Shown: in pieces, positions 1-64,000 of the stretch | Position numbering within the stretch: the first letter of the stretch is position 1 | How the letters are laid out: the number at the start of each line of letters is the position of its first letter | Assembly (NCBI GenBank): GCA_015062345.1 | Contig: SUUV01000001.1 | Location: forward strand, 21,588-85,587 | Source: Alphaproteobacteria bacterium | Lineage (GTDB): Bacteria > Pseudomonadota > Alphaproteobacteria > RF32 > CAG-239 | Length of the DNA: 64,000 nt | Direction: 5' to 3' | Program-made: the position numbers and the translations under genes | Notes under the pieces: generated by a model | Database searches by the model: none | Told to the model about the DNA's origin: nothing | Seen by the model: only the letters and a program-made list of their open reading frames with translations

Positions 1-272
1 CCCAAAAAAACCGCTCCGCAATAGTGCAAGGCGCCCATATACTGATTGTTATGCAATGACATAATTTTTTCCATCGCCGGTACCAAAAGCGAAAATATTG
101 CCGCCGCAAGCATCACACCGGCTGCTATATTTAGCATAGTATTAATGTTGCTTTTGGAATATTTCTTTTTTAAAAAAATTGCAAAACCGCCAAGCCCCGT
201 AAACATTCCGGCAACAAGTGCGGCAACCAAAGCATTGATAAAAATACTATCACTTACAAACAACATCTTCAT
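1..272 (-). CDS. ZIP-family zinc transporter (ZupT-like), N-terminal part; the gene continues beyond the window start
   Basis: Minus-strand translation starts at ATG 270-272 (MKMLFVSDSIFINALVAALVAGMFTGLGGFAIFL...), preceded by a GGAAG RBS. The hydrophobic TM helices resemble the ZupT N-terminus. No ORF-track entry exists because the gene is truncated. Confidence 0.4.
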   Translation of the reverse strand, partial: MKMLFVSDSIFINALVAALVAGMFTGLGGFAIFLKKKYSKSNINTMLNIAAGVMLAAAIFSLLVPAMEKIMSLHNNQYMGALHYCGAVFL

Positions 273-1230
273 CTTCCGTTTTTTTGCGAGTTAATTGCGA
301 TAATGTAATTTTTTTAACGGTAAACTTATCGGCAAAAATTTCTTTAATTTTTTCTTTTACAAGTTCGGGGTCCGCAATGTCGGCAAAGAAAAACTGATTC
401 TGACAGCTTTCTTCTTTTTCAATGCTGCCGCCGTTTTTCTTGAACATTCCTTCCGCCAAGGTCAAAGCCGAAACCATATCATAGGTCATCGAAACTCCGT
501 CACATTCTTTTGCGGCTTCTATAAGTGCTTTTATTACCGGATTTTTAGAAGCTTTAAATTGCTCCAAAAACTTAAAATCCATATCAAGTTTTTTAATGTT
601 TCTTGAAGGCACCACAATGGTTTTAACATCTTTTTCCTGCACATAGTCAAACAAAATTTCGGCAGCCGGATAACCTGTTTGAAAATTAAAGCATTCCGGA
701 TTGGGTAAATATTTTCCGCTTTCGGTTTTATTTTCCGAAACATCACCCATCACCACAATTTTTTTAACTTTTTTCTTTAAGGTATCTTGCGTGCCTTTTA
801 TATATTTTGCAAAATCGGCAAACGGAGCATTTAGCAATATGAATATATTTTTATCTTTAACCGATTTAATATATTCTTGCAAAAAGACAATGCCGCTTCT
901 TAAAATGGTCATACCGGCATCTTCAAATATTTTTGAAAACTCATTTTCGGGATAATTATTTTCTTTTGTTTCGTCTTGAACCTCATAATCACCGCCGGGG
1001 ACTACTCTGACAAAAGATTGTCCCAAATATTGCATTGCGCCTTTTGCATACATTGCTCTGCGGCGTCTGACCTCATAAACACCAAGCTCGGTGATAATAC
1101 CCTTAATGTTGATATAATTATGCTCTGCCAAATAGGCAAGTATTACAAACGATGCCAAATCATCATGATAGTTGTTGATGTCCGTAAACACCAACACTTC
1201 GGGGATTTTTCGTTCTTTTTTCTTTGCCAT
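250..1230 (-). CDS. hypothetical protein, possibly of the inosine-uridine nucleoside hydrolase family
   Basis: 326-aa ORF. The N-terminus VLVFTDINNYHDDLASFVILA resembles the IU-NH DxDxxxDD aspartate cluster. It lies directly downstream of gatB on the same strand. Confidence 0.45.
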   Translation of the reverse strand: MAKKKERKIPEVLVFTDINNYHDDLASFVILAYLAEHNYINIKGIITELGVYEVRRRRAMYAKGAMQYLGQSFVRVVPGGDYEVQDETKENNYPENEFSKIFEDAGMTILRSGIVFLQEYIKSVKDKNIFILLNAPFADFAKYIKGTQDTLKKKVKKIVVMGDVSENKTESGKYLPNPECFNFQTGYPAAEILFDYVQEKDVKTIVVPSRNIKKLDMDFKFLEQFKASKNPVIKALIEAAKECDGVSMTYDMVSALTLAEGMFKKNGGSIEKEESCQNQFFFADIADPELVKEKIKEIFADKFTVKKITLSQLTRKKTEDEDVVCK

Positions 1231-1231
1231 A

Positions 1232-2689
1232 TTAACCCAACTTTTCTTTTAATATCTGATTAACCATAGCCGGATTAGCCGTTCCTTTAGATTGCTTCAT
1301 CACTTGTCCGACAAACCAGCCCATCAAGTTTTGCTTTCCTCCCTGATAAGCTGCAACATTATCCGGATTTTCCTTTATAATCGCATCAACAATGCTTTCA
1401 ATGGCCTTAGTATCGGTAACCTGTTTTAAGCCGTTTTCTTCCACAATGACATCAGGGGCTTTACCGGTTTGAACCATAATTGCAAAAACATCTTTTGCGG
1501 TTTTACCGTTGATTGTATTATTGGAAATTAAATCAACCAAAGCACCTAAGTTTTCAGCCGATACCGGAGAATTTTCCAAACTTAAATGCTTGGCATTAAG
1601 CATGGCAAAAAAGTCGCCCATAACCCAGTTTGCAACCTTTTTTGCATCTCTGCCTGTGGCGGCTTTTTCAAAAAACTCTGCCGTTTCTTTGTTTTCGCAC
1701 AAAACCGATGCATCATACGGAGTTAACTTGAGCTCTTTAACAAAACGCTCTTTTTTTGCGTCGGGCAATTCACACATCTCATTTTTGACACTTTCAATAA
1801 ACTCATCTGATAAAACCAAAGGCGGTAAATCAGGCTCCGGAAAATAGCGATATTCATTTGCGTTTTCTTTTATACGCAAAAATTTTGTTTCACCGGTGTT
1901 TTGGTCAAAGTTTCTGGTTTGTTGTTCAATATTGCCGCCGTTTTCATAAACTTCAACCTGCCTTTTGGCTTCATATTCTATTGCCTGCATCACAAACTTA
2001 ACCGAGTTCACATTTTTAATTTCGGCTCTGGGTCTTAGCTCCGAACTACCTAAAGGCCTAACCGAAACACTGGCATCACAACGCATTGAGCCCTCGTCCA
2101 TATTGCCGTCACAAGTTCCCAAATAACGCACAATCGAACGCAGTTTTTTCAAAAACGCACCGACTTCTTCTGCAGACCTGAAATCAGGTTTTGTAACAAG
2201 CTCCATCAAGCCCACACCGGCTCTGTTATAATCTATGTAACTTTTTTTGGGGTTAATGTCGTGAATGGATTTTCCCGTATCTTGCTCAATATGGATTCGT
2301 TCAATGCCGATTTTTCTTGTTTCGCCACTCGGTAAATCAATAACAACTTCGCCTTCACCTACAAGCGGATACTCATATTGTGTAATTTGATATCCCTGAG
2401 GCAAATCGGCATAAAAATAGTTTTTACGAGAAAAAACCGAACGATTATTGATTTTTGCATTTAAGCCCAAACCGGTTTTAACTGCCTGACGCACACACTC
2501 CTCATTTAACACCGGCAACATTCCGGGCATGGCAACATCAACAAAAGACACATTTTCATTGGCATCGGCGCCATATTCGGTTGATGCCGAACTGAAAATT
2601 TTAGACTTGGAAATAATCTGGCAATGAATTTCCAAACCGCATACCATTTCCCATTCGCCGTTTTGTGTTTTTATAATATTTTCCGCCAT
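1232..2689 (-). CDS. gatB: aspartyl/glutamyl-tRNA(Asn/Gln) amidotransferase subunit B
   Basis: 485-aa ORF starting MAENIIKTQNGEWEMVCGLEIHCQI, the typical GatB N-terminus. It ends with a GatB/YqeY-like C-terminus and completes a gatC-gatA-gatB operon. Confidence 0.9.
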   Translation of the reverse strand: MAENIIKTQNGEWEMVCGLEIHCQIISKSKIFSSASTEYGADANENVSFVDVAMPGMLPVLNEECVRQAVKTGLGLNAKINNRSVFSRKNYFYADLPQGYQITQYEYPLVGEGEVVIDLPSGETRKIGIERIHIEQDTGKSIHDINPKKSYIDYNRAGVGLMELVTKPDFRSAEEVGAFLKKLRSIVRYLGTCDGNMDEGSMRCDASVSVRPLGSSELRPRAEIKNVNSVKFVMQAIEYEAKRQVEVYENGGNIEQQTRNFDQNTGETKFLRIKENANEYRYFPEPDLPPLVLSDEFIESVKNEMCELPDAKKERFVKELKLTPYDASVLCENKETAEFFEKAATGRDAKKVANWVMGDFFAMLNAKHLSLENSPVSAENLGALVDLISNNTINGKTAKDVFAIMVQTGKAPDVIVEENGLKQVTDTKAIESIVDAIIKENPDNVAAYQGGKQNLMGWFVGQVMKQSKGTANPAMVNQILKEKLG

Positions 2690-2691
2690 TG

Positions 2692-4146
2692 TTATTTCCT
2701 CTTAAAATTTGCATCTTGTTCCAATGCAAAACCTGTTTTAAAAATTGTTTCTTCATCAAAGGGTTTTCCTATCAATTGCATACCTATCGGCAACCCTTGT
2801 TCACAAAGTGCGGTCGGCAGGCTCATTGCCGGCAATCCGGCCAAATTTACCGACACCGTAAACACATCGTTTAAATACATATTTATCGGATTTGACTGCA
2901 TTGATTTATCACCGATTGCAAATGCCGTTGTCGGTGATGTAGGCGCTAAGATAACATCACATTTTTCAAATGCACTGATAAAGTCTTGTCTAATTTTACG
3001 ACGAACTTTTTGCGCCTTAACATAATATGCGTCATAATATCCTGCCGACAACACATATGTTCCTACCATAATACGGCGCTTAACCTCTTTACCGAATCCG
3101 GCCGTCCTACTGTTAATATACATTTCATCTAAGCTGCTACCGTCAATGCGTTTTCCGTATCTTAACCCGTCATAGCGAGCCAAATTTGAAGATGCTTCGG
3201 CCGGTGCAATGATATAATATACCGGCAAAGCATATTTTGTATGCGGCAAACTTATATCTACAATTTCGGCTCCTCTTTTTCTTAACATATCGGCGGCTAA
3301 ATCCCAAGCTTTGGCAATTGATAAATTTAATTTATCCGAACGATATTCAAGCGGAATGCCCACTTTTAAACCTTTGATATCAGAGCCCAAAACTTTTGCA
3401 AAATCAGGCACTTCTATTTTGGCCGAAGTTGAATCTTTTTCATCAAAGCCGGCCATATGTTTTAACAAAATGGCGCAATCGGTCACATCTTTTGCCATCG
3501 GACCGGCTTGGTCCAAAGAAGAAGCAAAAGCCATAATTCCATAACGAGAACATCTGCCGTATGTGGGTTTAATTCCGGTGATACCGCAATATGCGGCCGG
3601 TTGTCTGATTGAACCTCCGGTGTCGGTACCGGTTGCCGCTGCACACATCTTGGCACAAACCGCTGCTGCCGAACCGCCCGAAGAACCGCCCGAAACTAAA
3701 TCGATATCTTGGCTCCAAGGGTTAATGCACGGACCAAAAAAACTGGTCTCGTTGCTACCGCCCATGGCAAATTCGTCCATATTAAGCTTGCCTAAAAACA
3801 AAGCTCCCGAATTTAACAAATTGGCAGTTACGGTTGACTCATATTCGGGAACAAAATTTTCCAAAATTTGTGAACAAGCAGTTGTCTTAATACCTTTGGT
3901 ACAAAACAAATCTTTAATACCCAAAGGCACTCCCTCAAGTTGACGAGCCGTATTGTTTAAGTATTTTTCATCAGAAACCTTTGCTTGTTCCAAAGCTGTT
4001 TCTATACATTCGGTTACATAGGCATTATATTTGCGACCGTCTTGCATATTTTTGATATACGCTTTGGTAAGCTCGGTTGCACTAAAATCTTTTTTGCTTA
4101 ATCCGTTAATTGCCTGAGCAACGGTTAAATCGGTTAAATCGGTCAT
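2692..4146 (-). CDS. gatA: glutamyl-tRNA(Gln) amidotransferase subunit A (amidase signature family)
   Basis: Amidase signature [11 protein letters not shown] is present. The start was moved to the internal Met ([15 protein letters not shown]) because a GGAG RBS sits there and it abuts the gatC stop. Confidence 0.9.
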
Positions 4147-4150
4147 ATCT

Positions 4151-4438
4151 TTACTCCACAACTTTCGGCACTGCAAAATAGCCAAACTCACTTAAAGGTG
4201 CATTTTTAAGCACTTCATCTTTTATGTTGCCGTCTTTTACCACATCTTTACGACAAGACAAATTTTCTTCATTTACCGAAACAAGCTGTTCCACATTGTC
4301 GGTGTTCACTTCTTGAAGTTCTGCCACCCAATTTAATATCTTATTAAACTCATCTTTTGTACCTTCAAGCTTATTCTCATCAATTTTTAACCTTGAAAGA
4401 AAAGCAATTTGTTCAACTGTTTGATTATCAACTGCCAT
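4151..4438 (-). CDS. gatC: glutamyl-tRNA(Gln) amidotransferase subunit C
   Basis: 95-aa ORF immediately upstream of gatA, with GatC-like size and sequence ([18 protein letters not shown]). Confidence 0.8.
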
Positions 4439-4506
4439 AATTCAACCTTTCTTAAAAACTTTTTGTTGTTTTAACAACTTACGAATTAACTTGCAAGCAA
4501 AAACTT

Positions 4507-6285
4507 TTACATCAGCACCTTAAACGGCGGTATAATTGCATCAAAACGAAGTTTGTAAAGCATTTTTATATCATCTGCCCATTGTCCGAATTTTTCCGTC
4601 AACCGAACTGCCGGTAAACCGCCGCCACTTTCAATATATTTGGTAAGTTTTTCCTGAAAACTTTGTTTTCTGGGATAATAGTTGAGCAAAAATTTATCAC
4701 CTGAGCCGATTTTTGCCAAAGCTTTTGCTTTTAACAAAGCAACATCAACCCCGCCTAAAGCATCAACAAGCCCAAGCGAATATGCATCTTTACCGAGCCA
4801 CACTCTGCCTCTTGCCACCTGATTTATTTTTTGCAGGTCAAAGTTTCTGGCTTGCATTACTTTTGATGTAAAATCCTGATAGATTCTATCAAGCGATGCA
4901 TTAAATGCTCTCTTTTCATTTTCATCAAATTTGTGGTTTATACTTAAAAACGAAGCATTGTCGCCAAAACTGATTTCGCCCCAATTTATACCAAGTTTTT
5001 TCCACAGTTTTTCAAAAACTACTTTACCGCCCAAAACTCCGATTGAACCGGTTAATGTTGCCGGCTCAGCCACAATATAATCAGCAGCCGTTGCAATAAA
5101 ATATCCACCTGAAGCCGCATAATCGGACATGGAAACCACAATCGGAATTTGCTTTTCTTTTTTCAAATTTTCAAGCGCATATCTGATTTCGTCAGATGCG
5201 GTATAGCTTCCGCCGGGGGAATTTATCCTCAAAACCAAAGCTTTAAGATTTTCTTGTTTTTTTAAATCTTCAATTTGCGCTAAAACGCTGTTTGCACCCA
5301 CAACTGCCTCGTTTAACGGACTGTTTGAGCTTATTCCGTCATCAATCATACCGTCTAAGACCAGAAAAGCAACCAAAGGCAAGTCTTTTTGATTGAGCTC
5401 TTTTATTCCTGCCATATAGCTGTCAATATCTGCAAATTGTGCATTATATGTTGTTTTTAGATAATCATTTAAATCTTGCACATAACCGAATTTATCAATA
5501 AACCCAAGCTTAAAAGCTAAACTTGTCCACAATGGCGCTTTGTTAATGGCATTTTCAACATCTTTTTCCGCCAAATTTCGATTTTTTGCAATTCCCGTAA
5601 CCAGTTGATTGTAAAAACCATTTCCGACTTTGTTTAATTCTTGACGATATTCTTGGCTAAAATCAGAGCTTATCAGTGAGCTGACCGCTGTTTTATATTC
5701 ATAACGAGAATAAAATTCGGGTTCAACGCCAAATTTTTGCAAAATATTTTTAAAAAACGGCACTTCAATATTAACACCAGTAACCGCTATTTCGGCAGAC
5801 GGCTGAAGCCAAATTTGGTCAAAATGTGATGCCAGATAATATTCTTTACTGCCACCCATTGAACTTGAATATACATAAGCCTTTTTGCCTTTTGCTCTAA
5901 ATGTCTTAACCGCCGATGCAATATCCTGAATTTGCGCCAATCCCAGTGAAGAAACGCTGATATTGGCTTTTATGGCCTTAATTTTTTCATCATCGGCAGC
6001 AATATTTATGGCTCTTATCAAATCAAAAACCGAATGCGTTGAAGCTCCGGTAAATTCGGCAAAAAAGTCATCACTTCGGCTTTCGGTATAGTTTTTGTTA
6101 AAATCTATCTCCAAAATTGCACTATCGGGAACTCCGGCAATTTTTATTTTAGGGCTCATAATTGATAACACCCCGACCAAAATCAATATAAATAACACTC
6201 CAAAAATTGCAAAAGAATAAACAATGGTCTTAATTATCAGTTTTAAAGCCATTTTTTTTCTTTGTTCTTCTTCGTTTATTTTCAT
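4507..6285 (-). CDS. sppA: signal peptide peptidase SppA (protease IV, 67K type)
   Basis: 592 aa with an N-terminal TM helix and two ClpP/crotonase-like halves (GGSYTASDEI...; SMSDYAASGGYFIATAADYIVAEP). Confidence 0.8.
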   Translation of the reverse strand: MKINEEEQRKKMALKLIIKTIVYSFAIFGVLFILILVGVLSIMSPKIKIAGVPDSAILEIDFNKNYTESRSDDFFAEFTGASTHSVFDLIRAINIAADDEKIKAIKANISVSSLGLAQIQDIASAVKTFRAKGKKAYVYSSSMGGSKEYYLASHFDQIWLQPSAEIAVTGVNIEVPFFKNILQKFGVEPEFYSRYEYKTAVSSLISSDFSQEYRQELNKVGNGFYNQLVTGIAKNRNLAEKDVENAINKAPLWTSLAFKLGFIDKFGYVQDLNDYLKTTYNAQFADIDSYMAGIKELNQKDLPLVAFLVLDGMIDDGISSNSPLNEAVVGANSVLAQIEDLKKQENLKALVLRINSPGGSYTASDEIRYALENLKKEKQIPIVVSMSDYAASGGYFIATAADYIVAEPATLTGSIGVLGGKVVFEKLWKKLGINWGEISFGDNASFLSINHKFDENEKRAFNASLDRIYQDFTSKVMQARNFDLQKINQVARGRVWLGKDAYSLGLVDALGGVDVALLKAKALAKIGSGDKFLLNYYPRKQSFQEKLTKYIESGGGLPAVRLTEKFGQWADDIKMLYKLRFDAIIPPFKVLM

Positions 6286-6287
6286 AT

Positions 6288-7013
6288 TTATTCTCCGTTA
6301 TTTTCTTGTATTTTGAGCAGATTATCCACAAACTCGGGCAATGTAACCGAACATTTGCCTTCAATGTGCTCATCAAACAAATAATTATTTGAAGTGGTAG
6401 TTAAATTAAACTCTATGGTATCGGCACCATAATATTTTGCCGTATAAACAAAACCGGCGGCCGGATACACCACTCCAGATGTGCCGACCGAAACAAATAA
6501 ATCACATTCTCTTAAATGTTTTTCAACCTCATTCATATATAAAGGCATCTCCCCAAAAAACACAATATTGGGTTTAAATTTGCCTTTTGCGGCACAATGA
6601 GGGCATATTGTTGACATATCAACATCTTCTGCCGATTGCAAAATATGTCCGCATTCCAAACATATTGCTTCATCAATTTTTCCGTGAATGTGATATATGT
6701 TTTTGCTTGAGGCTTTTTCGTGCAAAATATCAACATTTTGTGTAATGATATTAACCTCACCTTTATATTGTTCTTGCAATTTTGCCAAACAAAGATGTGC
6801 CGGATTGGGCTTTGCATTTAAAACTTCGGGCTTTAGCTCGTTATAAAATTTATGAACAAAAGCCGGATTTTTTTCAAACGCCTCAACGGTTGCAACATCT
6901 TCCACTTTATGATTGTTCCATAAACCGTCAGAATCTCTAAAGGTCGAAAGGCCCGATTCGGCAGAAATTCCGGCACCGGTTAATATAAAAATGCGTTTAT
7001 ACTGTTTTTTCAT
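6288..7013 (-). CDS. cobB: NAD-dependent protein deacylase (Sir2/CobB family)
   Basis: Sirtuin motifs are present: GAGISAESGLSTFRD, a CxxC...CxxC zinc ribbon (CLECG, CPHCA) and HG. The start was moved to the internal Met MKKQYKRIFILTGAGIS, which has a GGAG RBS. Confidence 0.8.
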   Translation of the reverse strand: MKKQYKRIFILTGAGISAESGLSTFRDSDGLWNNHKVEDVATVEAFEKNPAFVHKFYNELKPEVLNAKPNPAHLCLAKLQEQYKGEVNIITQNVDILHEKASSKNIYHIHGKIDEAICLECGHILQSAEDVDMSTICPHCAAKGKFKPNIVFFGEMPLYMNEVEKHLRECDLFVSVGTSGVVYPAAGFVYTAKYYGADTIEFNLTTTSNNYLFDEHIEGKCSVTLPEFVDNLLKIQENNGE

Positions 7014-7258
7014 CACATACTCCATATATCTACAAAATAAAAGATTCTTTTTGATTGGCAAGAGTTTATAAACATATCCCCCAAAAAATATTTATCATCG
7101 GAACACAACTTCCAAATTGGTCTTGACACTAAACCAAAAATAAACTACAAATATAACTGAACAGTCAAGTTGGCTGTTTGGAACCTAACAATTCCTATGT
7201 AACGCGTCTTTTAGTATAGGGACGTTAAATTTTATACGCTGACCGGTTATTTAAAAAA

Positions 7259-7362
7259 TGACTGGAAGGCGGTAAAATAAGCCTTGCGGTCAATATACCG
7301 CGCTATTTCGTTATTGTAGTTGTTAGCTTCCAGTCGCTTTTTTGTTAAGAGCGATTTTTTTA
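7259..7362 (+). repeat. copy 1 of a conserved structured element of about 100 nt, bounded by 9-bp inverted repeats (gactggaag...cttccagtc) and followed by a short hairpin and a T-run
   Basis: About 80% identical to the reverse complement of 11712-11811. It lies 35-50 nt upstream of the downstream gene, in that gene's orientation. Confidence 0.6.
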
Positions 7363-7396
7363 TTTAAGTAACTTAATTAAAAAAAGGAAGATAATT

Positions 7397-8185
7397 ATGA
7401 AATATACAAATCAAAATGGTCGTTCAATTCTTGTCAAGTGTGATTTAGAAGCGCAGGCTTTTTTGAGTGCCGTGTATAAAAGCAATACACAAACGAAAAA
7501 AAGACAAGCTGATAAATTGCAATGCGGAAGAAGTATGGTAGAGATGCTTGGCGTGCTTGCTATTATCGGTGTTTTATCGGTAGGAGGTATTGCCGGCTAT
7601 TCAAAAGCCATGAACAAATTTAAAATCAACAAAACCACAGACCAGGTTTCCGTTCTTGTTGCAAATTTGCGTACGATGTTTGCAGCTCAAGGAAACTATA
7701 GTGGATTAACCGTTAAAACCGCAATAGATTTTGGTGTTGTCCCTGATGATATGATTACAACAAGCACAACCACAGGAGGGGAAGGCAATGAAACAACCAC
7801 CTCAACAACACTTAAAAATGCATTTGGCGGAGATGTTGAAATTGCAGTATCTCCGGTTAAAAATGGTGATACAGACAGCGCATTTTATGTTGCATATGAT
7901 GGTTTGTCACAAGAAGCATGTGTAACACTTGCAACCGGTGACTGGGGTTCCGGTCAAGCCTCCGGTTTAATAGCCATGATTGCAGCTCCTTCTTTAGCAA
8001 CTGCCAAAGCTGCTGCCGCAAACGCATATGCTAACGGTAATGGTGTGGCAGGCTCAGCTACTACGGCGGCAGTAGCTCAACCGGGTGGAAGTACCCTTAA
8101 AACCCCAATGCCTGTTGCAAATGCTGTAGCAAGTTGTACTGCTGCACAAAATGCCACTCCTGCAGTGCTTTGGAAATATTACTAA
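7397..8185 (+). CDS. type IV pilin-like protein (prepilin-type N-terminal cleavage/methylation motif)
   Basis: G|RSMVEMLGVLAIIGVLSVGGIAGY has Glu at +5 after the Gly and a hydrophobic N-terminal helix. A strong AGGAAG RBS precedes the ATG. The C-terminal region is rich in Ala, Gly and Thr. Confidence 0.6.
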   Translation: MKYTNQNGRSILVKCDLEAQAFLSAVYKSNTQTKKRQADKLQCGRSMVEMLGVLAIIGVLSVGGIAGYSKAMNKFKINKTTDQVSVLVANLRTMFAAQGNYSGLTVKTAIDFGVVPDDMITTSTTTGGEGNETTTSTTLKNAFGGDVEIAVSPVKNGDTDSAFYVAYDGLSQEACVTLATGDWGSGQASGLIAMIAAPSLATAKAAAANAYANGNGVAGSATTAAVAQPGGSTLKTPMPVANAVASCTAAQNATPAVLWKYY

Positions 8186-8222
8186 GCAAACAGCATAATC
8201 ATATTGTTAAATTACCCAAAAA

Positions 8223-8256
8223 AAGAGAGGTTCATTTTGAGCCTCTCTTTTTTTTG
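8223..8256 (+). terminator. Rho-independent terminator
   Basis: Stem agagagg/cctctct followed by T8, directly after the pilin-like gene. Confidence 0.6.
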
Positions 8257-8291
8257 TTTACAAAAACAAAAAATGAATTTTCCCATTAAAA

Positions 8292-8939
8292 TCAGTTTTC
8301 GTTTTTAAGATACCACTTAAACATCAGCACATTTGAGCTTCTTTCGCAATAAAGCGTATATCCGTAAAGCAAAATGGCATAAATTCCTACACTGTGATCA
8401 AGCAAGTAGTAGCGGATATTATCCATAAGCTTATCGATTCGCTTTTTCTTTTTGCAAGACAAAAAACATTTTGCTTTCATCTTTGAGAGCTTGGCAAACC
8501 GCTTTTTAAGACTGATGATATGAAGCAACACCTTTTCAAACTCAACGGCAAATTTTGCATCAGCTACTAAAGGCAGTGTTCTTATCACCTCCGGCATAAA
8601 ATAGTACTCATACCACATTTGAGCTCGCTCGGCACAACTTGGTGGCGAAAACACATCTTTAAGAGCATTTTCGATAAAATCTATTTCTGTTTGCTCAGGG
8701 CGAGCCAGATAGCCAAGTCCTTCTTTTGCATGCTTGCTCAAAGCATGGTCGATTCGGGTAGTATATTCGTATAAAGCTACATTTTTTAAGATGTGCGAAA
8801 ACGAATAAGCCAATTCTTCGGGCGGCAGATTTCTTAAATCAAACAAATCTTTCGCCGGAAGCTCAAAATAACTTGCAACATCATACTCTCCGGTAAGATG
8901 TGGCCGCTTTAAAAAAAGCTTCTTGGTAATATGTATCAT
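8292..8939 (-). CDS. hypothetical protein
   Basis: 215-aa ORF with no recognisable motif. Confidence 0.45.
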   Translation of the reverse strand: MIHITKKLFLKRPHLTGEYDVASYFELPAKDLFDLRNLPPEELAYSFSHILKNVALYEYTTRIDHALSKHAKEGLGYLARPEQTEIDFIENALKDVFSPPSCAERAQMWYEYYFMPEVIRTLPLVADAKFAVEFEKVLLHIISLKKRFAKLSKMKAKCFLSCKKKKRIDKLMDNIRYYLLDHSVGIYAILLYGYTLYCERSSNVLMFKWYLKNEN

Positions 8940-9017
8940 AATTTAAAAAAAATTTAGTTATGAGCGCAAGTTAGCATACACTCATAACTAAGTCAACAAT
9001 CAAAGTTATTATCTTAC

Positions 9018-9653
9018 TTAAAAACCAACGACTTTTTTAGCCGCTTTCAAATAATTGGTATTTGGCATTTCGCTTAAACCCAAAGCTTTAACCGCAGTTT
9101 TCATATCTTCATAATTTTCACTTTCGCAACATGCGGTTTCAACTAAAGCGCCATTAAACCAAACATATGCATATTCACAAATTACACCGTTTACCGAAAA
9201 CCCGTATCTTTTCTTTTCAACGGTTACCAAAGTTAAATCATTATGCGATTTTACCATTTCACAAAACTCATCAAAAGAATACGATTCTTTATCTAATGTC
9301 ATCGCAACTTGCAAATTTGATAAAATTGCGGATAGTTCTTCTTTTTTAACCGGAAATTGAAATTTGCCTCGTGGTTGAAAAATTTCATATCCGTCGGGAG
9401 TTTGTCCGACTTTTGTTTTAATATCCAATAAACCGTCACGAACTTTAACATTTGCATCGTTGGTGTTTTTGGATAAAATATATGTTTCAGCCGGCATAAC
9501 CCGAGCTTTATACAAGGTAGCTTTGCATTCCCACATATGTTCTTTTACACTTTCGATAATATCTTTGCCAAACACTCTAAACTCGGCACGAGGAGTTAGT
9601 TTGGCGGCATCATCTGCCGATACGGCAACATTTTTTGCATAAACATCTGTCAT
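9018..9653 (-). CDS. hypothetical protein
   Basis: 211-aa ORF lying immediately downstream of the CYTH gene at 9673-10143 on the same strand. Confidence 0.45.
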   Translation of the reverse strand: MTDVYAKNVAVSADDAAKLTPRAEFRVFGKDIIESVKEHMWECKATLYKARVMPAETYILSKNTNDANVKVRDGLLDIKTKVGQTPDGYEIFQPRGKFQFPVKKEELSAILSNLQVAMTLDKESYSFDEFCEMVKSHNDLTLVTVEKKRYGFSVNGVICEYAYVWFNGALVETACCESENYEDMKTAVKALGLSEMPNTNYLKAAKKVVGF

Positions 9654-9672
9654 TTTTATTGTCCCTTAAAAA

Positions 9673-10143
9673 TTACTTTTTCCATGTTGTGTACGGATTG
9701 TTTACCAGATTAGAATTAAAGTATCTGGGGTCTCCCGAAACTTCTTGACCTATCCATTGAGGCTTTTCAAACACTTGATCTTCACTTTGAAGCTCAACTT
9801 CAGCCACAATTAAACCTTCATTTACACCGAAAAACTCATCAATTTCCCAAACAAGTCCGTTGTAGGGCACTTTATAACGAGCCTTCTCAATGATGGGTTG
9901 TTCAGCCAAATGTTTTAACATTTCAACACAATCGTTATACGGAATCTCATATTCAAATTCCATACGAGTAACACCCACTGTCGGACCTTTAACGGTTAAA
10001 TATGCTTTGTCATCAATAGTTCTGATACGAACTGTTCGTTCTTTTATGCTGTTAAGATAACCCTGACGATAGTGAGTACCTTTTGCCAATGTCCGCCAAG
10101 CATCACCCGTAACTAAAAACTTGCGTTCAATTTCCTTTGCCAT
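9673..10143 (-). CDS. CYTH-domain protein (CyaB/thiamine-triphosphatase-like triphosphate tunnel enzyme)
   Basis: The N-terminal EIERKFLV matches the ExExK signature of CYTH domains; the protein is 156 aa. Confidence 0.7.
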   Translation of the reverse strand: MAKEIERKFLVTGDAWRTLAKGTHYRQGYLNSIKERTVRIRTIDDKAYLTVKGPTVGVTRMEFEYEIPYNDCVEMLKHLAEQPIIEKARYKVPYNGLVWEIDEFFGVNEGLIVAEVELQSEDQVFEKPQWIGQEVSGDPRYFNSNLVNNPYTTWKK

Positions 10144-10267
10144 TATTTTTTCCTTATAAGAGTTAAAACATATGTCATATTTTTATCTGCTAAACAATCG
10201 CTTGTCAAGTTTTGAAAAACTCAATCAGTCTAAAAAAATATATGCTTTCTGTCTCGTAGGTTCGACC

Positions 10268-10321
10268 CCTTAAGCCCGACCTGACATACCAACAAAAAAA
10301 GCCCACCCGAAAGGGTGAGCT
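10268..10321. repeat. partial third copy of the tRNA-Leu-associated repeat; only the terminator module cccgacctgacataccaacaaaaaaagcccacccgaaagggtgagc is present
   Basis: A 46-nt exact match to the 3' end of both 210-bp repeat units at 12188-12233 and 12398-12443. The hairpin gcccaccc/gggtgagc with an upstream A-run acts as a terminator for the minus-strand lipoprotein operon. Confidence 0.7.
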
Positions 10322-10340
10322 TAAGATAAATTTAGAAAAG

Positions 10341-10757
10341 TCATTCAACTTCATGCGCTTCTAAAAATAAAGATTGTCCCAAAGCATTAAAGAAATTCTG
10401 ATATGGTATAGGATTATCCAAAGCTTTTAATCCAACTTGCCCATTAGCTCTTACAACAATTTGTTTATCATTAATAGCTCTTATTGAAACAGTTAATTTA
10501 GAAGCATGAATGTGACTAAATGATGTTCCGCTTATTGTGCCTAATTTTTCATCAGCTCTTTCAATTATAAAACCTAAATCTTGCATTGTAGAAATTACGG
10601 CCCTTAGCACTAATGATTTATCATTTGTATCAAATGACCGTGATTGATAATTTCGCATTTGTACTTGAGATTGAGATGTCCCTAAAACATCATTATGAGT
10701 TGATGCACAACCATTTAAAGCAATGATGATTATTAAAGATGATAAAATTTTTTTCAT
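10341..10757 (-). CDS. lipoprotein, paralog family A
   Basis: Lipobox LNGC in MKKILSSLIIIIALNGCAST. It shares LQDLGF...EKLG...SG and a C-terminal FF..L.QS.FL with the next gene. Confidence 0.6.
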   Translation of the reverse strand: MKKILSSLIIIIALNGCASTHNDVLGTSQSQVQMRNYQSRSFDTNDKSLVLRAVISTMQDLGFIIERADEKLGTISGTSFSHIHASKLTVSIRAINDKQIVVRANGQVGLKALDNPIPYQNFFNALGQSLFLEAHEVE

Positions 10758-10765
10758 TTTTACTC

Positions 10766-11284
10766 CTATATATTGTTAGCAGTTAAAAATACAGATTGGC
10801 TTAATTTATCAAAGAAATCTTTATAAATTTGTTCATCTTGTATTTTTTCTATTCTTGCTTGATTCATATTATTCCAAATAACGCGAGCAAATTCCACCCT
10901 TATGTTATAGCTCTGATTATCATGATTTTTTGTAGAAACGAGTGTTACATAAATTTTTTGTGAAACATCATAAACAGGTTGAGTACCAAATAAGACGGCT
11001 AAGAGAATTACACCTACTTTTTGTCCCGCAGAACCGGCCTCTCTATCTTTATTTGCTGTTATTAGTCCAAGTTTTGTTTCACTTTCATCTAAAGTAAAAC
11101 CTAAATCTTGTAAAACTTGAGCGGACGCAATCAATAATGTTTCTTCGTCATTAGTTTCATATCTTCTTGTTTCTAATTGTCTTCTAGCTAAATATTGCTC
11201 ATCTAATTTGTAATAGTGGTCATAAGAAACACATCCGGAAACAATAAAAGATATCATTGAAAATAAGATAAAAATCTTTTTCAT
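10766..11284 (-). CDS. lipoprotein, paralog family A
   Basis: Start moved to MKKIFILFSMISFIVSGC (AAGGAG RBS). It is a paralog of 10341-10757. Confidence 0.6.
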   Translation of the reverse strand: MKKIFILFSMISFIVSGCVSYDHYYKLDEQYLARRQLETRRYETNDEETLLIASAQVLQDLGFTLDESETKLGLITANKDREAGSAGQKVGVILLAVLFGTQPVYDVSQKIYVTLVSTKNHDNQSYNIRVEFARVIWNNMNQARIEKIQDEQIYKDFFDKLSQSVFLTANNI

Positions 11285-11294
11285 ATCACACTCC

Positions 11295-11690
11295 TTAGAA
11301 AGTAGATGTTCTGTAAGCAAAATCTCGAACTAAACCATTTTTATCGAATTTAACAATTATAGTCAGAGTTCTCTGGTTAGAAGATGCCTTAAAATCATGA
11401 CTTCCTGCTGCAAATAAAAGTAACCATACGCCGCTTTGAGAGGATGAAGATTGAACATTGGTAGAAACTTTGTCATAAACCCAAGTTTCTCTATGTTCTG
11501 TATCTGTTGTAACCATATTAGGAGAGCCTAAAACTTCAACAACAGCAGAAGATGGCATACCTATCTTAATTTCGGTTTGAGCCTTTGCAACTGTCATTTT
11601 TTCTTCATTTAAGCTATAATCAGTTGTTGAGCAAGAAGATAAAAATGGTATTGTTACAATAGCTAAAGTTAATAGAATATTTTTTTTCAT
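11295..11690 (-). CDS. lipoprotein
   Basis: Start moved to MKKNILLTLAIVTIPFLSSC (lipobox LSSC, GAGGT RBS). It is the first gene of a three-gene lipoprotein operon. Confidence 0.55.
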   Translation of the reverse strand: MKKNILLTLAIVTIPFLSSCSTTDYSLNEEKMTVAKAQTEIKIGMPSSAVVEVLGSPNMVTTDTEHRETWVYDKVSTNVQSSSSQSGVWLLLFAAGSHDFKASSNQRTLTIIVKFDKNGLVRDFAYRTSTF

Positions 11691-11711
11691 AAGTACCTCG
11701 CAATAACTAAG

Positions 11712-11811
11712 TTGTCGCTTTGATGAAAAGCGACTGGAAGTTGAGAACAATACCACTAGTTATTGTGCGATATATTGACTTTGAAAGTTTATTTTATCGC
11801 CTTCCAGTCAT
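11712..11811 (-). repeat. copy 2 of the inverted-repeat-bounded structured element, in minus orientation
   Basis: Its reverse complement, tgactggaaggcgataaaataa...cttccagtcgcttttcatcaaagcgac, aligns with 7259-7362. It is followed (in gene sense) by a perfect 8-bp hairpin gtcgcttt/aaagcgac and lies 22 nt upstream of the lipoprotein ATG. Confidence 0.6.
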
Positions 11812-12020
11812 AAAACCGGTAGGCGAAAATATCGTCTTTTCGCATAGACGCTAGTGGATATTAGGTTCTCACACCTAAATCAGGCCATCAATCCTGACAC
11901 TCACATAATATATAGTTTATGGAAAGAAATCAAGAATTTTTATTTTATTCATATGGTATTGTTGTTAATAATGCTTTTAACTTGTTGGCGTTGATATAAT
12001 TACTTTTGAAATAAATAATT

Positions 12021-12446
12021 TTATTGGTGCGCTATGTTTGAAAAAAAAGTATTTTTTTCAAGGCCGGAATGGCTTCGCAATATTATTGCTTCGCCGACCT
12101 TGTTCGCTCGGGCATTCCGCCCGACCGGCGTATATATCCGCCTGCGAACTGCGGTTCAAACCGGCACCGTGCCGCTTCTCACCCGACCTGACATACCAAC
12201 AAAAAAAGCCCACCCGAAAGGGTGAGCTTTTTTTATTGGTGCGCTATATTTGAAAAAAAGTATTTTTTCAAGGCCGGAATGGCTTCGCAATATTATTGCT
12301 TCGCCGACCTTGTTCGCTCGGGCATTCTGCCCGACCGGCGTATATATCCGCCTGCGAACTGCGGTTCAAACCGGCACCGTGCCGCTTCTCACCCGACCTA
12401 ACATACCAACAAAAAAAGCCCACCCGAAAGGGTGAGCTTTTTTTAT
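12021..12446. repeat. two tandem 210-212-bp GC-rich repeat units, each starting with a copy of the tRNA-Leu 3' end (ttattggtgcgcta) and ending with the tRNA terminator hairpin
   Basis: 12021-12232 and 12233-12442 are nearly identical, differing by a few SNPs and one A. They are about 55-60% GC against a background of about 33%. The 61-71-aa ORFs inside them are almost certainly spurious. Confidence 0.85.
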
Positions 12447-12533
12447 TGGTGCGCTAGGCCGGAATCGAACCGGCACGGGATTGCTCCCAACAGATTTTAA
12501 GTCTGCAGCGTCTACCTGTTCCGCCACAAGCGC
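12447..12533 (-). tRNA. tRNA-Leu (anticodon UAA), encoded CCA
   Basis: The reverse complement folds as a cloverleaf. The acceptor stem GCGCTTG/CTAGCGC has one mismatch. The anticodon stem is GCAGA/TCTGT with loop CUUAAAA, giving anticodon UAA. There is a long variable arm GGGAGCAATCCC. The T-arm is GCCGG-TTCGATT-CCGGC, and the 3' end is ACCA. Confidence 0.8.
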
Positions 12534-12649
12534 ATATCAATCTTAAACACCCTTATAAACATATTTTTTTTAAAATGCAACACTTATTTTGTGAAAAATT
12601 TAATATATTTATTATATCGTTTTATGAGCACTTATTTGGAGATGAAAAT

Positions 12650-13171
12650 ATGACCGTGTTTCAAGATAAAATTCGCATTGTTCCCGATTTTCCCAAAAAA
12701 GGAATTGAGTTTTACGATATAACAACCCTTATAAAAGATAAACAAGCTTTTGCCGAAGTTATAGATTTGTTGTATGAAAAATTTAAAAACTATAATTTAG
12801 ATTATGTTGTTGCCATTGAATCCAGAGGATATCTGTTTGGCGCTCCTCTTGCCTACAAACTTGGATGCGGACTTGTTATCATCAGAAAACCAAACAAACT
12901 TCCCGCTAAAACAGAACGCATTGAGTATGGTTTAGAATACGGAAAAGATATTTTGGAAATTCATACCGATTCGATTGAGGCCGGCAAAAAAGTTTTAATT
13001 ATTGATGATTTACTTGCCACCGGAGGTACAATCAAAGCAGCCTGCTCATTGGTTGAAAAACTTCAAGGACATATAAAAGCTCTGGCTTTTGTAGTTGAGC
13101 TTAAAAAATTAAACGGCAGAAAACACCTACCGCAAAATTTACCAATTGTTTCATTGTTGCAAGCAGATTGA
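12650..13171 (+). CDS. apt: adenine phosphoribosyltransferase
   Basis: PRPP-binding motif VLIIDDLLATGGT with Apt-like size and sequence. The start was moved to MTVFQDKIRIVPDFPKKGI, which has a GGAG RBS. Confidence 0.85.
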   Translation: MTVFQDKIRIVPDFPKKGIEFYDITTLIKDKQAFAEVIDLLYEKFKNYNLDYVVAIESRGYLFGAPLAYKLGCGLVIIRKPNKLPAKTERIEYGLEYGKDILEIHTDSIEAGKKVLIIDDLLATGGTIKAACSLVEKLQGHIKALAFVVELKKLNGRKHLPQNLPIVSLLQAD

Positions 13172-14200
13172 TTATTTTCTTAACCTTTTTGAAGCTGCAC
13201 ATATTTGCATAATGGTATAGCTCAAAATTTGTTGTGCCGGAAAATTTGTGGTTTTACAATCTTTTTCACACTGATACAACAAATCAAGCACATCTAAAAC
13301 CGATTTTTTGTTCCAGATACTAATCTGCAACCTTAAATCATCTTTTCTGAAAAACATTACCGGTGGCCTTATCGCAGATATAATTTCATCTGCCCTTTTG
13401 TTTTTTTCATAAGTTGCGACATATCCCAACAAATTTAAAAAATGATTACTTATGCTTCTGGCAATGGTAACAATCTCAATGCCTTCATTGAAAAGTTCTT
13501 TATATGCATCTATGGCCTTTTCGGTATATCCGCAACCGACATAATAACACAAATCTTCCAGCGATGAACTTGATGTATCACTTATGGCGGTTTTTACATC
13601 ATCAATTTCAATATTGCGTTTTGTACCCAAATATGTAATGAGCTTATCCATCTCACCCAAATTTGCTTTTTTATCATTTGAAAGACGAGCGCATAACAAC
13701 CCAAAAGCCGCATCTGAAATGGTAATTTGGCTTTTAATTAAATATTCTCTCACAAATGAGCTTATATCTTTTTCTCTGTCATCATAACAACTTACAAGCG
13801 CAAAATCGGCTCGGTCTTTTCCCAAGTTTACCAAAGATGATTTTGTGTTTAATGTTGAAGAAGTTAAAATCAGCAACGCATCAGATTTTGTATCTGCAAC
13901 AAGTTCTTTTATATGCTTGGTTAAGTTGTCGTTTACATCTTTTACAATAACAACCCTTCTTCCGCCCAACAATGATTGCGCATTATATTCGCCAAACAAA
14001 ATACCGATATCTTTGCTTAGCGTTTCCATATTTAAACTGACAACTCTGAAAGCATCAGTCAAATCAGGGCACACCGTTTTTGCAAATTGCGTGCAATATT
14101 CGGCAATTTTTCCCTCGTTAGAGCCATAAATTACTACGCATTTTATCCTCAAATCAGGATTTTTAACATATTTTGCAACATCAGGGTCTTTAAAATTCAT
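13172..14200 (-). CDS. holA: DNA polymerase III delta subunit
   Basis: 342 aa. Its position downstream of lptE and leuS is the conserved proteobacterial leuS-lptE-holA synteny. It has a delta-like N-terminus (VVIYGSNEG...). Confidence 0.7.
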   Translation of the reverse strand: MNFKDPDVAKYVKNPDLRIKCVVIYGSNEGKIAEYCTQFAKTVCPDLTDAFRVVSLNMETLSKDIGILFGEYNAQSLLGGRRVVIVKDVNDNLTKHIKELVADTKSDALLILTSSTLNTKSSLVNLGKDRADFALVSCYDDREKDISSFVREYLIKSQITISDAAFGLLCARLSNDKKANLGEMDKLITYLGTKRNIEIDDVKTAISDTSSSSLEDLCYYVGCGYTEKAIDAYKELFNEGIEIVTIARSISNHFLNLLGYVATYEKNKRADEIISAIRPPVMFFRKDDLRLQISIWNKKSVLDVLDLLYQCEKDCKTTNFPAQQILSYTIMQICAASKRLRK

Positions 14201-14759
14201 TTGGGTTTCCGCGCTTGGTTAAACTTGAATGAAAATATGCTCCCATACGAAGCGAAATGTCATTGGCCAAAATTTTTGCCGCATCTTTTTCAATTTTTTT
14301 CTGCGCATAAGTTGTGGAATACGGATTGGCCATAATGTCATAACCTAAATAAGCAATTGAATTTCCGGCTACCAATTCTTCATTATTGTCGGCATCATAC
14401 AAACGATATTGCACCATATAACGCACTCTTTCTCTGGTTGCGGTAATGTCATCACGCATAGCTTGTTCGGTAACATCTTTTTTAATGTTAAACACCTCTA
14501 AACGATATTTAGGAGTGGCCGGAACACCCTTAGGAGTCAAATTATCCAATAAATCGTTACGAATAAGTTGTCCCAATCTGTCGGCAATCGGCTCTATTTT
14601 AATTTGTGCAATTTCATCTGAAATTGAAGTATCAAATTCACCCTTATAATACCATTTTTCATCGGACTTGCGTTCAACATATAACGGTTCAAAGCCACAG
14701 CCTGCCATCGTTAATAACAGCATGCAAAAAACACTTATTTTTTTAATTTTATGCAACAA
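14190..14759 (-). CDS. lptE: LPS-assembly lipoprotein LptE
   Basis: Lipobox in LLLTMAGCGFEPLY, a size of 189 aa, and a position between leuS and holA. Confidence 0.65.
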   Translation of the reverse strand: MLHKIKKISVFCMLLLTMAGCGFEPLYVERKSDEKWYYKGEFDTSISDEIAQIKIEPIADRLGQLIRNDLLDNLTPKGVPATPKYRLEVFNIKKDVTEQAMRDDITATRERVRYMVQYRLYDADNNEELVAGNSIAYLGYDIMANPYSTTYAQKKIEKDAAKILANDISLRMGAYFHSSLTKRGNPNEF

Positions 14760-17205
14760 TGTTCACAATCCTATTTTTAACAACTATGATTTTTTTAATT
14801 TCTTTGCCCTGAATTTGACGAGCAACATTTTCCAATGCCAAAGCTTTGGCTTTTACATCATCGTCAGAGCTGTCTTTTTGTACTTCAATTGTACCGCGCA
14901 TTTTACCGCAAAGCTGAACAGCAACAGTAACCATGTCGTCTTGAGCAAGTGCTTTGTCACCAACCGGCCAAGTTTCTTTAACAATCAATGTGTCATGACC
15001 TAATCTTGCCCACATTTCTTCTGCAATGTGAGGAACAAACGGGCTTAAAAGTTTTAACAATGTTTCGTATAAAACTGTCGGAATTTTATCCATTGATGAC
15101 ATATAGTTTACATATGTCATCAATGAAGAAACCGCAGTGTTAAATTTCATCTGGTCAATGCGTTCGGTAACTTCAAGTATGCATTTGTGCATCGCTCTTA
15201 AATCTTTTGTATCAGCCTCAATGTTATAAACTTTTTTGAACAGATTGAAAATTTTTCCGATAAAACGATATACACCCATCAAACTGTCTTCAGACCACAT
15301 GGCAACCTGATCAAACGGACCTATAAACATCTCATACAAACGAAATGTATCAGCGCCGTAATTGTTAACAATGTCGTCAGGGTTTATAACATTACCGCGA
15401 GATTTTGACATTTTTTCACCGTTTTCAGCCAAAATCATACCATGTGATGTGCGTTTATTGTACGGCTCTTTTGTCGGCACATATCCGCAATCGTACAAAA
15501 ACTTATGCCAGAAACGAGAATATAACAAGTGCAATGTGGTGTGTTCCATACCGCCATTGTACCAATCGACATTCATCCAATAATCCAAAGCTTCTTTGGA
15601 GGCAAACTCTTTGTCGTTGTGAGGGTCGCAATAGCGCAAGAAATACCAAGAAGAACCGGCCCAGTTGGGCATAACATCAGTTTCTCTTTTAGCTTTCTTA
15701 CCACATTTTGGGCAAGTGGTATTTACCCAATCTAAAGCTTTTGACAACGGCGATTCGCCTTCATCATTGGGCAAATAATCGGTCACTTCGGGCAATGTTA
15801 ACGGCAAATCTTCTTCTTTTAGAGGTTGCCAACCGCAATGCTCGCAATATACCATCGGAATGGGCTCACCCCAATAGCGCTGACGAGAAAATACCCAATC
15901 TCGCAATTTGAAGTTGATTTTGGCTTGTCCGAACCCGTTTTTGAGAGCATATTCAATTGCAGCTTTCATACCGTCTTCTTTATTTAATCCGTCCAAGAAA
16001 CCCGAATTTATGTGTAAACCGTCTTCTTCAAAAGCTTTTTGGGATATATCTCCGCCTTGTAAAACCTGAATAATCGGCAAATTAAAAGCTTTGGCAAAAT
16101 CATAATCTCGTTGGTCGTGGGCAGGAACAGCCATAATTGCACCTGTTCCGTATCCGGTTAAAACATAATCGGAAATAAACACCGGAATCATTTTTCCATT
16201 AAACGGATTTTTAGCTTTTATACCTTTTAATTCAACACCGGTTTTAGAATCATCGGCCGTGCGCTGAAGTTCCGATTTTTTGGCGGTGTCTTCAACATAT
16301 TTCTTAATTTCTTCGGGATTTTCAAATTTATCCATATATTTTTGCACAAACTCGTGCTCCGGAGCCATAACCATATATGTCACACCAAAAGCCGTATCCG
16401 GACGAGTGGTAAACACTTTGAGTTTGTCGTCGCCAAACTCAAAATCAAGCTCAGCACCTTCGGAGCGACCAATCCAATTTGTTTGTTGCGATTTTACTCT
16501 GTCAATAAAGTCAAGACCTTCTAAATCATCAATCAGTCTATCGGCATATTTGGTAATGGCAATTATCCATTGTTCTTTATCTTTTCTGACAACCTCGGCT
16601 CCGCATCTTTCACAACAACCGTTAACCACTTCTTCATTAGCCAAACCAACTTTGCAGGCCGGACACCAGTTAATGGCCATTTTATCCTTATAAGCCAAGC
16701 CTTTTTTATAAAGCTGAATGAACATCCATTGTGTCCATTTGTAATATTCGGGAGACGATGTATCAATACATCTGTCCCAGTCAAAACCAAGACCTATTGA
16801 TTTTAACTGACGAGTAAAGTTTTCAATGTTGGCTTTGGTGGAAACAGCCGGATGAACACCGGTTTTAATGGCATAGTTTTCAGCCGGCAAACCAAAAGCA
16901 TCAAAGCCCATCGGATATAACACATTATATCCTTGCATGCGTTTTTTTCGGGCAATGGTATCAAGGGCAACATACGAACGAGGGTGTCCCACATGCAATC
17001 CGGCGCCGGAAGGGAAAGGAAACTCAACCAAAGCATAAAACTTTTCTTTGGTTTTATCTTCAGTTACCTTGTAAGCTTTTTCATCTTCCCAAATTTTTTG
17101 CCATTTATTTTCAATGGTCTTAAAGTTATATCTGTCTTCTGTTTTCCACTGTTCTTGCCACTGTTCAAAAGTTTGTTTACCGTTATAGCGCGGATTACCG
17201 TTCAT
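14749..17205 (-). CDS. leuS: leucyl-tRNA synthetase
   Basis: 818 aa with a class I HIGH motif (HVGHPRSY) and KMSKS, plus a LeuS-specific editing-domain and C-terminal architecture. Confidence 0.95.
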   Translation of the reverse strand: MNGNPRYNGKQTFEQWQEQWKTEDRYNFKTIENKWQKIWEDEKAYKVTEDKTKEKFYALVEFPFPSGAGLHVGHPRSYVALDTIARKKRMQGYNVLYPMGFDAFGLPAENYAIKTGVHPAVSTKANIENFTRQLKSIGLGFDWDRCIDTSSPEYYKWTQWMFIQLYKKGLAYKDKMAINWCPACKVGLANEEVVNGCCERCGAEVVRKDKEQWIIAITKYADRLIDDLEGLDFIDRVKSQQTNWIGRSEGAELDFEFGDDKLKVFTTRPDTAFGVTYMVMAPEHEFVQKYMDKFENPEEIKKYVEDTAKKSELQRTADDSKTGVELKGIKAKNPFNGKMIPVFISDYVLTGYGTGAIMAVPAHDQRDYDFAKAFNLPIIQVLQGGDISQKAFEEDGLHINSGFLDGLNKEDGMKAAIEYALKNGFGQAKINFKLRDWVFSRQRYWGEPIPMVYCEHCGWQPLKEEDLPLTLPEVTDYLPNDEGESPLSKALDWVNTTCPKCGKKAKRETDVMPNWAGSSWYFLRYCDPHNDKEFASKEALDYWMNVDWYNGGMEHTTLHLLYSRFWHKFLYDCGYVPTKEPYNKRTSHGMILAENGEKMSKSRGNVINPDDIVNNYGADTFRLYEMFIGPFDQVAMWSEDSLMGVYRFIGKIFNLFKKVYNIEADTKDLRAMHKCILEVTERIDQMKFNTAVSSLMTYVNYMSSMDKIPTVLYETLLKLLSPFVPHIAEEMWARLGHDTLIVKETWPVGDKALAQDDMVTVAVQLCGKMRGTIEVQKDSSDDDVKAKALALENVARQIQGKEIKKIIVVKNRIVNIVA

Positions 17206-17362
17206 TTTTATATCTCCATATTTAAATTTATTTGCTATAAATTACCACAAAAGTTAAAAAATACAAGTTCAATCTACATTGTTTTGCACCACATAGATGC
17301 ACAAATTTTGCTTGCAAAACAAAATCTATATGCTTAAAATCTTAAAAAAGAAAGGAAAGCTG

Positions 17363-18637
17363 ATGTCACAACGATTGCAATGTGTTGAAATTTTGGAAAC
17401 TGTTTTGAATAAAAAAGTTTTTTATTCTGCTTTAAAAGACAAAATAAGCCCTGAAAACTTGGCTTTTTGCAACAAGTTAATTTTGTTAACTTTGCGCAAT
17501 TTGTGTGCGGTTGAAAAAATTATCAAACAGTTTGTTACAAAAAAAATACCTCAGAAAAATATGTTTATAAAATATGTTTTGTTGGCCTCGGTTACCGAAA
17601 TTTTGTTTCTTAAAACACCTGATTATGCGGTGATTAACGAATATGTTAATATTGCCAAACAAAAAACCGATAAATTTGCCGCCAATATGGTAAATGCCGT
17701 ATTGCGCAAAATTTGTGCCGATAAACAAAGTTTTGACATTAATCCCTCTTTACCGCCGGATTTTTATAAAATCCTAAAAAATGATTATAGTATTGCCGCA
17801 ATTAAAAAAATTGCAAAAACTCTGACAATTGAAGCTCCGCTTGATTTAAGCATAAAAGAAAATCATCAGTTTTGGGCGCAAGAGCTTAACGGCACATTGT
17901 TTGCCAATGGTACAATAAGGTTGTTTGATGCAAAATCCAAAATAAATTTGTTAAAAGGTTTTAATCAAGGCACATGGTGGGTGCAAGATTTGGCATCTTC
18001 GTTACCCATCTTGCTTTTAGGTGATGTTAAAGACAAAAAAGTGCTTGATTTATGTGCCGCTCCGGGCGGAAAAACGGCACAACTTTTAGCCAACGGCGCC
18101 AAAGTTACCGCCGTTGATATTGATTTTATGCGTATGGAACGGTTAAAGCAAAATATTAACCGATTGGGTTTGTCCGAAAATCTCAAAACTACGGTTTGCG
18201 ACGGCAATGAATTTTTGCAAAACAACAAAAATGAGTTTGATATCATTGTGTTAGATGCACCATGTTCGGCCACCGGCACTTTTAGAAAGCACCCCGAAGT
18301 TATGCATTTAAAAAATTTAGAAGATGTAAAAAAACAAGTCAAAATACAAACTCAGATGTTAAAAGATGCCGTTGATGCCGTTAAAATCGGCGGATTGATA
18401 TTATATTGCACTTGTTCAATCAGCAAAAGCGAGGGCGAAAAAATTATACAATCTGCTCTTGAAAATGTTAATCTTGAACTTGTCAAAGCCAAAATTGATG
18501 ACTTAAATCTGCTTGACGGAAAAAAATTGCCTAAAGACATAATTGATAACGGTGTTTTAAGAACTTTACCTTATTATGAAGAAAATCTTGGCGGAATGGA
18601 CGCCTTTTTTGCGGCCGTTTTGAAAAAAATAAATTAG
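17363..18637 (+). CDS. rsmB: 16S rRNA m5C methyltransferase RsmB/Sun family
   Basis: NusB-like N-terminal domain plus a SAM methyltransferase domain (LDLCAAPGGKT, DAPCSATGTFRKHPE, catalytic Cys in CTCS). The start was set at MSQRLQC, which has an AGGAAAG RBS. Confidence 0.8.
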   Translation: MSQRLQCVEILETVLNKKVFYSALKDKISPENLAFCNKLILLTLRNLCAVEKIIKQFVTKKIPQKNMFIKYVLLASVTEILFLKTPDYAVINEYVNIAKQKTDKFAANMVNAVLRKICADKQSFDINPSLPPDFYKILKNDYSIAAIKKIAKTLTIEAPLDLSIKENHQFWAQELNGTLFANGTIRLFDAKSKINLLKGFNQGTWWVQDLASSLPILLLGDVKDKKVLDLCAAPGGKTAQLLANGAKVTAVDIDFMRMERLKQNINRLGLSENLKTTVCDGNEFLQNNKNEFDIIVLDAPCSATGTFRKHPEVMHLKNLEDVKKQVKIQTQMLKDAVDAVKIGGLILYCTCSISKSEGEKIIQSALENVNLELVKAKIDDLNLLDGKKLPKDIIDNGVLRTLPYYEENLGGMDAFFAAVLKKIN

Positions 18638-18648
18638 CGGAGAAAATT

Positions 18649-19716
18649 ATGGCACTTAATTTGTTATATCTTATCGGTTTGCTGGCAGTAGGATTTTTGT
18701 TTTCAACACCCTTGTTTGTTTATGCAAATAAGCCCGCAGGTTATGAATACGATATCAAAAAAGATGTATGGATTTATATGTGGGGGCTTACATTTGCCGG
18801 AGTTTGTTTGTTAAGCCATTTTATGCCCGATTTTAACGATACGATAATTTCCTTAAAAGCAAAAAGCATCATAATTCCGTTTGCTTTATCGGCACTTATT
18901 TATGTGGTTTTTTTGCTCGAAACAGATTGGCTTTTATATCTTAGCATTGGAGTTTCATCGGCCGTTATGTCATATATTATTCCCGAAGATGCTGTTTTAT
19001 TTAACAATCTGCCGATATATGCCGAAAAGATAATTGTTTTTCTTTTTATATTTTGGGTTACATTTTTTGCTAAAATATTAAACGGAATGTCAGCCGTATT
19101 TGCCATTTTTGTTTTAACGATTTTAGGCGGTGTATGTCTGATATCTTTCATCGGCGGGTTACCGCTCGGTTTCGGACTAATATGCGGTTACATTGCAGGC
19201 CTGTGGCTTGGCTTTTTAAGATACAATTGGTATCCGAGTGAAATTTACCTAAATGACGGAGCTTGCACAAGTGCCGGTTTTTTAATTGCATGTTTGTTTT
19301 TATATTGTTCATTTGAATATGCAACCGGCTCAATGCTGATACTTTTAGCCTATTTGTTTACCGAAATTTTGTGGGTGACAATAAGAGAATATATTTTGCG
19401 CATAAAAGAGCCGGATTTTTATATCAACACATCATATTATGTGAATTATACCAAAGACATAAGTATCCACGCAATTTTAATGGCATTGGTTAAAATCGGA
19501 ATGATAAATGTTATTTTCGCCGGATTTCAAGTATATGCGCCCAATATGTTCTCACTGCCTTTGTTTGCCCTAATTGCTGATTTATGGTTGATAAATATGC
19601 TTTTCCACGCATCGGAAGAAAAGCTCAGTTTCAAACAGACCAATCAGGCGGTTATAAATGAGGTGAAAAACAACTTAAAGACCATTAAAGACACCATAAA
19701 AAGCGGGAAAAAATAA
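18649..19716 (+). CDS. polytopic inner-membrane protein of unknown function
   Basis: 355 aa with about 10 predicted TM helices and a GGAG RBS. It is weakly reminiscent of the MraY/WecA-type or O-antigen-polymerase-type membrane proteins. Its stop lies two bases before the start of the downstream gene at 19719. Confidence 0.45.
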   Translation: MALNLLYLIGLLAVGFLFSTPLFVYANKPAGYEYDIKKDVWIYMWGLTFAGVCLLSHFMPDFNDTIISLKAKSIIIPFALSALIYVVFLLETDWLLYLSIGVSSAVMSYIIPEDAVLFNNLPIYAEKIIVFLFIFWVTFFAKILNGMSAVFAIFVLTILGGVCLISFIGGLPLGFGLICGYIAGLWLGFLRYNWYPSEIYLNDGACTSAGFLIACLFLYCSFEYATGSMLILLAYLFTEILWVTIREYILRIKEPDFYINTSYYVNYTKDISIHAILMALVKIGMINVIFAGFQVYAPNMFSLPLFALIADLWLINMLFHASEEKLSFKQTNQAVINEVKNNLKTIKDTIKSGKK

Positions 19717-19718
19717 AT

Positions 19719-21050
19719 ATGTTCTTACAAAGTGTACGCAAGTTTTTCGGTCATTCGAAACCCCTAAACGAAAAACCAGATTTGAAAAAAATCAGGCTTA
19801 CGGTTGTAGCCTTTGAGGACGATTGTTTAAACAATTCGGGGCAAATTTTGGCTCAACATCTTTGTCAAAAAAACATACTTGCGGTAACTTATTATGATGA
19901 GTTGTTAAATAAAAACTTTTTGGATTTTGAGAGCCGAACATTTTTTGACTTAATTGATACCGGAAATCAGATTTTAAAAAAAACAAATTCCGATGTTTTG
20001 ATTTGGGGTTATCGCATAGATAATAAAATCAGATTAAATTTTCAAACTTCAGACCAATATAAAAAACCTCAGACTCCGTTTTTTTCACTTTTAAACAGTT
20101 TATATCTGCCGCTTGAAATTTTCCAACAGCAAACCTTTAGCGATTCGATATCCGAATTAATTTTTGCCGGCATACTTACAGCTTATAACAAACAAGAATA
20201 TTTGCCGATTTTACAACAAACGGTTACAAAAATTAATAACGGTGCTCCTCCTAAAAATCTGAGTGTTGATTATATGCCGTACATTTTAAATTTGCTGGCT
20301 TTGGCATATCTTAATTCGGTACGCAACAAACCGGAAAAAAACGATGTAAAAATTATTGCATCATTGTTGAGAAACGCTCTCAATTTTCTTAAAAATGATA
20401 AAAAATCAGTTGATGAGGGCTTAATTTATACCAATCTCGGACAACTTTTTCATTTGGCATCAGATTTTGCAATTGATGACAAATACGCAAGTTGTAAAAT
20501 GGCCATAGATTTTTATCTTTTATCGCAAAAATATTTCAACCGATACAGCTATCCGTATGATTTTGCTTTTACTTCTTATCGTTTATCCGAATTATATTTT
20601 GATTATTGGAAATATACTTCCGACATTCAGGCTTTAAGAGATGCGGTTTTTCAATTAAGAGAAGCTTTAAAAATTTTCAGCAATACGGTTTTCCCGAAAA
20701 TTTGGGCCGACATTCAAAACAAGTTGGGCTTATACCTGTCAATGATGGCGGTTTTCAGCAAAAATGACGAAATCGGTATGATGGCCATAGACAACTATAA
20801 AAATTATCAAAGTGTTTACACCAAAGAAATATATCCCGTAAACTGGGCAAAAGCTGAGGAAAATATTGCAAACATATATTTTGAATGCGGAAAAATTTTT
20901 AATAATGAAGATTATTTCGAAGATGCTTTAACGCACTATGTACAAGCTTTGGATTTGTATAACGAGCATAATTTACAAGAACAAATAAGGCAAACAAATT
21001 TAAGTGTGCTCAAAACTCAAGAATATTTAATACGCTTTAGTCAATATTAA
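19719..21050 (+). CDS. hypothetical alpha-helical (TPR-like) protein
   Basis: 443-aa ORF that starts two bases after the 18649-19716 stop. Confidence 0.45.
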   Translation: MFLQSVRKFFGHSKPLNEKPDLKKIRLTVVAFEDDCLNNSGQILAQHLCQKNILAVTYYDELLNKNFLDFESRTFFDLIDTGNQILKKTNSDVLIWGYRIDNKIRLNFQTSDQYKKPQTPFFSLLNSLYLPLEIFQQQTFSDSISELIFAGILTAYNKQEYLPILQQTVTKINNGAPPKNLSVDYMPYILNLLALAYLNSVRNKPEKNDVKIIASLLRNALNFLKNDKKSVDEGLIYTNLGQLFHLASDFAIDDKYASCKMAIDFYLLSQKYFNRYSYPYDFAFTSYRLSELYFDYWKYTSDIQALRDAVFQLREALKIFSNTVFPKIWADIQNKLGLYLSMMAVFSKNDEIGMMAIDNYKNYQSVYTKEIYPVNWAKAEENIANIYFECGKIFNNEDYFEDALTHYVQALDLYNEHNLQEQIRQTNLSVLKTQEYLIRFSQY

Positions 21051-21182
21051 TATTTTTTATACCTTTTTGTGTATAATGGTATCAATACTTGACCTTTCGG
21101 TTATAGTATTATAACCTTTTGATACATCAATAAGTTGATGTTATGTTTTATTTTTTGCAAAAAATGAAAAGAGAGAAGACTT

Positions 21183-21779
21183 ATGAAAAAAATTTTATTG
21201 TTGGCAGGTGTTGCCTCTTTGGTTGCCACTCAAGTTAGTGCTACCGAATATAATCCGTATGTAGCTGCTCGTTTGGCTCGTGTAGAAGTTAAAAACGATA
21301 TGACTACCATAGATTTTCAAGAAAAATTAAATGATGACCAATTCGGTTACAGATTTGCAGGCGGTGTAATGGTTCCTTTCTGCGGCGGTATGGCTGAATC
21401 TGTCAGAGCAGAAGTAGAATACGGTTTGTTGAACAAAACTCATAACAACATTTATTCAAATGTCATCCAAAGCAAATTGCAAACAGTGTTTGCCAATGTT
21501 TACTATGATTTGGATACAGGCACATCGTTTAATCCTTATATCGGTGTAGGTTTAGGTTATGCTCGCATTGATGAAAATAATTCGGGCAGAGAAGCAAAAG
21601 AAGAAAATTTTGCTTATAATGTAGGTGTAGGCGTAAGCTATAACTTGTCATACAAAACAGACCTCGAACTCGGTTATCGTTTTACCGATTATGGCAAAAT
21701 TAAGCAAAATGGTGCTGATTATGCTAAGAGAAGTTACGATTCTCAAGAAATTCTCGTAGGTTTCAGACATATGTTCTAA
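21183..21779 (+). CDS. outer-membrane beta-barrel protein (OmpA-like/Opa-like 8-strand family)
   Basis: Signal peptide MKKILLLAGVASLVATQVSA, alternating amphipathic strands, aromatic girdle residues and a C-terminal Phe (GFRHMF). Confidence 0.65.
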   Translation: MKKILLLAGVASLVATQVSATEYNPYVAARLARVEVKNDMTTIDFQEKLNDDQFGYRFAGGVMVPFCGGMAESVRAEVEYGLLNKTHNNIYSNVIQSKLQTVFANVYYDLDTGTSFNPYIGVGLGYARIDENNSGREAKEENFAYNVGVGVSYNLSYKTDLELGYRFTDYGKIKQNGADYAKRSYDSQEILVGFRHMF

Positions 21780-21796
21780 AATACATTTTTCAAAAT

Positions 21797-21828
21797 CCTC
21801 CGATTTATATAATCGGAGGATTTTTTTA
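21797..21828 (+). terminator. Rho-independent terminator
   Basis: cctccgatt-tatat-aatcggagg followed by T7. Confidence 0.7.
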
Positions 21829-21944
21829 TAACTCTTAACCGCCAAAATAAACAATGATTATAATTTTTTATGTCCCTTAAAAAATTTAAATACTTTTTCG
21901 ACCTGACACGCAGTGCGGCTCATAGAATGACTTTTATTTAAAAT

Positions 21945-22295
21945 CGGAAAATATTTGTTTTTTATTCTCAAACTTTGCAACATACCTCCTAACTGTCACT
22001 CCGGCACTTGATGCTGAAGTCCGCCTCCTAACTGTCACTCCGGCACTTGATGCCGGAGTCCAGGTGGTAATATAGCTTTAGTTATTCCCTTAGATACCGG
22101 TGTCTATTCCAAGCTAAAGCTTGGGCACCGGTATGAAAGTAAAGGAGGCAACACCTCTACCTCATTTTTGATTTAAATTCACAATTAGACTCTTTTTACT
22201 TGCAAAAAAAAAAAACGGTTTATGATGCGTATTGAGGGGTAATTTTTACACCTTTCAAGTACATTTAAACTTAATTTTTGTAAAGGATTAAAATT
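21945..22295 (+). promoter_or_regulatory. conserved upstream module, copy A, ahead of an SCPU pilin paralog
   Basis: About 350 bp shared with 36756-37045 (reverse complement) and 47648-47956, and in its proximal part with 38781-38920. It contains the hairpin ctccggca-cttga-tgccggag (tandemly duplicated as 32-bp units in this copy), a gataccggtgtc core, a palindrome ccaagctaaagcttgg, and then TTACTTGCA-A12-CGGTT-TATGAT before the ATG. Confidence 0.75.
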
Positions 22296-22757
22296 ATGAG
22301 AAAATATTTTCTAATATCCGCTGTTGCCCTCTTGGCTGCAACATCTGCAAATGCAACCACCGATTACGCTGAAGTAACAGCTCGTGCTACCATTGAAGTG
22401 GCAACTACTATGGACTGTACAGATGTAGACTTTGGTACAATCGTTGTTAAGCAAAACAATGCCGCATCTACAGTAACTATGGATGCTGATATGGGAAAAG
22501 TATATGGAGATGGTGATATTTTATCTATAGATTCCGATGAAACATTCTTCTCTTGTAACAATGGCGATGGTATGCCTATCACCGGAATATATTTATCTTT
22601 TCCTTCATCGATAGTCCTTAGTAATGGTAATGGCGGAGAAATGACTGTTGGTTTTTCAACAAACGGAGCAGAAAGTATCGATGCTGTGCTACATATCCCT
22701 GCTAAAGTTCAGTCAGGTGATTATACAGAAACATTTACCGTAACTTACACATACTAA
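22296..22757 (+). CDS. spore-coat-protein-U (SCPU)/Csu-type fimbrial major subunit, paralog 1
   Basis: Signal peptide MRKYFLISAVALLAATSANA, a DFGTIVV motif, and a C-terminal G-Y-T-x-T-F-T-V-T-Y-T-Y beta-strand typical of SCPU/archaic chaperone-usher pilins. Confidence 0.7.
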   Translation: MRKYFLISAVALLAATSANATTDYAEVTARATIEVATTMDCTDVDFGTIVVKQNNAASTVTMDADMGKVYGDGDILSIDSDETFFSCNNGDGMPITGIYLSFPSSIVLSNGNGGEMTVGFSTNGAESIDAVLHIPAKVQSGDYTETFTVTYTY

Positions 22758-22774
22758 TTTTAAAAAAACATCAA

Positions 22775-22802
22775 CCCCCTCAATTGCCACATTGAGGGGG
22801 TT
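22775..22802. terminator. bidirectional hairpin terminator
   Basis: ccccctcaat-tgccac-attgaggggg, lying between convergent genes. Confidence 0.55.
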
Positions 22803-22806
22803 AAGT

Positions 22807-23427
22807 TTACTCTGAATCAAGCGCCAAAAAAGAGGTTTCACACAGAATGCTCTTTTCGGCACAGCTTAGGTTGATACCAAGTTCCACCAGATAACATTTA
22901 TAGGTCTTGCCGTTAATGGTCATATCCGGTTGCCGTATTTCTCGGTTATATGCAAGCACCGATTCAATCCCCGGACCCGGAAACATATGATTTGCATCAT
23001 CAATTGATGTAAATGCTCGTTCTTCAATGTAATACAAATCAAACTCAAAGTCATCATAAAGCACCGGACATCGCATTTTATATTTGCGATAGATAATATC
23101 TCCTTCTGCTTTCTCATCTAAAACTTCAACAACTTCTTTGTCTCTGACGCAAATACATCTAATCCAAGAATCAACATCAATAAAGGCAAGCTCGGTTATT
23201 ACTTCAGGTTCACAGGCTTCAAAATATGAACATTCTGCCGTGTATGTAACCCCCTCAATAATCAACCAACCGTTGATAGAATTTTCGGTTGCTTCATAGC
23301 CCGCTTTTACCGGTTTCCCGAAAACTATAGTTCCATATGCTTCTTCTGAGGAACTTTCTTGCGGAGTTATCTTTTCACAAGCAAAAAGCACCGCACACAT
23401 AACAGATAATAATACAAACTTTTTCAT
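22807..23427 (-). CDS. cysteine-rich lipoprotein, hypothetical
   Basis: Start moved to MKKFVLLSVMCAVLFAC (lipobox LFAC). Confidence 0.5.
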   Translation of the reverse strand: MKKFVLLSVMCAVLFACEKITPQESSSEEAYGTIVFGKPVKAGYEATENSINGWLIIEGVTYTAECSYFEACEPEVITELAFIDVDSWIRCICVRDKEVVEVLDEKAEGDIIYRKYKMRCPVLYDDFEFDLYYIEERAFTSIDDANHMFPGPGIESVLAYNREIRQPDMTINGKTYKCYLVELGINLSCAEKSILCETSFLALDSE

Positions 23428-23499
23428 AGCACAAAAATTTTTAACTGCCTTCACCTTACATTTTTTGTATAAATTTGTCAAGTGATTATTTGGGAAAAT

Positions 23500-24216
23500 C
23501 TATTTTCGGACTTCAAAAACTTCGAAACTGTTTCTAAGAAATTCTATCAATTTTTTATCTGATATTATCGATTCGCACATTTCATCGGTGGTATCTTTAT
23601 CCGATTCTATCGGCCTGTATTTTTGCAGATAATATTCTCTTACACCAAATTCTTTTAATGTTTTTCCGATTTGAAAAATATCTTCAATGCTTAAAATTTT
23701 TGGGTCACAAGTTGTACGACATTCAAAATTTATACCGCTATCAATCAGGATTTGCAAACTATCAATCACCTTTTCAACTTTATCAAAGCACCCCGTTGCG
23801 GTTTTATATTTTTGCGGTTCAAAAGGAGCTTTTATATCAAGCCCTGCCCAATCAATTTTATTGATAATTTTCTTTAGCATAATCGGATTAAAACCGCCGG
23901 TATGAAGCCCGACCTCAAAACCCAAATTTTTAACTTCATCAATAGCTTGCTCAAGTCCTTCTTGTACCAAAGGTTCTCCGCCCGAAAAAACCACCGCATC
24001 AAGCATTTTTTTGCGTTTTTGCAAAAAGCATTTTAAAGTTTCAAATGTCCACTCGGTTTCAGGTTTTGCCCCAATTTTTTGCAAACTCAAATTGTAGCAA
24101 AACGGACAGCGCCACGGACAGCCTTGCATAAAAACCGTTACTGCTATCTTATTTGGAAAATCGACGATGCTGAACGGTTCAACATCGCCGATTATGATAG
24201 GATTAAAACCATCCAT
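23500..24216 (-). CDS. nrdG: anaerobic ribonucleoside-triphosphate reductase activating protein (radical SAM)
   Basis: CPWRCPFCYN, a CxxxCxxC radical-SAM motif, lying directly downstream of nrdD. Confidence 0.8.
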   Translation of the reverse strand: MDGFNPIIIGDVEPFSIVDFPNKIAVTVFMQGCPWRCPFCYNLSLQKIGAKPETEWTFETLKCFLQKRKKMLDAVVFSGGEPLVQEGLEQAIDEVKNLGFEVGLHTGGFNPIMLKKIINKIDWAGLDIKAPFEPQKYKTATGCFDKVEKVIDSLQILIDSGINFECRTTCDPKILSIEDIFQIGKTLKEFGVREYYLQKYRPIESDKDTTDEMCESIISDKKLIEFLRNSFEVFEVRK

Positions 24217-24222
24217 AAAAAA

Positions 24223-24429
24223 CTACTCTGCAGCCATTGCCAAGTTGTTGTTCATACCGCAAATTGCTTTTTCTTCCTTAAAGCAAACTCTTGTGTAATA
24301 TTCCGATTTTTTACCTTTGTTAAATTCGGAAACCGGACGATGATAGCCCATAACACGGGTCCAAATTTCGCAAGGTTGTCTTTCACAATCGTCTAATTTG
24401 ATGTCGTTTATATCAATTACATTAGTCAT
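24223..24429 (-). CDS. stand-alone glycyl-radical domain protein, NrdD C-terminus-like
   Basis: 68 aa containing RVMGY (a glycyl radical motif, like RVCGY in NrdD) followed by ...FNKGKKSEY. It has its own AGGAG RBS. It is in the same frame as nrdD but separated from it by three stop codons. Confidence 0.55.
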   Translation of the reverse strand: MTNVIDINDIKLDDCERQPCEIWTRVMGYHRPVSEFNKGKKSEYYTRVCFKEEKAICGMNNNLAMAAE

Positions 24430-24468
24430 TTTTGTTTTCTCCTAAATAAAATTTTGTTATGGGTTATT

Positions 24469-26532
24469 TTAAGCTACATTGGTCTCTTTGGCTTTTAAGG
24501 CCTTAATTTTTTCTGCTTTCTTTTCTTCATCACAAAGTGGGCAGAATTTGTGTTCTCCTGACAAATAGCCGTGTTTCGGGCATACTGAAAATGTCGGAGT
24601 AATCGTAATATACGGTAAGCGATAATTGGTCAAAACTCGTTTTACCAAATCACGGCAAACCTTGGCTGATGATATGCGTTGTCCCATATACAAGTGTAAC
24701 ACTGTTCCGCCTGTATATTTTGTTTGCAATTCAGACTGCAAATCAAGAGCTTCAAACGGGTCATCGGTATATCCGACCGGAAGTTGAGATGAGTTTGTAT
24801 AATAGGGATCTTCTTTTGTTCCGGCCTGAATAATATCTTTATATCTTTTCTTATCTTCACGAGCAAAACGATATGTGGCACTTTCAGCCGGTGTTGCTTC
24901 CAAGTTGTACATATGTCCTGTTTCTTCTTGGATTTTTACCATCTTTTCTCTGATATAATCTAAAAACTTAATGGCAAATGCTTGTCCCCACTCATCGGCA
25001 ATGCTGTGTTCATCATCGGTATAGTTTCTTATCATTTCATTGATACCGTTAACACCAATGGTAGAAAAGTGATTACGAAGTGTACCTAAATAGCGTTTTG
25101 TAAACGGGAATAAACCGTTTTGAATAAGTCTTTCTATAACTTTGCGCTTAATTTCAAGTGATGTTCTGGCAATGTTCATCAATTCGTCAACACGACCAAA
25201 CAATCCGGCCTCATCACCTTTATAAACATATCCCAAACGAGCACAGTTAAAGGTAACAACACCAATCGAACCGGTTTGCTCGGCCGAACCGAACAAGCCG
25301 TTTCCTTTGGCTAACAATTCACGCAAGTCAAGTTGTAAACGACAACACATCGAACGAATTTGCCCCGGTTTTAACACAGAGTTCAAAAAGTTTTGAAAAT
25401 ATGGTAAACCGTATTTTGCGGTCATTTCAAACAACAACAATGTGTTTTCGTCTTCCCAAGGAAAATCCCAAGTCATATTGTATGTCGGAATCGGGAATGT
25501 AAACGGACGACCTTTAATGTCACCTTTCATCATAACTGTTATGTAGGCCTTATTTATCATAGCCATTTCTTCTTTTAAGTCACCGTATGTGAAATCTTGC
25601 TCAACTCCACCGATAATCGGGTGTTTATCTCTTAAATCTTCCGGACATACCCAGTCAAAAGTAAAGTTTGTAAACGGTGTTTGAGAGCCCCAACGAGAAG
25701 GAACATTCAAATTATAAATCAGCTCTTGCATAGATTGTTCAACTTGCTCATATGTAAGTCCGTCTTTACGAATGTATGGCGCTAAATATGTATCAACAGA
25801 CGAAAAAGCTTGAGCTCCTGCCCATTCATTTTGCAATGTGCCCATAAAGTTTACCATCTGACCGACCGCAGCCGACAAATGTTTAGCCGGACCGGCCTCA
25901 GTTTTTCCGGGAACACCGTTAAAACCCTCGTGCAACAAGTTTTTTAAAGACCAACCGGCACAATATGCAGCGAGCATATCCAAATCGTGAATGTGAATAT
26001 CGCCGTTGCGGTGAGCCTCACCCACTTCCGAGGGATATACATGGCTGAGCCAATAATTGGCGGTTACTTTACCGGAAACATTTAAGATTAATCCACCGTT
26101 GGAATAACCCTGATTCGCATTGGCATTTACACGCCAGTCAAGTCTTTCCAAATATTCATTGATGGAGCTTTCAACATCAACCATAATCTTTTTATCAGAA
26201 CGCATACGAGTGCGTTGTTCACGGTATAAAATGTAAGATTTCGCAGTCTGAAAATAGTTGTCTGAAATTAACACCTGTTCAACAATGTCCTGAATTTGCT
26301 CAATGCTCGGCAACGATTCGCTAAATTTGTGTTCCATAACTTTTAAGACTTTAGCGGTTAACAACCAAGCTTCCTGTTCCCCAAACTCGCCTGTTGATGT
26401 TCCGGCTTTTAAGATAGCCTGATAAATTTTATTAGAATCAAAAGGAGCTAAAGTTCCGTCTCTTTTGGTAACTTGGTCAATGCTGATATTATCATTTTCT
26501 ACCTTGGGCATTTCATATTTAATTTCTGACAT
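24469..26532 (-). CDS. nrdD: anaerobic ribonucleoside-triphosphate reductase (class III), apparently lacking its own glycyl-radical loop
   Basis: 687 aa with an N-terminal ATP cone (ISIDQVTKRDGTLAPFDSNKIYQAIL) and an NrdD core. The C-terminal Zn site is CPKH...CPLC, and no RVxGY follows it. Confidence 0.9.
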   Translation of the reverse strand: MSEIKYEMPKVENDNISIDQVTKRDGTLAPFDSNKIYQAILKAGTSTGEFGEQEAWLLTAKVLKVMEHKFSESLPSIEQIQDIVEQVLISDNYFQTAKSYILYREQRTRMRSDKKIMVDVESSINEYLERLDWRVNANANQGYSNGGLILNVSGKVTANYWLSHVYPSEVGEAHRNGDIHIHDLDMLAAYCAGWSLKNLLHEGFNGVPGKTEAGPAKHLSAAVGQMVNFMGTLQNEWAGAQAFSSVDTYLAPYIRKDGLTYEQVEQSMQELIYNLNVPSRWGSQTPFTNFTFDWVCPEDLRDKHPIIGGVEQDFTYGDLKEEMAMINKAYITVMMKGDIKGRPFTFPIPTYNMTWDFPWEDENTLLLFEMTAKYGLPYFQNFLNSVLKPGQIRSMCCRLQLDLRELLAKGNGLFGSAEQTGSIGVVTFNCARLGYVYKGDEAGLFGRVDELMNIARTSLEIKRKVIERLIQNGLFPFTKRYLGTLRNHFSTIGVNGINEMIRNYTDDEHSIADEWGQAFAIKFLDYIREKMVKIQEETGHMYNLEATPAESATYRFAREDKKRYKDIIQAGTKEDPYYTNSSQLPVGYTDDPFEALDLQSELQTKYTGGTVLHLYMGQRISSAKVCRDLVKRVLTNYRLPYITITPTFSVCPKHGYLSGEHKFCPLCDEEKKAEKIKALKAKETNVA

Positions 26533-26594
26533 TTCGTTTCCCTATACTGTTTGTTTATACCGTTTTTTATAATCTGTTTCTGTTTGAGTCTGTA

Positions 26595-26645
26595 TACTAC
26601 ATATTGTGTTAATTTAAAGTAAAGAAACAATATATAGTATACACA
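26595..26645. promoter_or_regulatory. possible tandem NrdR boxes upstream of nrdD
   Basis: Two imperfect palindromes, actacatattgtgt and acaatatatagtat(acac), with centres about 31 bp apart, lying 65-110 bp upstream of the nrdD start. Confidence 0.3.
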
Positions 26646-26994
26646 AAAAATTTTCAGCTAATGATATTATGATTATTGTTTGCGAATTTCATATTGCAAA
26701 AATATAAAATTATGCTCAAGCAATATTTAGTTAAAAAAAACAAAAAATCGGCTATGTCATTATAAATGCGCACATATTTTTTTTCTAAGTCGTGGATAAA
26801 TTTATTAACAAAACAAAATCTACGCAAATTCAATATGTTAGTGCTAATCTATTGATATTGAAAAACAAAAAAAGTTATCCCCACAACCTTAGGTTAGTTA
26901 TCAGGATATAATCATACTTTTTAGGTGTATTTTTATGCTTTAACGAGTCGCATTTATACAAATTGCAAGAATCAATAAATTTATTAAGATACTT

Positions 26995-27190
26995 AGATTT
27001 CCATTTAATGCTCTTTGGAGGTTGTATAATTTCTTACCCTATCTGTCATTGTGGTAACATCTTCATTTGCATCTCTGTCATAAAACACATCTATCGCCTT
27101 TGAAATTTTAGTTTCAGGCAATTTATACGCATCGGGATAGATTCCTTTTAACGCACGATATTTATATCCGAATTTCCTTTGCAGATTATG
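26995..27190 (-). pseudogene. orphan internal fragment of the 320-aa gene (codons about 15-75; no start)
   Basis: About 90% DNA identity to 30040-30235. It translates as ...HNLQRKFGYKYRALKGIYPDAYKLPETKISKAIDVFYDRDANEDVTTMTDRVRNYTTSKEH* and abuts the 3' end of the 166-aa secreted-protein gene. Confidence 0.6.
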
Positions 27191-27195
27191 GTAAG

Positions 27196-27696
27196 TTACA
27201 TATTAAAACGATTATCCCAATCATTTAAATTTTTTATTTTCTTAAAATCAATCTGTTTTTCTTCGTCAGACATATCTTCAATTTCGTATTTAACGGTATC
27301 AATAAGTTGCCGTATAACATTTTTGGCATTATCAACTGCTAAAGCAGAAGCCGTAACCTTACGAATTGAGCCATAAAAATACTGTCCGAAATCACTATTT
27401 GTATTTATTGCATATTGAATATCAATCGATGAATATATAAAAGTTTTTAAGGCTTTTTTTGTTTCTTCTGATTTGTTGTAATAAAACTCATCTATAATTT
27501 CATATCCGACATTTAACAAACAGTTTATAGTCCCGTCACTTACTTGTATAATTTCTTCATCGTTTATACTATCGTTAGTATTATAAAATTCTAAGCATTG
27601 GCGATATTCTTTATCAAAATTTTCTATTTGTTCAAATTTTGTTTGAGCGTTGGCATTCATAGATACAAAAATTAAAAAAAATAAAATATATCGCAT
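27196..27696 (-). CDS. secreted hypothetical protein
   Basis: Signal peptide MRYILFFLIFVSMNANA and an AAAGGAAAAG RBS. It is embedded between two fragments of the 320-aa gene. Confidence 0.5.
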   Translation of the reverse strand: MRYILFFLIFVSMNANAQTKFEQIENFDKEYRQCLEFYNTNDSINDEEIIQVSDGTINCLLNVGYEIIDEFYYNKSEETKKALKTFIYSSIDIQYAINTNSDFGQYFYGSIRKVTASALAVDNAKNVIRQLIDTVKYEIEDMSDEEKQIDFKKIKNLNDWDNRFNM

Positions 27697-27856
27697 TGGC
27701 TTTTCCTTTCAATTATTCGCCAGTATAATAATTTTTATATTTTTGTAAATATTCATTTTTTTTATTTAAATATAATTTATCAAATTCATTACTATCACTA
27801 TAGTAGTTTTTTCTTCTATTATACCAACCATTGATATGGTTTATATTTTGATGATT

Positions 27857-28060
27857 TCGGTCAACTTATACGCATCGGGATAGATTCCTTTTAACGCACG
27901 ATATTTATATCCGAATTTCCTTTCTAAATTATGGTCATTTTCATCAATAAATGTTCCCATATATGTCTCATATTGCCACAATTAAAATGTCTTATTTTGT
28001 CTTACGATGTACGAAAATGTCCGAAAAATTTAACGAATTTACAATCTTAAATGTTTTTTA
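27857..28060 (-). pseudogene. orphan copy of the promoter region plus the first 38 or so codons of the 320-aa gene
   Basis: Matches 30130-30400, including the upstream aaaatgtccga repeat region. It translates as (M)GTFIDENDHNLERKFGYKYRALKGIYPDAYKLTEIIKI*. The original ATG-CCA is changed to TGG-CAA. Confidence 0.55.
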
Positions 28061-28096
28061 ATGACCATAAAAAGCACCTTATCACTCGTTAAATAT

Positions 28097-28303
28097 TCAA
28101 AAATATCTAAAGATGATATTAAAAAATATAGAAAAAACATACCACAATATCAGTAACAACAGAATAATAAGAGGTGTGTACATTAGTATACAAAACAACG
28201 ATGATAATTTTGTGATATATTCCACAATTTTTAATGCTTTTTTGTTTTCACAAAAAGCATTAAATTTTTCTGACAGTTTATTTATTCCATCTGTTATTTT
28301 CAT
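28097..28303 (-). CDS. small membrane protein, hypothetical
   Basis: 68 aa with a single TM helix (LFCILMYTPLIILLLLILWYVFSIFF). Low confidence. Confidence 0.25.
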   Translation of the reverse strand: MKITDGINKLSEKFNAFCENKKALKIVEYITKLSSLFCILMYTPLIILLLLILWYVFSIFFNIIFRYF

Positions 28304-28481
28304 AATCTAAACCCTCAAGCCACACTCTACAATTTTTATCCGGATTATTCAAGCCATAATTAAGCCCTTCAAAATTGTTTTTCATATCTTTATAACTATC
28401 AGATAGACTTACTGCCCAAGGGGTATTTCCTTTTATTGATTTTATGACCACACCATATTCATCAAAACAAATATAATGCAA
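28278..28481 (-). CDS. small hypothetical protein
   Basis: 67-aa ORF in the mosaic locus. Low confidence. Confidence 0.25.
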   Translation of the reverse strand: MHYICFDEYGVVIKSIKGNTPWAVSLSDSYKDMKNNFEGLNYGLNNPDKNCRVWLEGLDYENNRWNK

Positions 28482-28550
28482 AACATCACTAGATTAAACA
28501 AAAAAATCCATTTAATAAAAGTCCATTGAGGATTACTTTTTAATCCTAAT

Positions 28551-28739
28551 TTACCATAATTTTTTGAAATATCTTTGTACCAATTCATCACAATCACCTT
28601 CTGGATATTTAATCCCTAAGAATTCTCCCGTTAAGTTTGCATCCATATCTTCATAAGATGCTAACGGTGTATTTGCTCCTGATTTTACATCATGATATTC
28701 TTTAAGTCCAGATAAATTTTCAGCCCATAATGAACTCAT
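28551..28739 (-). CDS. small hypothetical protein
   Basis: 62-aa ORF in the mosaic locus. Low confidence. Confidence 0.25.
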   Translation of the reverse strand: MSSLWAENLSGLKEYHDVKSGANTPLASYEDMDANLTGEFLGIKYPEGDCDELVQRYFKKLW

Positions 28740-28885
28740 TAAACCTCTTTGAGCATTAACGCAATTTATATATGCATGTTTATATTTATCTGATAATCCT
28801 TTTGTATAACGATAATCAATAAAATCTTTTGCAATTGGGAAAGGTGCTAATAATGGAGTCAGACTTCCTTTTCTTGCTAGTTTTT

Positions 28886-29098
28886 TTAATCTTCTTGTGT
28901 CATATTACCCTCTTGCTTAATTGCTTTTTGTAAATTAGGATACATTTCATTATTCCCAACTTGTGCAAAACCCGATGGCGCTTTGATTGTGACGGAAGAA
29001 TAACTTTCCTGCGGTTTTGGTTTCGGAGCCTCCCCAAAATATTTAGCTTTCCACTCTTGGTCTTTGGAGGTTGTATAATTTCTTACCCTTAAAGTCAT
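28886..29098 (-). CDS. orphan module: a conserved mid-segment of the 320-aa gene (from its internal Met65) fused to a different 45-aa C-terminus
   Basis: MTLRVRNYTTSKDQEWKAKYFGEAPK aligns with TMTDRVRNYTSSKDQEWKAKYFGESPK of the full-length gene and then diverges. DNA homology covers 28985-29063. Confidence 0.35.
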   Translation of the reverse strand: MTLRVRNYTTSKDQEWKAKYFGEAPKPKPQESYSSVTIKAPSGFAQVGNNEMYPNLQKAIKQEGNMTQED

Positions 29099-29283
29099 GG
29101 TAAATTTTTATTTTCTCGCAACCGTTTTATATTTATAGTTCTATTCCTATTGACTTTTAGCAAAATTATATTATACAATCCAGCTGAGATTATTGAAGTG
29201 CAGAAAGGCCAGCTGCCACCATATATTATATATATGTATTAATGATGACGGATAGATCGCCGCCCGTCCAATAATCTCGTTGT

Positions 29284-30246
29284 TTATATTTTGTTTCTAT
29301 ACATACTTTTGATAACAGTTTGTCCGTTTACCGGATTTTGTGATATATAACCATAATCTGCTGTATATGTTCTTGGATAAACTACTTGCTGTATGTGTGG
29401 ATGTTTGCTTTCTGTAACCATATTAGGCCCCTCGTGGAATAATCTTTTTGCCATTTCAACCAGTTGTTCCGGTGTATAACCTTCATTCAAGCGTTTATGG
29501 TACAACTTTTTAACTACATTAGCAGGTATATATGCATTTTTATTTAACAATGGTAAATTTCCATTTTCACGCAAGCAATTAACATTTCTCATTGTACCGG
29601 GGTGAACTTTACCAAAATTTACATCTTGAAAATTATTTCCTTGTCTTAATTGATTTTTTAATTCATTTCTGCCTCTATATCTTGTATATTCGGTTATTGC
29701 TTTATCAATGCCTTTAACTCCTTTATATAAGCCATATCCGCTTGTTAAAGCCTCTGCTCCATACTGAGCAATCGCTCCTCCGATTTGTGCCGGAATAGTT
29801 GTCCCATCATTATATTGTTTCATATTCAAGTAATCAGTTTCATTTACTCCGATACCTGTCTTTTCTTTTAACCAATCATATACTCCTAATGTACCTCCCG
29901 ATAATGCCTTATCAACACCATAAACCATATCGGCCACATTCTCTGACATATAATCGCCAAAGCCTTTTTTTGTTTTATGAATTTTTGGACTTTCCCCAAA
30001 ATATTTAGCTTTCCACTCTTGGTCTTTGGAGGATGTATAATTTCTTACCCTATCTGTCATTGTGGTAACATCCTCATCGGCATCTCCGTCATAAAATACA
30101 TCTATCGCCTTTGAAACTTCCGTTTCGGGCAATTTATACGCATCAGGATAGATTCCTTTTAACGCACGATATTTATATCCGAATTTCCTTTGTAAATTAT
30201 GGTCATTTTCATCAATAAATGTTCCCATATATGTCTCATATGGCAT
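29284..30246 (-). CDS. hypothetical 320-aa protein; the intact copy of the mosaic-locus gene
   Basis: No signal peptide. N-terminal segments of about 100 aa are duplicated three times downstream. The C-terminal roughly 200 aa are unique. Confidence 0.6.
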   Translation of the reverse strand: MPYETYMGTFIDENDHNLQRKFGYKYRALKGIYPDAYKLPETEVSKAIDVFYDGDADEDVTTMTDRVRNYTSSKDQEWKAKYFGESPKIHKTKKGFGDYMSENVADMVYGVDKALSGGTLGVYDWLKEKTGIGVNETDYLNMKQYNDGTTIPAQIGGAIAQYGAEALTSGYGLYKGVKGIDKAITEYTRYRGRNELKNQLRQGNNFQDVNFGKVHPGTMRNVNCLRENGNLPLLNKNAYIPANVVKKLYHKRLNEGYTPEQLVEMAKRLFHEGPNMVTESKHPHIQQVVYPRTYTADYGYISQNPVNGQTVIKSMYRNKI

Positions 30247-30300
30247 TTTTCTTTCCTTTCATAAAATTAAAGTTAATGTAATAATATTCATATATCACAA

Positions 30301-30380
30301 TAAATCACAATTTGCCACAATTAAAATGTCCGATTTTGTACGAAAATGTCCGAAAATGTCTTACGATGTCCGATTTTACA
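30301..30380. promoter_or_regulatory. array of direct repeats (aaaatgtccga, equivalent to TCGGACATTTT on the gene strand), three or four copies upstream of the 320-aa gene
   Basis: Sequence is aaaatgtccgatttt-gtacg-aaaatgtccgaaaatgtc-ttacgatgtccgatttt. It is partly duplicated at 27976-28030. Confidence 0.45.
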
Positions 30381-30507
30381 TAAAATTTTGCTTGCATTAC
30401 GATAAATAAAAGTGTATAAGCGAAACTGTTTAAAGTTGGTGGTTCGGGCTAAAAGGCATGCCTGACCGCTTTTAGTTTAATCCATTTTATAAAGGAAGGA
30501 TTTTAAA

Positions 30508-30705
30508 ATGCCAAAATTAAAAACAAAAAGTGCCGCCAAAAAGCGCTTTAGCGTTACCGGAACAGGCAAATTAAAAAGAAACTACGCATTTAAGAGACAC
30601 TGCCTCTTTTGCAAATCACCAAAAATGAAAAGACAAGCTCGTGGTTCACTCTTATTGAGCGAGTCCGATGTTCAGATTGTTAAAAAGTTTTTACCGTATT
30701 TGTAA
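30508..30705 (+). CDS. rpmI: 50S ribosomal protein L35
   Basis: [14 protein letters not shown]..., 65 aa, followed by rplT. Confidence 0.9.
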
Positions 30706-30718
30706 GGAGGAATAAGAT

Positions 30719-31078
30719 ATGTCACGCGTTAAAAGAGGTATGACCGCACATGCTCGCCATAAAAAAATTCTTGATATGGCTAAAGGTTACAGAGGTCGTA
30801 ATAAAAATGTATTCAGAGTTGCTGTTGAAAAAGTTGAAAAAGGTTTGCAATATGCATACCGTGATCGTAGAGCAAAGAAAAGAAGTTTCAGAGCTTTATG
30901 GATTCAACGCATCAATGCTGCTACTCGTCTTCATGATATGACTTATTCTCGATTTATCAGCGGGCTTAACAAAGCCGGTATTGAACTTGATCGTAAAGTT
31001 CTCGCTGATATCGCTTTGAAGGAGCCCCAAGCTTTTGCTAAACTGGTAGATTCTGCCAAAGCGGCTCTTAACAAATAA
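30719..31078 (+). CDS. rplT: 50S ribosomal protein L20
   Basis: [18 protein letters not shown]...; a 119-aa L20. Confidence 0.9.
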
Positions 31079-31156
31079 GTAAAACAAAAAAATTAAAATA
31101 AAAAGAGTCCTCTTGGCAATCCAAGATGACTCTTTTTATGTGTAAAGGTTTTAAAA

Positions 31157-32266
31157 ATGGAAGATTTAGAAAGTTTAAAAACACAAATATTAAACAGCAT
31201 TAAAACGGCTGACGATATAAAAACCTTAGAAGATATACGCATATCTTCAATGGGTAAAAAAGGCACAATCACCGAACAAATGAAAAGTTTGGGAGCATTG
31301 CCTTTGGAACAAAAAATTGAAACAGGAAAAAAACTCAATGTTATCAAAAATCAAATTGAACAAGCTTTGGCCGAGCAAAAACAAATTTTGGAAACAAAAG
31401 AGTTAAACGAAAAGCTCAAAAAAGAAACTCTTGATATTACCTTGCCCGTTCGCCCCGAAGTTCAGGGACGCATTCACCCTGTTTCCAAAATTTATGAGGA
31501 GGTTGTTGCCATTTTCGGTCAAATGGGTTTTGAAGTTGCAGAAGGTCCGGACATTGAAGACCAGTTTCACAACTTTAATGCCTTAAATATGCCGGCAAAC
31601 CACCCTGCTCGTCAGATGCAAGACACTTTCTATCTTCCAAACACCAATGACGGAAGTTTTGATATGGATAATTCGTATGTTATTCGCACACACACTTCCG
31701 GCATTCAGATTAGAACTATGGAAAGCAAAAAACCGCCGATTCGCATTATTGCACCCGGCAGAACATATCGTTCCGATTATGATGCGACACACACCCCGAT
31801 GTTCCATCAGGTTGAAGGCTTGATAATTGATAAAAACATCACCATGGCGCATTTAAAAGGATGTTTGTATGATTTTGTAAAAGCTTTTTTTGAACTTGAT
31901 GAAATTCCGGTGCGTTATCGTCCGTCATATTTTCCGTTTACCGAACCGTCGGCCGAAATGGATATCGGTTGTTTAAAAACCAAAACAGAGCTCAAAATCG
32001 GTGCCGGAAATGATTGGCTTGAAATTTTGGGTTGCGGAATGGTACACCCCAATGTATTAAAAGCAGGCGGTATTGACCCTGACCAATATCAAGGATTCGC
32101 ATTTGGTGTAGGTATTGACCGTTTGGCAATGTTAAAATACGGCATACCTGATTTAAGAACATTTTTTGAATCTGATGTAAGATGGCTTAAAAACTACGGA
32201 TTCGCACCGCTTGATTTTTCATCATTAACCGGCGGATTGAGCAACAATGGAGGACAAACCCGATGA
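31157..32266 (+). CDS. pheS: phenylalanyl-tRNA synthetase alpha subunit
   Basis: Class II motifs (FPFTEPSAE; GFAFGVGIDRLAML) and a coiled-coil N-terminus. Confidence 0.9.
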   Translation: MEDLESLKTQILNSIKTADDIKTLEDIRISSMGKKGTITEQMKSLGALPLEQKIETGKKLNVIKNQIEQALAEQKQILETKELNEKLKKETLDITLPVRPEVQGRIHPVSKIYEEVVAIFGQMGFEVAEGPDIEDQFHNFNALNMPANHPARQMQDTFYLPNTNDGSFDMDNSYVIRTHTSGIQIRTMESKKPPIRIIAPGRTYRSDYDATHTPMFHQVEGLIIDKNITMAHLKGCLYDFVKAFFELDEIPVRYRPSYFPFTEPSAEMDIGCLKTKTELKIGAGNDWLEILGCGMVHPNVLKAGGIDPDQYQGFAFGVGIDRLAMLKYGIPDLRTFFESDVRWLKNYGFAPLDFSSLTGGLSNNGGQTR

Positions 32267-34656
32267 AATTTACTTTATCATGGTTAAAAGAGCATTTAGA
32301 TACCAATGCTGATTTAGATACAATTGTCAAAACCTTAACCAAAATCGGTTTAGAGGTAGAAGAAGTTATAAATCCGGCTGAAAACTTAAAAGGTTTTATT
32401 ACCGCCAAAGCCGAAAATGTTACCATGCATCCCGATTCGGACCATTTGCACTTATTGAGTGTAAATACTGGAAAAGAACACTTGCAAGTGGTTTGCGGTG
32501 CACCGAATGTAAAAGAGGGTATGATAGGCATTTTTGCACCGGTCGGAACACTAATACCTTGCTACAACGAAGTGTTAAAAGTCGGTAAAATCAGAGGTGT
32601 TGAAAGCTATGGTATGATGTGCTCGGAAAAAGAGCTCGGTATCGGACAAGACCACAGTGGAATTATTGAACTTGATGCAAACACACCAATAGGTGTTGAG
32701 GCTGCAACCATTTTAGATATGGACCCCGTGATTGAAGTTTCAATCACTCCAAATCGAGCCGAATGTTTAGGTGTAAGAGGTATTGCAAGAGATTTGGCCG
32801 CCGCCGGACTTGGCTCATTAAAGCCCTTAAACATCAGACAAACACCGGCCACAATAAAAAGCCCGATATCAATAAATGTTGAATGTGCTGCAGATTGCCC
32901 CGTTTATGTCGGTCGTTATATTCAAGGTGTAAATAACAAGGCTCAAAGTCCGAAATGGCTAAAAGACCGCCTAACCGCCATCGGCTTACGCTCCATTTCT
33001 CCGCTTGTTGATATCACCAATTATATCAATTATGATTTGGCTCGTCCGTTGCATGTTTTTGATGCCGATAAACTATGCGGTAACATCACCGTTCGTATGG
33101 CAACTGAAAATGAAAAATTTGTATCATTGGAAGAAAAAGAGTATGCTCTTGATACCAAAGCTTTAGGCATTTGCGATGATGAAGGTATCCAATGTCTGGG
33201 CGGTATTATGGGAGGCTTAACCAAGGGTTGCTCAGAAGATACAACAAATGTGCTTCTCGAATGTGCTTTATTTAAACCCTCAACCATTGCAAGAACAGGC
33301 CGTAAATATGGCATAGAGTCCGATTCGAGATATCGTTATGAGCGTTGGGTTGATCCAAACTCAAACATTTTGGGTTCAGATTATGCAACACAACTCATTG
33401 TTGACATTTGCGGCGGACAAGCTTCCGAAAAAATGGTTTGCGGAGATGAAAACATACAAACAAGCACGGCATATATTCGCCCCTCAAGATTAAAAGATTT
33501 TATCGGCATGGAAGTCAGCCAAGAAAAAATCTTGCAAATTTTAAACAACTTAGGTTTTGAAACTGCGGTTGAAGGCGACAAAATTAAAGCCACATCACCA
33601 TCATGGCGTGGTGATATCGAGGGCGAACATGACTTGGTTGAAGAAGTTGTTCGTATGATTGGTTTAGATGAAATAAAGCCGATAAGTTTGCCGACAGACA
33701 ATCTGCCAAAGCAGGTTTTAACGCAAGCTCAAACCAATGTAGTTACCATAAAACACGAACTTGCATCTCGCGGTATGTATGAAACCGTAACTTGGAGTTT
33801 TACTTCATCAAAACTTGCCAAAGATTTTATGAAACAAAATCAGCAAGACGCACTTTTGTTGCAAAACCCCATTGCCTCCGATTTAGACCAGATGCGTCCA
33901 AGCTTGTTGCCTAACTTATTGATGGGAGCAAAAAACAACATTGCCAAAGGTTATTTTAACATTTCGTTGTTTGAAGTAGGACCTGAATTTTACGGCAGAA
34001 ACCCCAAAGAGCAACAAACGGTTGCCTGCGGTATCAGGGTGGGACAAACATCTAAAAAAGACTGGTCAAACACTTGGCGAGATTTTGATGTTTTTGATGT
34101 AAAAGCTGATGCAATGGCAGTAATTGCGGCTGCAAAAGGTCCGTTTGAAAATGCTCAAATTTGTCGTGATGCACCGTCTTACTATCACCCCGGAAGAAGC
34201 GGCTCTTTAAGACTTGGCAAAAACATATTGGCATATTTTGGAGAGCTTCATCCGAATATTTCCAAACAGTTTGGCATTAAAAGTCGGGTTATGGCTTTTG
34301 AGGTATATGTCGATAACATTCCGTTACCTAGAAGTTCAACCGACAAAGCCAAGAAAAAGCTCGAGTTATTTAACTTCCAGCCTCTTGATAAAGACTTAGC
34401 CTTTGTGGTTGATAAATCTGTTGATGCATCAAGCATTTTGGCCGCTGCCAAAAATGCAGACAGAAACTATATCACCGATGCGGCAATTTTTGATATATAC
34501 GAAGGCGAGAACTTGCCCGAAAACAAAAAATCGGTTGCTTTAAGAGTTACTTTCCAACCCAAAGAGCAAACATTTACCGATAAAGATATTGAAAATTTAA
34601 TGAACAAAGTAATTGTTGAAGTCGGCAAAAAAACCGGCGGCGAACTAAGAAATTAA
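32263..34656 (+). CDS. pheT: phenylalanyl-tRNA synthetase beta subunit
   Basis: 797 aa with tRNA-binding, B3/B4, B5 and FDX domains in the usual order. It overlaps the pheS stop. Confidence 0.9.
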   Translation: MKFTLSWLKEHLDTNADLDTIVKTLTKIGLEVEEVINPAENLKGFITAKAENVTMHPDSDHLHLLSVNTGKEHLQVVCGAPNVKEGMIGIFAPVGTLIPCYNEVLKVGKIRGVESYGMMCSEKELGIGQDHSGIIELDANTPIGVEAATILDMDPVIEVSITPNRAECLGVRGIARDLAAAGLGSLKPLNIRQTPATIKSPISINVECAADCPVYVGRYIQGVNNKAQSPKWLKDRLTAIGLRSISPLVDITNYINYDLARPLHVFDADKLCGNITVRMATENEKFVSLEEKEYALDTKALGICDDEGIQCLGGIMGGLTKGCSEDTTNVLLECALFKPSTIARTGRKYGIESDSRYRYERWVDPNSNILGSDYATQLIVDICGGQASEKMVCGDENIQTSTAYIRPSRLKDFIGMEVSQEKILQILNNLGFETAVEGDKIKATSPSWRGDIEGEHDLVEEVVRMIGLDEIKPISLPTDNLPKQVLTQAQTNVVTIKHELASRGMYETVTWSFTSSKLAKDFMKQNQQDALLLQNPIASDLDQMRPSLLPNLLMGAKNNIAKGYFNISLFEVGPEFYGRNPKEQQTVACGIRVGQTSKKDWSNTWRDFDVFDVKADAMAVIAAAKGPFENAQICRDAPSYYHPGRSGSLRLGKNILAYFGELHPNISKQFGIKSRVMAFEVYVDNIPLPRSSTDKAKKKLELFNFQPLDKDLAFVVDKSVDASSILAAAKNADRNYITDAAIFDIYEGENLPENKKSVALRVTFQPKEQTFTDKDIENLMNKVIVEVGKKTGGELRN

Positions 34657-34667
34657 GGAATAAGAAA

Positions 34668-36185
34668 ATGGCACTTAAAACTAATAGAAAAACCGATTAT
34701 CCCAAGTGGTATCAATGCGTTGTTTCCGAGGCCGATATGGCAGAAAATTCGGTTTCTCCTGGTTGTATGGTTATCAAACCTTGGGGATACGGAATTTGGG
34801 AGCGCATTCGTGACATTATGGATGTAAAATTTAAGGAAACCGACCACGAAAACGCATATTTTCCGATGTTTATCCCTATTTCGTTTTTCAGAAAAGAAGC
34901 CGAACATGTTGACGGATTTGCAAAAGAGATGGCCGTTGTTACCCACTCTCGTCTAAGTATGCAAGACGGACAACTTATGCCCGATTCAGAGCTTGAAGAA
35001 CCCTTAATTGTTCGTCCGACAAGTGAGACCATTATTGCCGATTCGTTTGCAAAATGGATTCATTCGTATCGTGATTTGCCGGTACTGGTCAATCAGTGGG
35101 CAAATGTGGTGCGTTGGGAAATGCGTCCTCGCTTGTTTTTAAGAACCAGAGAGTTTTTGTGGCAAGAAGGACATACCGCTCACTCAAATGAAGATGAGGC
35201 TGTTGAAGAAACCAAGCAAATGCTTGAAGTGTATCGGCAAACCGCTGAAGATTGTTTGGCTATGCCGGTAATTGTAGGTAAAAAGCCCGAATATGATAAA
35301 TTTCCCGGAGCCGTTGACACATATTGTATTGAAGCCATGATGCAAGACGGAAAAGCTTTGCAAGCCGGCACCTCTCATTATTTGGGGCAAAATTTTGCAA
35401 AATCGGCCAACATTTCGTTTATCAACAAAGATAACAAGCCCGAATTTGCATATACCACATCTTGGGGTGTTTCAACTCGTTTAATCGGCGGTGTAATTAT
35501 GACTCATGCCGATGACGAAGGTATGGTTGTTCCGCCGATGATTGCTCCTTATCAGGTAGTAGTTGTTCCGGTGATTAAAAAACAACAAGACGAAGAAGAA
35601 GTGATGTCTTATATCAACAATTTGGTAAAAGAGCTCAAAAACAAAACCCCGTTTGGCGAAAAAATCAGAGTAAAAATTGATAAGCGCAACAAACAAAGTG
35701 TTGATAAATTTTGGGAATGGACCAGAAAAGGCGCTCCGGTGATAGTTGAAATCGGTTTAAGAGATGTTCAAAATCAGGGCTTAATGGTTAAAGAACGCAT
35801 AAAACTGGGCACTTCGGATGGCAAAGAAATTGTTTCTTATGCAGATTTTGTTGACAACATTTCTCAGCGTTTGGAGAACATTCAAAAACAAATATTTGAA
35901 AAAGCCAAAAAACGCATGGAAGAAAATATCAGAACAGATATCAAAACCCCCGAAGAATTTAAGGCTTATTTCTCAAATGCCAATGAGTGGATTGAGGACG
36001 GCTCACAAGGTAAGGTTGCGTTTGTAAAAGGTAAATGGTGTGGCGATTCTCAAACCGAAGAATTGCTTAAAGAATTAAAAATCACCATAAGGTGCTTACC
36101 TTTGGAACAAAGCGGCACAACCGGAAAATGTTTGCTTACCGGAAAAGATGCTACCTTAGATGTAATTTATGCTCGTTCATACTAA
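34668..36185 (+). CDS. proS: prolyl-tRNA synthetase, archaeal/eukaryotic-like type (C-terminal Zn domain, no insertion editing domain)
   Basis: 505 aa with class II motifs and a C-terminal CxxxxC...CLLTGKDA...YARSY, typical of archaeal-type ProRS. Confidence 0.85.
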   Translation: MALKTNRKTDYPKWYQCVVSEADMAENSVSPGCMVIKPWGYGIWERIRDIMDVKFKETDHENAYFPMFIPISFFRKEAEHVDGFAKEMAVVTHSRLSMQDGQLMPDSELEEPLIVRPTSETIIADSFAKWIHSYRDLPVLVNQWANVVRWEMRPRLFLRTREFLWQEGHTAHSNEDEAVEETKQMLEVYRQTAEDCLAMPVIVGKKPEYDKFPGAVDTYCIEAMMQDGKALQAGTSHYLGQNFAKSANISFINKDNKPEFAYTTSWGVSTRLIGGVIMTHADDEGMVVPPMIAPYQVVVVPVIKKQQDEEEVMSYINNLVKELKNKTPFGEKIRVKIDKRNKQSVDKFWEWTRKGAPVIVEIGLRDVQNQGLMVKERIKLGTSDGKEIVSYADFVDNISQRLENIQKQIFEKAKKRMEENIRTDIKTPEEFKAYFSNANEWIEDGSQGKVAFVKGKWCGDSQTEELLKELKITIRCLPLEQSGTTGKCLLTGKDATLDVIYARSY

Positions 36186-36189
36186 ACAA

Positions 36190-36221
36190 CAGCCGCCGAA
36201 AACAAATCGGCGGTTTTTTTA
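36190..36221. terminator. bidirectional Rho-independent terminator
   Basis: gccgccga-aaacaaa-tcggcgg followed by T7, between convergent proS and a pilin paralog. Confidence 0.7.
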
Positions 36222-36248
36222 CATATTGCTTAATAACGCAATTAAAAT

Positions 36249-36755
36249 TTATTCTACAAATACTAACTGCATACTACCTACATATGTACCGGCAAGATAA
36301 TCAGCTATAGCCTCCGTCCTTATAGTTGGGGTTGAAACTAATACAACCCCTTCACTGTCAAATTCATCTGATTGCAACTCAAAATTAGGTTCTACTACAA
36401 AATGAGGGTAACTGGTTCCATCTGCATCATTTGTATGAATAAGACTTATGTAAACATCATCTATAACCAGATTTAAATCCCCCTGATAATCTGTTGTACA
36501 ATAAAAAGTATAATCAGATTTACTTGATGATACAACCATATTAGGATTAGGCATTCCGTTTGTTATAAGATCATCACCATTCTCACCTAGCATACTATTA
36601 ACGACTATAGTTCCAAAATCCATCTTTTCACAATCAAATTTAACAGCATATTCAATTTTTACTTCAGCCTCTAAAGATGTATAAGCTGTAGTAGCATTTG
36701 CTGATGTTGCAGCCATTAAAGCTACAGCAGATAAAAGAAAATATTTTCTCATCAA
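36249..36755 (-). CDS. SCPU/Csu-type fimbrial major subunit, paralog 2
   Basis: MMRKYFLLSAVALMAATSANA signal peptide, a DFGTIVV motif, and a C-terminal GTYVGSMQLVFVE. Confidence 0.65.
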   Translation of the reverse strand: MMRKYFLLSAVALMAATSANATTAYTSLEAEVKIEYAVKFDCEKMDFGTIVVNSMLGENGDDLITNGMPNPNMVVSSSKSDYTFYCTTDYQGDLNLVIDDVYISLIHTNDADGTSYPHFVVEPNFELQSDEFDSEGVVLVSTPTIRTEAIADYLAGTYVGSMQLVFVE

Positions 36756-37045
36756 TTTAATCCTTAAAAATAGTTAAACTTAATTTGAAAAGCTAAAAAT
36801 TAGCCTTCCAAGACGCATCATAAACCGTTTTTTTTTTTTGCAAGTAAAAAGAGTCGTTTAAAAGATTTAAATCAAAAATGAGGTGACGGTGTTGTCTCCT
36901 TTACCGTCATATCGGTGCCCGAACTTTAGTTCGGAATAGACACCGGTATCCAGGGAATAATTTAGCTATATTACCACCTGGACTCCGGCATCAAGTGCCG
37001 GAGTGACAGTTAGGAGGTGGTTGCAAAGTTTTGAGAAAATATTTA
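36756..37045 (-). promoter_or_regulatory. conserved upstream module, copy B (minus orientation); T12 tract at 36828-36839
   Basis: Its reverse complement aligns with copies A and D along its full length. The palindrome is changed to cgaactaaagttcg, a compensatory double change relative to caagctaaagcttg. Confidence 0.75.
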
Positions 37046-37230
37046 ATATAAACATTGTCGCCAAACGGTGATGGTGTCTAACAAACATCTCAAAACAATA
37101 GCTCCTTTTTTTGGGGAGTGGAGGATATAAGGCTTTATGCTCGAATAACTCTGACTGCGTTTTGACAGTTTGTTAGCTCCCCGCTTTGATTTTTTCTCAA
37201 GGCGGTTTTTTATTACGCATATTCTTACAA

Positions 37231-38688
37231 TCAATTAGATTTATCTTTTACTGTAACATATTTTTGATTCGGAGCATGTGAAGAAGATTGAGTTCTGATA
37301 AGCAATCCTTTATCTATGAGTGGTTTTATAATTTTATTCATAAAATGAACTCTACTTGTATATTTAGAAATAGTCATAATTTCAACCAAAGATTTAGGCT
37401 CAATACAAAAATCTAATATTTTCTCTATAAGATATGTTACTTGATCACTTACTTGATCACTTACTTGATCACTTACTTGATTACTTACTCTATGTATAAT
37501 ATCATCAAAACAATTTATTTGCCAATCTAGTTTAAATACTGTTCCATCTGTCAACATCGGAGCATATCCTGCATATATTTTTGCATACTTAGCAATATTC
37601 CTAATGCCGGACCCAAGTTCTTCTGCCCAACCTATTTCCTTAAAAAAGCGCGCAATAACAGGATTTTTCGGATATGGTGTACTATTATCCGGATTAATAT
37701 TACCATAAATATATGGTTTATTTCCGTTTTCCGCATATATTTTATTCTTTTCAATAATTAATCTGGACGGATAATGATCTGTAAACTCTCTATGCATCAG
37801 AAAATTAATTGCAATTTCTCTAAATAAAATACTCCTCAAATCAACTCGAGCATCTCCTTCTAAATAAAACGGTGAAGGCAAATGCTTAGCAATAAACATC
37901 ATTATACGCTCATAGCTTTCTATAAGATTAGTTCTGATATCATCTCTATCATCATATCTTTCAATGTTTCTGATTCTTAAAATCAAATCTGTCTTATAGT
38001 GAGGTAAAACAGATTGAATAACTTCATCTTTTCCAAACAATAAAACACAAGCTAGTGTATATCCTTCTTTACCCGATAAATAATCTGTCTTATACAAACC
38101 GGCACTTTTTAACAGCTGTTCATTTGTAAGATTCTTCCAAGGATGGTCAGCCTTCCTGATTACAGCCATTGTACGACATTTGTTTATAACATCTTCTCTT
38201 AAATGATTTATGCTGATTCCGGAATAAATATCATTTTCTGAATATGTCTTATCTTTATTAGCATACAATTTTGCAATTTGCTTTGGTTGTTGAGTAATGT
38301 CAATATCTCCATCAGCAGCACTGCGTATATAGATTTTATTACAACAAAAATGAACTTCTGAACTTGCAGGAACAAGAATATATAAAATCTGTTTACCCTC
38401 GATTTTTATTTCTTCAACCGATAAATATAAAGGAGGATTAAATTTTGAGATATTATTTATGGTATTTGTAAAATCTTTCTTCATTTGAGCAATTTTATCT
38501 TTATCAATACCCAAAACTTCACCATTATCACTAACACCCAGTAAAATATGCCCTCCCAAAGTATTTGAAAAAGCACATACGGTTTCATAAATGCTTTTAG
38601 GTAACAATCCGTGTTGTGCGCTTTTAAATTCGGTTCTTATCCCTTCACCATGAGTTATAAGTGTTTTTATATTTTCAATCATCTGCAA
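37231..38688 (-). CDS. AlbA_2 (divergent AAA / Schlafen-like) domain protein with a C-terminal wHTH; putative DNA-binding regulator
   Basis: The N-terminus EGIRTEFKSAQHGLLPKSIYETVCAFSNTLGGHILLGVSDNGEVLGI is the classic AlbA_2 signature. The C-terminal winged helix is often annotated as RecG-C-terminal-like. It contains a (VSDQ)n repeat. Confidence 0.7.
   Translation of the reverse strand: MQMIENIKTLITHGEGIRTEFKSAQHGLLPKSIYETVCAFSNTLGGHILLGVSDNGEVLGIDKDKIAQMKKDFTNTINNISKFNPPLYLSVEEIKIEGKQILYILVPASSEVHFCCNKIYIRSAADGDIDITQQPKQIAKLYANKDKTYSENDIYSGISINHLREDVINKCRTMAVIRKADHPWKNLTNEQLLKSAGLYKTDYLSGKEGYTLACVLLFGKDEVIQSVLPHYKTDLILRIRNIERYDDRDDIRTNLIESYERIMMFIAKHLPSPFYLEGDARVDLRSILFREIAINFLMHREFTDHYPSRLIIEKNKIYAENGNKPYIYGNINPDNSTPYPKNPVIARFFKEIGWAEELGSGIRNIAKYAKIYAGYAPMLTDGTVFKLDWQINCFDDIIHRVSNQVSDQVSDQVSDQVTYLIEKILDFCIEPKSLVEIMTISKYTSRVHFMNKIIKPLIDKGLLIRTQSSSHAPNQKYVTVKDKSN
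37434..37489. repeat. in-frame 12-bp tandem repeat (ttacttgatcac, three perfect copies plus a degenerate fourth) encoding (VSDQ)n
   Basis: Direct reading gives gttacttgatcacttacttgatcacttacttgatcacttacttgattacttactc. Confidence 0.8.
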
Positions 38689-38780
38689 TCCTTTTTAACC
38701 TATACAAAAAAGGATAATCAATTATTTTAAAAAAGACAGAGAATTTTCCAAATTATCCTATCATAAATATTTTACTTTCT

Positions 38781-38920
38781 TTACCTCATTTTTGATTTAA
38801 ATTCTTTAAACGACTCTTTTTACTTGCAAAAAAAAAAAACGGTTTATGATGCGACATGAGAGGTAAATTTTTGCACCTTTCAAATGTACTTAAACTTAAT
38901 TTTTGTAAAGGAATTAAAAA
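38781..38920 (+). promoter_or_regulatory. conserved upstream module, copy C (proximal 140 bp only); A12 tract at 38828-38839
   Basis: cctcatttttgatttaaat...ctttttacttgc-A12-cggtttatgatgcg...; the distal hairpin region is absent. Confidence 0.7.
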
Positions 38921-39367
38921 ATGAGAAAATATTTTCTTTTGAGCGCAGTTGCACTCTTGGCAACAACCACCGCCAATGCAACCACAGACTATGCCGAAGT
39001 AACAGCTCGTGCAGAAATTCAAGTGGCTAATGAATCTGCTTGTGATGATATAGATTTTGGCACTATTGTTGTTAAGGACGGAAACGAAGCTTTTACTATC
39101 GGATTTTCAGGAATAACCGGTGACGGAGAATCTGATGTTATATCCGTTGGCGAATATACTAAGTATATTCATTGCACAAATATGGGAGATTCTGCAAATA
39201 TCGATGAAGAGACAATAATACTAAAAAATAAAACCGGTGATGAAATGTCATTACGTCTTATGGGTGGCATTCCTAGTGATGAAGAATTTGCTGTTTATCT
39301 TGATGTTCCGAACAATGTTCATTCGGGTGAGTATACCGCTTCATTTACAATTGCTATAACCTATTAA
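38921..39367 (+). CDS. SCPU/Csu-type fimbrial major subunit, paralog 3
   Basis: MRKYFLLSAVALLATTTANA signal peptide, a DFGTIVV motif, and a C-terminal GEYTASFTIAITY. Confidence 0.7.
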   Translation: MRKYFLLSAVALLATTTANATTDYAEVTARAEIQVANESACDDIDFGTIVVKDGNEAFTIGFSGITGDGESDVISVGEYTKYIHCTNMGDSANIDEETIILKNKTGDEMSLRLMGGIPSDEEFAVYLDVPNNVHSGEYTASFTIAITY

Positions 39368-39380
39368 TTAACCTAAATAA

Positions 39381-39418
39381 AACTCCGGAAAGTTTACCAC
39401 TCTCCGGAGTTTTATTTA
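39381..39418. terminator. bidirectional terminator
   Basis: actccgga-(14 nt)-tccggagt followed by a T-run, between convergent genes. Confidence 0.6.
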
Positions 39419-39433
39419 TAATTAAAATAAATC

Positions 39434-40729
<1,296 letters not shown>

Positions 40730-40870
40730 TTAATAAAAAAACACTGCCCATAACTTGGGACATTTTTTAGCCATTGTCAAGACCTAGCTAATATAAATCA
40801 CATTTTTTTGTTGTATTTAACAAACTTAGTCTTTATACTTACCACAGTTTTCAGCTTAAAGGAGGTTATT

Positions 40871-41338
40871 ATGTTTTCAAATAAGTGGCATTATCGTTTT
40901 ATGGAGCTTGCTTTTTTGATTTCCACATGGTCAAAAGACCCGTCAACCAAAACCGGTGCGGTTGTAGTCGGGCCGGACAGAGAAATTCGGGCTACCGGAT
41001 ATAACGGCTTGGTTCGAGGCGTTGATGACGATATCAAAGAACGCATGGAGCGCCCCACCAAGTATGATTTTTTTGAGCATGCCGAACGCAATGCCATATA
41101 CAATGCCTGCCTGACCGGAACTTCCTTAAAAGGTTGCATTTTATATGCTACTCACACACCTTGCACCGACTGCGCCCGAGCCATCATTCAATCGGGAATA
41201 AAAACCGTTGTTACCAACAAAATCATCATTGATGAAAACACTCCCAAAGGAACTTGGCGCGACAAATTGGAATTTTCGGCACAAATGTTCAAAGAAGCCG
41301 GTGTGGAATATATTGAACTCGACCCGCTCGAAAAATAA
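40871..41338 (+). CDS. dCMP deaminase (cytidine/deoxycytidylate deaminase zinc-binding family)
   Basis: HAERNAI...PCTDCARAI zinc motif. The start was moved to MFSNKWHYRF, which has an AAAGGAGG RBS. Confidence 0.8.
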   Translation: MFSNKWHYRFMELAFLISTWSKDPSTKTGAVVVGPDREIRATGYNGLVRGVDDDIKERMERPTKYDFFEHAERNAIYNACLTGTSLKGCILYATHTPCTDCARAIIQSGIKTVVTNKIIIDENTPKGTWRDKLEFSAQMFKEAGVEYIELDPLEK

Positions 41339-41427
41339 AAAAATTTATTATCCCCTTTAAATAATCGGTTTTGCAATTATATTTGCAAAGACTGATTTTT
41401 AGATGACAACAAAACAAGGGGGATAAA

Positions 41428-42054
41428 ATGAAAATCTTAATTGCTGATGACCACGCATTGTTCAGGGACGGACTTGCCATGCGTTTGGAGGAAATTAACC
41501 CCGACATAATTTTACATCAGGCAGCAACATTTTCCCAAGCCGTTAAAATTTTGGATAAAGAAAATGATATCAATATGATTATTGTCGATTTAGATATGCC
41601 GGATATGAAATGGGAAGACGGTATCAACGAGTTAAAAAACAAAGCTCCCGATGTTTCAATGGTTGTTATCTCCGCATCGGAAGACATCAGAAACATTCGC
41701 AAAATTTTAGCTACCGGCATTAAGGGTTACATTCCTAAACGCTCCGACCCCAAAATTATGCACAATGCCTTAAAGCTAATCTTAGAAGGAGGCACTTACA
41801 TTCCGCCGGCCCTGATTGAAAACACTTCCGAGAGCTCTGCAAGTTCGCATCGTTCAAACGGCAAAACCTTAACCAACCGTCAATCACAAGTTTTAGATTT
41901 AATTGCACAAGGAAAATCCAATAAACAAATTGCTTATGAAATGGGAGTGTCGGAGGCAACCGTAAAACTTCATATCAATGCTTTGTTGCGCTCCTTAAAA
42001 GTCAACAATCGCACGCAGGCAGTTGTTACTGCTCAAAAAATGGGCTTAATTTAA
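41428..42054 (+). CDS. two-component response regulator, NarL/FixJ (LuxR-type HTH) family
   Basis: Receiver domain (ILIADDHALFRDGL...DLDMPDM...) and a C-terminal LuxR HTH (LTNRQSQVLDLIAQGKSNKQIAYEMGVSEATVKLH). No adjacent histidine kinase is present. Confidence 0.85.
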   Translation: MKILIADDHALFRDGLAMRLEEINPDIILHQAATFSQAVKILDKENDINMIIVDLDMPDMKWEDGINELKNKAPDVSMVVISASEDIRNIRKILATGIKGYIPKRSDPKIMHNALKLILEGGTYIPPALIENTSESSASSHRSNGKTLTNRQSQVLDLIAQGKSNKQIAYEMGVSEATVKLHINALLRSLKVNNRTQAVVTAQKMGLI

Positions 42055-42055
42055 C

Positions 42056-43450
42056 TTACCTTGCCGCCACCAACGAAATTGAAGATATTGTATCGCCCAT
42101 ACCGACCAAGGTTATGGGCTTTTCAATTAATATGGTCGGTACCACAATTAAATCCCACTTAATGTAACGGCCGATTCCTTTTGTATCCAACTCATCTTGC
42201 CCGATTGATGTTGCCAAATTTGAGGCTTCAATCAGTCCGACATCGGAAACCGTATATCCGTGCGCAAACAACAAATTATCAATTGTTCCCGTACCGGCTT
42301 TAGCAGCCGCAACCGTTGAAGCGGTCATCATACCTTTTAAGTTTTGCTCAGGGCTGATTTTAAATCCGGTATCTTGCAATGTAATATAAAGCCCGAACAT
42401 ATGAAGTTGTATTCTCTTAACTTGCAATTTTTCCTTAATTTTTACAATTGCCGCAAACAAATTTTCGGCCGTTGTTTTGGCTTTGCAAAGACGAGCAAGT
42501 TTTTCTTCGCCTATAGCTTCTAAAACATCAATTGTTTCTCTTTCATTTATCCCGATTGAATCCATTAACGGCACAAGCAAATTGACAATGGCTTTGCGAA
42601 CTTCAAAATCTTGTGTTGATGCAATTTCCAAATGGAAAATTGCTTCTTTGTTGTTTTCTTTCCACTTTTTTAGTTCGGGTACAATGTTTTCAATTAATTT
42701 AACCCCGTCATTGTTTGAAGTTAAAGCATGAAAGCCCGATAAAATCACATACTCGGTTTTGTTTTTTTGCACATAGTCCATAAACGGTTTATCAATTACC
42801 AATTTCAAATTTAACGGGTCATATGTGGCTATAAATCTGTTTGATTTCGGAGATGTAAATTTTTTACCCTCAAGCAGTAAAACATCACCTCGGTCAAACT
42901 CAATAATCCAATGAATAAGCGCCACATCGTTTTCACGATTTATACTATATGCGGGTGCCAAATTGCCGTTTTCATCAAACGAAAGCAGATTATCTTTTTT
43001 AACAAACTGTTCGGCCTGAAGTTTAGGCAAAGAGTTTGTATGTGCCACAACTTTTTTGATGCCGACCGTTGCCAAAGCATTGGCCACAATTCCGCCCTGC
43101 CCGCCAATTTGAAGCCTGTCATAACCGATGTTGTCATTGAGCCAATCATAAACATCTTTATCTTCGGTTATCCATTCTTCGGCAATTCCGTTGGTAAAGC
43201 ATTTAAAAATGCCTTTTACCACATCTTGCGGAGTATAAATTTTTGTTTGCTTAATGTCTTGCAAATCATGTAAGCTCAAATTTAATTCTTCAATAAGTTT
43301 TTTCAAATTTTGAGCCGACATTTTTATCACCGCATCAATATTTGCATTAAAGGCGGTAACTGCCGAATTTATGTTTTTTAACTCTTTTAATTGCTCAGGT
43401 ACGATTTTATATTTTTCAAGCCAAATTTTTTTCAAATCAGCAGTATCCAT
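42056..43450 (-). CDS. ADP-dependent sugar kinase (ADP-glucokinase/phosphofructokinase family, archaeal type)
   Basis: Family motifs are present: AFNANIDAV near the N-terminus, GGQGGIVANALA, and a C-terminal VGMGDTISS. The protein is 464 aa. Confidence 0.7.
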   Translation of the reverse strand: MDTADLKKIWLEKYKIVPEQLKELKNINSAVTAFNANIDAVIKMSAQNLKKLIEELNLSLHDLQDIKQTKIYTPQDVVKGIFKCFTNGIAEEWITEDKDVYDWLNDNIGYDRLQIGGQGGIVANALATVGIKKVVAHTNSLPKLQAEQFVKKDNLLSFDENGNLAPAYSINRENDVALIHWIIEFDRGDVLLLEGKKFTSPKSNRFIATYDPLNLKLVIDKPFMDYVQKNKTEYVILSGFHALTSNNDGVKLIENIVPELKKWKENNKEAIFHLEIASTQDFEVRKAIVNLLVPLMDSIGINERETIDVLEAIGEEKLARLCKAKTTAENLFAAIVKIKEKLQVKRIQLHMFGLYITLQDTGFKISPEQNLKGMMTASTVAAAKAGTGTIDNLLFAHGYTVSDVGLIEASNLATSIGQDELDTKGIGRYIKWDLIVVPTILIEKPITLVGMGDTISSISLVAAR

Positions 43451-43471
43451 AATTTATCTCCATAATTTTAT

Positions 43472-44809
43472 TTATTTTTTATCGGCAAAAAGTTGCCACT
43501 CAAAACTTCCGACTTCATCACATTTTTTACAATAAGCATGCCATTTTGAAGATATATTTCCGCAAGTTGAACACACCCAAACATCATCTTCCAAACAAGA
43601 TGTTGCTTTTTTCTTCCAATTATCCGCTGCTTTTTCATTGTTGTTTGCATGCTTTTCATAATAAGCAATGGTCTTGGCCATTTTTTTGGTTGCCGGATTA
43701 TTAATCAAGAATACTTCAAACTCATTTCTTGCCTTATTCCACAATCCGGCTTTACAATATAAATCAGCTAAAATCATATTGTTAACCGACGAATTTTTAC
43801 CGTTGGTCAAAGCCAAGCTCTCCATTTTTTGCACTTTTTCCGTTATGCTGTCTTCCGGCCACAAAGCAAGATAAGCTTTGGCAACCTCAAGTGTCGGATT
43901 TAAGCGCCAAACTCGGCTTAATACCTTAGCTGCTTTTCTTATTTGCTTATCATTTTGAACATAATATTCGGCCATCAAAAGAGCTGCCGGCACAAAATCG
44001 AAAGCGCATTCAAGTGCTTGCGAACAAAACTTAAAACAATTTACATTATCATCTTTTTCTTTTGCGGATTTAGCCAACTCATACAAAACCACCGCCTTAA
44101 ATTTTTGATAATTTTCTTTATTGATAATGTCTTTTTTAAAACCCGAATTTAAAACCTGCAAAGCACCTTCAAAATCGCCCGATTTAACTCGCAGATTAAA
44201 CGCACTTTCAATTACCCAATATAAATCTTGCCTAACCTGATATGCTTTGTTGGCGGTTTTTAGCGCTTCGGCAAATTGTTTTTTTTGCATTTTGGCTTCA
44301 ATATCCGCCTTAAAACCTACAAGCTTTAAGTTTGGGTTGCTTTCAAGTTTTGCCGACAATTCTTCCATCTTGTCAAAATTTTTCTCGCCTTTATATATTT
44401 TTAAAAGCAGAATATCAATTAAGACATCATCACCGATAATTTTTTTCAAATCTGCTAAATTTACTTTTGCTTTTTCCAAATCGCCCTGCGTAATTAAAAC
44501 CATGGAATCTACCAACAGCATCATGGCTTTGTTTACTTCTTTGCGATTTAATACAATAGTCTCATCATCGGAAATGTTTTTGGCATAACATAAAGCTTCT
44601 TTTTGTTGTTTTTGCAAAACTTTGTGCAAAACAAAATTTGCCGACATAACAAACAGGACAACCCCCATTAATCCAAACAAAACCGCAAACAACGGTAAAA
44701 TTGTTTCAAACGAACGCCAAGAGATATAGGCAATTGCACCCCTGTCTGCCTCCCATACAAGCAAAATCAAAAAAGCAAAAATTCCAAAAAATGTCAGATT
44801 TTTTTTCAT
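43472..44809 (-). CDS. HemY-N-like TPR membrane protein
   Basis: Two N-terminal TM helices, TPR repeats, and a C-terminal Cys4 zinc ribbon (CSTCGN...CKKCDE). Confidence 0.55.
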   Translation of the reverse strand: MKKNLTFFGIFAFLILLVWEADRGAIAYISWRSFETILPLFAVLFGLMGVVLFVMSANFVLHKVLQKQQKEALCYAKNISDDETIVLNRKEVNKAMMLLVDSMVLITQGDLEKAKVNLADLKKIIGDDVLIDILLLKIYKGEKNFDKMEELSAKLESNPNLKLVGFKADIEAKMQKKQFAEALKTANKAYQVRQDLYWVIESAFNLRVKSGDFEGALQVLNSGFKKDIINKENYQKFKAVVLYELAKSAKEKDDNVNCFKFCSQALECAFDFVPAALLMAEYYVQNDKQIRKAAKVLSRVWRLNPTLEVAKAYLALWPEDSITEKVQKMESLALTNGKNSSVNNMILADLYCKAGLWNKARNEFEVFLINNPATKKMAKTIAYYEKHANNNEKAADNWKKKATSCLEDDVWVCSTCGNISSKWHAYCKKCDEVGSFEWQLFADKK

Positions 44810-44824
44810 ATTTACCTCACCGGT

Positions 44825-45802
44825 TTATTGTTGATTTTGCAAACTTTCGGCTTTCATAAAAGCAAGAGTTTGAATTCTTATCAAGTCAAGAGCCTGTTCC
44901 AATTTTTGCAAAGTCAAAACTTTTTGCTCCCATACTTTAAAATCTTCCATGTTGTACGATTCGTTTTGTTTCATTTTTTCAATTGCCAATGTAAGATATC
45001 CTTCATTTACAAGCTGATATACCTCATCAACGGGCAAAGCGGCCTGAGTTGTTTTTTCTTTGTCCTGATGTTTTTCAATGACCACCAACTCGTTTAATTT
45101 TGAGGTAATTTTTTCTTTCCAATTTGCCGGTTGCTCATCGGTATCGGCTTCATTGTTTTCTTTTGTTACAACATTTTTTTGCATATTGTCATAAAGCTTG
45201 TTAAATTCGGCAATTAATTTTTTCTGACAAACAACTCCATTTAAAGCAACCTCATAAATATCCTCACTTGCTTTTTGCATGGTCGTACCCATTGCTAAAT
45301 GCTTTAATACTTCGGCTTCATATACAAAATTTTGCTTATAAGCATTGTCTTTTACAAGCATGGCTGCCGTTAAAATAAGCGCCCCTTGTGAAGTTGCTTT
45401 GCCTAAATTTTTGGTCACGGATTCTAAACCGTCAACTCTGCCGACCAACCCAAGCACAACCGATGTATCGGCTTTTGCATCAAGAATTTTTTCATTAAAC
45501 TTTGACACCATATCAATTTTATCATTAAGCATCGCCAAATCTTTGCGTGAAACCCCATCTTTTGGCGCATTTTCCAAGCTACTGATTTTGCGTTCAAGCA
45601 CACCTATTTTGTTTTGCAAAAGCACAATAGCTTCCGATTCTTTATTTTGAGATTTAAAAACATTGGCAAAATCAGGGTTTTTATACCACAAATATGCACC
45701 GGCTCCACAGACCGATAATAGAACAAAACCTAAAACCAGACCTTTGTAAGACACTGATTTTGCTTGTTTAACTTCATTTTTAGTTTCTATATTTTCAACC
45801 AT
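44825..45802 (-). CDS. HemX-like membrane-anchored coiled-coil protein
   Basis: A single N-terminal TM helix followed by a long coiled coil. It lies immediately upstream of the HemY-like gene, as in the hemX-hemY pairing. Confidence 0.4.
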   Translation of the reverse strand: MVENIETKNEVKQAKSVSYKGLVLGFVLLSVCGAGAYLWYKNPDFANVFKSQNKESEAIVLLQNKIGVLERKISSLENAPKDGVSRKDLAMLNDKIDMVSKFNEKILDAKADTSVVLGLVGRVDGLESVTKNLGKATSQGALILTAAMLVKDNAYKQNFVYEAEVLKHLAMGTTMQKASEDIYEVALNGVVCQKKLIAEFNKLYDNMQKNVVTKENNEADTDEQPANWKEKITSKLNELVVIEKHQDKEKTTQAALPVDEVYQLVNEGYLTLAIEKMKQNESYNMEDFKVWEQKVLTLQKLEQALDLIRIQTLAFMKAESLQNQQ

Positions 45803-45896
45803 TTTATAATCCTTATGTAAAAATTCTTGGCAACAATATTTTTATAGTTTATATAATTATAAAAAAACTGCAATAAAATACCTCGGATTATACAAT

Positions 45897-46973
45897 ATGA
45901 TTGTTTTAGGAATTGAAAGTAGCTGTGATGAAACCGCCTGCGCCATTGTCAACGAAAAAAGACAAATTTTGGGGCATAGTGTTTTATCCCAACAAGAGCA
46001 CAAAGCATTTGGCGGCGTTGTACCTGAAATTGCCGCTCGTGCACATTTGGAACACATTGATGAAATTATTGAAGCAACCGTTAAAAAAGCAAACATCTCG
46101 CTTGAAGATGTAGATGCCATAGCTGCGGCATCGGGACCGGGATTAATCGGCGGAGTGGTAGTCGGGGTGATGGCCGCAAAGGCGCTTGCCCTTGCTTTAA
46201 ACAAACCTTTTGTTGCCGTCAATCACTTAGAGGGCCATGCCCTATGTGCCAGACTTTCAAACGATGTACAATATCCGTATTTATTGTTGTTGGTATCGGG
46301 CGGACACTGTCAGATACTCATTGTTAAAGATGTCGGCGAATATGAGCGCTTAGGCACAACCATTGATGATGCCGCCGGCGAAGCTTTTGATAAGGTAGCC
46401 AAAATGTTAGGGCTTGGGTACCCAGGAGGCCCGATGATTGAAAAAAGAGCCGCTGTCGGAAACGAGACCAGATTTTCGCTTCCTCGCCCGTTGATTGGCT
46501 CTCAAGATTGCAATTTGTCGTTTTCGGGCTTAAAAACCGCCGTCAGAAAACTTATAGAGTCATATTCTCCCGACGCAACATTGGAACATGCCAATATTCC
46601 CTCTCAAGACATTGATGACATATGCGCTTGTTTTCAATATGCCGCAACCGATTGCTTGGTCAGAAAACTCAAAAGAGCAATTTCAATATTTAAACAAAAA
46701 TACCCCTTAGGAAAAGATTTGGTTGTATCGGGCGGAGTTGCTGCCAACACATATTTAAGAACGGCTTTGCAAAATTTGGCTCAACAAACCGGACTGATTT
46801 TTTCGGCTCCGCCGATTCGTTTTTGCACCGATAACGGTGTTATGATAGCTTGGGCCGGACTTGAAAGGTTTGAAAAAGGCTATATCAATGAGCTTGATTT
46901 TAAACCCAGACCTCGTTGGCCTTTAGATGAAAATGCACCCAAAGCCGCCGGTGCCGGAGGAGTGAAAGCTTGA
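45897..46973 (+). CDS. tsaD: tRNA N6-adenosine threonylcarbamoyltransferase TsaD (Kae1/Gcp)
   Basis: MIVLGIESSCDETACAIV...; HxxGH metal site (NHLEGHAL). Confidence 0.9.
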   Translation: MIVLGIESSCDETACAIVNEKRQILGHSVLSQQEHKAFGGVVPEIAARAHLEHIDEIIEATVKKANISLEDVDAIAAASGPGLIGGVVVGVMAAKALALALNKPFVAVNHLEGHALCARLSNDVQYPYLLLLVSGGHCQILIVKDVGEYERLGTTIDDAAGEAFDKVAKMLGLGYPGGPMIEKRAAVGNETRFSLPRPLIGSQDCNLSFSGLKTAVRKLIESYSPDATLEHANIPSQDIDDICACFQYAATDCLVRKLKRAISIFKQKYPLGKDLVVSGGVAANTYLRTALQNLAQQTGLIFSAPPIRFCTDNGVMIAWAGLERFEKGYINELDFKPRPRWPLDENAPKAAGAGGVKA

Positions 46974-47605
46974 GAAACAAAGACGAAGCCACACAAATTG
47001 TAAAAATTTTTGAAAAGCTTAATCCGAACCCGCAATGTGAGCTCAATTTTTGCAATGCTTACACTTTGCTTATTGCAGTTGTTTTATCGGCGCAAAGCAC
47101 CGACAAAGGTGTAAACAAAGCAACCGCACAATTGTTTAAAATTGCCGATTCGCCACAAAAAATGTTAGCTCTGGGCATTGACGGCTTAAAAGAACATATC
47201 AAAACCATCGGACTTTATAACAACAAAGCTAAAAGCATTATGTCTTTAAGCCAAGATTTGGTAACAAAATTTAACGGCCAAGTTCCGCAAAATCGTCACG
47301 ATTTGGAAAGTCTTGCCGGTGTCGGCAGAAAAACCGCAAATGTTGTGCTTAATGTGTGGTTTAATCAACCGACCATCGCCGTTGATACGCATGTTTTTCG
47401 CATTGCGCACCGCTTAAATTTGAGCGTTGGCAAAACTCCAAATGATGTTGAGCAAGATTTAGTTCGGCTTTTAGAACCTAAATATGCAAAAAATGCAAAC
47501 CATTGGTTTGTTTTGTTCGGAAGATATACCTGTAAAGCACTCAAACCGCTTTGCAAAACCTGTCCCATAAGCCATTTGTGCAATTCAGAAGATAAGAAAC
47601 ACTAA
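46970..47605 (+). CDS. nth: endonuclease III
   Basis: HhH-GPD fold (LAGVGRKTANVVL) with a C-terminal 4Fe-4S cluster C-x6-C-x2-C-x5-C (CKALKPLCKTCPISHLC). Confidence 0.9.
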   Translation: MRNKDEATQIVKIFEKLNPNPQCELNFCNAYTLLIAVVLSAQSTDKGVNKATAQLFKIADSPQKMLALGIDGLKEHIKTIGLYNNKAKSIMSLSQDLVTKFNGQVPQNRHDLESLAGVGRKTANVVLNVWFNQPTIAVDTHVFRIAHRLNLSVGKTPNDVEQDLVRLLEPKYAKNANHWFVLFGRYTCKALKPLCKTCPISHLCNSEDKKH

Positions 47606-47647
47606 ATAAAACAGAAGTTCTGTTTAGTGTATTTTATTAAAAGTCAG

Positions 47648-47956
47648 AAAATATTTGTTTTTTCTCCTCATACTTTGCAACATACCTCCTCACTGTCACT
47701 CCGGCACTTGATGCCGGAGTCCAGGTTAAATTATATAGCTAAATTATTCCCTGGATACCGGTGTCTATTCCAAGCTAAAGCTTGTGCACCGATATGACCG
47801 TGATGAGAGACAACACTTCTACCTCATTTTTGATTTAAATCTTTTAAACGACTCTTTTTACTTGCAAAAAAAAAAACGGTTTATGATGCGTATTGAAAGG
47901 TAAATTTTTGTACCTTTCAAATTAAGTTAAACTATTTTTGTAAAGGAATTTTAAAA
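47648..47956 (+). promoter_or_regulatory. conserved upstream module, copy D; A11 tract at 47866-47876
   Basis: Aligns along its full length with copy A and with the reverse complement of copy B. It starts right after the nth terminator. Confidence 0.75.
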
Positions 47957-48400
47957 ATGAGAAAATATTTTCTTTTGAGCGCTGTTGCCCTCTTGGCTGC
48001 AACATCTGCAAATGCCGGAACTGATTATGCCGAAGTAACTGCTAAGGCTACAATTCAAGTAGCAAGTAAATTTACTTGTTCTGATTTAGATTTTGGTACA
48101 CTTGTTTTTAAACAAGGTAATGAGGCTTTTAATTACGGTATAGATGGATATTTTTCAGCAACCAATACACATAAAGACTTGATTTCTGCAAGCGGAATAA
48201 GTTTTAGTTGCGAAATGCCGAAAAATCCACAAGTTGAAGTTGCTGATATAACCTTAAAAAATGAAAATTCTGATGAACTCACTCTTAATTTGATGTTAGG
48301 AATGACCAATGAATTTTACTATGAGCCACAACTTAAAATCCCTGCCAATGTTCAACCGGGTACATATACGGGAACATTTACCATTACAATTGTAAATTAA
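47957..48400 (+). CDS. SCPU/Csu-type fimbrial major subunit, paralog 4
   Basis: MRKYFLLSAVALLAATSANA signal peptide, a DFGTLVF motif, and a C-terminal GTYTGTFTITIVN. Confidence 0.7.
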   Translation: MRKYFLLSAVALLAATSANAGTDYAEVTAKATIQVASKFTCSDLDFGTLVFKQGNEAFNYGIDGYFSATNTHKDLISASGISFSCEMPKNPQVEVADITLKNENSDELTLNLMLGMTNEFYYEPQLKIPANVQPGTYTGTFTITIVN

Positions 48401-48412
48401 GAACACACCTAT

Positions 48413-48442
48413 AAAAAAGCCCCGAGAAATCGGGGCTTTTTC
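48413..48442. terminator. bidirectional Rho-independent terminator
   Basis: A5-gccccga-gaaa-tcggggc-T5. Confidence 0.7.
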
Positions 48443-51400
48443 TTATTTTTCTTCTTCGGCTTTGATAACTTCAGGTTCTTTTTGTTCTGATGTCATGATA
48501 GCTTCGGTAACAGGCTTATCTTCAGATTTATTTTCCGAATTATCTTCGGAGTTTTCTTCTTCATCATCACCTGCAATCAAACCAACTGCCGTAGCCGTTG
48601 CCGCAACACCTGTCGCCGTTACGGCATCTGTTGCAGAACTTGCAACATCACCAACCGCCTCAGCAACACCTGTAAGAGCATCTAAAGGAGCAGATACAAT
48701 GTCATCTGCCACATTTTCAGCGCTACTTTCGGCATTTGTTGCTTCAACAGCCTCAGACATTGTTGCGGCTACCTTATCCAAATCCGTACCTTCTGAAGTT
48801 TCATCGGTTGCGGCATCTGTTGTACCCTCACCGATACCTTCTTCATTGTAGAAAATTTGGTCAACATAGATATCAACATCATCAACCGTAATATCATCAA
48901 GTTGAGTTAATATCTTGCCGTCTCGTCTGACAACCACATCATATGTACCAAACGGAACATCGGTTACAATGAAATATCCTTCCAAGTCGGCATATACAAC
49001 CGAAACATCGTTGCCTTGTTCATCAACGGCGGCAATTTCATATCCGTATAGGCGCTTTCCTTCCGGATTTGCCAAATATCCTTCAATGTTACCGAAGTGT
49101 TTGAACAAAATATCAACAGTTTTAACCGTTCCCGGTCTGAGAACTAATTTTTTGGTATCATCAACCGGCTTTAATGCCACATCTTCAACCGATTCGATAT
49201 CAACGGTTAAAATGGTTTTTTCATATGACAACAAGTCAGTCAGCAATGCCGTACCTCTTTCATCGGTATAAACATCATCAACCAAGTTATTGGCTTTCAA
49301 ACCGACACCCTCAAGCGGTGTACCGTGTTCGTCGTGAGCTCTTACAAATATAGATCCCGAACTGCTGAACTGCGAGTTGTTTGAAGTCAAAATTCTGACT
49401 CCGCCGGGCTCTTTTGCAAAACTTACATTGTAGGTTAAATATGCAGACGCATTTTTATCACTGTCATATTGTAAGGTTAACGACAAACCGCCGAACGGGA
49501 AAATTCTGGAGCCCGATACCGAATAATAGTCACGGTCGGTTTCCAAATCTCGCCTGTATGAAGCTGTCCAATATGTATATCTGTCATCACGCCATGTTAA
49601 CTTACTTGAATATTCCAATGCATCAGGATTGGGGTTTGTTCTGTAGGTTAACATATTTTCCAAAGAAAACTTATCCCAATAGTTATAAACCGTAGGCTTA
49701 ACCTCGTTTTCGTGATTGATGGCATCATAGGTGTCTTCAATTGAAACATACCAACCTCTGGAAATATTTTTCGAAATTCTTCCCACGATATCTTCATACG
49801 GAATTTCACCGTTTTCTTTTTCACCGGTTCTATAACTTACATAAAACGGCAACGCAAAAGGCAATGTTCCGTTAAAACGAAACTCGGTTTTGTTTTTCAA
49901 ATATTCATTACCGTAATATGATACCGGCGAATGCAACTCGTTATATTCATCATAAGATGCATACAATGTACCGACATAAATATCACCTTGCCATTCGGCA
50001 TGATGTCCGATATTGCCGGTGTCAAAATTGCGTTCTAAGTTATATTGAATGGAGCTTCCCTTAATGGCATACTGAAAACCTGTCATCGAAAAATACTCAG
50101 TTTCGGTTTTGGTAACCTCATCAGGAGTTTGTGTTACACCGGCCATTAAAGTTAAGTTATCGGTTAAACCATAGTAGAAGTTAGAATCTAAAACCAGAAT
50201 ATCTTTGCCTTCATACTTATTGGTTTCATAGGTTTCAACCAAATATCTCCAAGGTTGATAAGCGGCAATATTATAACCGATTTCACCTTTCTTAACCGGA
50301 CTGGTACCGGCATAATATCTTTTTTCTTCGGTTCTTACCTCACCGTACGGACCATAGAAAACAAGCTTAAATGTATTTAAACCATATGAAACCGGAATGT
50401 TGGCAAAGTTATATTGTCCGGCCTCACCGTTTTGTTTATATCCGATAAGCTGATTGTTCCAATATAACTCAACTTCCCAACCCTCAACCAAAGGACCGGT
50501 AATGTTAATGGTTTTGTTAGCACTCATCACCAAGTTTTTAAAGCTCGATGCCGTAATACCTCGACCATAACTGGCACTTGAAAAATATGAGTCGCTGATA
50601 CCGTTGATATCACCGAGTTCAAACTTTTTCAAATTGATTGCGTTCGGCGGATCGTTCAAAAGTGTTCTTCCGGCCGAAATTCTAAATGTCGGGTCATGGT
50701 CATTAGATGAGTTACCCGAAATATAGCTTATAACATCAAGTCCGGCGGCAATGGTCGAAAAGTTAAGAGCATATGAACTGCTGTCGGTATAATCTCCGGT
50801 GCTTTCCGAATATTGCAAACCTGCACCGACCTGAACGTCAAGCACCGGTGTACCGATTAGGCGCTCATCCATTTCATAGCCCTTAAAACTGTTGTCTTGC
50901 ATAGTGTAAAGGCCTTTGCTTTTACGGCGCTTATCCGCATTTAACTTAACCAATGTCGGAAACTCGGTATCACGGTCAATGTTAAGTGTCATATCGTAAA
51001 AGTCAATTTTTAATTCTATCGCCAAAAAGCGCTCTAAAAAGGATGAACTGAAGAACATGGTATCATCTAAATATTTATAATCAGATTCGACCATATCAAT
51101 TTTTGTATCGCCTTTTTGTGCGGTAAAATTGTTCAAATCAATATCAAAAACAAATTGCTTTGCGTTGATATAGTTAATTTTTACGATATTATCCTCGTTT
51201 TTATAATCAAGACCTATAAGATTAGCAAGCTGTGTCAACGGAATGTAAACCGTTTGACCCTCATTATAAGCATAAACATAATCATCAGCCAAGTAGCCTT
51301 GAACAACGGTTTCCAAAATAAGGTCCGTATCCTCGGGACGATAAGCTTCATCTTCACTTTCTTTTACAGACGACTGTTCTTCATCGGTTGTAGCATCTTG

Positions 51401-51667
51401 AGCAGTTTCAGTTTCATCATTTTCCTGCTCGGCAGATTCCTCACCGGATTCTTCACCTGCACCCTCAACAGATTCTTTTTCCGATTCTTCAGATGCTTCG
51501 TCTTCGGAAACGGCGGTTTCTTCGGTTGAAGATTGCTCCTGTTCCTGATTTTGTTTATCCTCAAGTTTTTCAACTTGTGCAGTTTCAGATGCGTCTTGTT
51601 TTGTATCGTCCGCTTGCACTGCTTTTGATAAAACTATAAGCAGTGCAAGAAGTCCGAATTTAAACAT
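48443..51667 (-). CDS. fimbrial usher-like outer-membrane protein with long acidic N- and C-terminal extensions
   Basis: About 1070 aa, immediately downstream of a PapD-like chaperone and overlapping its stop. It has a signal peptide (MFKFGLLALLIVLSKAVQA), a beta-rich central region of about 800 aa rich in Tyr and Gly, and tails rich in Glu, Asp and Ser. The family assignment rests on context and size. Confidence 0.5.
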   Translation of the reverse strand: MFKFGLLALLIVLSKAVQADDTKQDASETAQVEKLEDKQNQEQEQSSTEETAVSEDEASEESEKESVEGAGEESGEESAEQENDETETAQDATTDEEQSSVKESEDEAYRPEDTDLILETVVQGYLADDYVYAYNEGQTVYIPLTQLANLIGLDYKNEDNIVKINYINAKQFVFDIDLNNFTAQKGDTKIDMVESDYKYLDDTMFFSSSFLERFLAIELKIDFYDMTLNIDRDTEFPTLVKLNADKRRKSKGLYTMQDNSFKGYEMDERLIGTPVLDVQVGAGLQYSESTGDYTDSSSYALNFSTIAAGLDVISYISGNSSNDHDPTFRISAGRTLLNDPPNAINLKKFELGDINGISDSYFSSASYGRGITASSFKNLVMSANKTINITGPLVEGWEVELYWNNQLIGYKQNGEAGQYNFANIPVSYGLNTFKLVFYGPYGEVRTEEKRYYAGTSPVKKGEIGYNIAAYQPWRYLVETYETNKYEGKDILVLDSNFYYGLTDNLTLMAGVTQTPDEVTKTETEYFSMTGFQYAIKGSSIQYNLERNFDTGNIGHHAEWQGDIYVGTLYASYDEYNELHSPVSYYGNEYLKNKTEFRFNGTLPFALPFYVSYRTGEKENGEIPYEDIVGRISKNISRGWYVSIEDTYDAINHENEVKPTVYNYWDKFSLENMLTYRTNPNPDALEYSSKLTWRDDRYTYWTASYRRDLETDRDYYSVSGSRIFPFGGLSLTLQYDSDKNASAYLTYNVSFAKEPGGVRILTSNNSQFSSSGSIFVRAHDEHGTPLEGVGLKANNLVDDVYTDERGTALLTDLLSYEKTILTVDIESVEDVALKPVDDTKKLVLRPGTVKTVDILFKHFGNIEGYLANPEGKRLYGYEIAAVDEQGNDVSVVYADLEGYFIVTDVPFGTYDVVVRRDGKILTQLDDITVDDVDIYVDQIFYNEEGIGEGTTDAATDETSEGTDLDKVAATMSEAVEATNAESSAENVADDIVSAPLDALTGVAEAVGDVASSATDAVTATGVAATATAVGLIAGDDEEENSEDNSENKSEDKPVTEAIMTSEQKEPEVIKAEEEK

Positions 51668-51668
51668 A

Positions 51669-52439
51669 CTACTTACTGATGTTTGCCTGCAAAATTTCTT
51701 TTCCTGTGAGTCCATCTTCTAGTACCAAAGTTGTGGGTTTTGTTTTAACATCTTTTTTCAAAGAAACCGAAACTGTACGCTTTGTGTTCGGCAAATAAAT
51801 TCTGACATTGTCTGTTCTGCCGATTTCTTCACCTTTTTCATCTTTTACAATAAGTTTAACACGAGAAGAAATGTTACCTAAACGATTTAATACAACTTCA
51901 ACTTTACCGTCTTTAACTTTCGCACTTTCAACTTCAGTTTTTGCGTACAAATCTTTACCTTTTAAGATAGTAACCGGAATACCGATTGCTTGCAAAACCT
52001 TAACCGATACGGACAAAGTATCTTCTTCACCTTCTTCGGTTGCTTTTTTAACTCTGGGCATTTCAACTTCACGAACAACCAAGTGAGTAACGCTTTCACC
52101 GTCTGCCATATTACCCAAACCTTTTCTTGCAACTCTGATTGCTTGTGTTTTACCCGGTTTTAAGGTAAATTGTTTTGGTGAAAATACCAAAAAGTCTTTA
52201 GCGGAGTTTTCCATAGTTTCAACTTCTTCAAACTTACCTTGTTCGTTTTGTTTGTATTGAACCAAATTTACTCTGTATGTTTGAAGTTCGTTTGAACTGT
52301 TCATAATGTTAAGTGTTTGCGATCTTTTACGAGAATTTTCCTCAAAGTCAACAGCCATCGGGAAAATTGTAAAACCTGCATAAGCTTTAGAAACCGCTAA
52401 GCAAGCAAGTAATGTATAAAGACATATTTTTTTAAGCAT
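51669..52439 (-). CDS. periplasmic pilus chaperone (PapD-like fold)
   Basis: Signal peptide. The first domain shows the pattern FTIFPMAVDF...RSQTLNIMNSS...LVFSPKQFTLKPGKTQAIRVAR, which resembles the PapD/FimC strand pattern. Confidence 0.6.
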   Translation of the reverse strand: MLKKICLYTLLACLAVSKAYAGFTIFPMAVDFEENSRKRSQTLNIMNSSNELQTYRVNLVQYKQNEQGKFEEVETMENSAKDFLVFSPKQFTLKPGKTQAIRVARKGLGNMADGESVTHLVVREVEMPRVKKATEEGEEDTLSVSVKVLQAIGIPVTILKGKDLYAKTEVESAKVKDGKVEVVLNRLGNISSRVKLIVKDEKGEEIGRTDNVRIYLPNTKRTVSVSLKKDVKTKPTTLVLEDGLTGKEILQANISK

Positions 52440-52460
52440 TTTGTACTCCTTAAAATTATA

Positions 52461-53408
52461 TTATTGATAGATTAAATTAACTGTAAAACTTCCGGTATAA
52501 CTTCCGGCAGGTTGGTCTTTGCCGACATGTAAAGTTGCGCCGACCGCAATATTTTGAGTTGATAACCCGTCACCGGCAGGAAGCGTAAACACGGTAGACG
52601 GTGCAAAAGTAAATGTATCAACCGTCATTGAATTTGCATTATCGGAAGTCTTAATTTCCAAACTTTCAGGCGAAACACTTGCCTGAATGGTGCGTCCGGC
52701 AACACCGCTTACGGTTGCTTGTCCGGCAGTTGCATCTTTTTTTGAAAGCATGGTAACATTGTTTAATGTCACATTACCATCAGGTGCCAAAACAATTGTA
52801 CCGGCGGCAGTCGGTGAAACAACCGTACCGAAACTCATATTCGAAATGTTGGAAATTGTAATCGGGTTATCGGTCTCAACCGCAACTTGTAAAGTGGCAT
52901 CGGGTGTATCATCAATTACGGCAATACCTTCTTCATCAGCCAAACTGTACGGAATGTTGACACTTCCTTTATAGGTATCTGTTTCACAAAAACCCGAAAT
53001 CTTAACGCTTGCTCCGATATTTATTTTTCCGTTAGGTTGGTCGGGTGTTAAAAGAACGGCTGTCGGAGTTGCCGTAAAATTTGAAAATGTAATGGTGCAA
53101 CCATCACCTTCAATGGTAGCCGTAGGCATTTCATTGTTAATAAGAACTACTCTGTTTGCAGTTTCTCCCTCGGCAAAATCATATGTAAAGCTTAAAACAC
53201 CGGCATTTTTAATGTGCGTACCTTGAACAAAAGCTCCTACCAACTCAACATCACCGTTGGTAGCAAGCACCGCTGAAGATTCTTTTTGGGATAAAATTAT
53301 CTTACCTAAATCCATAAAATCTGTGTTTTCAACAATTAAATCGGCAAAACAAGGCGTTGATGCCAAACATAAAGACATAAATGTAACAAAATTTCTAACT
53401 TTAACCAT
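52461..53408 (-). CDS. two-domain SCPU-type fimbrial subunit (tip or adhesin-like)
   Basis: Signal peptide, an internal MSFGTVV motif (compare DFGTIVV in the paralogs), and a C-terminal GSYTGSFTVNLIYQ. It is the first gene of the chaperone-usher operon. Confidence 0.55.
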   Translation of the reverse strand: MVKVRNFVTFMSLCLASTPCFADLIVENTDFMDLGKIILSQKESSAVLATNGDVELVGAFVQGTHIKNAGVLSFTYDFAEGETANRVVLINNEMPTATIEGDGCTITFSNFTATPTAVLLTPDQPNGKINIGASVKISGFCETDTYKGSVNIPYSLADEEGIAVIDDTPDATLQVAVETDNPITISNISNMSFGTVVSPTAAGTIVLAPDGNVTLNNVTMLSKKDATAGQATVSGVAGRTIQASVSPESLEIKTSDNANSMTVDTFTFAPSTVFTLPAGDGLSTQNIAVGATLHVGKDQPAGSYTGSFTVNLIYQ

Positions 53409-53708
53409 TTGTTTTTCCTGTTTATAAGTTCATAATTACCGAATTTTATAATTATTACGCAAATAAACATACAAGGTTTTATTTTATTTAGCAAGCTTTA
53501 ATTTCACAAATATCACTATTAATTTCTTCTATATACCGACAGTATAATTGTCCTTGACTTTTTAAAACTTTGTGTTACATTACAATTGTTCTTGTCGCTT
53601 TTAGGGCTTATAAGCGAGGAACTTATATCAACCGAGCCGAGGTTAAAACATATTGCAAAAGTTTTTCTTATTGCTTTTGATGTCGGCTCCTATAAGGGAG
53701 TTTTTTTA

Positions 53709-54251
53709 ATGCAAAAATACAAATACAAACATGGTTTAAGCATTATGAGAGCACAGCCTTTCCACATCGGCCATGCAAAAATCATTGATACAATGCTTCA
53801 ATCGTGCGAAAAAGTCACCATCATTTTGGGATCGATTCAAGAACACGGAACATCAAGAAATCCGTTAAATTATACCACCAGAAAAAAGATGATTCAAAAC
53901 ATTTATCGTTCCACACCCGATTATGAACGCTTAAAAATTATCGGTTTGTTTGATATAAACAATCCGGCCGAATGGGGCGAATATGTTTTGGACTTTATCT
54001 CCGAAACACTACCCGATTTGCCGATTCCCGATGTTTATTATGCCGGAAGTGCCTACGATTCGCATTGGTTTAAAGACTGTTTTAAGACCATCGAACTGGT
54101 TGACCGCACAGACCCTGATTTTCCGTTTGTAACCGGTACCATGGTCAGAGATATGATAAAATTCGGCGACAGTCGTTGGAAAAATTTTATCCATCAGCAA
54201 AACCATCAAATTATTGAAGACAATTTTTATCGTAAAAAAGCAATTATATAA
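53709..54251 (+). CDS. nicotinamide-nucleotide adenylyltransferase, NadM (archaeal) type
   Basis: RAQPFHIGH (the GRFQPFHxGH motif of NadM), 180 aa. Start at MQKYKYKHGLSIM. Confidence 0.65.
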   Translation: MQKYKYKHGLSIMRAQPFHIGHAKIIDTMLQSCEKVTIILGSIQEHGTSRNPLNYTTRKKMIQNIYRSTPDYERLKIIGLFDINNPAEWGEYVLDFISETLPDLPIPDVYYAGSAYDSHWFKDCFKTIELVDRTDPDFPFVTGTMVRDMIKFGDSRWKNFIHQQNHQIIEDNFYRKKAII

Positions 54252-54342
54252 ACCGTTTCAGTTTTTAGGCATCTGCGTCTTTTAAAGGGCTTATAAAAGA
54301 CAGATGTAATTTAACCCCAATAAGCCAAGAAAGGGAAAAAAC

Positions 54343-54966
54343 ATGACAGAACGCATTTTAATGCGGATAGATTTTCAAAACGATTTTGTTCATCCGCAAG
54401 GAAAATTAACCTTAAGCGATACCGATTTAATTGACCGACATCAAAAATTTGCCAACTCAATACAAAAAGGTATGTTTGATATAATTATCGATTCGTATGA
54501 CACACATTTTCATCAAACTTATCCCCACACTTTGGAAGCAAAAAACTTTCCCGAGCATTGCATTTTCAGTTCTTGGGGTTGGCATTCGGCGGCACCGTTA
54601 AAAGAAAATATCAAAACCGTAAATATCTATAAATCGACCACCAACATTTGGAACGAAAAAAACACCTACGACATTTTGTCGCAAGACTGGCAAAACAAAG
54701 AGGTTTATTTATGCGGTGTATTAAGTGAAATTTGTGTTTATCAAGCCTTAAAAGGCTTAATTAAACGAAACGCAAATGTTATAATCATTGAAGATTTGTG
54801 CAAAGGTATAAATGCGCAAATATCCGACATCTTAGAACATCAGGATTTTCAAGAGCATATCAAAAGAGGTCAACTCAAAAGCATAACTTCGGCACAATTT
54901 TTCAGAACCGCTCTTTTAGATAAAAAAATTGAGCATAACTTAGTACATAAAACTTTGGGAGATTAG
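54343..54966 (+). CDS. isochorismatase-family hydrolase, probably nicotinamidase PncA
   Basis: Catalytic residues in context (IDFQNDF Asp; Cys in YLCGVLSEICV). It sits between nadM and pncB. Confidence 0.55.
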   Translation: MTERILMRIDFQNDFVHPQGKLTLSDTDLIDRHQKFANSIQKGMFDIIIDSYDTHFHQTYPHTLEAKNFPEHCIFSSWGWHSAAPLKENIKTVNIYKSTTNIWNEKNTYDILSQDWQNKEVYLCGVLSEICVYQALKGLIKRNANVIIIEDLCKGINAQISDILEHQDFQEHIKRGQLKSITSAQFFRTALLDKKIEHNLVHKTLGD

Positions 54967-54968
54967 AT

Positions 54969-56438
54969 ATGAGAAACGACCTTTTACAATCGGGAACACC
55001 TTTTTATTGCGATTTATACCACTTAACAATGGCACAAGCTTGGTTTTCAGATAATAAACATATGGAGAAAAAAACTTCCGAAGCTTTTTTTAGACGTTGT
55101 CCTTTCGGCGGCAGTTATCTGGTTGCGGCCGGTTTGCAAGAGTTTGTCGAATGGATAGAAAACTGGCACATTTCGCAAAAAGATATCGACTATCTTAAAA
55201 CCTTAAAAAATGCCGACGGATTTAACTTGTTTAATGATGATTTTTTAAGCTTTATCAAAAATCAAAAATTAAACTTAAGCATAAATGCGGTTTCGGAAGG
55301 TGAAATCGTATTTCCCAATGAACCGGTGCTAAGTGTCAGCGGACCTTGTTGGCAAGTTGATATGGTAGAGGCAGCTTTTTTAAACATATTTAATGCACAA
55401 AGCCTCATTGCAACCAAAGCTTCCCGTATGGTAAATGCGGCTTCAAGTGACGGCATAAAAAGACCGGTGTTGGAATTTGGATTAAGACGAGCACAAGATA
55501 TGGGATGCTTTTTGCCGACCAGAGCTTCATATATCGGCGGTTGTGTCGGCACCTCAAATGTTGCGGCCGCACAATATTACGGCATTGAAGCAAAAGGAAC
55601 AATGGCGCATTCTTTTATCATGAGCTATGAAAACGAAGAAGATGCTTTTATATCATACTTAAAATCATCAAAAGGCAATACAACACTTCTTGTTGACACC
55701 TATGATACAAAACAAGGTATTAAAAACGCCATTAAAGCATCTGAAAAAACCGGTATCAGACTTGACGGTATCAGAATAGATTCCGGCGATTTAGCCTACT
55801 GGTCAAAGTTGGCACGCAAAATGCTTGATGAGGCAAATATGGAACACACAAAAATTGTTGTTTCAAACGATTTGGACGAGTATCTGATTGAAAATCTGGT
55901 CATGGTGCAAAAAGCCCCGATTGACATATTTGCCGCCGGTACCAAACTTGTTACCGCCTATGATACTCCGGCTTTAGGAGGTGTGTTTAAAACCAAAGAA
56001 TATATGTTACAACCAAAAATCAAAATTGCCGAAAACAAGACCACTATTCCCGGTGCCACAAAAGTTGTTCGTATTGTTAAAGATAACAAATTTGAGGGCG
56101 ATATAATCACTCGCTCATCAGATGAATTGGTTTACAATCAAAAACTCTCAAGGGGAATAAGGTCGTATAAGCTAAATTCTGCTACAACGGAAAACACATA
56201 TTTTGAAAAAGGAACCGATGCTTATTATTTGCTAAAACCCGTAATGATTAACGGACAAATTGTCGGACAAGATTTAGATTTGAGCTTAAAACAAATAAGG
56301 CAAGAAACATTAAGAAACTTGGAAAAATTGGATAATTCTTATAAACGACTTGCCAATCCGCACATATACGGCGTAGGCTTGGAACAAAATTTGTTTGACT
56401 TGCAACAATGTCTGATAGCAAAACATCAAGAGAGGTAA
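54969..56438 (+). CDS. pncB: nicotinate phosphoribosyltransferase
   Basis: 489 aa with the N-terminus YCDLYHLTMAQAWF and an NAPRTase core. Confidence 0.85.
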   Translation: MRNDLLQSGTPFYCDLYHLTMAQAWFSDNKHMEKKTSEAFFRRCPFGGSYLVAAGLQEFVEWIENWHISQKDIDYLKTLKNADGFNLFNDDFLSFIKNQKLNLSINAVSEGEIVFPNEPVLSVSGPCWQVDMVEAAFLNIFNAQSLIATKASRMVNAASSDGIKRPVLEFGLRRAQDMGCFLPTRASYIGGCVGTSNVAAAQYYGIEAKGTMAHSFIMSYENEEDAFISYLKSSKGNTTLLVDTYDTKQGIKNAIKASEKTGIRLDGIRIDSGDLAYWSKLARKMLDEANMEHTKIVVSNDLDEYLIENLVMVQKAPIDIFAAGTKLVTAYDTPALGGVFKTKEYMLQPKIKIAENKTTIPGATKVVRIVKDNKFEGDIITRSSDELVYNQKLSRGIRSYKLNSATTENTYFEKGTDAYYLLKPVMINGQIVGQDLDLSLKQIRQETLRNLEKLDNSYKRLANPHIYGVGLEQNLFDLQQCLIAKHQER

Positions 56439-56441
56439 AAA

Positions 56442-57215
56442 ATGGAAAATTTGTTAAATGAACTAAAACAAAAATTTAAATCACACTGCGAACAAAACGG
56501 ATTTACAAAAGTAATTTTAGGACTGTCCGGCGGGCTTGATTCGGCCTTGGTATCAGTGTTGGCTGCCGATGTTTTAGGCGGTCAAAATGTTACCGCAATT
56601 ATGATGCGAACAAAGTTCACCTCATCTTTGAGTATCGACATCGCCAGAGAAATTGCCAAACTTAACAACTTAAATTATCACGAAATTGATATCCAAAATC
56701 TGATTGATATTGAAACAGTGTATTTAAAGAATTTGTTTGGTCAACAACCTAAAAGTATTGTGCTTGAAAACTTGCAGGCAAGAGCCAGAGCAAAACTTTT
56801 GATGGCTTGGTCAAATCAGTTTGGCTCTGTGGTGTTGGCCTGCTCAAACAAATCGGAAATTTTAACCGGATATTGCACACTTTACGGTGACACTTGCGGT
56901 GCTTTTGTTCCGCTCGGAAACATCTATAAATCGGATATTTTCAAACTGGCCAAATATATTAACGGCATCAATCGAGTTTTACCGCAAGAAGTAATCGTAA
57001 GAGCACCGAGTGCCGAACTTGCCTTAAACCAAAAAGACGAAAATTCGCTTCCGCCTTATGACATTTTGGACGACATATTAAAACAATATGTTGATGAAAA
57101 ATTATCCGTTGAACAAATTGTAAATTCGGGAAAAGATTTTGCCACTGTTGAAAGAGTGATAAAACTGTATCAGACCAGCGCTTTCAAACGCAAACAGTTG
57201 CCTGTTTTGTTGTAA
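56442..57215 (+). CDS. nadE: NH3-dependent NAD+ synthetase
   Basis: PP-loop GLSGGLDSALV, 257 aa. Confidence 0.85.
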   Translation: MENLLNELKQKFKSHCEQNGFTKVILGLSGGLDSALVSVLAADVLGGQNVTAIMMRTKFTSSLSIDIAREIAKLNNLNYHEIDIQNLIDIETVYLKNLFGQQPKSIVLENLQARARAKLLMAWSNQFGSVVLACSNKSEILTGYCTLYGDTCGAFVPLGNIYKSDIFKLAKYINGINRVLPQEVIVRAPSAELALNQKDENSLPPYDILDDILKQYVDEKLSVEQIVNSGKDFATVERVIKLYQTSAFKRKQLPVLL

Positions 57216-57285
57216 ATGTAATAAAAAACTTGCATATAATGTGTTAATGTCTTACATTGACACATATTTAACAGAAAGGTAAACT

Positions 57286-58071
57286 ATGAAAATTATATTT
57301 TGCGGTGACATTGTCGGCCGCCCCGGCAGAGATGTTTTGTTAAAAAACATCAAAAATATCAATGAAAAATATGCGCCCGATACCATCATTGTCAATGCCG
57401 AAAATGCCGCTCACGGTTTTGGCTTAACCCCTGGAATCTGTCGTGATTTTTTTGCTGCCGGAGTTGATGCCGTAACTACCGGAAATCATGTTTATGACCA
57501 ACGAGAAATTATCCCGTTTTTGGACGATTGCAAAAAAATTGTGCGTCCGCTGAATTTTCCCGATGGCAATGTCGGTCACGGCACTTGCGAAGTTGAATTG
57601 GCAAACGGCAAAAAGTTGCTCGTTGTACAAGTAATGGGACGAGCTTTTATGGAAGCTTTGGATTGTCCGGTACAAGCATTGGAAAAAGTTTTAAAAACAT
57701 ACATATTGGGAGCAAATATATCTGCCATTTTGGTTGATATTCATGCCGAAGCCACCGCCGAAAAATTGAGCTTTGCATATTTGTTTGACGGCAGAGTTTC
57801 GGTAATTACCGGCACACACACTCATATCCCGACCGCCGATGCCAGAATTTTGCCTAAATCAACCGCATACATTACAGATGTCGGTATGTGTGGCGACTAT
57901 AATTCGGTTTTGGGCTTTGAGCCGGAAGCTTCAATCAGACGATTATGCAAAAAATTTCCGTCCGAAAGACTTATTCCGGCAAGAGGAGACGGCACACTAT
58001 ATGCCATATATGTAGAAACCGATGATAAAACCGGATTGGCTACACATATTGAACAAGTGGTACTAAAATAG
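57286..58071 (+). CDS. YmdB-like metallophosphoesterase (TIGR00282 family)
   Basis: MKIIFCGDIVGRPGR..., with GNH and GTHTH motifs. Confidence 0.75.
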   Translation: MKIIFCGDIVGRPGRDVLLKNIKNINEKYAPDTIIVNAENAAHGFGLTPGICRDFFAAGVDAVTTGNHVYDQREIIPFLDDCKKIVRPLNFPDGNVGHGTCEVELANGKKLLVVQVMGRAFMEALDCPVQALEKVLKTYILGANISAILVDIHAEATAEKLSFAYLFDGRVSVITGTHTHIPTADARILPKSTAYITDVGMCGDYNSVLGFEPEASIRRLCKKFPSERLIPARGDGTLYAIYVETDDKTGLATHIEQVVLK

Positions 58072-58095
58072 AACAGTGTATTTAAAGTTTTAAAT

Positions 58096-58530
58096 CTAAA
58101 AATTATATCGTTTATCGGCTTTTAGCTTTTCAACTTCAATGACACATTTTTTGTATGCGCTGCTGTCTGCACCATATCTGTCGGAAATATCTTTTAATCT
58201 TTCATCAAAAGAAAAATCTTCACCATTTGAACCTGTTGTCATATCGGCATAATTTAAAATAAACAATTCATCAGACATATTATCTATGGTTACATTACCA
58301 TGATTTGCAACTTCTTGCCAATGTTTATATTTTGAGCGCTCTAAAATTTTGCCTCCGATGGCACCATGGTTGCAAACATCATTGCAAAATTCATATCCTA
58401 TATCGTGTAACAGACCTAACAAAAACATATCTTGAGCAAATTGTTCATCTTTGGGCCTTAATTTTAAGGCTAAATTTTTAGCTTTTCTGGCAACTGCCAA
58501 AATATGTTGCCATCTGTTTTGTGTTATCAT
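58096..58530 (-). CDS. HD-domain protein
   Basis: LLHDIGY motif, 144 aa. Confidence 0.5.
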   Translation of the reverse strand: MITQNRWQHILAVARKAKNLALKLRPKDEQFAQDMFLLGLLHDIGYEFCNDVCNHGAIGGKILERSKYKHWQEVANHGNVTIDNMSDELFILNYADMTTGSNGEDFSFDERLKDISDRYGADSSAYKKCVIEVEKLKADKRYNF

Positions 58531-58531
58531 T

Positions 58532-59800
58532 TCAAACTCTTTGTTTTTTATTTTGCGCTAATTTCAAAATTGCCGGATTTATTGTCACGGTTTTAGGATT
58601 ATAAGGTACTTTTGTCGCAGAAGATATACTTATTAATTCATCTGTTTTTTTATGTTGTTTTTCACTGATGCGATTTTTTACAGATGCTAACTTTTCACTG
58701 ATTAATTTTTCTTTATCTAAAGTTGATAAAGTTTTTTGAAGCTTTTCATCGCTTGCAATATATTTATCAATGCTGTCAAAACCACCTTGAGCCATACAAG
58801 TTTGTACAATTTCATTGTTAGCTAAATCTTGAGGACTTATATATTTTTGAGACAAAAGCTGAGCATATGCCGACAATTGTTCTTTGGAAAATTCCGGCTC
58901 ACAAGTAAGTAAGCAAGTAAGATGCAATATTTGCTCATCGTTTTGCGGTATCATCTTAGGGTTTAGAGCATACTGTTCCAATTTTTTATAAGTATTAGGC
59001 ATCAAATAAGTCATGGCACCGCCTTTTATAGCCCTTTGTTTTGCAAAGCCTTCTTTTTGGTGTAAGGTGTCAATGGTATATCCCATTTTTGAGCGCCCAA
59101 TGTTATAAACATCAAAGATTGTTTTTGCATATTCGGGATATTCTTGCATGGTTTTCAATAATGCAAAAGCATCACATTTTCGTTCATCTGTTGTCGGTAG
59201 AGTCATATGAATAAGCTCGTGATACAAACCTCGTTTATATAAAATATCCATTCTTTTATCATCGGGAATATTCATAAAATTGTTAAAAGATTCTTTGCTA
59301 AGTCCGTCAATATTGCGTGGCATGTCGGTAACTGATTTTGGTTCAAGACAAAGTATCTGCATATTTGATATATGCCTATCAAAAAAATTTGTATTGCTTA
59401 GTGCATTTTTATAAATTGCATTTGCATAAAAATTTTCTCTTATTACATCTTTACCATTATCTTGAAACAAAACATCATCTTTATTATTTTCATATGTAAA
59501 AGAAATTCCGTGTTGCGACAAAAAATCAAACACGACACGAGCTTTTGCCTCTATATCCGACATAAGAGGATTTTGTTTTTTATAATCAGCAAAATTCTTT
59601 TCAAAAGTATGAGCATTTATAACGGCAATATTTGATGATAACCCTATATCTTTGTCTTTTTCATTGGTACCGAAATTATAATTTTCATCTTCATTGCTTT
59701 TGGATAATTGCGAACGAATCTTTTCAACCAAAGAAAACAGTTCTTTGGGATAATCTTGATATTTTTCCAAAAAGGAGTCGTATATATTTTTCTCATCCAT
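58532..59800 (-). CDS. hypothetical protein with an HExxH motif (possible zinc metallopeptidase)
   Basis: YHELIHM appears in the middle of a 422-aa protein, with no signal peptide. Confidence 0.45.
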   Translation of the reverse strand: MDEKNIYDSFLEKYQDYPKELFSLVEKIRSQLSKSNEDENYNFGTNEKDKDIGLSSNIAVINAHTFEKNFADYKKQNPLMSDIEAKARVVFDFLSQHGISFTYENNKDDVLFQDNGKDVIRENFYANAIYKNALSNTNFFDRHISNMQILCLEPKSVTDMPRNIDGLSKESFNNFMNIPDDKRMDILYKRGLYHELIHMTLPTTDERKCDAFALLKTMQEYPEYAKTIFDVYNIGRSKMGYTIDTLHQKEGFAKQRAIKGGAMTYLMPNTYKKLEQYALNPKMIPQNDEQILHLTCLLTCEPEFSKEQLSAYAQLLSQKYISPQDLANNEIVQTCMAQGGFDSIDKYIASDEKLQKTLSTLDKEKLISEKLASVKNRISEKQHKKTDELISISSATKVPYNPKTVTINPAILKLAQNKKQRV

Positions 59801-59978
59801 TACAAATTATCCGCCAAAATTTAATATAATTCATATTATCATTTTGTGACAAAAATGTAAAGGGGAAATATTATATCAAATTTATTTGAGTATTATTTGC
59901 AAAATAGCTTGTATCATACAAATCTAAAGTATAATATACGAGTATATTGTTGTCGGATAATTAAATAAAGGATATCAA

Positions 59979-61721
59979 ATGAAAAAAATATTTCTGATTA
60001 TGGTTTTTATAATAATATCAACAATGTCCGTTATTTATTTTCGGCGTCCTCTTACCAGTGAGGAATTTTTAAATAAATATGATTTATATTCCGATTATCT
60101 TGCCGCAATTAAGAAAATAAAAGAAGATGATTATTTGAGTAAATATTTGGATAAACATTTACCCGTTTTTGAAGAATCAATTGAAATAATCATTAACAGT
60201 CCTTTTAATAAGGAATATAAAATTGCAAATTTAAAACATATGTTTAATAACAGTCCTTATTATTGGAGAAAAGACAATATAGAGTTTGCAATAAAGTATG
60301 ACCCTAAGGGAACAATAAAATACCTTGAGAAAAAAACCGATAAATCATTAAGTGATGCATTGCAATTAATGGTTTTATATCAAATATATCAGCCAAAAAA
60401 AATAAAATCAAAGCTATATGAAGAACTTACCGATTTTTCTCATCAGCAAATATTGGAATATTTTGCTCAACAAAAATTCCAATCATCATGGCGTTCTGAA
60501 GAATATAATGAACTTATAAAAAACGACTACAAAAAATGTTATGCTGAGTTAAAGTGTTTGTTGGATATTTTACCATACTGGATGAATTGGGAAGCAGATT
60601 TTACCACATATATACCTTGTGAGATTGCACAAAAATATAATAAAGTCGCATATTTTGATGTAGCCGGCGGCGGACATGGTTCGCAGTCGTTTATAACTTC
60701 CGATTGTCCTTTATACTCAAAATATAAATATCCCAAAGAAGTGAATAAATATTATAATATGCTGTTTCAAGAAAGTATGCCGTATTCTGATGGTAGTATA
60801 AGGTTTTTGTATTATGCGAGAACGAATTATAAATCTTTAACAGATACATATTCTCCAAAATTTGATATGCCAAAACAAACCGATTGGAAAGATTTTCCTT
60901 ATACTAATTGGTCTGTCAAATCTTATTACACTTTCAAAAAATATAATGAAGTTTTAAATTATGGCATCGGATATAAAAAAGCGTTAGAAGAACTTACCGA
61001 CCACTATGTTAAAAATTTTAATGTAAGTCAAGAACAAGCATATAATACAGCTTTATACACATTACAAATTCCCTCAATGGATAAATACGATTTGATTTCA
61101 AAAGACAATCTGAACTATATGCTGTTAACCGGACAAGATATTGAAGAAATATTAAACAAACATAACAATTTGAAAAATTATCAAAATCTTTTGCATTTAA
61201 GCATTGCACACCCGAAAAATCTTCAACATCTTATAGAACTGGGACAGGCCGAAAAATCTTTCGATATAGATTATAATTCCACTTGGTACGGCAAAACACC
61301 TCTAATGATTGCGGCTCAATACGGCTATTTAGACAGTGTAAAAATATTGTTGGAAAACAATGCAAATATAAATAAACAAACACAAAACGGTGATTGTTGG
61401 AGTGAATATGGCTTAGAGTGTATCTATAACGGTAAAAGAACAGCATTGATGTATGCCCTTCAAGAAGGACAATTTGAAGTAGCTAAATATTTAATAAAAA
61501 ACAATGCCGATATAAGTTTAAGAGACGATAAAAATAATTCAGCATTAGATTATATGCTGGGTATTGCCCCTCTCAGAGGCACTAAAAATCTTGATATAGC
61601 AAGTGGAATTGCCGGACATAAAAATGATGATACACCTAAAAGTCCGTTTACCAAGGAACAACAAGAATATTTATTGCCTTTATTAACACCCGCAGAAAAT
61701 GAAAACATTATTTCAAATTGA
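59979..61721 (+). CDS. membrane-anchored ankyrin-repeat protein
   Basis: N-terminal TM helix and C-terminal ANK repeats (GKTPLMIAAQYGYLDSVKILLENNANIN...; GKRTALMYALQEGQFEVAKYLIKNNADIS). Confidence 0.7.
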   Translation: MKKIFLIMVFIIISTMSVIYFRRPLTSEEFLNKYDLYSDYLAAIKKIKEDDYLSKYLDKHLPVFEESIEIIINSPFNKEYKIANLKHMFNNSPYYWRKDNIEFAIKYDPKGTIKYLEKKTDKSLSDALQLMVLYQIYQPKKIKSKLYEELTDFSHQQILEYFAQQKFQSSWRSEEYNELIKNDYKKCYAELKCLLDILPYWMNWEADFTTYIPCEIAQKYNKVAYFDVAGGGHGSQSFITSDCPLYSKYKYPKEVNKYYNMLFQESMPYSDGSIRFLYYARTNYKSLTDTYSPKFDMPKQTDWKDFPYTNWSVKSYYTFKKYNEVLNYGIGYKKALEELTDHYVKNFNVSQEQAYNTALYTLQIPSMDKYDLISKDNLNYMLLTGQDIEEILNKHNNLKNYQNLLHLSIAHPKNLQHLIELGQAEKSFDIDYNSTWYGKTPLMIAAQYGYLDSVKILLENNANINKQTQNGDCWSEYGLECIYNGKRTALMYALQEGQFEVAKYLIKNNADISLRDDKNNSALDYMLGIAPLRGTKNLDIASGIAGHKNDDTPKSPFTKEQQEYLLPLLTPAENENIISN

Positions 61722-61746
61722 TGCGGATGTTAAGGCAAAATTAAAT

Positions 61747-62520
61747 TTACACTCGTGGAACTTCGGTTAAGATTTTTTCATTGGCAAATGCAAAAATTCG
61801 CCTGATTTGAAAATAGTCATCAATGTCTTTAAAATCCATACTTTTCATAATTCCGCCGGCTTCTTCCACAATGAGCGCACCGGCAGAATAATCCCACGGC
61901 GAAAGCTTAAACTCGCAAAAATATCCTATACGACCGCAAGCAACATTGCAAAGCTCCAATGCGGCAGAACCGCAGCGCCTGATATCGGTAGATGCATAAA
62001 AACATTTTTTTGCATAATCAAATACCATTTCAATTTCCGATAAATCATTAACGCATGTTCCGAAAGTTACCAAAGTGTTAGCCAAATTATCTTTTGTTGT
62101 CTGAATTTTTACCCCGTTTAAGGTTGCTCCTTTACCTCGTTCGGCACAAAACATTTCATCTAAATACGGATTATAAACCACACCCAAAATCGGAGTTCCG
62201 TCTTTTAACAAAGCAACCGAAATCGAACTGAATTTACAACCTTTGCTAAAATTTGTCGTACCGTCAATCGGGTCGCAAACAAAACAATATCCGTTCTTTT
62301 GATAATATTGATCCCCTTCTTCTCCCAAAAACGAAGCAACAGGCATAATTTCTTTTAACTTTTGTTGTAATATGCCTTGTATTTTTACATCATATTCCGT
62401 CAGTAAATTTCTTCTGTCTTCATTTTTAAATTGCACATTATTTATTTTGGCATTTTTAATAATATCACCGCATTCTCTGACAACATTTATAATCGATTGT
62501 AACATAACAATTCCTTTCAA
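61747..62520 (-). CDS. suhB: inositol monophosphatase family protein
   Basis: CDPIDGTTNF metal-binding motif, 257 aa. Confidence 0.8.
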   Translation of the reverse strand: MKGIVMLQSIINVVRECGDIIKNAKINNVQFKNEDRRNLLTEYDVKIQGILQQKLKEIMPVASFLGEEGDQYYQKNGYCFVCDPIDGTTNFSKGCKFSSISVALLKDGTPILGVVYNPYLDEMFCAERGKGATLNGVKIQTTKDNLANTLVTFGTCVNDLSEIEMVFDYAKKCFYASTDIRRCGSAALELCNVACGRIGYFCEFKLSPWDYSAGALIVEEAGGIMKSMDFKDIDDYFQIRRIFAFANEKILTEVPRV

Positions 62521-62881
62521 ATAAAAGTTAATATAATCATACTTTTTGTATGATATATGCTAATTAATAAACAAACAAGAGGATAATCAACTCTATTAGC
62601 ATAAATATGAAAACCGTACGGTAATTTTTCCTCAAAACCGAGAGCAAAATTTATTCTGTCATTTGTATATGTTTCATCTTTAGTTTTTCCATATTAAATT
62701 TAATTTCAACTTATGAGGGGACTCAAAGTCCCCTGTCTCGTTCATTTTCTCATTATGTTTACCTTATTTAAAACTCCGATTGTGAATACATAATATACCT
62801 TTAAAATACTTGACAAAAGATTTTAATATGATTATTATGATTATATTGAATAATAAGGTTAGGTAAGAAAGGAGACAAAAA

Positions 62882-63562
62882 ATGACAGACAGATTTGGTT
62901 TTAAAACAGAAAGAGATGCAGAGGGAAAGTTTATAATAGAAAACGATACTCCGAACAAAAAAGCACATCATTTTTATCGCCAAAAAGGCGGAAGTCTTTA
63001 TTTTTGTACTGAACCTGGTGACAGTTTAGTAGAAGCTATGAAAATTTGCTTAGAAGCCTCTAAACAAGAGCAATGCAAAGTTAATTACAACAGTTCATTA
63101 GGAATAACACAACTGTTTCCGGAAATGAATGAGCAGGAGGCCTTAAATAGTTTGATTTGTTGTAGGTTTAGTAAAGAACCATCTCAAGATGCAATGAAAA
63201 TGAGAATAGATAAAATGAAAGCCCAACTAACAGCTCCTGAAAGCATTGATTTTAATGATTTTTATTTACTTGATCAATTTAAAAAAAGTGGATCTAAAAA
63301 AATAATAGATTTTTGTAAAGCTAACGATATAGACCCTGCAGCCTTGAAAATGCATTATGATTTAGCGGTTGATTATGCCACATCTAAGGGAGGATCATAC
63401 GAAGTGCAGGTTGCAAGAGGGACTGAACATTTTGGACTTCCGGAGACTATAACAAAAGAGAACATACCGGAATTAAAAAAGAGACTTGTTTTATCAAGGG
63501 ATGATCCCAGAGTTGCTACTATGGGAAACAAAACCTTATCAAGGGATTATCAACGGGAATAA
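62882..63562 (+). CDS. hypothetical protein
   Basis: 226-aa ORF with an AAAGGAG RBS. Confidence 0.5.
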   Translation: MTDRFGFKTERDAEGKFIIENDTPNKKAHHFYRQKGGSLYFCTEPGDSLVEAMKICLEASKQEQCKVNYNSSLGITQLFPEMNEQEALNSLICCRFSKEPSQDAMKMRIDKMKAQLTAPESIDFNDFYLLDQFKKSGSKKIIDFCKANDIDPAALKMHYDLAVDYATSKGGSYEVQVARGTEHFGLPETITKENIPELKKRLVLSRDDPRVATMGNKTLSRDYQRE

Positions 63563-63649
63563 AACTTCAAAAGTCCGATAATGGATGGAAACAAACTGTT
63601 TTCGTGAATGGTACAATCGGACTTATTGTATTTCAGCCCTAACAATGCA

Positions 63650-63678
63650 AAAACCGCCTTTGAATAGGCGGTTTTCAA
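63650..63678 (+). terminator. hairpin terminator
   Basis: aaaccgcc-tttgaata-ggcggttt followed by a weak T-run. Confidence 0.45.
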
Positions 63679-63903
63679 AAATGGTACGCTTTGCTTTGCG
63701 ATTATCGGAGAAGAAAATTACGATGAATATAGGCGGTTGGAGTATAAGTTGGAGTTGCTTTTAGACCAAAACGACCAACAAGAAGCAAACAATTTAATTT
63801 GTTAGAAATTTAATTCTGTTATGTAAATTTTAGTATTTATGTAATATATTTCTACCATAACGTCTAAAAAATGTTACAAAGACATCAACAAAAAGGAATT
63901 CTC

Positions 63904-64000
63904 ATGGTATTAAAAAATAAATTAAACATCACAAGCCAAGTTGAACTCAATAAAACAGAGGAAAAAATCAGCAAAAAAAAAGCCATAAAACTTTTTGACA
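63904..64000 (+). CDS. 5' end of a hypothetical gene running off the window
   Basis: AAAAGGA RBS, then ATG and MVLKNKLNITSQVELNKTEEK... Confidence 0.3.
   Translation, partial: MVLKNKLNITSQVELNKTEEKISKKKAIKLFD

Follow-up and report, generated by a model that had tools for sequence, protein, structure and literature searches.

Two short stretches of DNA in the sequence analysed here, 64,000 nt from an Alphaproteobacteria bacterium (GCA_015062345.1 SUUV01000001.1:21588-85587; hereafter the window), belong to an uncatalogued family of leader RNAs. The family falls within the known kind of cis-regulatory leaders and riboswitch candidates, and it was found neither in Rfam 15 nor in the literature that was searched. 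Its members share a conserved structure, a constant position relative to genes, and short segments that are complementary to one another in several combinations. We consider it probable that the copies are mRNA 5' leaders forming a riboswitch-like attenuator that would co-regulate surface proteins; the switching, its direction and the sensing of a ligand are inferred from the sequences.

Two leaders in the window and their relatives

A first-pass annotation had described an element of roughly 100 nt bounded by terminal inverted repeats, present in two copies in the window. The repeat pair was real: copy A carried GACTGGAAG (7260-7268) and CTTCCAGTC (7327-7335) on the + strand, and copy B carried the same pair (11809-11801 and 11740-11732) on the - strand. 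Each copy was also, as claimed, located just 5' of an envelope gene and in the sense orientation to it (ATG 7397 for copy A, ATG 11690 for copy B), and the TTGACA-17-TACAAA promoter was found, at 7123-7151. Other details needed correction. The repeats were separated by 58 nt in copy A and 60 nt in copy B rather than by about 80 nt, and the sequence between them was 67% identical instead of about 80% (69% over the whole span that had been annotated). A stem followed both copies as described, but the T-rich stretch said to accompany it was present in copy A only. On the 5' side, similarity between the copies reached about 100 nt further, up to the promoters, and on the 3' side it took in the hairpin; thus, the inverted repeats are internal to the element and do not mark its ends. 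The 100-nt element proved to be only the 3' half of a unit of about 200 nt, which comprised a promoter, a 5' hairpin, a pseudoknotted core, a terminator-like hairpin and an SD (Table 1). Copies A and B were 64-69% identical and shared a 21-mer, GACTGGAAGGCGRTAAAATAA. The window contained this 21-mer at these two places only, and 100 shuffles contained it nowhere.

Table 1. Parts of the three leader copies in the window; paired strands are separated by a colon.
Copy	Feature	Position	Strand	Sequence	Support or remark
A	Promoter-like site	7123-7151	+	TTGACA-17-TACAAA	read from sequence
A	P0, 5'-terminal hairpin	7160-7178	+	AACAGUC..GGCUGUU	MFE fold; abuts P1
A	P1	7180-7195 (7180-7183:7192-7195)	+	GGAA:UUCC	paired 97.5-99.6%; 4 of 4 pairs covary
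A	Loop a:a'	7185-7191:7320-7326	+	CUAACAA:UUGUUAG	H-type pseudoknot; double changes in 7 of 7 pairs
A	b:b'	7199-7204:7309-7314	+	GUAACG:CGUUAU	CM alignment: 93.4% paired, 6 of 6 pairs covary
A	P3	7205-7208:7221-7224	+	CGUC:GACG	paired 96-98%
A	PK2, with P3 loop	7214-7218:7233-7237	+	GUAUA:UAUAC	about 89-90% paired; G-C/A-U covariation at two positions
A	S_up, 5' strand of P4	7238-7248	+	GCUGACCGGUU	partner S_mid; predicted P4 -15.9 kcal/mol
A	S_mid, SD-like	7260-7269	+	GACUGGAAGG	left repeat of first-pass annotation; partner S_up or S_down
A	P5	7269-7301 (7269-7274:7296-7301)	+	GCGGUA:UACCGC	99.8-100% paired; encloses conserved A-rich internal loop AAAUAA / CAAUA plus P5b
A	P5b hairpin, inside P5	7281-7283:7288-7290	+	GCC:GGU	covaries
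A	P6	7303-7306:7316-7319	+	CUAU:GUAG	encloses b', followed by a'; paired 95-99.7%, covaries
A	S_down	7327-7335	+	CUUCCAGUC	right repeat of first-pass annotation; partner S_mid
A	Intrinsic-terminator-like hairpin, then T7	7332-7363 (hairpin 7332-7356)	+		
A	SD	7386-7390	+	GGAAG	
A	Start codon and pilin gene	7397; 7397-8185	+	ATG	
B	Promoter-like site	11905-11933	-	TTGATT-17-TATTAT	
B	Leader core	11732-11897	-		CM 117.9 bits; fold z = -5.2
B	P0	11897-11880	-		
B	P1	11877-11874:11865-11862	-	UAGG:CCUA	
B	a:a'	11871-11866:11747-11742	-		
B	S_up	11825-11814	-		
B	S_mid	11809-11800	-		
B	S_down	11740-11732	-		
B	Hairpin	11734-11714	-	GUCGCUUU..AAAGCGAC	without U-tract
B	Platform	11688-11734	-		SD GAGG 11699-11696; ATG 11690 of BamE-like lipoprotein gene
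Third	Leader, divergent, orphan	37067-37185; whole 37021-37211	+		CM 19.1 bits, E = 0.003 (window-only CM search, filters off; architecture read by eye)
Third	Promoter-like site	37021-37049	+	TTGCAA-17-TAATAT	
Third	P1	37070-37073:37086-37089	+	GAUG:CAUC	
Third	a:a'	37078-37085:37169-37176	+		
Third	b:b'	37090-37096:37159-37165	+		
Third	S_up	37100-37105	+	AGCUCC	
Third	S_mid	37113-37119	+	GGGGAGU	
Third	S_down	37176-37182	+	GCUCCCC	
Third	Terminator, then T6	37181-37205	+		

The window forms part of a 111-kb contig in the JGI metagenome 3300031555. A scan of one genome per species for the 21-mer returned 68 loci. One of these (L014, from Serratia symbiotica) had nothing beyond the 21-mer in common with the others and was set aside as a chance match. 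The remaining 67 came from MAGs of the human gut, the rumen and other animal guts, nearly all labelled Alphaproteobacteria, Rhodospirillales, "Azospirillum", "Acetobacter" or "Rickettsiales". The bins of two loci were assigned to Lachnospiraceae and Bacteroidales. In several MAGs there were two to four copies, and promoter-plus-leader cassettes stood in tandem at L011, L033 and L076. A covariance model (R1) built on 65 non-redundant instances gave 98-155 bits on instances bearing the 21-mer (132 for window copy A, 118 for copy B), and it also found copies lacking the 21-mer (L033b, 94 bits; L043b, 82; L011b, 61; L025b, 53). A broader model (R2) detected no further divergent copies in the collected loci and, with default filters, missed the third window copy. 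Metagenomes were searched with the pattern AAGGCGGTAAAATAAN{8,16}AATAT, which leaves out both repeats. This pattern was too loose, and the covariance model recognised 26 of the 80 fetched loci as true; the samples were from gut and rumen. Every family sequence derives from a MAG or a metagenome; as the sequences are phylogenetically related, the counts given here overstate the number of independent events.

The Rfam comparison suggested by the first-pass annotation matched neither copy to any Rfam 15 family at the gathering score. At this score, the whole window and 15 diverse loci yielded tRNA only, and with E values up to 10 copies A and B matched no riboswitch family. Sub-threshold matches were judged spurious, for example osmY on the terminator/SD (25.7 vs 46.9 bits) and wcaG in antisense (18.5 vs 42). 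The 21-mer was absent from the viral contigs searched, and blastn of the leader against plasmids gave no match. Neither the core sequences nor a motif of this kind turned up in a full-text literature search or in the supplements to a survey of structured RNAs in the human microbiome (PMC8040213).

Conserved structure of the leader

A covariation check over the copies, also proposed in the first-pass annotation, showed paired helices with double changes at levels far above slid controls and shuffles. Nine helices were tested (P1, a:a', b:b', P3, PK2, P4, P5, P5b and P6). In a MAFFT alignment (A3; 45 pairs), 90.7% of cells were paired, compared with 34-45% when partners were slid by 1-3 columns. 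The covariation score was 0.34 (≤0.12 in controls), changes on both sides were seen in 30 pairs, and 0 of 500 shuffles reached any of the observed measures. The covariance-model alignment of 86 instances (A6) gave 95.6% paired vs 35-42% in slid controls, with double changes in 36 pairs. The pseudoknot helices P1, P6 and PK2 lay outside the model, yet they were paired in 97.5%, 99.7% and 88.7% of cells in this alignment. The MAFFT result is the more conservative of the two, because the covariance-model alignment was fitted to nested helices whereas the MAFFT alignment was fitted to no structure.

The core is predicted to be a set of interlocked pseudoknots formed by three loops, those of P1, P6 and P3, with a', b and UAYAC as their respective partners, while P4 and P5 flank an A-rich internal loop. 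P1 occurred as GAGG/CCUC, as GGAA/UUCC (copy A) and as UAGG/CCUA (copy B), and its loop paired with the 7 nt directly 5' of CUUCCAGUC. The b:b' helix was variable in sequence, and P6 appeared as CUAU/AUAG, CUGU/GCAG and CAAU/AUUG. P3 (CGUC:GACG) was optional, being missing in a few members, and the PK2 consensus was GURUA in the P3 loop with UAYAC. P5 was changed on both strands in copy B (GCGAUA/UAUCGC). In P4, where S_up pairs with GACUGG, 92-95% of cells were paired; changes were mostly to wobble pairs because S_mid is nearly invariant. One subgroup formed P4 as a perfect hairpin of 10-11 bp (GCCUUCAGUC/GACUGGAAGGC). An extended form of P4 (AUUUUAC..GUAAAAU) competes with P5 and PK2, and both options stayed paired in the subtype represented by copy B.

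Individual folds were also stable, with z = -6.3 relative to shuffles for copy A. The MFE fold of copy A (7150-7400) contained P4 and the terminator, with CUUCC bound to the GGAAG of the SD. It also contained a local hairpin, GCGGU..ACCGC, which was kept neither in copy B nor at L053; because this hairpin was not conserved in those members, we preferred P5. At the 5' end, a P0 hairpin of -4 kcal/mol or better was present in 94% of 72 distinct instances (mean -7.1 vs -2.3 kcal/mol in shuffles).

Putative switch segments, signals and downstream genes

Among 81 distinct upstream regions, the best sigma-70-like match, often TTGACA-17-TAnnnT, ended 25-34 nt 5' of P1 in 49 cases. Given the position of the promoter relative to P1 and P0, the RNA probably starts at the base of P0. 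At the other end of the leader, 55 of 65 instances, copy A among them, had a hairpin with a U-tail directly after S_down. The last 3-4 nt of S_down formed the base of this hairpin, whose own sequence covaried; in copy A, omitting the S_down nucleotides raised its predicted energy from -10.4 to -5.2 kcal/mol. The 3' nucleotides of S_down in copy A begin the terminator stem, and its CUUCC is in addition complementary to the SD. The U-tract was lacking in the copy-B subtype (window copy B, L026, L034 and L064), so control of termination cannot be universal in the family. The S_down:SD-region duplex of copy B had a predicted energy of -7.3 kcal/mol. GGAAG served as SD for 47 of 65 family genes, usually as AAGGAAGUU, compared with 19 of 242 (8%) other long ORFs at the same loci. 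Shared ancestry of duplicated cassettes could account for part of this enrichment.

What had been called a terminal inverted repeat corresponds to an RNA helix, S_mid:S_down. S_down (CUUCCAGUC) was identical in all 65 instances even though it was not contained in the search pattern, and S_mid (GACUGGAAG) paired with it in 99.9% of cells. In divergent copies these segments varied in concert, and their complementarity was retained. In L124, S_mid was GACCGGAAGG and S_down was CUUCCGGUC, and S_up provided a G for the changed base of S_mid. The corresponding segments of L011b were CUUUCUUGC (S_up), GGCAGGAAGG (S_mid) and CUUCCUGCC (S_down), with GGAAGG as SD, and those of L025b were UUUCCUGC, GGCAGGAAGG and CUUCCUGCU. 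L095b had GGACGGAUGU as S_mid, ACAUCCGCC as S_down and AGGAUGU as SD, and the third window copy (37067-37185), an orphan with no SD, combined S_up AGCUCC, S_mid GGGGAG and S_down GCUCCCC. That is, S_up changed along with S_mid in L011b, L025b and L124. The S_mid:S_down covariation comprised few events, three in the 86-sequence alignment (5 cells) and two in distant copies compared by eye. The extreme conservation of these 9-10 nt is explained by the three or four partners that must stay complementary together.

The competing helices were alike in predicted energy: P4 had -15.9 kcal/mol in copy A and -15.7 kcal/mol in copy B, and the S_mid:S_down duplex had -14.8 and -15.0 kcal/mol, respectively, the duplex values being intermolecular and exclusive of the cost of loop closure. 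Because S_mid:S_down crosses a:a' and b:b', its formation would need either a further pseudoknot or partial unfolding.

Further copies proved numerous, and every instance with a neighbouring gene was in the sense orientation to it; in 64 of 73, a start codon in that orientation followed after 36-78 nt. The gene behind copy A (7397-8185) encoded a PilS/Bundlin-type pilin by Pfam, and copy B preceded a gene for a BamE-like lipoprotein (11690-11295, - strand) followed by two more lipoprotein ORFs. Among 43 downstream products submitted to Pfam, 19 were small OM beta-barrels (OMP_b-brl, Opacity, OmpA_membrane, Surface_Ag_2), at least five were PilS/Bundlin-type pilins, two were BamE-like, and several were other lipoproteins (e.g. 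Bor). The family therefore precedes OM beta-barrels, pilins and lipoproteins in many species, a context that supports the shared control of two envelope genes that the first-pass annotation had proposed. Its presence before unrelated gene families makes it clear that the promoter and leader were duplicated or recruited as a cassette. A few of the 43 products looked cytoplasmic (GT8, RNase T, D12 methylase). In four cases (window 37067-37185, L037, L039 and L063), no downstream ORF was found within the approximately 300 nt scanned, and the third window copy had no sense gene downstream. No conserved regulator gene was present beside copies A or B.

Proposed mechanism, alternatives and known systems

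The suggestion in the first-pass annotation that the element could be a cis-acting leader, such as an attenuator or a riboswitch expression platform, was supported and can be widened to a sensor plus platform of about 200 nt. We propose that a leader of this length would be transcribed from its own sigma-70-type promoter, starting with P0. Within its core and shortly beyond lie four mutually complementary segments, namely S_up, the SD-like S_mid (GACUGGAAGG), the anti-SD S_down (CUUCCAGUC) and the gene's SD (GGAAG). In the OFF state, P4 would hold S_mid by means of S_up, leaving S_down free to start the terminator stem; in transcripts that read through, S_down would pair with the SD. This OFF state is the in-silico ground state, as given by the copy A MFE fold. 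In the ON state, the S_mid:S_down helix would take away half of the terminator stem and leave the SD free. The structured core with its invariant A-rich loop may sense an effector that shifts the balance between the two states, and given the riboswitch-like anatomy of the leader, a small ligand would be the most likely effector. Many envelope genes (small OM beta-barrels, type IVb-like pilins, lipoproteins) would thereby be controlled together, and the copy-B subtype would act on translation only. The small RNA that had been envisaged from the TTGACA promoter would be a by-product of premature termination, which the orphan at 37067-37185 fits.

A bolder version of this proposal, which we regard as speculative and rather doubtful, is that the family constitutes a new riboswitch class, whose pseudoknotted core would sense a small signal and switch a surface-protein regulon in uncultured gut Alphaproteobacteria. 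Terminated leaders exposing CUUCC might in that case also repress sister GGAAG SDs in trans and so link the copies into one circuit. Judging by a regulon of pilins, OMPs and lipoproteins, the signal would most plausibly be a second messenger or a metabolite related to the envelope or the host, and the surface-protein regulon resembles those of second-messenger riboswitches. A metabolite riboswitch would not usually be expected to govern structural envelope genes, a point that also tells against the main reading.

Other readings of the same data were weighed. The first-pass annotation had also considered a MITE. On this reading, a small mobile element flanked by terminal inverted repeats would have landed 5' of two genes by chance. 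A 9-bp inverted repeat in two to four or more copies per MAG, the tandem cassettes at L011, L033 and L076, and the unrelated gene families downstream are all consistent with mobility. However, the repeat is internal in all members, with conserved sequence on either side, about 100 nt before GACTGGAAG and about 30 nt after CTTCCAGTC. Because these flanks are RNA and promoter sequence, the element has no definable termini that target-site duplications could flank. Orientation and start-codon spacing are fixed in 64 of 73 instances, and no copy lay on the phage or plasmid sequences searched. Identity between copies A and B is no more than 64-69%, and the helices that distinguish them show covariation across the family, where compensatory changes keep them paired. 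We rejected the MITE reading as extremely improbable. An attenuator of the trp type mediated by a ribosome on a leader peptide has as little to recommend it, despite following the same logic of overlapping hairpins (1:2 / 2:3 / 3:4). Of 80 distinct leaders, 46 had AUG, UUG or GUG where S_mid begins, and stop codons occur in GGUAAAAUAA, but the start codon is not conserved, and an ORF running through S_up with an SD-like sequence upstream was found in only 12 of 80. A constitutive 5' UTR without any switching, which like the ompA leader would serve only to stabilise the mRNA or raise the translation of abundant envelope proteins, would agree with the 5'-terminal hairpin P0 and with downstream OMPs and pilins that are probably highly expressed. 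It is quite unlikely nonetheless, as such a UTR would need neither a terminator directly before the SD (55 of 65 instances) nor mutually exclusive pairings of like predicted energy, and would not require S_up, S_mid, S_down and the SD to change in concert.

The leader might instead be chiefly a trans-acting small RNA of about 190 nt that ends at the terminator and whose CUUCC pairs with GGAAG SDs elsewhere, cis control being secondary or absent. Its own promoter and terminator, the orphan copies (window 37067-37185, L037, L039 and L063), the invariance of S_down and the use of GGAAG as the SD common to the regulon all speak for this reading. We nevertheless consider it unlikely, given that a gene follows after a short, constant interval in 64 of 73 instances and that the SD changes together with the cis S_down in L095b; moreover, three-way intramolecular covariation explains the invariance of S_down with no need of a trans target. 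A better case, possible though still improbable in our view, can be made for the same switch being operated by something other than a ligand, such as a protein, a small RNA, a 30S subunit on the SD-like S_mid, or the kinetics of transcription. Structural envelope proteins are under post-transcriptional control by small RNAs or proteins in other bacteria, and the present regulon consists of such proteins; GGA motifs are found in both S_mid and the SD, and the gene context gives no clue to a ligand. Against it stand the riboswitch-like size, pseudoknots and invariant unpaired nucleotides of the core, as well as the lack of a conserved regulator gene beside copies A or B. The reading that we favour is a riboswitch-like attenuator, with a small ligand as its most likely effector.

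One RNA element before major surface proteins points to a single post-transcriptional circuit, and the proteins concerned (OM beta-barrels, type IVb-like pilins, BamE-like proteins and other lipoproteins) are those that meet the host and phages. Alphaproteobacteria of this gut and rumen type are uncultured, and to our knowledge nothing is known about how they regulate their genes. The covariance model could be used to mark leaders and to correct gene starts in many MAGs. The leader is a well-supported structured RNA, and the unusual interlocked-pseudoknot core predicted for it, together with the putative four-way complementary switch, makes it a good candidate for an orphan riboswitch.

Short, multi-copy inverted repeats near gene starts are also a property of MITEs that lie 5' of genes and affect their expression, for example the Correia (Neisseria), ERIC, RUP and BOX elements. 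Unlike in these elements, the repeats described here are internal, their orientation and spacing are fixed, compensatory changes maintain the pairing, and a single genome holds highly divergent copies. Post-transcriptional control at the SD and a protective 5' hairpin recall the OMP mRNAs of enterobacteria (the ompA 5' UTR and the small RNAs MicA and RybB); in contrast to those systems, the anti-SD lies within the same leader, which also has a terminator and a conserved, tertiary-looking core, and there is no sequence relationship. In the terms used for trp and his attenuators, S_up:S_mid, S_mid:S_down and the pairing of S_down with the 3' arm of the terminator would be anti-antiterminator, antiterminator and terminator, although the present leader has no conserved leader peptide, and possesses a large conserved putative sensor domain and a layer of SD sequestration.

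The leader has a covarying, structured 5'-UTR domain and, in silico, mutually exclusive platform structures, as is generally characteristic of riboswitches. The c-di-GMP-I (GEMM) and c-di-GMP-II riboswitches often precede genes for pilins, adhesins and outer-membrane proteins. Like riboswitches of this type, the family combines a pseudoknotted 5'-UTR domain, covariation and invariant unpaired nucleotides with a terminator and anti-SD that follow, and it occurs in several copies per genome before surface-protein genes, including tandem arrangements. It differs from them in matching no Rfam 15 family at the gathering score, and we know of no nameable riboswitch class with the architecture of its double pseudoknot, P1 loop:a' plus P6 loop:b.

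A divergent third leader copy and its neighbors

The window holds a third, divergent copy of the structured leader RNA (listed below with the other features), in which the switch segments S_up, S_mid and S_down differ from those of the family and read AGCUCC / GGGGAG / GCUCCCC. We found no sense gene downstream of this copy; the next feature is a convergent 485-aa ORF. This copy could be vestigial, or it could be a small RNA in its own right.

The 485-aa ORF carries SDQV repeats and lies between two paralogous genes for secreted proteins, both preceded by a conserved block in which a run of 12 A residues accompanies a promoter-like site (CTTGCA...TATGAT). Because it is flanked by these paralogues, the ORF may be an insertion between them. 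Upstream of the minus-strand paralogue and its conserved block, a G+C-rich hairpin could represent a further structured element.

Features of the window near the three leader copies
Feature	Position	Strand	Remarks
Pilin gene	7397-8185	+	3' of leader copy A
Tandem repeat	12019-12456		210-bp unit, 2.1 copies, 97% identity
tRNA-Leu(taa)	12447-12533	-	
Secreted protein	36249-36755	-	N-terminus MRKYFLLSAVAL
Its upstream block	36756-36900	-	
Region with hairpin	36900-37015	-	ACUCCGGCACUUGAUGCCGGAGU within longer CCACCU...AGGUGG pairing
Third leader copy	37021-37211	+	own promoter-like site, strong terminator
485-aa ORF	37231-38688	-	
Upstream block of paralogue	38780-38920	+	
Paralogous secreted protein	38921-39367	+	N-terminus MRKYFLLSAVAL

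Surroundings of copies A and B

In the pilin following copy A, the N-terminal leader carries ~37 inserted aa (MKYTNQNGRS-ILVKCDLEAQ...KLQC-GRSMVEMLGV). Its orthologues 3' of the same leader RNA in other MAGs read MKYTNENGRSMVEMLGV. Directly upstream of the copy B promoter, the 210-bp tandem repeat extends into tRNA-Leu(taa) at its 3' end, and the consensus unit of the repeat starts with the reverse complement of that end. The repeat looks like an att-site-type duplication, the relic of an integrative element.

Leader cassettes in tandem

Among the loci recovered with the 21-mer core motif of the leader, a match in Serratia symbiotica (L014, 5115-5135 in the locus's own coordinates) was rejected as chance; it was otherwise dissimilar and gave no covariance-model hit.

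At three other loci, the whole promoter-plus-leader cassette was tandemly duplicated 5' of one gene (own coordinates: L011, 2412-2811; L033, 285-655; L076, 654-1063). The first cassette of L011 was canonical and the second had a variant switch (GGCAGGAAGG/CUUCCUGCC); in L033, a single S_mid base was changed in the second copy (GGCUGGAAGG). These arrangements are reminiscent of tandem riboswitches.

Follow-up and report, generated by a model that had tools for sequence, protein, structure and literature searches.

tRNA genes are the classic landing sites of phages and genomic islands, and the tRNA fragments left over from such events are usually treated as inert scars. About half of the known islands use the T-loop/T-stem region as the start of the identity block, and the sublocations of integration within tRNA genes were reportedly sorted into classes by Williams in 2002. 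In the Alphaproteobacteria the CcsR or 'cuckoo' RNAs are tandem sRNA genes, each with its own terminator, while Lalaouna et al. are said to have described the 3'ETS-leuZ sponge in 2015. In the signature used by Islander an intact tDNA is followed by a displaced fragment of its own 3' part that keeps its orientation, and the criteria also ask for an integrase between tDNA and fragment and a length of 2–200 kb (PMC4383910). The E. coli RNA 3'ETS-leuZ, cited in PMC6191717, derives from the trailer of tRNA-Leu(UAA) and functions as a sponge for sRNAs.

The locus described here lies in a window of 64 kb (the whole stretch of DNA analysed), in which tRNA-Leu(UAA) is followed by tandem repeats that each comprise one intrinsic terminator hairpin and a GC-rich segment of 176–178 nt, termed the unit. 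Like the tDNA islands (PMC4383910), the locus has an intact tRNA, direct copies of its 3' end, an identity block that starts in the T-loop/T-stem, hypervariable downstream DNA, integrases and phage att sites at the same tRNA in relatives and, in one relative (L017), a cassette bracketed by the tRNA-end core. In contrast to these islands, however, there is no integrase between tRNA and fragment, the interval is only 150–190 bp long, it is conserved with compensatory changes rather than decaying, and the tRNA-like block of the window is split by two structured insertions. The resemblance to 3'ETS-leuZ is that a non-tRNA functional RNA, putative in the case of the unit, lies 3' of tRNA-Leu(UAA) and is tied to a terminator. 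The E. coli RNA, however, is short and precedes its terminator, whereas the unit comes after the terminator, is highly structured and about three times as long, and the two share no sequence similarity; a sponge function for the unit would be pure conjecture. The locus may also be likened to the CcsR RNAs, since tandem structured units with a terminator after each occur here in Alphaproteobacteria, but the units lack CCUCCUCCC loops and an Rfam match, are more commonly single copy and contain tRNA fragments. Folded recombination sites such as integron attC similarly hold their structure while the sequence drifts, display a strand preference and occupy cassette boundaries in an array. The attC fold, however, is a single imperfect hairpin, whereas that of the unit is multi-branched; no IntI gene was seen, and identity with attC was rejected because the R''/R' core motifs (RYYYAAC / GTTRRRY) were absent by inspection.

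Anatomy of the tRNA-Leu(UAA) locus

The features of the locus, listed in the direction of the tRNA, are as follows.

12447..12533, minus strand: tRNA-Leu(UAA) with encoded CCA (ARAGORN; Rfam tRNA, 55.1 bits)
12405..12450, minus strand: terminator copy 1, directly 3' of the tRNA (inverted-repeat and terminator scans; -32.4 kcal/mol)
12235..12410, minus strand: unit copy 2, adjoining the tRNA (176 nt, 51% GC; 175.8 bits with model R1)
12195..12240, minus strand: terminator copy 2, between the two units (inverted repeat with 21-nt arms, 90% complementary)
12023..12200, minus strand: unit copy 1, distal (178 nt, 97% identical to copy 2; 169.5 bits with R1)
11694..11935, minus strand: promoter-like site TTGATT-17-TATTAT (11933->11905) and structured 5' leader of ~210 nt
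11295..11693, minus strand: BamE-like lipoprotein gene (Pfam BamE, E=1.7e-6)
10766..11284, minus strand: lipoprotein gene, 172 aa, paralogue of the 138-aa gene (no Pfam family)
10341..10757, minus strand: lipoprotein gene, 138 aa (no Pfam family)
10275..10322, minus strand: terminator copy 3 with the first 19 nt of the unit (GUUGGUAUGUCAGGUCGGG), closing the lipoprotein operon

As tRNA-Leu(UAA) is encoded on the minus strand (12533->12447), the repeats are located downstream of it. There are two, with a period of 210–212 nt, equal to terminator plus unit, and 97% identity (alignment blocks 12043–12246/12253–12456 and 12019–12056/12231–12268). The first-pass annotation had described such repeats, each with the tRNA 3' end, and we find in each copy TAGCGCACCAAT, which is that end plus 2 nt of trailer; exact copies in direct orientation lie at 12023, 12235 and 12445 (three, against 0.31 expected by chance). 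The T-arm-like fragments and high GC content that it had also reported are equally real: GTGCCGGTTTGAAC in the units corresponds to the T-stem 5' strand and the beginning of the T-loop, ATTCCGGCC to the last part of the T-loop and the T-stem 3' strand, and GC is 0.53–0.63 within the units versus ~0.25–0.40 in their surroundings. The tRNA-like pieces of the units most likely derive from the last 19 nt of tRNA-Leu (AUUCCGGCCUAGCGCACCA). Unit copy 2 contains P2 (CGGCA-CGG-UGCCG), the P3 three-way domain (GUUCGC/GCGAAC around GGCG/CGCC and UCGGG/CCCGA), P4 (GGUCGG/CCGGCC; extended at its tip) and an A/U hairpin, and closes at its 3' end with UAGCGCACCAAU; in copy 1 the same 3' end is followed by AAAA and then by the lipoprotein-operon region. 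The two-copy arrangement is 100% identical in contigs of three metagenome samples, and three contigs (L009, L094, L095) end inside the repeat.

The terminator hairpin, AAAGCCCACCCGAAAGGGTGAGCTT, occurs three times against none expected. Copy 1 is a single unbroken hairpin of ~21 bp with the layout ACCAAU + A7 + GCUCACCC / GGGUGGGC + U7 + GUUGGU, in which the ACCAAU that belongs to the tRNA pairs with the first nucleotides of the unit; it has the GC-rich hairpin and following U-run of an intrinsic terminator. Between lineages the hairpin cores covary and the ACCAAU/AUUGGU extension is retained. The terminator had been thought to work in both directions, and an A-run and a T-run do flank the hairpin on either side; a U-G wobble on the tRNA-sense strand, however, becomes a C-A mismatch on the opposite strand, so that the terminator is predicted to be better in the tRNA direction than in reverse. 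The partial copy reported 2 kb away as 46 nt at 10268–10321 is an exact copy but comprises 48 nt at 10275–10322 (48/48 identical to 12182–12229). At the corresponding position L021 and L010 have the terminator alone.

Between the copies lies the lipoprotein operon, of which the annotation had rightly said that it contains three lipoprotein-like genes, two of them paralogous: the 172-aa and 138-aa products are distant paralogues (21% identity, E=5e-11). The leader at 11694..11935, which corresponds to copy 2 of an inverted-repeat-bounded element recorded earlier, is kept in L010 and L021 and has a paralogue 4 kb away (~7210–7396, plus strand) upstream of a pilin-like gene. It had been suggested that this triplet may be the cargo of tandem integrations. 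The segment of ~1.7 kb is not bounded by tRNA fragments, however: the repeats that bracket it are copies of the terminator, its far end has neither integrase nor tRNA fragment, and its 5' leader is the one with the nearby paralogue. By Pfam, none of the lipoprotein genes between the copies is an integrase, and a role for them as integration cargo is not demonstrable.

Conservation and fold of the unit

The comparison with related genomes that had been proposed at the outset was informative. The tRNA itself is identical (86/86) in L021, L010, L017, L012, L007 and L014, and the unit directly follows tRNA-Leu and its terminator in six other lineages (L021, L010/L011, L017, L015/L016, L020 and L094/L095), all low-GC ruminant-gut Alphaproteobacteria represented by MAGs or contigs. 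It is single in four of these and tandem in two (L020, L094/95), which brings the known tandem arrays to three lineages, the window included. In most lineages a terminator lies after the unit; it is intrinsic and unrelated in L015/16, L017 and L089 and a terminator copy in the window and L094/95. Unit size ranges from ~133 to 178 nt, and model R1 returned 132–182 bits for the sequences from which it was built and 51.8 bits for L020; the host L089 has only a strongly diverged version without an R1 score. L012 has only a truncated unit and L007/L008, L014 and L024 (the last with the tRNA retained) have none, so that the unit is dispensable, while L023, L025 and L013, relatives identified through apt, lack synteny at the tRNA and are uninformative. 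Between lineages, identity of the unit is 79–84%, compared with ~74% for the adjacent apt coding sequence. Such syntenic conservation across lineages is a feature of structured non-coding RNAs.

The unit occurs at one locus in the 64-kb window and at one per genome in the genome collection. In a scan of 185,579 species genomes its 21-mer core was found once per genome in five Alphaproteobacteria MAGs; the other two of seven matches (L018, L019) were chance occurrences in GC-rich coding DNA, as was the single match in the metagenome scan, in a GC-rich contig. Model R1 had no match elsewhere in the window or in 60 viral loci. The single locus rules out a REP/BIME, a MITE or an IS200/IS605-derived palindromic element. 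The unit is not strain-specific, but an ancestral single-locus feature of an uncultured clade of low-GC gut Alphaproteobacteria.

Unit copy 2 with its upstream terminator has a predicted folding energy of -93.9 kcal/mol (z=-6.75), compared with -74.7 for the antisense strand. In a shallow alignment of eight sequences from some four to five lineages, 98.9% of cells were paired in the RNAalifold consensus, versus 27–40% with slid partners. In L010/L017, P3 changes from GUUCGC/GCGAAC to GCACAC/GUGUGC, which amounts to three double changes, and in L015/L016 P3b changes from CGGG/CCCG to CAAA/UUUG, with three double changes in alignment A2 and two after realignment (A3). These compensatory changes represent two independent events and affect two of the seven helices; the other five never vary, with P1, P2 and P4 invariant across the alignment, although a G28->C substitution in L094 gives P2 one more pair. 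The hairpin tips differ by insertions of 16 and ~27 nt and, in L020, by an A/U stem, while the invariant G-U and U-G pairs are all on the tRNA-sense strand. The predicted fold of the unit is thus conserved, as judged from two helices with compensatory pairs, variable tips and strand-biased G-U pairs, and the structured RNA that the first-pass annotation had offered as its alternative gains support. It should be emphasized, however, that the minimal version in L016 folds no better than shuffled sequence (z=-1.1), and that recombination with the tRNA, or repeated integration, rather than selection on an RNA could be what maintains the conserved tRNA-like ends. By inspection, TGGTATGAT resembles an extended -10 element, a weak one in the window itself (TATGTT / TATGTC); the unit sits immediately behind a strong intrinsic terminator.

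The Rfam scan that had also been proposed did not place the unit in a described family. With Rfam 15 at gathering and at permissive thresholds (window and L016) the tRNA alone passed, and the best non-tRNA matches were terminator look-alikes below 55% of threshold. Nor does the unit appear to be a tRNA-like RNA: ARAGORN and the Rfam tRNA and tmRNA models were silent in the units, which contain no 5' strand complementary to UAGCGC, and in the consensus fold the pieces of the T-stem belong to different helices. Neither a cloverleaf or long-range pairing of the T-stem strands (GCCGG with CCGGC) nor a GCGG/CCGC helix gained support from base changes, all of their columns being invariant; G28->C in L094 favours the local P2 hairpin over GCGG/CCGC. 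The likeness of GUCAGGUCGGGUGAGAAGCGGC to SRP RNA domain IV is restricted to the window lineage, with no Rfam SRP match. A protein-coding reading was discarded, as there is no conservation of ORFs and indels whose lengths are not multiples of three rule out a conserved reading frame. Retrons, IS110 bridge RNAs and IscB/TnpB guide RNAs were dismissed because the unit has no neighbouring gene for a reverse transcriptase or recombinase.

The tRNA 3' end as an integration hotspot

That this locus may be an integration hotspot, as first suggested, is borne out by its relatives. In L014 a 510-aa tyrosine integrase directly follows tRNA-Leu, and five IMG/VR phage contigs have a 3' fragment of tRNA-Leu(UAA) at their att site; these phages, however, cross over in the anticodon loop and not at the 3' end copied by the unit. 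The DNA downstream of the unit is completely different between close relatives. L010 and L017 are 99% identical up to the GCGCACCA at the end of the unit, then diverge and rejoin, a difference that concerns the downstream cassette and not the unit: in L017 copies of GCGCACCA flank a 1.5-kb cassette, one at the unit end and one at the far end of the cassette, and this 8-mer has no other occurrence in ~100 kb of related loci. The tRNA-Leu 3' end is thus a real hotspot of integration and recombination, and it is the unit, not the tRNA, that borders the variable region.

Judged by the Islander criteria, the locus has the tDNA and a 3' fragment in the same orientation (22 nt in L016, CATTCCGGCCTAGCGCACCAAT), but no gene, and hence no integrase, in the 150–190 bp between them, and a repeat period of 210 bp. 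A Pfam scan of the nine ORFs of at least 200 aa at 22.8–40.7 kb of the window also revealed no integrase. The unit had no BLAST match among 50,697 phage and 72,556 plasmid records, and two unit cores were absent from 2.9 million viral contigs; the 60 loci returned by a 15-mer viral scan were all rejected by model R1 as chance.

Origin and possible roles of the unit

The explanation we favour, at roughly even chances, is that an old scar of the tRNA 3' end has been turned into a conserved structured element, probably a non-coding RNA, that was duplicated here by recombination among repeated copies of the tRNA end and terminator. The 210-nt repeat comprises the intrinsic terminator of tRNA-Leu(UAA) and the GC-rich unit, the latter built around three pieces of the 3' part of the tRNA. 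One is the T-stem 5' strand plus the T-loop start, the second the T-loop end plus the T-stem 3' strand, and the third the CCA-bearing 3' strand of the acceptor. Assembly around these pieces makes it most likely that the unit began as a tRNA 3' fragment displaced or duplicated by site-specific recombination. The scar would later have been retained as a folded element with a P2 hairpin, a P3/P3a/P3b three-way domain and a variable-tip P4 hairpin, and in P2 and P4 the tRNA-derived strand is predicted to pair with a new local partner. We infer a small structured RNA made in the direction of the tRNA, transcribed either through read-through past the tRNA terminator or from an extended -10 of its own, formed by the invariant 5' terminus of the unit, and finishing at the next terminator. 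The 3' end of the unit would provide a second integrase core, GCGCACCA, 170–210 bp downstream of the real tRNA, at which accessory cassettes would join the chromosome instead of inside the tRNA. A single duplication of terminator plus unit in this strain was presumably brought about by recombination between two TAGCGCACCAATAAAA copies, that of the tRNA end and that of the unit end, and gene conversion may keep the terminator copies of the locus identical. This duplication is a simpler account than the two integrations proposed earlier for the tandem repeat, and a single copy is the more usual state in relatives.

At this locus a scar-like copy of a tRNA end sits in an element that is structurally conserved across lineages and able to amplify in tandem. 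Transcribed, it would represent an uncatalogued RNA family of an uncultured gut clade, while acting as DNA it would be a structured secondary attachment site; either way an integration scar would have been turned to use, although the narrow clade makes the practical value modest. A more ambitious proposal, which we regard as improbable, is that the unit represents a hitherto undescribed class of structured RNAs, or of folded DNA sites, that derive from a tRNA and offer factors specific for the tRNA-Leu(UAA) 3' end a decoy or a landing pad. Additional T-arm and acceptor-end copies, presented just behind the real tRNA gene, could capture integrases specific for the tRNA end or tRNA-targeting nucleases of neighbouring accumulated defence genes; the essential single-copy tRNA would stay intact, cassettes would still be acquired, and copy number would be tunable by tandem amplification.

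It could be argued that the unit plays no part as an RNA and is a remnant at the level of DNA: either what one or more integrative elements left behind after entry at the tRNA-Leu 3' end, namely an island arm with the displaced tRNA fragment, or itself a tiny non-autonomous cassette open to repeated insertion by a tRNA-Leu-targeting integrase; tandem copies would then be successive site-specific events and the hairpins protein-binding or single-strand DNA recombination structures. We consider this possible, though rather doubtful. An intact tRNA followed after ~150 bp by a direct copy of its last 19–22 nt is the signature described for islands (PMC4383910), and the T-loop/T-stem start of the identity block, the GCGCACCA-flanked cassette of L017, the L014 integrase and phage att fragments at this tRNA, the tandem arrays in three lineages, the strong terminator ahead of the unit and its loss from some relatives are all consistent with such an origin. 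The interval between tRNA and fragment, however, contains neither an integrase nor any other gene and is far under island size, the unit core is missing from viral, phage and plasmid collections, and the phages seen at this tRNA cross over in its anticodon loop. In addition, a neutral scar would be expected to have decayed where apt identity is 74%, whereas the unit displays two nested stems with paired substitutions and G-U pairs confined to one strand.

A mere local duplication of the tRNA terminator region, with the GC-rich sequence a lineage-specific accident lacking conservation or function, would explain why the copies are adjacent and 97% identical, why the period equals terminator plus unit and why the arrangement is identical in three samples. 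This is very unlikely, as the unit outdoes the apt coding sequence in conservation and carries compensatory changes, and relatives in which apt is only ~74% identical have a single unit at the same position, which indicates that the unit pre-dates the duplication. It is just as hard to credit that the functional strand is the antisense (plus) one, encoding an sRNA or small protein that extends from a promoter-like site through unit copy 1 to the hairpin at 12205–12238. That strand has a TTGATA-17-AATAAT / TGATATAAT site at 11991–12019 (10/12 matches), a hairpin T-run, a 63-aa ORF placed by the gene caller and a good fold (z=-5.2). The closest relative, L021, however, has a deletion of the promoter region, which is also missing in L015/16 and L017, the ATG of the ORF is missing in L010, indels of 16, 5, 3 and 2 nt break any frame, and all the conserved G-U pairs become C-A mismatches.

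Anatomy and distribution of the repeated unit

The tandem GC-rich repeats that the first-pass annotation had described at tRNA-Leu(UAA) are borne out with minor coordinate corrections: repeat statistics lie far above chance expectation, the GC content of the units is 0.53-0.63 against ~0.3-0.4 in the flanks, and contigs of three metagenome samples carry exactly the same arrangement. As the tRNA is on the minus strand, all the features described there fall downstream of it. In the tRNA direction their order is:

12533->12447, minus strand: tRNA-Leu(UAA)
12405-12450: terminator hairpin of 19-21 bp, including tRNA and unit bases; homologous positions in L009, L010, L012, L015-L017, L020, L021, L089 and L094 (related loci and contigs)
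12410->12235, tRNA direction: unit 2, between two identical terminator copies
12200->12023, tRNA direction: unit 1, after the second terminator
beyond unit 1, ahead of the lipoprotein genes: promoter-like site and structured leader, ~210 nt
next: three lipoprotein genes, BamE-like first, then two distant paralogues
10322->10275, past the lipoprotein genes: third terminator copy and the first 19 nt of a unit

On the tRNA-sense strand the unit reads GUUGGUAUG(leader)-GAAGCGGCACG-GUGCCGGUUUGAA-(~70-90 nt of GC-rich hairpins)-AUUCCGGCC-(25-nt A/U hairpin)-UAGCGCACCAAU, and its three tRNA-like pieces together make up the tRNA from the T-stem 5' strand through CCA. This tRNA-like block has two interruptions in the window units and only one in those of L015/L016, which thus finish with CATTCCGGCCTAGCGCACCAAT, where the last 19-22 nt of the tRNA are copied exactly. 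The repeat period equals terminator plus unit, and the 16-nt TAGCGCACCAATAAAA is present at both the tRNA end and the unit end. Were these copies to recombine unequally, by a homologous or an integrase-mediated route, exactly the tandem product seen would result.

The window is a JGI metagenome contig, which the neighbouring apt gene assigns to uncultured low-GC Alphaproteobacteria of animal guts. Scanning a genome collection with the 21-nt core of the unit identified five MAGs of Alphaproteobacteria, from sources that include sheep colon, roe deer colon and reindeer, with one match per genome; two further matches, in GC-rich genomes, were dismissed as chance. When loci reached via apt relatives are included, a single unit directly follows tRNA-Leu and terminator in L021, L010/L011, L017 and L015/L016. 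At the same position L020 carries two copies and a truncated third, while L094/L095 carry a unit, the terminator again and the opening of a further unit before the contigs run out; these arrays show tandem duplication to be recurrent. Only the first 65 nt of the unit remain in L012, and L007/L008, L014 and L024 have the tRNA without the unit. A model built from the unit copies (R1) found no further copy in the window and 60 viral loci, and searches of phage collections, plasmid collections and Rfam, the last proposed in the first-pass annotation, gave no match to the unit.

Accessory DNA at the tRNA-Leu locus

The suggestion that tRNA-Leu is an integration hotspot is upheld by several features of related loci. 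In L014 a 510-aa tyrosine integrase, whose N-terminus is shared with phage contig L087, immediately follows the tRNA. A tRNA-Leu(UAA) fragment beginning in the anticodon loop is present in five IMG/VR contigs, and in L090 the tRNA is regenerated with a variable arm that is foreign. In the IMG/VR contig L089 the phage end is followed in turn by the displaced host tRNA part, the host terminator and a unit-like element that is strongly diverged and has a terminator of its own, which places the unit on the host side rather than with these phages. The prophage end of L089 (1542-6305), adjoining the displaced tRNA fragment, encodes integrase, endolysin and a reverse transcriptase (PHROG 1423) that is possibly part of a diversity-generating retroelement.

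DNA beyond the unit is unrelated between relatives: the window, L021 and L010 have the lipoprotein operon there, L017 a gene for a NERD nuclease and L015 one for a PD-Lambda-5-like defence protein. L010 and L017 are 99% identical as far as the unit-terminal GCGCACCA, diverge over 1.2 and 1.5 kb, respectively, and rejoin at 100% identity inside the next terminator. The 1.5-kb L017 cassette (+266 to +1760 from the tRNA start when oriented; ~6121-7620 in the original coordinates), with genes for a NERD/Zn-ribbon nuclease and a small lipoprotein, stands in place of the lipoprotein operon of the near-identical L010 and is bracketed by GCGCACCA, the second copy at its far end preceding an A-run and hairpin. 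Neither strand of ~100 kb of related loci contains any other copy of this 8-mer (expectation 0.004 per kb). Together these observations suggest that the tRNA-end core at the unit 3' end behaves as a recombination site. Directly past the unit of L015 (5664-5950, minus strand, when oriented) the sequence CCAATTTGGAGA ... GC(G/A)TCGGTTCG occurs twice in tandem, where alignability of L015 with L016 ends and with the defence gene further along; this may be another att-like scar.

Conserved fold of the unit and its terminator

Identity of the unit between lineages is 79-84%, compared with ~74% for the apt coding sequence of the same lineages. In the RNAalifold consensus, which comprises seven helices, 98.9% of cells are paired, a share that falls to 27-40% on sliding the 3' partners; the alignment is shallow, and P1, P2 and P4 are invariant throughout. 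The nested helices P3 and P3b contain paired substitutions, each in a different lineage: GUUCGC/GCGAAC to GCACAC/GUGUGC in L010/L017 (P3), and CGGG/CCCG to CAAA/UUUG in L015/L016 (P3b). As L094, a close relative of L010, retains the window-type P3, the triple change arose on a short branch; G28 to C in L094 extends P2 by one pair. Hairpin tips vary by clean insertions, such as a 16-nt extension of the P4 tip in the window and L021 and an A/U stem at the same place in L020, and four lineages have an additional A/U hairpin. The minimum-energy structure of the L010 unit is the consensus fold (z=-2.95); the minimal L016 version does not exceed shuffled sequence in stability. The tRNA-sense strand carries several invariant G-U pairs as well as the terminator-stem U-G, which would be mismatches on the opposite strand.

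The preferred reading of the unit is an old scar of the tRNA 3' end turned into a folded element that is conserved and confined to a single locus. It is probably transcribed as an RNA in the tRNA direction, and its tRNA-like 3' end would also serve as the joining site of accessory DNA. The main rival, a purely DNA-level element arm or cassette, accounts for the repeats and the hotspot equally well. It leaves the compensatory changes and the strand-specific wobble pairs unexplained, however, as well as the fact that no phage, viral-contig or plasmid collection searched contains the unit. The nearest known system is the displaced tDNA fragments of genomic islands (PMC4383910), from which this locus departs in having no integrase and in falling short of island size; its likeness to the 3'ETS-leuZ trailer RNA is positional only.

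In all unit-bearing lineages a single uninterrupted hairpin of 19-21 bp is built from the tRNA's ACCAAU, an A-run, a GC hairpin, a U-run and AUUGGU, the first bases of the unit. Its core varies between lineages (gctcaccc, actcacc, gtcctc, gagaggc, taccaccc) while the ACCAAU/AUUGGU extension is retained, a trailer change in L015/L016 being matched on the other arm; the extension is missing in lineages without the unit. Alternatively, AUUGGU can pair, as P1, with the ACCAAU that lies at the 3' end of the same unit. Possible roles of the stem are RNase III-type processing, switching with P1, or a palindrome at the DNA level. By inspection, the invariant TTGGTATGAT reads as an extended -10 (TGnTATGAT), which would give the unit a putative promoter behind the terminator; the candidate hexamer is weaker in the window (TATGTT/TATGTC). 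All terminator copies in a given genome have the loop changes of their lineage in common (TTTCGGG in the window, TTGTGG in L021/L010), which indicates gene conversion between them.

The lipoprotein segment and its leader

The idea that the lipoprotein triplet is integration cargo finds no support: the segment is bordered by the unit's ACCAATAAAA and a terminator copy rather than tRNA fragments, contains no integrase, has host-like composition, and its leader has a paralogue in the window. Immediately beyond the third terminator copy (10255-10275), GGGGTCGAACCTACGAG resembles, by inspection, a degenerate T-arm of another tRNA. The two leaders are:

11694-11935, minus strand: 5' leader of the BamE-like lipoprotein operon
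~7210-7396, plus strand: paralogue upstream of a pilin-like gene

Their common core, ACCGGUU..AUGACUGGAAGGCG(A/G)UAAAAUAA..GUCAAUAUA(U/C)CGC..CUUCCAGUCGCUUUU, contains a 9-bp long-range pairing with a U-run behind it, giving it an attenuator-like look, and one stem changes from GAUA/UAUC to GGUA/UACC. The leader, which matches no Rfam family and is conserved in L010 and L021, is a candidate for a cis-regulatory RNA acting on envelope genes. L010 (4423-4839) has one lipoprotein gene where the window (10341-11284) has two paralogues, its product resembling the 172-aa protein at the N-terminus and the 138-aa protein at the C-terminus, which suggests fusion, deletion or duplication through recombination between paralogues.

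Elsewhere in the window, a ~330-nt repeat is present in three dispersed copies that are 70-87% identical (22155-22477, 38779-39102 and 47817-48138), and a direct-repeat cluster at 27009-30360 has reiterated AAAATGTC motifs around an unannotated 320-aa ORF.

Follow-up and report, generated by a model that had tools for sequence, protein, structure and literature searches.

A candidate phase-variable promoter cassette, with an optional palindromic element, upstream of a large family of pilin-like genes in an uncultured ruminant-gut alphaproteobacterium

We analyzed a 64-kb stretch of alphaproteobacterial DNA, called the window here, in which four paralogous genes for secreted proteins are each preceded by a co-oriented copy of one upstream module. 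Each module copy carries the letter of the paralog that it precedes. The coding features are as follows:

22282 to 22757, + strand: Shine-Dalgarno site (AAAGGA) and pilin-like paralog A, with its ATG at 22296
36249 to 36752, − strand: pilin-like paralog B (family HMM, E 2e-40)
38921 to 39367, + strand: pilin-like paralog D (family HMM, E 1.5e-56)
47957 to 48400, + strand: pilin-like paralog C (DUF4402, E 1.4e-5)
48443 to 53408, − strand: putative assembly operon encoding a two-domain DUF4402 protein, a PapD-like chaperone and a 1090-aa putative usher

An earlier note on this DNA had called the four genes SCPU pilins, a name that the Pfam search did not bear out: the paralogs carry a signal peptide, and their one reported match, at or near threshold, is to DUF4402; none matched SCPU (Spore coat protein U, PF05229) even at E ≤ 10. 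Their fold has weak similarity to a chaperone-usher pilin. In the operon near copy C, the chaperone (51669–52439; PapD_N, E 2e-7) adjoins the two-domain DUF4402 protein (E 1.5e-30); the 1090-aa putative usher had no usher-domain match, and no module was found 5' of the operon. The DUF4402 family most likely comprises the subunits of a chaperone-usher-type pilus. The archaic (sigma) chaperone-usher pili, such as Acinetobacter Csu and Pseudomonas CupE with their SCPU pilins, likewise have small secreted beta-rich subunits and a PapD-like chaperone operon nearby. In contrast to those systems, the subunits here are DUF4402 proteins, the putative usher has no recognisable usher domain, and dozens of subunit genes are dispersed, whereas Csu and Cup subunits are encoded inside operons. 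A literature search for DUF4402 found no papers.

Alignment confirmed all four module copies at the positions listed below, each co-oriented with and in front of a paralog, as had been claimed. The elements described earlier were present in the order given: a GC hairpin, ACCGGT, CAAGCT-AA-AGCTTG (CGAACT-AA-AGTTCG in copy B), cctcatttttgatttaaat, TTGC-A(11-12)-CGGTT-TATGAT, and a leader with a ribosome-binding site. Homology of copy A, which had been placed at 21945–22295, reaches ~20 bp further 5', to ~21925. A 30-nt hairpin probe matched the window solely at 21993, 22032, 36980–37009 (− strand) and 47693, with 0 matches expected from shuffles, which rules out a chance origin of the repeated block. 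In a search of related sequence, the palindrome block matched within module copies and nowhere else. The ~300-bp block is two separate parts, a proximal core of ~140 bp and a distal hairpin-rich part. The proximal core runs from a palindromic box (box1) through GACTCTTTTTAC, TTGC, A(n), CGGTT, TATGAT and a 5'-UTR hairpin to a Shine-Dalgarno site, and is laid out as follows:

22159 to 22178, + strand: copy A box1, ACCTCATTTTTGATTTAAAT, at about −74 to −55; conserved in 27 of the 27 cores listed
22188 to 22203, + strand: copy A −35-region block, GACTCTTTTTAC-TTGC; invariant in the window copies and in most others
22204 to 22215, + strand: copy A A12 tract, filling the promoter spacer; one of four window homopolymers of ≥10 nt
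22216 to 22226, + strand: copy A CGGTT and −10-like TATGAT; invariant except in two cores with TAAGAT
22232 to 22258, + strand: copy A 5'-UTR hairpin, TTGAGGGGT..ACCTTTCAA; in the minimum-free-energy structure of all four copies
36753 to 36884, − strand: copy B proximal cassette; box1 36884–36865, TTGC 36843–36840, A12 36839–36828, TATGAT 36822–36817, then a leader hairpin and Shine-Dalgarno site
38783 to 38920, + strand: copy D proximal cassette, which has no distal part; box1 38783–38802, TTGC 38824–38827, A12 38828–38839, TATGAT 38845–38850
47821 to 47956, + strand: copy C proximal cassette; box1 47821–47840, TTGC 47862–47865, A11 47866–47876, TATGAT 47882–47887

The earlier count of four copies holds for the window but not beyond it, where dozens of paralogs have the cassette. 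The proximal ~140 bp was 77–90% conserved throughout the family members examined, which supplied 49 copies from two species, with at least 30 paralogs in each genome. These 49 cores fall into 29 distinct kinds, and an MRKYF... paralog lies downstream in all except one; at least 30 paralogs bear locus tags of a single MAG. A MAG of another species had a proximal match at 77–90% identity at 17 of 17 loci and a distal match at 3 of the 17. TTGC-A(n)-CGGTTTAnGAT and box1 were common to all 27 cores listed, with box1 of copies other than A in the palindromic form TCAAATTTGA/GATTTAAATC. Across ~330 kb of related sequence, each module copy adjoins a family gene and none lies elsewhere, in line with the earlier view of the module as a genuine cis-regulatory unit specific to a single family of paralogs. 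In the public metagenome_contigs collection, which evidently lacks this lineage, the pattern for distal hairpin H1 (see below) had 0 matches and the promoter-core pattern had 4, all unrelated and attributable to chance; neither pattern matched viral_contigs.

Among the window copies, the cassette and signal-peptide codons are ~82% identical, versus 53% across the remaining gene, and the proteins are 34–48% identical; mature proteins of the family share only 34–50% identity. Alleles are mosaic: L002 and L006 encode an identical protein A behind different leaders, and L032 is locus B with the alternative palindrome allele. Recombination (gene conversion) probably keeps the cassette and signal-peptide codons alike among paralogs while the mature protein diverges. 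From these sequence comparisons, we infer that the ~300-bp block serves as shared promoter and leader for pilus-subunit genes that form a very large family in an uncultured ruminant-gut alphaproteobacterium. The cassette accounts for assembly breaks at these loci in these genomes, and it flags every family member.

In several paralogs box1 is immediately preceded by a divergent gene or by a terminator, so the promoter must sit within the proximal block. Conservation led us to assign it to the TTGC-A(n)-CGGTT-TATGAT region. A simple sigma-70 scan did not call a promoter at TATGAT, and one feature of the spacer counts against the explanation given below: with A12 it is 15 bp counted from TTGCAA and 20 bp from TTTACT, neither of which is the 17-bp optimum. 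Sigma-54, ECF and extended −10 readings of the core were also a poor fit when the sequence was read. An activator-binding region, as suggested earlier, is plausible, with box1 of the proximal part (TCAAATTTGATTTAAATC, about −74 to −55) a better candidate for it than the hairpins.

The predicted transcript begins at a conserved hairpin whose likely role is that of a stabilising 5' stem-loop; the leader would end in the AAAGGA Shine-Dalgarno site. Across the aligned leaders, 88.9% of cells in this hairpin are paired and five pairs are altered on both sides, a result matched by 0 of 500 shuffles; slid alignments, used as controls, pair 33–62%. Its numerous G·U pairs would be A·C on the other strand. 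A structured 5' leader, one of the functions suggested earlier, is present as a simple hairpin of 7–9 bp 3' of TATGAT; the hairpin-rich region is no part of it, lying upstream of the sole conserved promoter-like element and missing from most family members. That the module holds a c-di-GMP (GEMM) or other known riboswitch controlling pilin expression is scarcely credible. Such riboswitches precede pilus genes, a general precedent mentioned in the earlier note and the one point in favor of the idea, but the Rfam scan found no family at gathering score in the window and none, GEMM included, up to E = 10 in 21800–22400, and the transcribed leader is only ~65 nt long, with that one simple hairpin.

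The A-tract is likely the functional center of the cassette. The four cassette A-tracts are the only homopolymers of ≥10 nt in the 64-kb window; its other long A/T runs comprise 15 of length 8 and one of length 9. Tract lengths of 8, 9, 10, 11, 12 and 13 were seen, with a mode of 12. At locus A, the window has A12 and L006 has A9. Locus C was A11 three times (window, L036 and L037) and A12 twice (L035 and L038), with both states recovered in independent assemblies, mid-contig; between L035 and L036 the single tract indel is the sole difference in 3,184 bp. An A12/A13 indel is likewise the sole difference between L047 and L048 in 1,700 bp, and variants at the tract border were found in L040 and L041 (locus D) and in L046. 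Several variants (L040, L041, L046, L048 and L050) lie ≤~70 nt from contig ends, where assembly of a repeated module is unreliable. The tract was invariant at 5 of 10 multi-assembly loci (B, eight assemblies; L008a, five; L010, three; L008b, four; L047 on the − strand, two), and a short A8 allele was unchanged across 4 assemblies. As in contingency loci, an unusually long homopolymer separates the −10 element of the putative promoter from the promoter or activator element 5' of it, and the tract length differs between otherwise identical alleles at one locus.

We consider it reasonably probable that the module is a composite of a shared phase-variable pilin expression cassette and an optional distal accessory palindrome. 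The cassette is conserved, its tract is exceptional and polymorphic, its leader hairpin has support and its alleles are mosaic. By analogy with the systems compared below, A-tract length probably affects transcription and so switches each gene individually. Slipped-strand mispairing would alter the length of the tract, and any such change would shift the −10 element relative to the upstream elements, in distance as well as in helical phase. Expression of individual paralogs could then rise or fall independently, amounting to phase or antigenic variation of the pilus subunit.

The closest parallel is in Bordetella (B. pertussis/bronchiseptica), where transcription of scattered genes for major fimbrial subunits changes with homopolymeric tracts in their promoters (PMC1891110). 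As with fim2, fim3, fimX and fimN, with their 'fim box' and 'C-stretch', the genes for the major subunit are paralogous and located away from the chaperone-usher operon, a conserved promoter has a long homopolymer between the upstream activator region and the −10 element, and the tract is polymorphic between strains; in Bordetella it sets transcript level (PMC1891110), whereas here a length effect and dependence on an activator are conjectural. The Bordetella activator, BvgA, is of the NarL/FixJ family, and the window encodes a NarL-family regulator (41428–42054). The two systems differ in that the tract is poly-A here rather than poly-C, that each genome has at least 30 paralogs here as against 3–4, that the subunits are DUF4402 proteins rather than classical fimbrial proteins, and that the cassette also includes a 5'-UTR hairpin, which is conserved, and the distal palindrome in a subset of copies. 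A second parallel is Mycoplasma hyorhinis vlp, along with M. arthritidis maa2 and M. mycoides vmm, in which, according to the summary in PMC2268961, a homopolymer in the −35/−10 spacer switches each gene on or off. This is a surface-protein multigene family, and its members combine a near-identical promoter, 5' region and signal peptide with divergent mature parts, as here. Those proteins are, however, lipoproteins, and their genes are clustered at one locus in a wall-less Gram-positive relative, whereas the pilin-like genes are dispersed among alphaproteobacterial housekeeping genes and their switching is conjectural.

The alternative is a promoter, strong or regulated, in which the A-tract plays a fixed architectural role, for instance as a spacer that is rigid or bent or as an UP-like A-tract, and in which length differences reflect neutral slippage or misassembly and not phase variation. 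A static tract would fit the mode of exactly 12 in both species, the absence of variation at half of the multi-assembly loci, and the position of some length variants at contig ends. The sharpness of that mode also counts against our explanation directly, as it could mean a selected fixed length rather than switching. There is precedent in the M. agalactiae vpma T-tract, a promoter-adjacent homopolymer that is functionally irrelevant (PMC2268961). On the other hand, a tract so long is unique in the window and inherently hypermutable, and any change in its length alters the spacing of conserved blocks. A11 and A12 at locus C, moreover, each recur in independent assemblies, mid-contig, with 3.2 kb otherwise unchanged. 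We regard a static tract as unlikely, though it deserves serious weight.

If the A-tract does switch expression, this ruminant-gut commensal would have one of the largest known phase-variable pilin repertoires. It would be built on uncharacterised DUF4402 subunits and a divergent chaperone-usher machine, and would give DUF4402 a testable function. It would also extend to uncultured gut Alphaproteobacteria a strategy known chiefly in pathogens (Bordetella, Neisseria and Mycoplasma).

The distal element is a nested palindrome of ~125 nt (~125–190 bp with its AT-rich arm), formed by a closing stem, P1, around hairpins H1–H3. P1 pairs the arms CCTCCTAACTGTCA and TGACGGTAAAGGAG. The window has three copies:

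21925 to 21984, + strand: copy A AT-rich 5' arm, TTTTATTTAAAATCGGAAAATATTTGTTTTTT..ACTTTGCAAC; the same arm is in copy C, L043, L044 and L049
21985 to 22023, + strand: copy A additional 39-bp unit, made up of CCTCCTAACTGTCA and a degenerate H1 hairpin; the spacing between probe matches is 39 bp
22024 to 22148, + strand: copy A nested palindrome; P1 arms 22024–22037 and 22134–22148, H1 22038–22058, H2 22059–22094, H3 22094–22134 with inner palindrome 22110–22123; RNA fold −65.9 kcal/mol, z −4.1
36883 to 37045, − strand: copy B distal element, nested palindrome 37020–36883 and a short 5' arm; nhmmer E 1.6e-46; fold −57.8 kcal/mol, z −5.6
47625 to 47822, + strand: copy C distal element, 5' arm and nested palindrome 47683–47822; nhmmer E 1.3e-45; fold −46.8 kcal/mol, z −4.1

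The hairpin of copy A is doubled, as had been noticed, with a period of 39 bp (21985 and 22024) rather than the 32 bp given; its degenerate first hairpin is TGCTGAAG. Nor is the doubling confined to copy A, as it recurs at L043 and L049 of the same species. The 6-bp palindrome of the earlier description is present too, as the tip of a longer hairpin in which GATACCGGTG pairs with CACCGGTAT and not as a standalone site. Most paralogs have no distal element; it is tandemly doubled in L031 and inverted once, in L015, and H3 is found alone in L010/L059.

The double compensatory change at copy B, from which selection had been argued, is weakened by the wider comparison: the two palindrome alleles each occur more than once, exchanged among loci and also among species (L010, L032), which points to recombinational exchange of alleles rather than independent compensation at copy B. 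A point against our composite reading is that compensated changes in P1 and H3 suggest that the distal fold itself matters, which a passive hitch-hiker would leave unaccounted for.

Rather than a riboswitch or leader, the distal element is in our view most probably a palindromic repeat at the DNA level, an optional accessory that moves and recombines together with the proximal cassette. The four-way-junction fold is equal on either strand, the energies of the two strands differing by no more than ~6 kcal/mol and in no consistent direction. Small palindromic intergenic repeats include Neisseria Correia/NEMIS, enterobacterial ERIC, pneumococcal BOX and Rickettsia RPE. Like these, the distal element has terminal inverted repeats, internal hairpins and a small non-coding size (100–150 bp, with a core of ~125 nt), and it is modular, occurs in either orientation and lies beside promoters. 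It has no known sequence relation to any curated family and, unlike these repeats, is not dispersed: across the ~330 kb of related sequence, we found no MITE- or REP-like spread, every copy lying beside a promoter of the one gene family. All full copies in the window's species share both flanks, so segmental duplication or conversion, and not transposition, spread them. Two further candidates were set aside. For an integron attC-like site, core-like CCTAAC and GTTAGG are confined to L015; GTT is missing from the copies of the window, and neither an integrase nor a cassette array is present. The alignment of the distal 5' arm as a decayed promoter copy was marginal, with 47 of 1000 shuffles scoring equally.

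The palindrome could instead be regulatory DNA that modulates or insulates the adjacent pilin promoter, through sites for a dimeric regulator, a cruciform or looping. Its constant place beside a family promoter, its folding without strand preference, its three separate inverted repeats with a closing repeat, and the NarL-family regulator encoded in the window would all suit such a role. We judge it unlikely all the same, given that most paralogs have the same promoter without the element, and that copy number and orientation vary; in addition, the compensated changes keep the complementarity of the arms and not the sequence of half-sites, which fits a hairpin better than recognition of double-stranded DNA.

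The element might also be transcribed and work as a structured RNA: an sRNA, or a leader upstream of the pilin promoter that continues into it or stops short of it. This seems to us very doubtful. The four-way-junction fold is strong (z −4 to −5.5), P1 arm classes co-vary, and some copies, best of all L006, have a terminator-like hairpin with a U run. Against this, there was no Rfam match and no promoter-like site 5' of the element, the opposite strand folds as well, and one copy is inverted relative to its gene. The terminator is weak or absent in most copies: hairpins of −4 to −13 kcal/mol were mostly no better than shuffles and inconsistent between copies, and the link between U run and distal element is broken by L049, which has no U run, and by copy D. 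The divergent sRNA or small ORF that had been proposed also fared poorly, as no conserved ORF (three copies), promoter, terminator signal or strand preference was found; read by eye, the frames behind a reverse-strand AGGAGGT are unconserved, with 19–40 codons and none in copy B.

A more far-reaching possibility, which we hold to be quite unlikely, is that a contingency system of at least 30 dispersed pilin genes, all with the same A-tract promoter, is coupled to the four-way-junction palindrome as a new structured element of single-stranded DNA or RNA. Its repertoire for pilus antigenic variation would far exceed that of any described chaperone-usher system. The palindrome might then act, for example, as a hot spot at which recombination or gene conversion transfers alleles of promoter and leader between paralogs, or be a regulatory RNA of a new type. 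As a separate observation, the distal palindrome keeps its fold through compensated changes, even though most promoters of the family do without it.

Reading of the region and alignment bore out the earlier note's proposal of four co-oriented modules preceding paralogous ORFs. Each copy runs to the ATG of a same-strand paralogous ORF:

~21925-22295, + strand: copy A, full module
37045-36753, - strand: copy B, full module
~47625-47956, + strand: copy C, full module
38783-38920, + strand: copy D, proximal cassette only

Matches to a 30-nt hairpin probe in the window were confined to these copies, with none expected by chance; two lie in copy A at a spacing of 39 bp, and its tandem unit, previously put at 32 bp, is 39 bp long. 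The replacement of the palindrome CAAGCT-AA-AGCTTG by CGAACT-AA-AGTTCG in copy B was also seen, and GATACCGGTG pairs with CACCGGTAT, flanking the small palindrome. The repeat is real and biologically meaningful, but the earlier emphasis on its hairpin-rich half was misplaced: the conserved core appears to be a promoter and leader cassette, and the hairpin-rich distal part is an optional accessory palindrome.

A protein-pattern scan that took one genome per species returned 17 loci, every one in the roe-deer colon MAG Alphaproteobacteria RGIG4267. A profile search returned 227 relatives, whose sources are without exception ruminant-gut alphaproteobacterial MAGs and metagenomes; no fewer than 30 of them bear locus tags of one MAG (E7016_), evidently the window's organism. 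When the four copies were compared with these loci by BLASTN, the proximal ~140-155 bp alone was common to all (77-90% identity), and the distal part was present in just three RGIG4267 loci. A regular-expression survey first identified 27 cores and later brought the count to 49, of which 29 are distinct; in each, box1 is followed by ~10 variable nt, GACTCTTTTTAC, TTGC, A(n) and CGGTTTA(T/A)GAT. A paralog starting MRKYF lies downstream of every core but one. In line with the proposed link of the module to this family, a search of ~330 kb of related sequence found no copy apart from family promoters. Metagenome and viral scans for the module gave nothing relevant.

In several paralogs, a divergent gene (copy D) or a terminator hairpin (related loci L013 and L016) lies directly 5' of box1, so the promoter must sit within the conserved block. 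TATGAT is the sole invariant -10-like hexamer of the cassette, and the other elements are counted from it:

-74 to -55: box1
-45 to -34: GACTCTTTTTAC
-33 to -30: TTGC
about -29 to -18: A-tract
-17 to -13: CGGTT

In many copies, box1 consists of the overlapping palindromes TCAAATTTGA and GATTTAAATC, whose form suggests the site of a dimeric regulator. A simple sigma-70 scan did not call the cassette promoter. An A12 tract gives a spacer of 15 bp when counted from TTGCAA and of 20 bp when counted from TTTACT; the "on" length is therefore not readable from sequence. In an unrelated organism (L024, ~3401; L027, ~3787), TTGCAAAAAAAATCGGTTTATGATATAAT precedes a tRNA gene by ~30 nt; its resemblance to the core is due to chance, and its likely -10 element is TATAAT, 17 bp from TTGCAA.

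The A-tract is likely the control point of the cassette. The 64 kb contains 15 A/T runs of length 8 and one of length 9, and the only longer runs are the four cassette tracts. Tract length across copies is 8-13, with roughly 75% of the copies at 12. At locus C (the site of copy C), the window, L036 and L037 carry A11, whereas L035 and L038 carry A12; along 3,184 aligned bp, L035 and L036 differ in nothing but the A11/A12 indel, and the variation at this locus is mid-contig and reproduced. L047 and L048 differ solely by A12/A13 over 1,700 bp. An A9 allele, set in a mosaic context, is found at locus A, and tract-border variants (TTGC-A12, TTG-A13 and TTG-A12) occur at locus D and in L045/L046. 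The tract is constant at locus B (eight assemblies), in L008a and L010 (both A12), and in the A8 allele of L008b (four assemblies). Several tract variants are close to the end of a contig, and repeated modules can be assembled as chimeras there. A recurrent replacement of TTGC by TTGA at the 5' edge of the A-tract, seen at three loci (L040, L046 and L050), improves the -35 match (to TTGAAA) and produces a run of A13; in each case it sits ~70 nt or less from a contig end and could stem from assembly chimerism.

Mechanistically, the nearest parallel is the fimbrial promoter of Bordetella, with its "fim box" and "C-stretch", which precedes dispersed major-subunit genes and whose tract length sets transcript level and varies between strains (PMC1891110). 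The vlp family of Mycoplasma hyorhinis, in which a common 5' region precedes genes that are each switched by a spacer tract, provides a second parallel (summarised in PMC2268961). A promoter-adjacent tract can be irrelevant, as in M. agalactiae (PMC2268961), which calls for caution here. Two defining features of such tract-controlled loci are found in the cassette: the position and exceptional length of the tract, and its allelic length polymorphism. We rate the system as probable homopolymeric-tract control of paralogous pilin genes, a kind already known; it stands out among such systems for its family size, its uncharacterised DUF4402 subunits and its accessory palindrome.

Among window copies, the cassette and signal-peptide codons are ~82% identical and the remaining gene 53%, and the paralog proteins share 34-48% identity. 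Alleles of a single locus taken from different samples have a mosaic make-up: an identical protein A lies behind different leaders in L002 and L006, and L032 is locus B with the other palindrome allele. We infer that the 5' cassette is under concerted evolution via gene conversion and that the mature protein is diversifying. Metagenome contigs often start or stop inside the module (L002-L006, L032-L034, L037-L042, L046, L048 and L050); the repeated cassette is evidently where assemblies of the window's organism break. A variant promoter, CACCTCAAAGATGACTAAATATCCACAAAGAAGACTCGTATAAATTGC-A11/12-CGGTTTATGAT, precedes some paralogs (L014 1-260, L059/L060 1-60, L007, L015 and L017); it is back-to-back with a normal cassette in L014, L059 and L060, and in L014 is followed by a non-family leader running off the contig. 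One family member, paralog P0058 on L043, is without any promoter cassette. Its different ~330-nt upstream region (609-936), for which Rfam gave no match, has a GC hairpin and U run (CCGCCCGCTTATTTATATAAGTGGGTTTTTC) shortly before the SD, and could be an attenuator or a riboswitch of a new type.

The ~65-nt leader opens with a hairpin (UGAAAGG, loop AAUUUUU, CCUUUCA). Across 28 distinct leaders, 88.9% of cells pair, compared with 33-62% in slid controls; five of nine pairs have both-sided changes, and none of 500 shuffles reaches the observed values. RNAalifold gives the same 7-bp core, and the hairpin lies within the MFE structure of all four window copies. In 17 sequences, A-to-G and C-to-U changes give G.U pairs, which on the opposite strand would be A.C; this marks the hairpin as a feature of the sense RNA. 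The simplest reading is a 5'-terminal stem-loop that would stabilise an abundant surface-protein mRNA, for which 5' stem-loops such as that of ompA are an established precedent. As the 3' arm (CCUUUC) is complementary to the Shine-Dalgarno AAAGGA too, the hairpin may also have a role in translation.

The distal element folds into a closing stem, P1 (CCUCCUAACUGUCA with UGACGGUAAAGGAG), enclosing three hairpins:

H1: CUCCGGCA-CUUGA-UGCCGGAG
H2: UCCAGG...CCUGGA
H3: ACCGGUG...CAAGCU-AA-AGCUUG...CACCGGU

Fold z-scores are -4.1 to -5.6, and the reverse strand folds equally well, as nested DNA palindromes would. In the window's species, the element precedes A, B, C and P0048 (L049), occurs at the end of L043, and is missing from D and six other paralogs. 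A, L043 and L049 each contain a doubled H1 unit; H3 stands alone in L010, L059 and L060; L015 has a shortened, inverted version; and a second hairpin in L017 shares the CTTGA loop but has a different stem. At locus B in another sample (L031 1-400), the single element of the window is replaced by two in tandem, together with an additional H3-like hairpin, which is a palindrome copy-number polymorphism at a single locus. The six full copies that differ from one another combine a small number of variable blocks in different ways. Even so, left and right P1 arms occur together as three matching classes, and the two alleles of H3 are each self-complementary; either selection acts on the fold, or it is kept by palindrome-templated repair and whole-element conversion. 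In size and modularity the element resembles Correia, ERIC and BOX-type palindromic repeats but, unlike them, it is not dispersed at unrelated sites in the ~330 kb of related sequence. Rfam scans of the module and the distal element gave no family, and a riboswitch reading, suggested earlier for c-di-GMP, is not supported. For the distal element, we found no promoter-like site, no consistent terminator (the U run is absent in L049) and no conserved ORF. Within P1 (22024-22030 with 22142-22148, and equivalents in B and C), a CCUCCU that resembles an anti-Shine-Dalgarno sequence is paired to a perfect AAGGAGG, after which no start codon lies at a usable distance.

The downstream ORFs, earlier called SCPU pilins, never match SCPU, even at E<=10, and match Pfam DUF4402 at or near threshold. 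Alignment shows a conserved signal peptide, N-terminal ~30 residues and C-terminal strand around a hypervariable middle. A Foldseek search with an AlphaFold model of a family protein (pLDDT 83) gave no significant match. A chaperone-usher-like operon (48443-53408, - strand) adjoins copy C on the opposite strand:

52461-53408, - strand: two-domain DUF4402 protein (E 1.5e-30)
51669-52439, - strand: PapD-like (PapD_N) chaperone (E 2e-7)
48443-51715, - strand: 1090-aa protein, sole domain match CarboxypepD_reg

The 1090-aa protein has no match to an usher domain and may be a divergent usher. The operon is preceded by its own, unrelated upstream region, with no module copy. The name "pilin" for the family proteins is reasonable but not proven. 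A response regulator of the NarL/FixJ family (41428-42054, + strand), for which ErdR is the best NCBIfam match (E 1e-40), is encoded 2 kb from copy D. A Schlafen AlbA_2 / HATPase_c_4 protein (37231-38688, - strand), of a family with frequent ties to defence or DNA-binding functions, is encoded between copies B and D, divergently from D.

Follow-up and report, generated by a model that had tools for sequence, protein, structure and literature searches.

Four pilin-like genes scattered over the window, that is, the whole 64-kb stretch of DNA analysed here, each lie behind a copy of the same promoter-like module, in which a run of 11 or 12 adenines sits between a conserved upstream box and a candidate -10 hexamer. 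Our preferred reading, to which we give a probability of roughly 0.55, is that these tracts are a case of promoter-repeat phase variation of the pilin genes. The scattered genes would most likely change their expression at random via the tract, as known phase-variable fimbriae do. The window is part of the JGI contig Ga0318466_10003894, which corresponds to an Alphaproteobacteria MAG with locus tags beginning with E7016_.

The tracts lie at the exact positions, and have the exact lengths, given by a first-pass annotation of the window:

22204-22215, + strand, A12 tract in the promoter of the 22k paralogue
38828-38839, + strand, A12 tract in the promoter of the 38k paralogue
47866-47876, + strand, A11 tract in the promoter of the 47k paralogue
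36828-36839, - strand, A12 tract (T12 on the + strand) in the promoter of the 36k paralogue

Runs of A or T of 7, 8, 9, 10, 11 and 12 nt occur 81, 15, 1, 0, 1 and 3 times, respectively, in the 64-kb window, and those of 10 nt or more are the four pilin-promoter tracts alone. This gap in the run-length spectrum makes the four tracts outliers for this genome. Counted as A11-mers against dinucleotide shuffles of the window, such words show no excess (7 observed, 5.8 expected; 35 of 100 shuffles reached 7 or more). In 164 kb of RGIG4267, a related MAG described below, runs of at least 10 nt are likewise essentially restricted to pilin promoter modules. The tracts are thus long and unusual for the genome in both the window and the related MAG, as are the repeats of phase-variable contingency loci. 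It counts against phase variation that poly-G/C tracts are usually more mutable than poly-A/T tracts.

The context of the four tracts is invariant and reads ACCTCATTTTTGATTTAAAT-N10-GACTCTTTTTACTTGC-An-CGGTTTATGATGCG: the module consists of ACCTCATTTTTGATTTAAAT, 10 variable nucleotides, GACTCTTTTTACTTGC, the tract, CGGTT and TATGAT(G). The shorter context originally proposed, GACTCTTTTTACTTGC-An-CGGTT-TATGAT, is found unchanged in all four window copies. Four matches to the flanking motifs, and no more, are present in the window, a number reached by none of 100 shuffles, and the modules sit about 70 nt 5' of their secreted-paralogue genes:

22159-22227, + strand, promoter module of the 22k paralogue, with candidate -35 TTGCAA at 22200-22205 and candidate -10 TATGAT at 22221-22226
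38783-38851, + strand, promoter module of the 38k paralogue, with TTGCAA at 38824-38829 and TATGAT at 38845-38850
47821-47888, + strand, promoter module of the 47k paralogue, with TTGCAA at 47862-47867 and TATGAT at 47882-47887
36816-36884, - strand, promoter module of the 36k paralogue, with TTGCAA at 36843-36838 and TATGAT at 36822-36817

An alignment of the four window copies with 21 copies from the related MAG shows that invariance extends 16 nt to the 5' side of the tract and 12 nt to its 3' side. The module is constant around the tract in the four window copies and in at least 33 MAG copies; the adjoining segments vary, and their variable blocks come as a few discrete variants that are reused in differing combinations.

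The window holds exactly four MRKYF-type paralogues, and the tract is present at all four, so that its assignment to every pilin-paralogue promoter stands. Their products are secreted proteins of 147-167 aa with the N-terminus MRKYFLLSAVALLAA:

22296-22757, + strand, 22k pilin paralogue of 153 aa, with a signal peptide and the conserved N-terminal strand TTDYAEVTARATIEVA
38921-39367, + strand, 38k pilin paralogue of 148 aa
47957-48400, + strand, 47k pilin paralogue of 147 aa
36249-36752, - strand, 36k pilin paralogue of 167 aa, with its ATG at 36752
22771-22804, no strand assigned, terminator-like hairpin after the 22k gene

The hairpin 3' of the 22k gene indicates that this gene forms a monocistronic unit. 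The genes adjoining the four paralogues are housekeeping genes, namely pheST, proS, nrdDG, eno, tsaD and nth. Across the family, signal peptides and putative donor strands are conserved and the bodies are only 30-38% identical. The 38k and 36k proteins share 31-47% identity with the 22k protein, and in the comparison of the 38k and 22k proteins, an overall identity of 47% divides into 86% over the N-terminal 36 aa and 38% over the body. The gathering threshold of Pfam DUF4402 (PF14352), 25.2 bits, is just reached by the 22k protein (25.2) and slightly exceeded by the 47k protein (26.2), and neither the 38k nor the 36k protein matched this family. A literature search on DUF4402 returned nothing. 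A structure model of a paralogue suggests a chaperone-usher pilin-like fold, with CsuA/B and CupE among its best structural matches. The products are candidate subunits of a surface pilus; their assembly parts are conserved and their bodies have diversified.

The machinery that such subunits would require is encoded in the same window:

48443-53408, - strand, chaperone-usher operon, recognized by Pfam and fold
52461-53408, - strand, first gene of the operon, 315 aa with two DUF4402 stretches (Pfam E 1.5e-30, 106.9 bits), a candidate tip or two-domain subunit
51669-52439, - strand, PapD-like periplasmic chaperone (PapD_N 31.4 bits against a cutoff of 23; weak NCBIfam match to the TcfA chaperone)
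48443-51715, - strand, divergent outer-membrane usher of 1090 aa, from its fold match, with acidic disordered tails

The 1090-aa protein itself was not identified by Pfam (including Usher), NCBIfam or PDB sequence searches. Its homologues (about 49% identity) reach Pfam Usher PF00577 at E 2e-6, its AF2 model has a pLDDT of 76 with a core above 85, and Foldseek aligns this model with FimD and PapC at E 8e-29 to 1e-27, the best 18 matches all being ushers. Its identity as an usher thus comes from the family profile and the fold search rather than from a direct sequence search. The acidic, disordered tails measure about 110 aa at the N-terminus and about 130 aa at the C-terminus. The usher has 131 relatives, which come from further Alphaproteobacteria MAGs and a single Elusimicrobiota MAG, and some of them are fused to OmpA or SPOR domains. 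Both the chaperone and the usher of a chaperone-usher pilus system are therefore present, and the proposal that a single operon serves the dispersed subunits agrees with the window, where one operon encodes both; it holds for these 64 kb only. The region upstream of the operon itself carries no poly-A module or tract.

The four paralogues of the window represent a small part of a large family. At least 25 pilin paralogues bear locus tags beginning with E7016_. A database of 5.8 billion proteins contains just 146 members of the whole family, every one of them belonging to a small number of Alphaproteobacteria MAGs. When species-representative genomes were scanned with the module pattern, MAG RGIG4267, obtained from roe deer colon, gave at least 23 occurrences; in syntenic stretches, its identity to the window is about 93%. 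Tract lengths in these 23 copies are A12 in 16, A11 in two, A10 in two, A9 in two and A8 in one, and RGIG4267 holds at least 33 modules in total, ranging from A8 to A12 with a mode of A12. The observation that tract length differs between copies, made on A11 and A12 in the window, therefore extends to A8-A12 among the MAG paralogues. The region of the 38k paralogue is the only one that is syntenic among the RGIG4267 loci fetched. There, locus L011 compared with window positions 38600-39400 has an eno flank that is 93% identical, followed by a different, non-alignable paralogue, about 0.9 kb of extra DNA and an A12 module, which indicates a seemingly fast turnover of cassette content at a fixed site.

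RGIG4267 also contains a second class of module, GACTCGTATAAATTGC-A11/12-CGGTTTATGATG, in seven copies (L001 at 7963, L004 at 3386, L006 at 6449, L007 at 1601, L008 at 70, L013 at 5241 and L017 at 1690). These modules are often divergent from a class-1 (DUF4402-pilin) module about 170-200 nt away. They drive type IVb pilin-like genes of 210-228 aa, with the sequence MRKICELGRSMVEMLGVLAIIGVL..., several of which are truncated; the N-terminal 81 residues of the products are 57% identical to the type IVb (PilS/Bundlin-type) pilin encoded at 7397-8185 (+ strand) of the window. This window gene has an ordinary upstream region without a poly-A module, and its RGIG4267 relatives carry the module. Common to both classes are the box GACTC-N7-TTGC 5' of the tract, the tract itself, CGGTT and a hexamer of the form TAnnAT.

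That the tract changes faster than its surroundings is supported by the comparison of the same locus in different samples, for which contigs from other assemblies encoding exactly the same protein were available at ten loci. Tract length had been expected to differ between samples, and it does so at 3 of the 10 loci, which are polymorphic at the tract among otherwise identical contigs. Six loci have A12 in every contig, namely 36k (eight contigs, i.e., the window and seven others), P0090 (five), P0035 (four), P0014 (five), P0098 (three) and P0073 (five). At the 22k locus, four contigs (the window and three others) have A12, and a fifth, L033, has A9 with the whole upstream region different. 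The 47k locus has A11 in three contigs (the window and two others) and A12 in two, and in one of these, L039, the extra A is the sole difference in 3444 bp. At the 38k locus, C38827 has become A in one sample (TTG-A13) and is deleted in another (TTG-A12), each change being the sole difference, in 1244 or 1137 bp. At the P0045 locus, four contigs have A12, two have A13 and one, with unrelated flanks, has A10; each A13 is the sole difference, in 1558 or 904 bp, and both lie 5 nt from contig ends. In all, the tract change is the only difference over 0.9-3.4 kb in five contigs, A12 makes up about 80% of the observations, and the longest allele observed is A13.

The 17 near-identical contigs available for the four window loci show nine differences in total, four of them within the 13 nt formed by the tract and its flanking C, a 135-fold enrichment (Fisher p 1.4e-7, or 7e-4 if the changes represent two independent events) that identifies the tract as a mutational hotspot; these are consensus contigs, many of the samples probably come from one study and ENA contigs may re-assemble JGI samples, which limits their independence. 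Many short contigs end exactly at the module. The first-pass annotation had described runs of at least 11 as slippage-prone: their outlier length and their behaviour as a hotspot across samples agree with this, and slippage itself is the part that we infer. Scans of public metagenomes for tracts of A13 or more and of 4-10 nt found nothing relevant in a collection that evidently lacks this organism, and hence have no bearing on a cap in length; a single match, L050, was dismissed as a chance match.

The alternative that best survives these data is that the architecture is static, which we consider possible, if rather unlikely. A12 would then be a fixed, selected element, such as a rigid or bent A-tract spacer or a protein-binding or UP-like sequence, that sets one geometry for an activator-dependent promoter, and the other alleles would be rare, mildly deleterious or neutral mutations, or belong to decaying copies, with no switch being exploited. 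In its favour, tract lengths in two species and two module classes peak sharply at exactly 12, and 6 of 10 loci are invariant; this dominance of A12 and these invariant loci also count against phase variation, together with the 15-nt spacer at A12 discussed below. Some short-tract copies are pseudogenes, as in L013, where the copy at A10 has lost its start codon. Furthermore, the invariant 16 nt upstream and 12 nt downstream exceed the need of sigma-70 hexamers, which suggests a bound regulator. On the other hand, tracts of A8-A11 stand in front of intact genes at RGIG4267 loci, and at three loci a tract change is the lone difference between near-clonal contigs. Apart from these tracts, the genome purges runs above 9 nt, and maintaining more than 30 mutable tracts would therefore be costly unless their mutability were tolerated or useful. 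The well-studied cases with the same anatomy before variable surface genes, among them Bordetella fim and Mycoplasma vlp, are all phase-variable.

Recombination offers a second alternative, improbable as the main source of the variation, in which gene conversion homogenises and shuffles the modules, tract alleles travel in converted patches and the poly-A is a passenger. Patchwise replacement does seem to affect these loci: L029, L033 (which brings A9), L047 and L059 keep an identical coding sequence with promoter and 5'UTR segments that differ in patches from window positions 22137-22282 or 36863-36932, the variable blocks are a few discrete variants in new combinations, and L061 and L069 have the same coding sequence between entirely different flanks. 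Such swaps point to gene conversion, or to assembly chimeras across a repeat of more than 30 copies, and either may also move tract alleles; the possibility of chimeras weakens the swaps as evidence for recombination. Moreover, L039, L042, L058, L065, L036 and L037 change the tract or its flanking C and nothing else nearby, an outcome that would be rare with a diverged donor.

Phase variation through the promoter also requires the tract to lie between promoter elements, and here the hexamer and the edges of the module are informative. An A12 tract puts 15 nt between TTGCAA and TATGAT and an A11 tract 14 nt, and the alternative -35, TTACTT, would give 19 and 18 nt, respectively, in agreement with the 14-15 nt and approximately 19 nt first reported. 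With TTGCAA, spacers of 16-18 nt would need A13-A15, of which A13 alone was observed, and rarely. The earlier argument that a shift of 1-3 nt would carry the spacing across the 17-nt optimum is hence arithmetically sound; among the alleles observed, none exceeds A13 and none reaches 17 nt with TTGCAA. A generic sigma-70 scan called no promoter at the modules at their present lengths, because it demands spacers of 16-18 nt and the actual spacer is 14-15 nt. As the conserved -35 element, TTACTT has to be abandoned: TTTACT/TTACTT is replaced in the class-2 module, which retains TTGC, making TTGC(AA) the better candidate for the upstream element, and TTTACT would make A9 the optimal length. Sigma-54, ECF and FliA-type promoters were also rejected, since their motifs do not fit the module in a check by eye.

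Under a third alternative, transcription would start from an upstream or another promoter, and the run would lie in the 5' leader or be irrelevant. The silence of the generic sigma-70 scan is in its favour, but we judge it very improbable given the behaviour of the candidate -10. Of the copies, 31 have TATGAT as their hexamer, two have TAAGAT and two TAGAAT, and as all variants retain TAnnAT, it varies as expected of a -10 element. The 3' edge of the module common to both pilin families is TATGATG, and in the type IVb pilin family the start codon follows 23-30 nt later, with a Shine-Dalgarno sequence in the 30-nt leader. Shared sequence that stops at TATGATG, before another gene and leader, would place the start site just downstream and the tract upstream of the transcript. 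In addition, as read from the sequence, no -10-like hexamer is suitably placed downstream of the upstream TTGATT, and no opposite-strand hairpin precedes the T-run, which disposes of a terminator there. TATGAT and TTGC are accordingly the inferred promoter elements of the module, and the putative position of the tract between TTGC/TTGCAA and TAnnAT within the promoter is supported but not proven. Finally, sequencing or assembly noise at homopolymers is hardly credible as the source of the length differences: two A13 calls lie at contig ends and all the data are consensus contigs, but two separate samples agree on A12 at 47k and two on A13 at P0045, the 36k tract is the same in eight contigs, and the C38827 changes are not homopolymer miscounts.

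Other features surround the module. About 8 nt past TATGATG, nearly all copies have an A/U-rich stem-loop, GARAGGT...ACCTTTC with the loop AATTTTT (window 22230-22262 and equivalents). Its apparent covariation by eye did not survive RNAalifold, which returned 5 pairs at -0.8 kcal/mol with G-U changes only and no compensatory changes, and we do not regard this 5'UTR hairpin as a conserved structure. An Rfam search of the module and its upstream element found no match. This upstream element, a palindrome of about 125 nt, lies directly 5' of three of the four modules (22023-22150, 36895-37020 on the - strand, and 47685-47815), with a partial additional copy at 21997-22022. It has a closing stem GCCUCCU/AGGAGGC with two long hairpins inside (RNA fold -58.4 kcal/mol, z -5.6). 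Being rare beside the modules of the related MAG, it falls outside the core module; conceivable identities are a MITE/REP-like repeat, an insulator or a small RNA.

We thus return to promoter-repeat phase variation, for which the following mechanism can be envisaged. Each pilin paralogue would form its own transcription unit behind a portable promoter module, in which the poly-A fills the gap between the GACTC-N7-TTGC box, with its -35-like TTGCAA, and the putative -10 TATGAT/TAnnAT. The tract would gain or lose bases at a raised rate, most likely by slipped-strand mispairing in replication. A change of 1 nt would shift both the spacing and the rotational phasing of the upstream box relative to the -10, and transcription of the one subunit gene concerned would thereby go up or down, presumably in a heritable yet reversible manner. 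With dozens of variable genes and one chaperone-usher machine in the window, a population would display shifting subsets of pilus variants, much like contingency loci or bet-hedging. The role of A12 could be understood in two ways. First, A12 possibly keeps the promoter OFF or low but poised, with a single step leading to ON, the shorter tracts being decaying or locked copies. Second, the promoter may be activator-dependent, with A12 as its working geometry and any deviation turning the gene down, in analogy to the Bordetella fim promoters with their activator box and C-stretch. Tract length would modulate expression under either of these readings. A NarL/FixJ-type response regulator of the family of BvgA might act as the activator; its gene, at 41428-42054 (+ strand) of the window, is 2 kb away from the 38k paralogue.

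A broader proposal, which we advance tentatively and regard as somewhat doubtful, is that a single core, TTGC-A(n)-CGGTT-TAnnAT, stands before more than 30-40 dispersed genes of two unrelated filament systems, the DUF4402 chaperone-usher pilins and the type IVb pilins, that switch independently, forming the largest known promoter-repeat repertoire of pili, with the modules exchanged by gene conversion. The same core on two pilus families would indicate one regulatory logic for surface variation. If the tracts switch expression, the uncharacterised DUF4402 family gains a function as variable chaperone-usher pilus subunits, and an uncultured, commensal or symbiotic gut alphaproteobacterium would be investing in surface filaments that switch independently and form a very large repertoire, a strategy documented so far mainly in pathogens. 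Regarding lifestyle, an ADP-dependent phosphofructokinase/glucokinase family gene (42056-43450, - strand) and nrdD/nrdG (24469-26532, - strand) point to an anaerobic gut organism, and a 580-aa ankyrin-repeat protein (59979-61721, + strand) suggests host association. The mechanism is a textbook one, and the value of the case therefore lies in its scale, its host and the annotation of the family rather than in a new principle.

Among known systems, the Bordetella fimbriae offer a close parallel in gene organization. In the fim promoters, a C-stretch lies between the activator box and the -10, and its length differs by gene and strain and affects transcript level (PMC1891110). As with fim2, fim3, fimX and fimN of Bordetella pertussis and Bordetella bronchiseptica, the subunit genes studied here are dispersed, in front of each of them a separate homopolymer lies between a conserved box and the putative -10, and one chaperone-usher operon is present, here within the window. 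The two systems differ in the repeat, which is poly-A here and poly-C in Bordetella, and in size, with at least 25-33 genes per genome here against three or four fim genes. The activator of fim is BvgA, whereas here we can point only to a candidate NarL/FixJ-type regulator and to the conserved box GACTC-N7-TTGC. The subunits are of the DUF4402 type, and no sequence relationship to Fim2/3 was detected.

The closest system in repeat type and position is vlp of Mycoplasma hyorhinis, in which, as summarised in PMC10502178, poly-A indels in the promoter switch transcription ON or OFF (Citti and Wise, 1995). As here, according to that summary, the surface-protein genes make up a family whose members each possess a promoter and a poly-A tract of their own. 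The vlp genes are clustered lipoprotein genes of a wall-less bacterium, unlike the dispersed pilin genes of a diderm described here. Tracts of vlp are also longer, with about 17-20 A compared with 8-13 A here. In hifA/hifB of Haemophilus influenzae, whose repeat is of TA units, and in porA, opc and nadA of Neisseria, a repeat in or near the -35/-10 spacer alters spacing and surface expression. These are single or few loci with dinucleotide or G/C repeats, unlike the present family, and the hif repeat sits between divergent promoters. A general review covers such systems (PMC11868660).

As assembled structures, the predicted pili resemble the archaic and alternate chaperone-usher pili (Csu, CupE/SCPU and CS1/Tcf) in their PapD-like chaperone, FimD/PapC-fold usher and small, putatively Ig-like subunits. 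They depart from them in that the subunits match DUF4402 only at threshold, the usher misses Pfam Usher and bears long acidic tails, and many subunit genes lie outside the operon. These tracts are thus probably a new example of promoter-repeat phase variation akin to that of Bordetella fim and Mycoplasma vlp. The case stands out mainly by its scale, and also by an apparent switch core common to two pilus families and by the role that it suggests for DUF4402 proteins.
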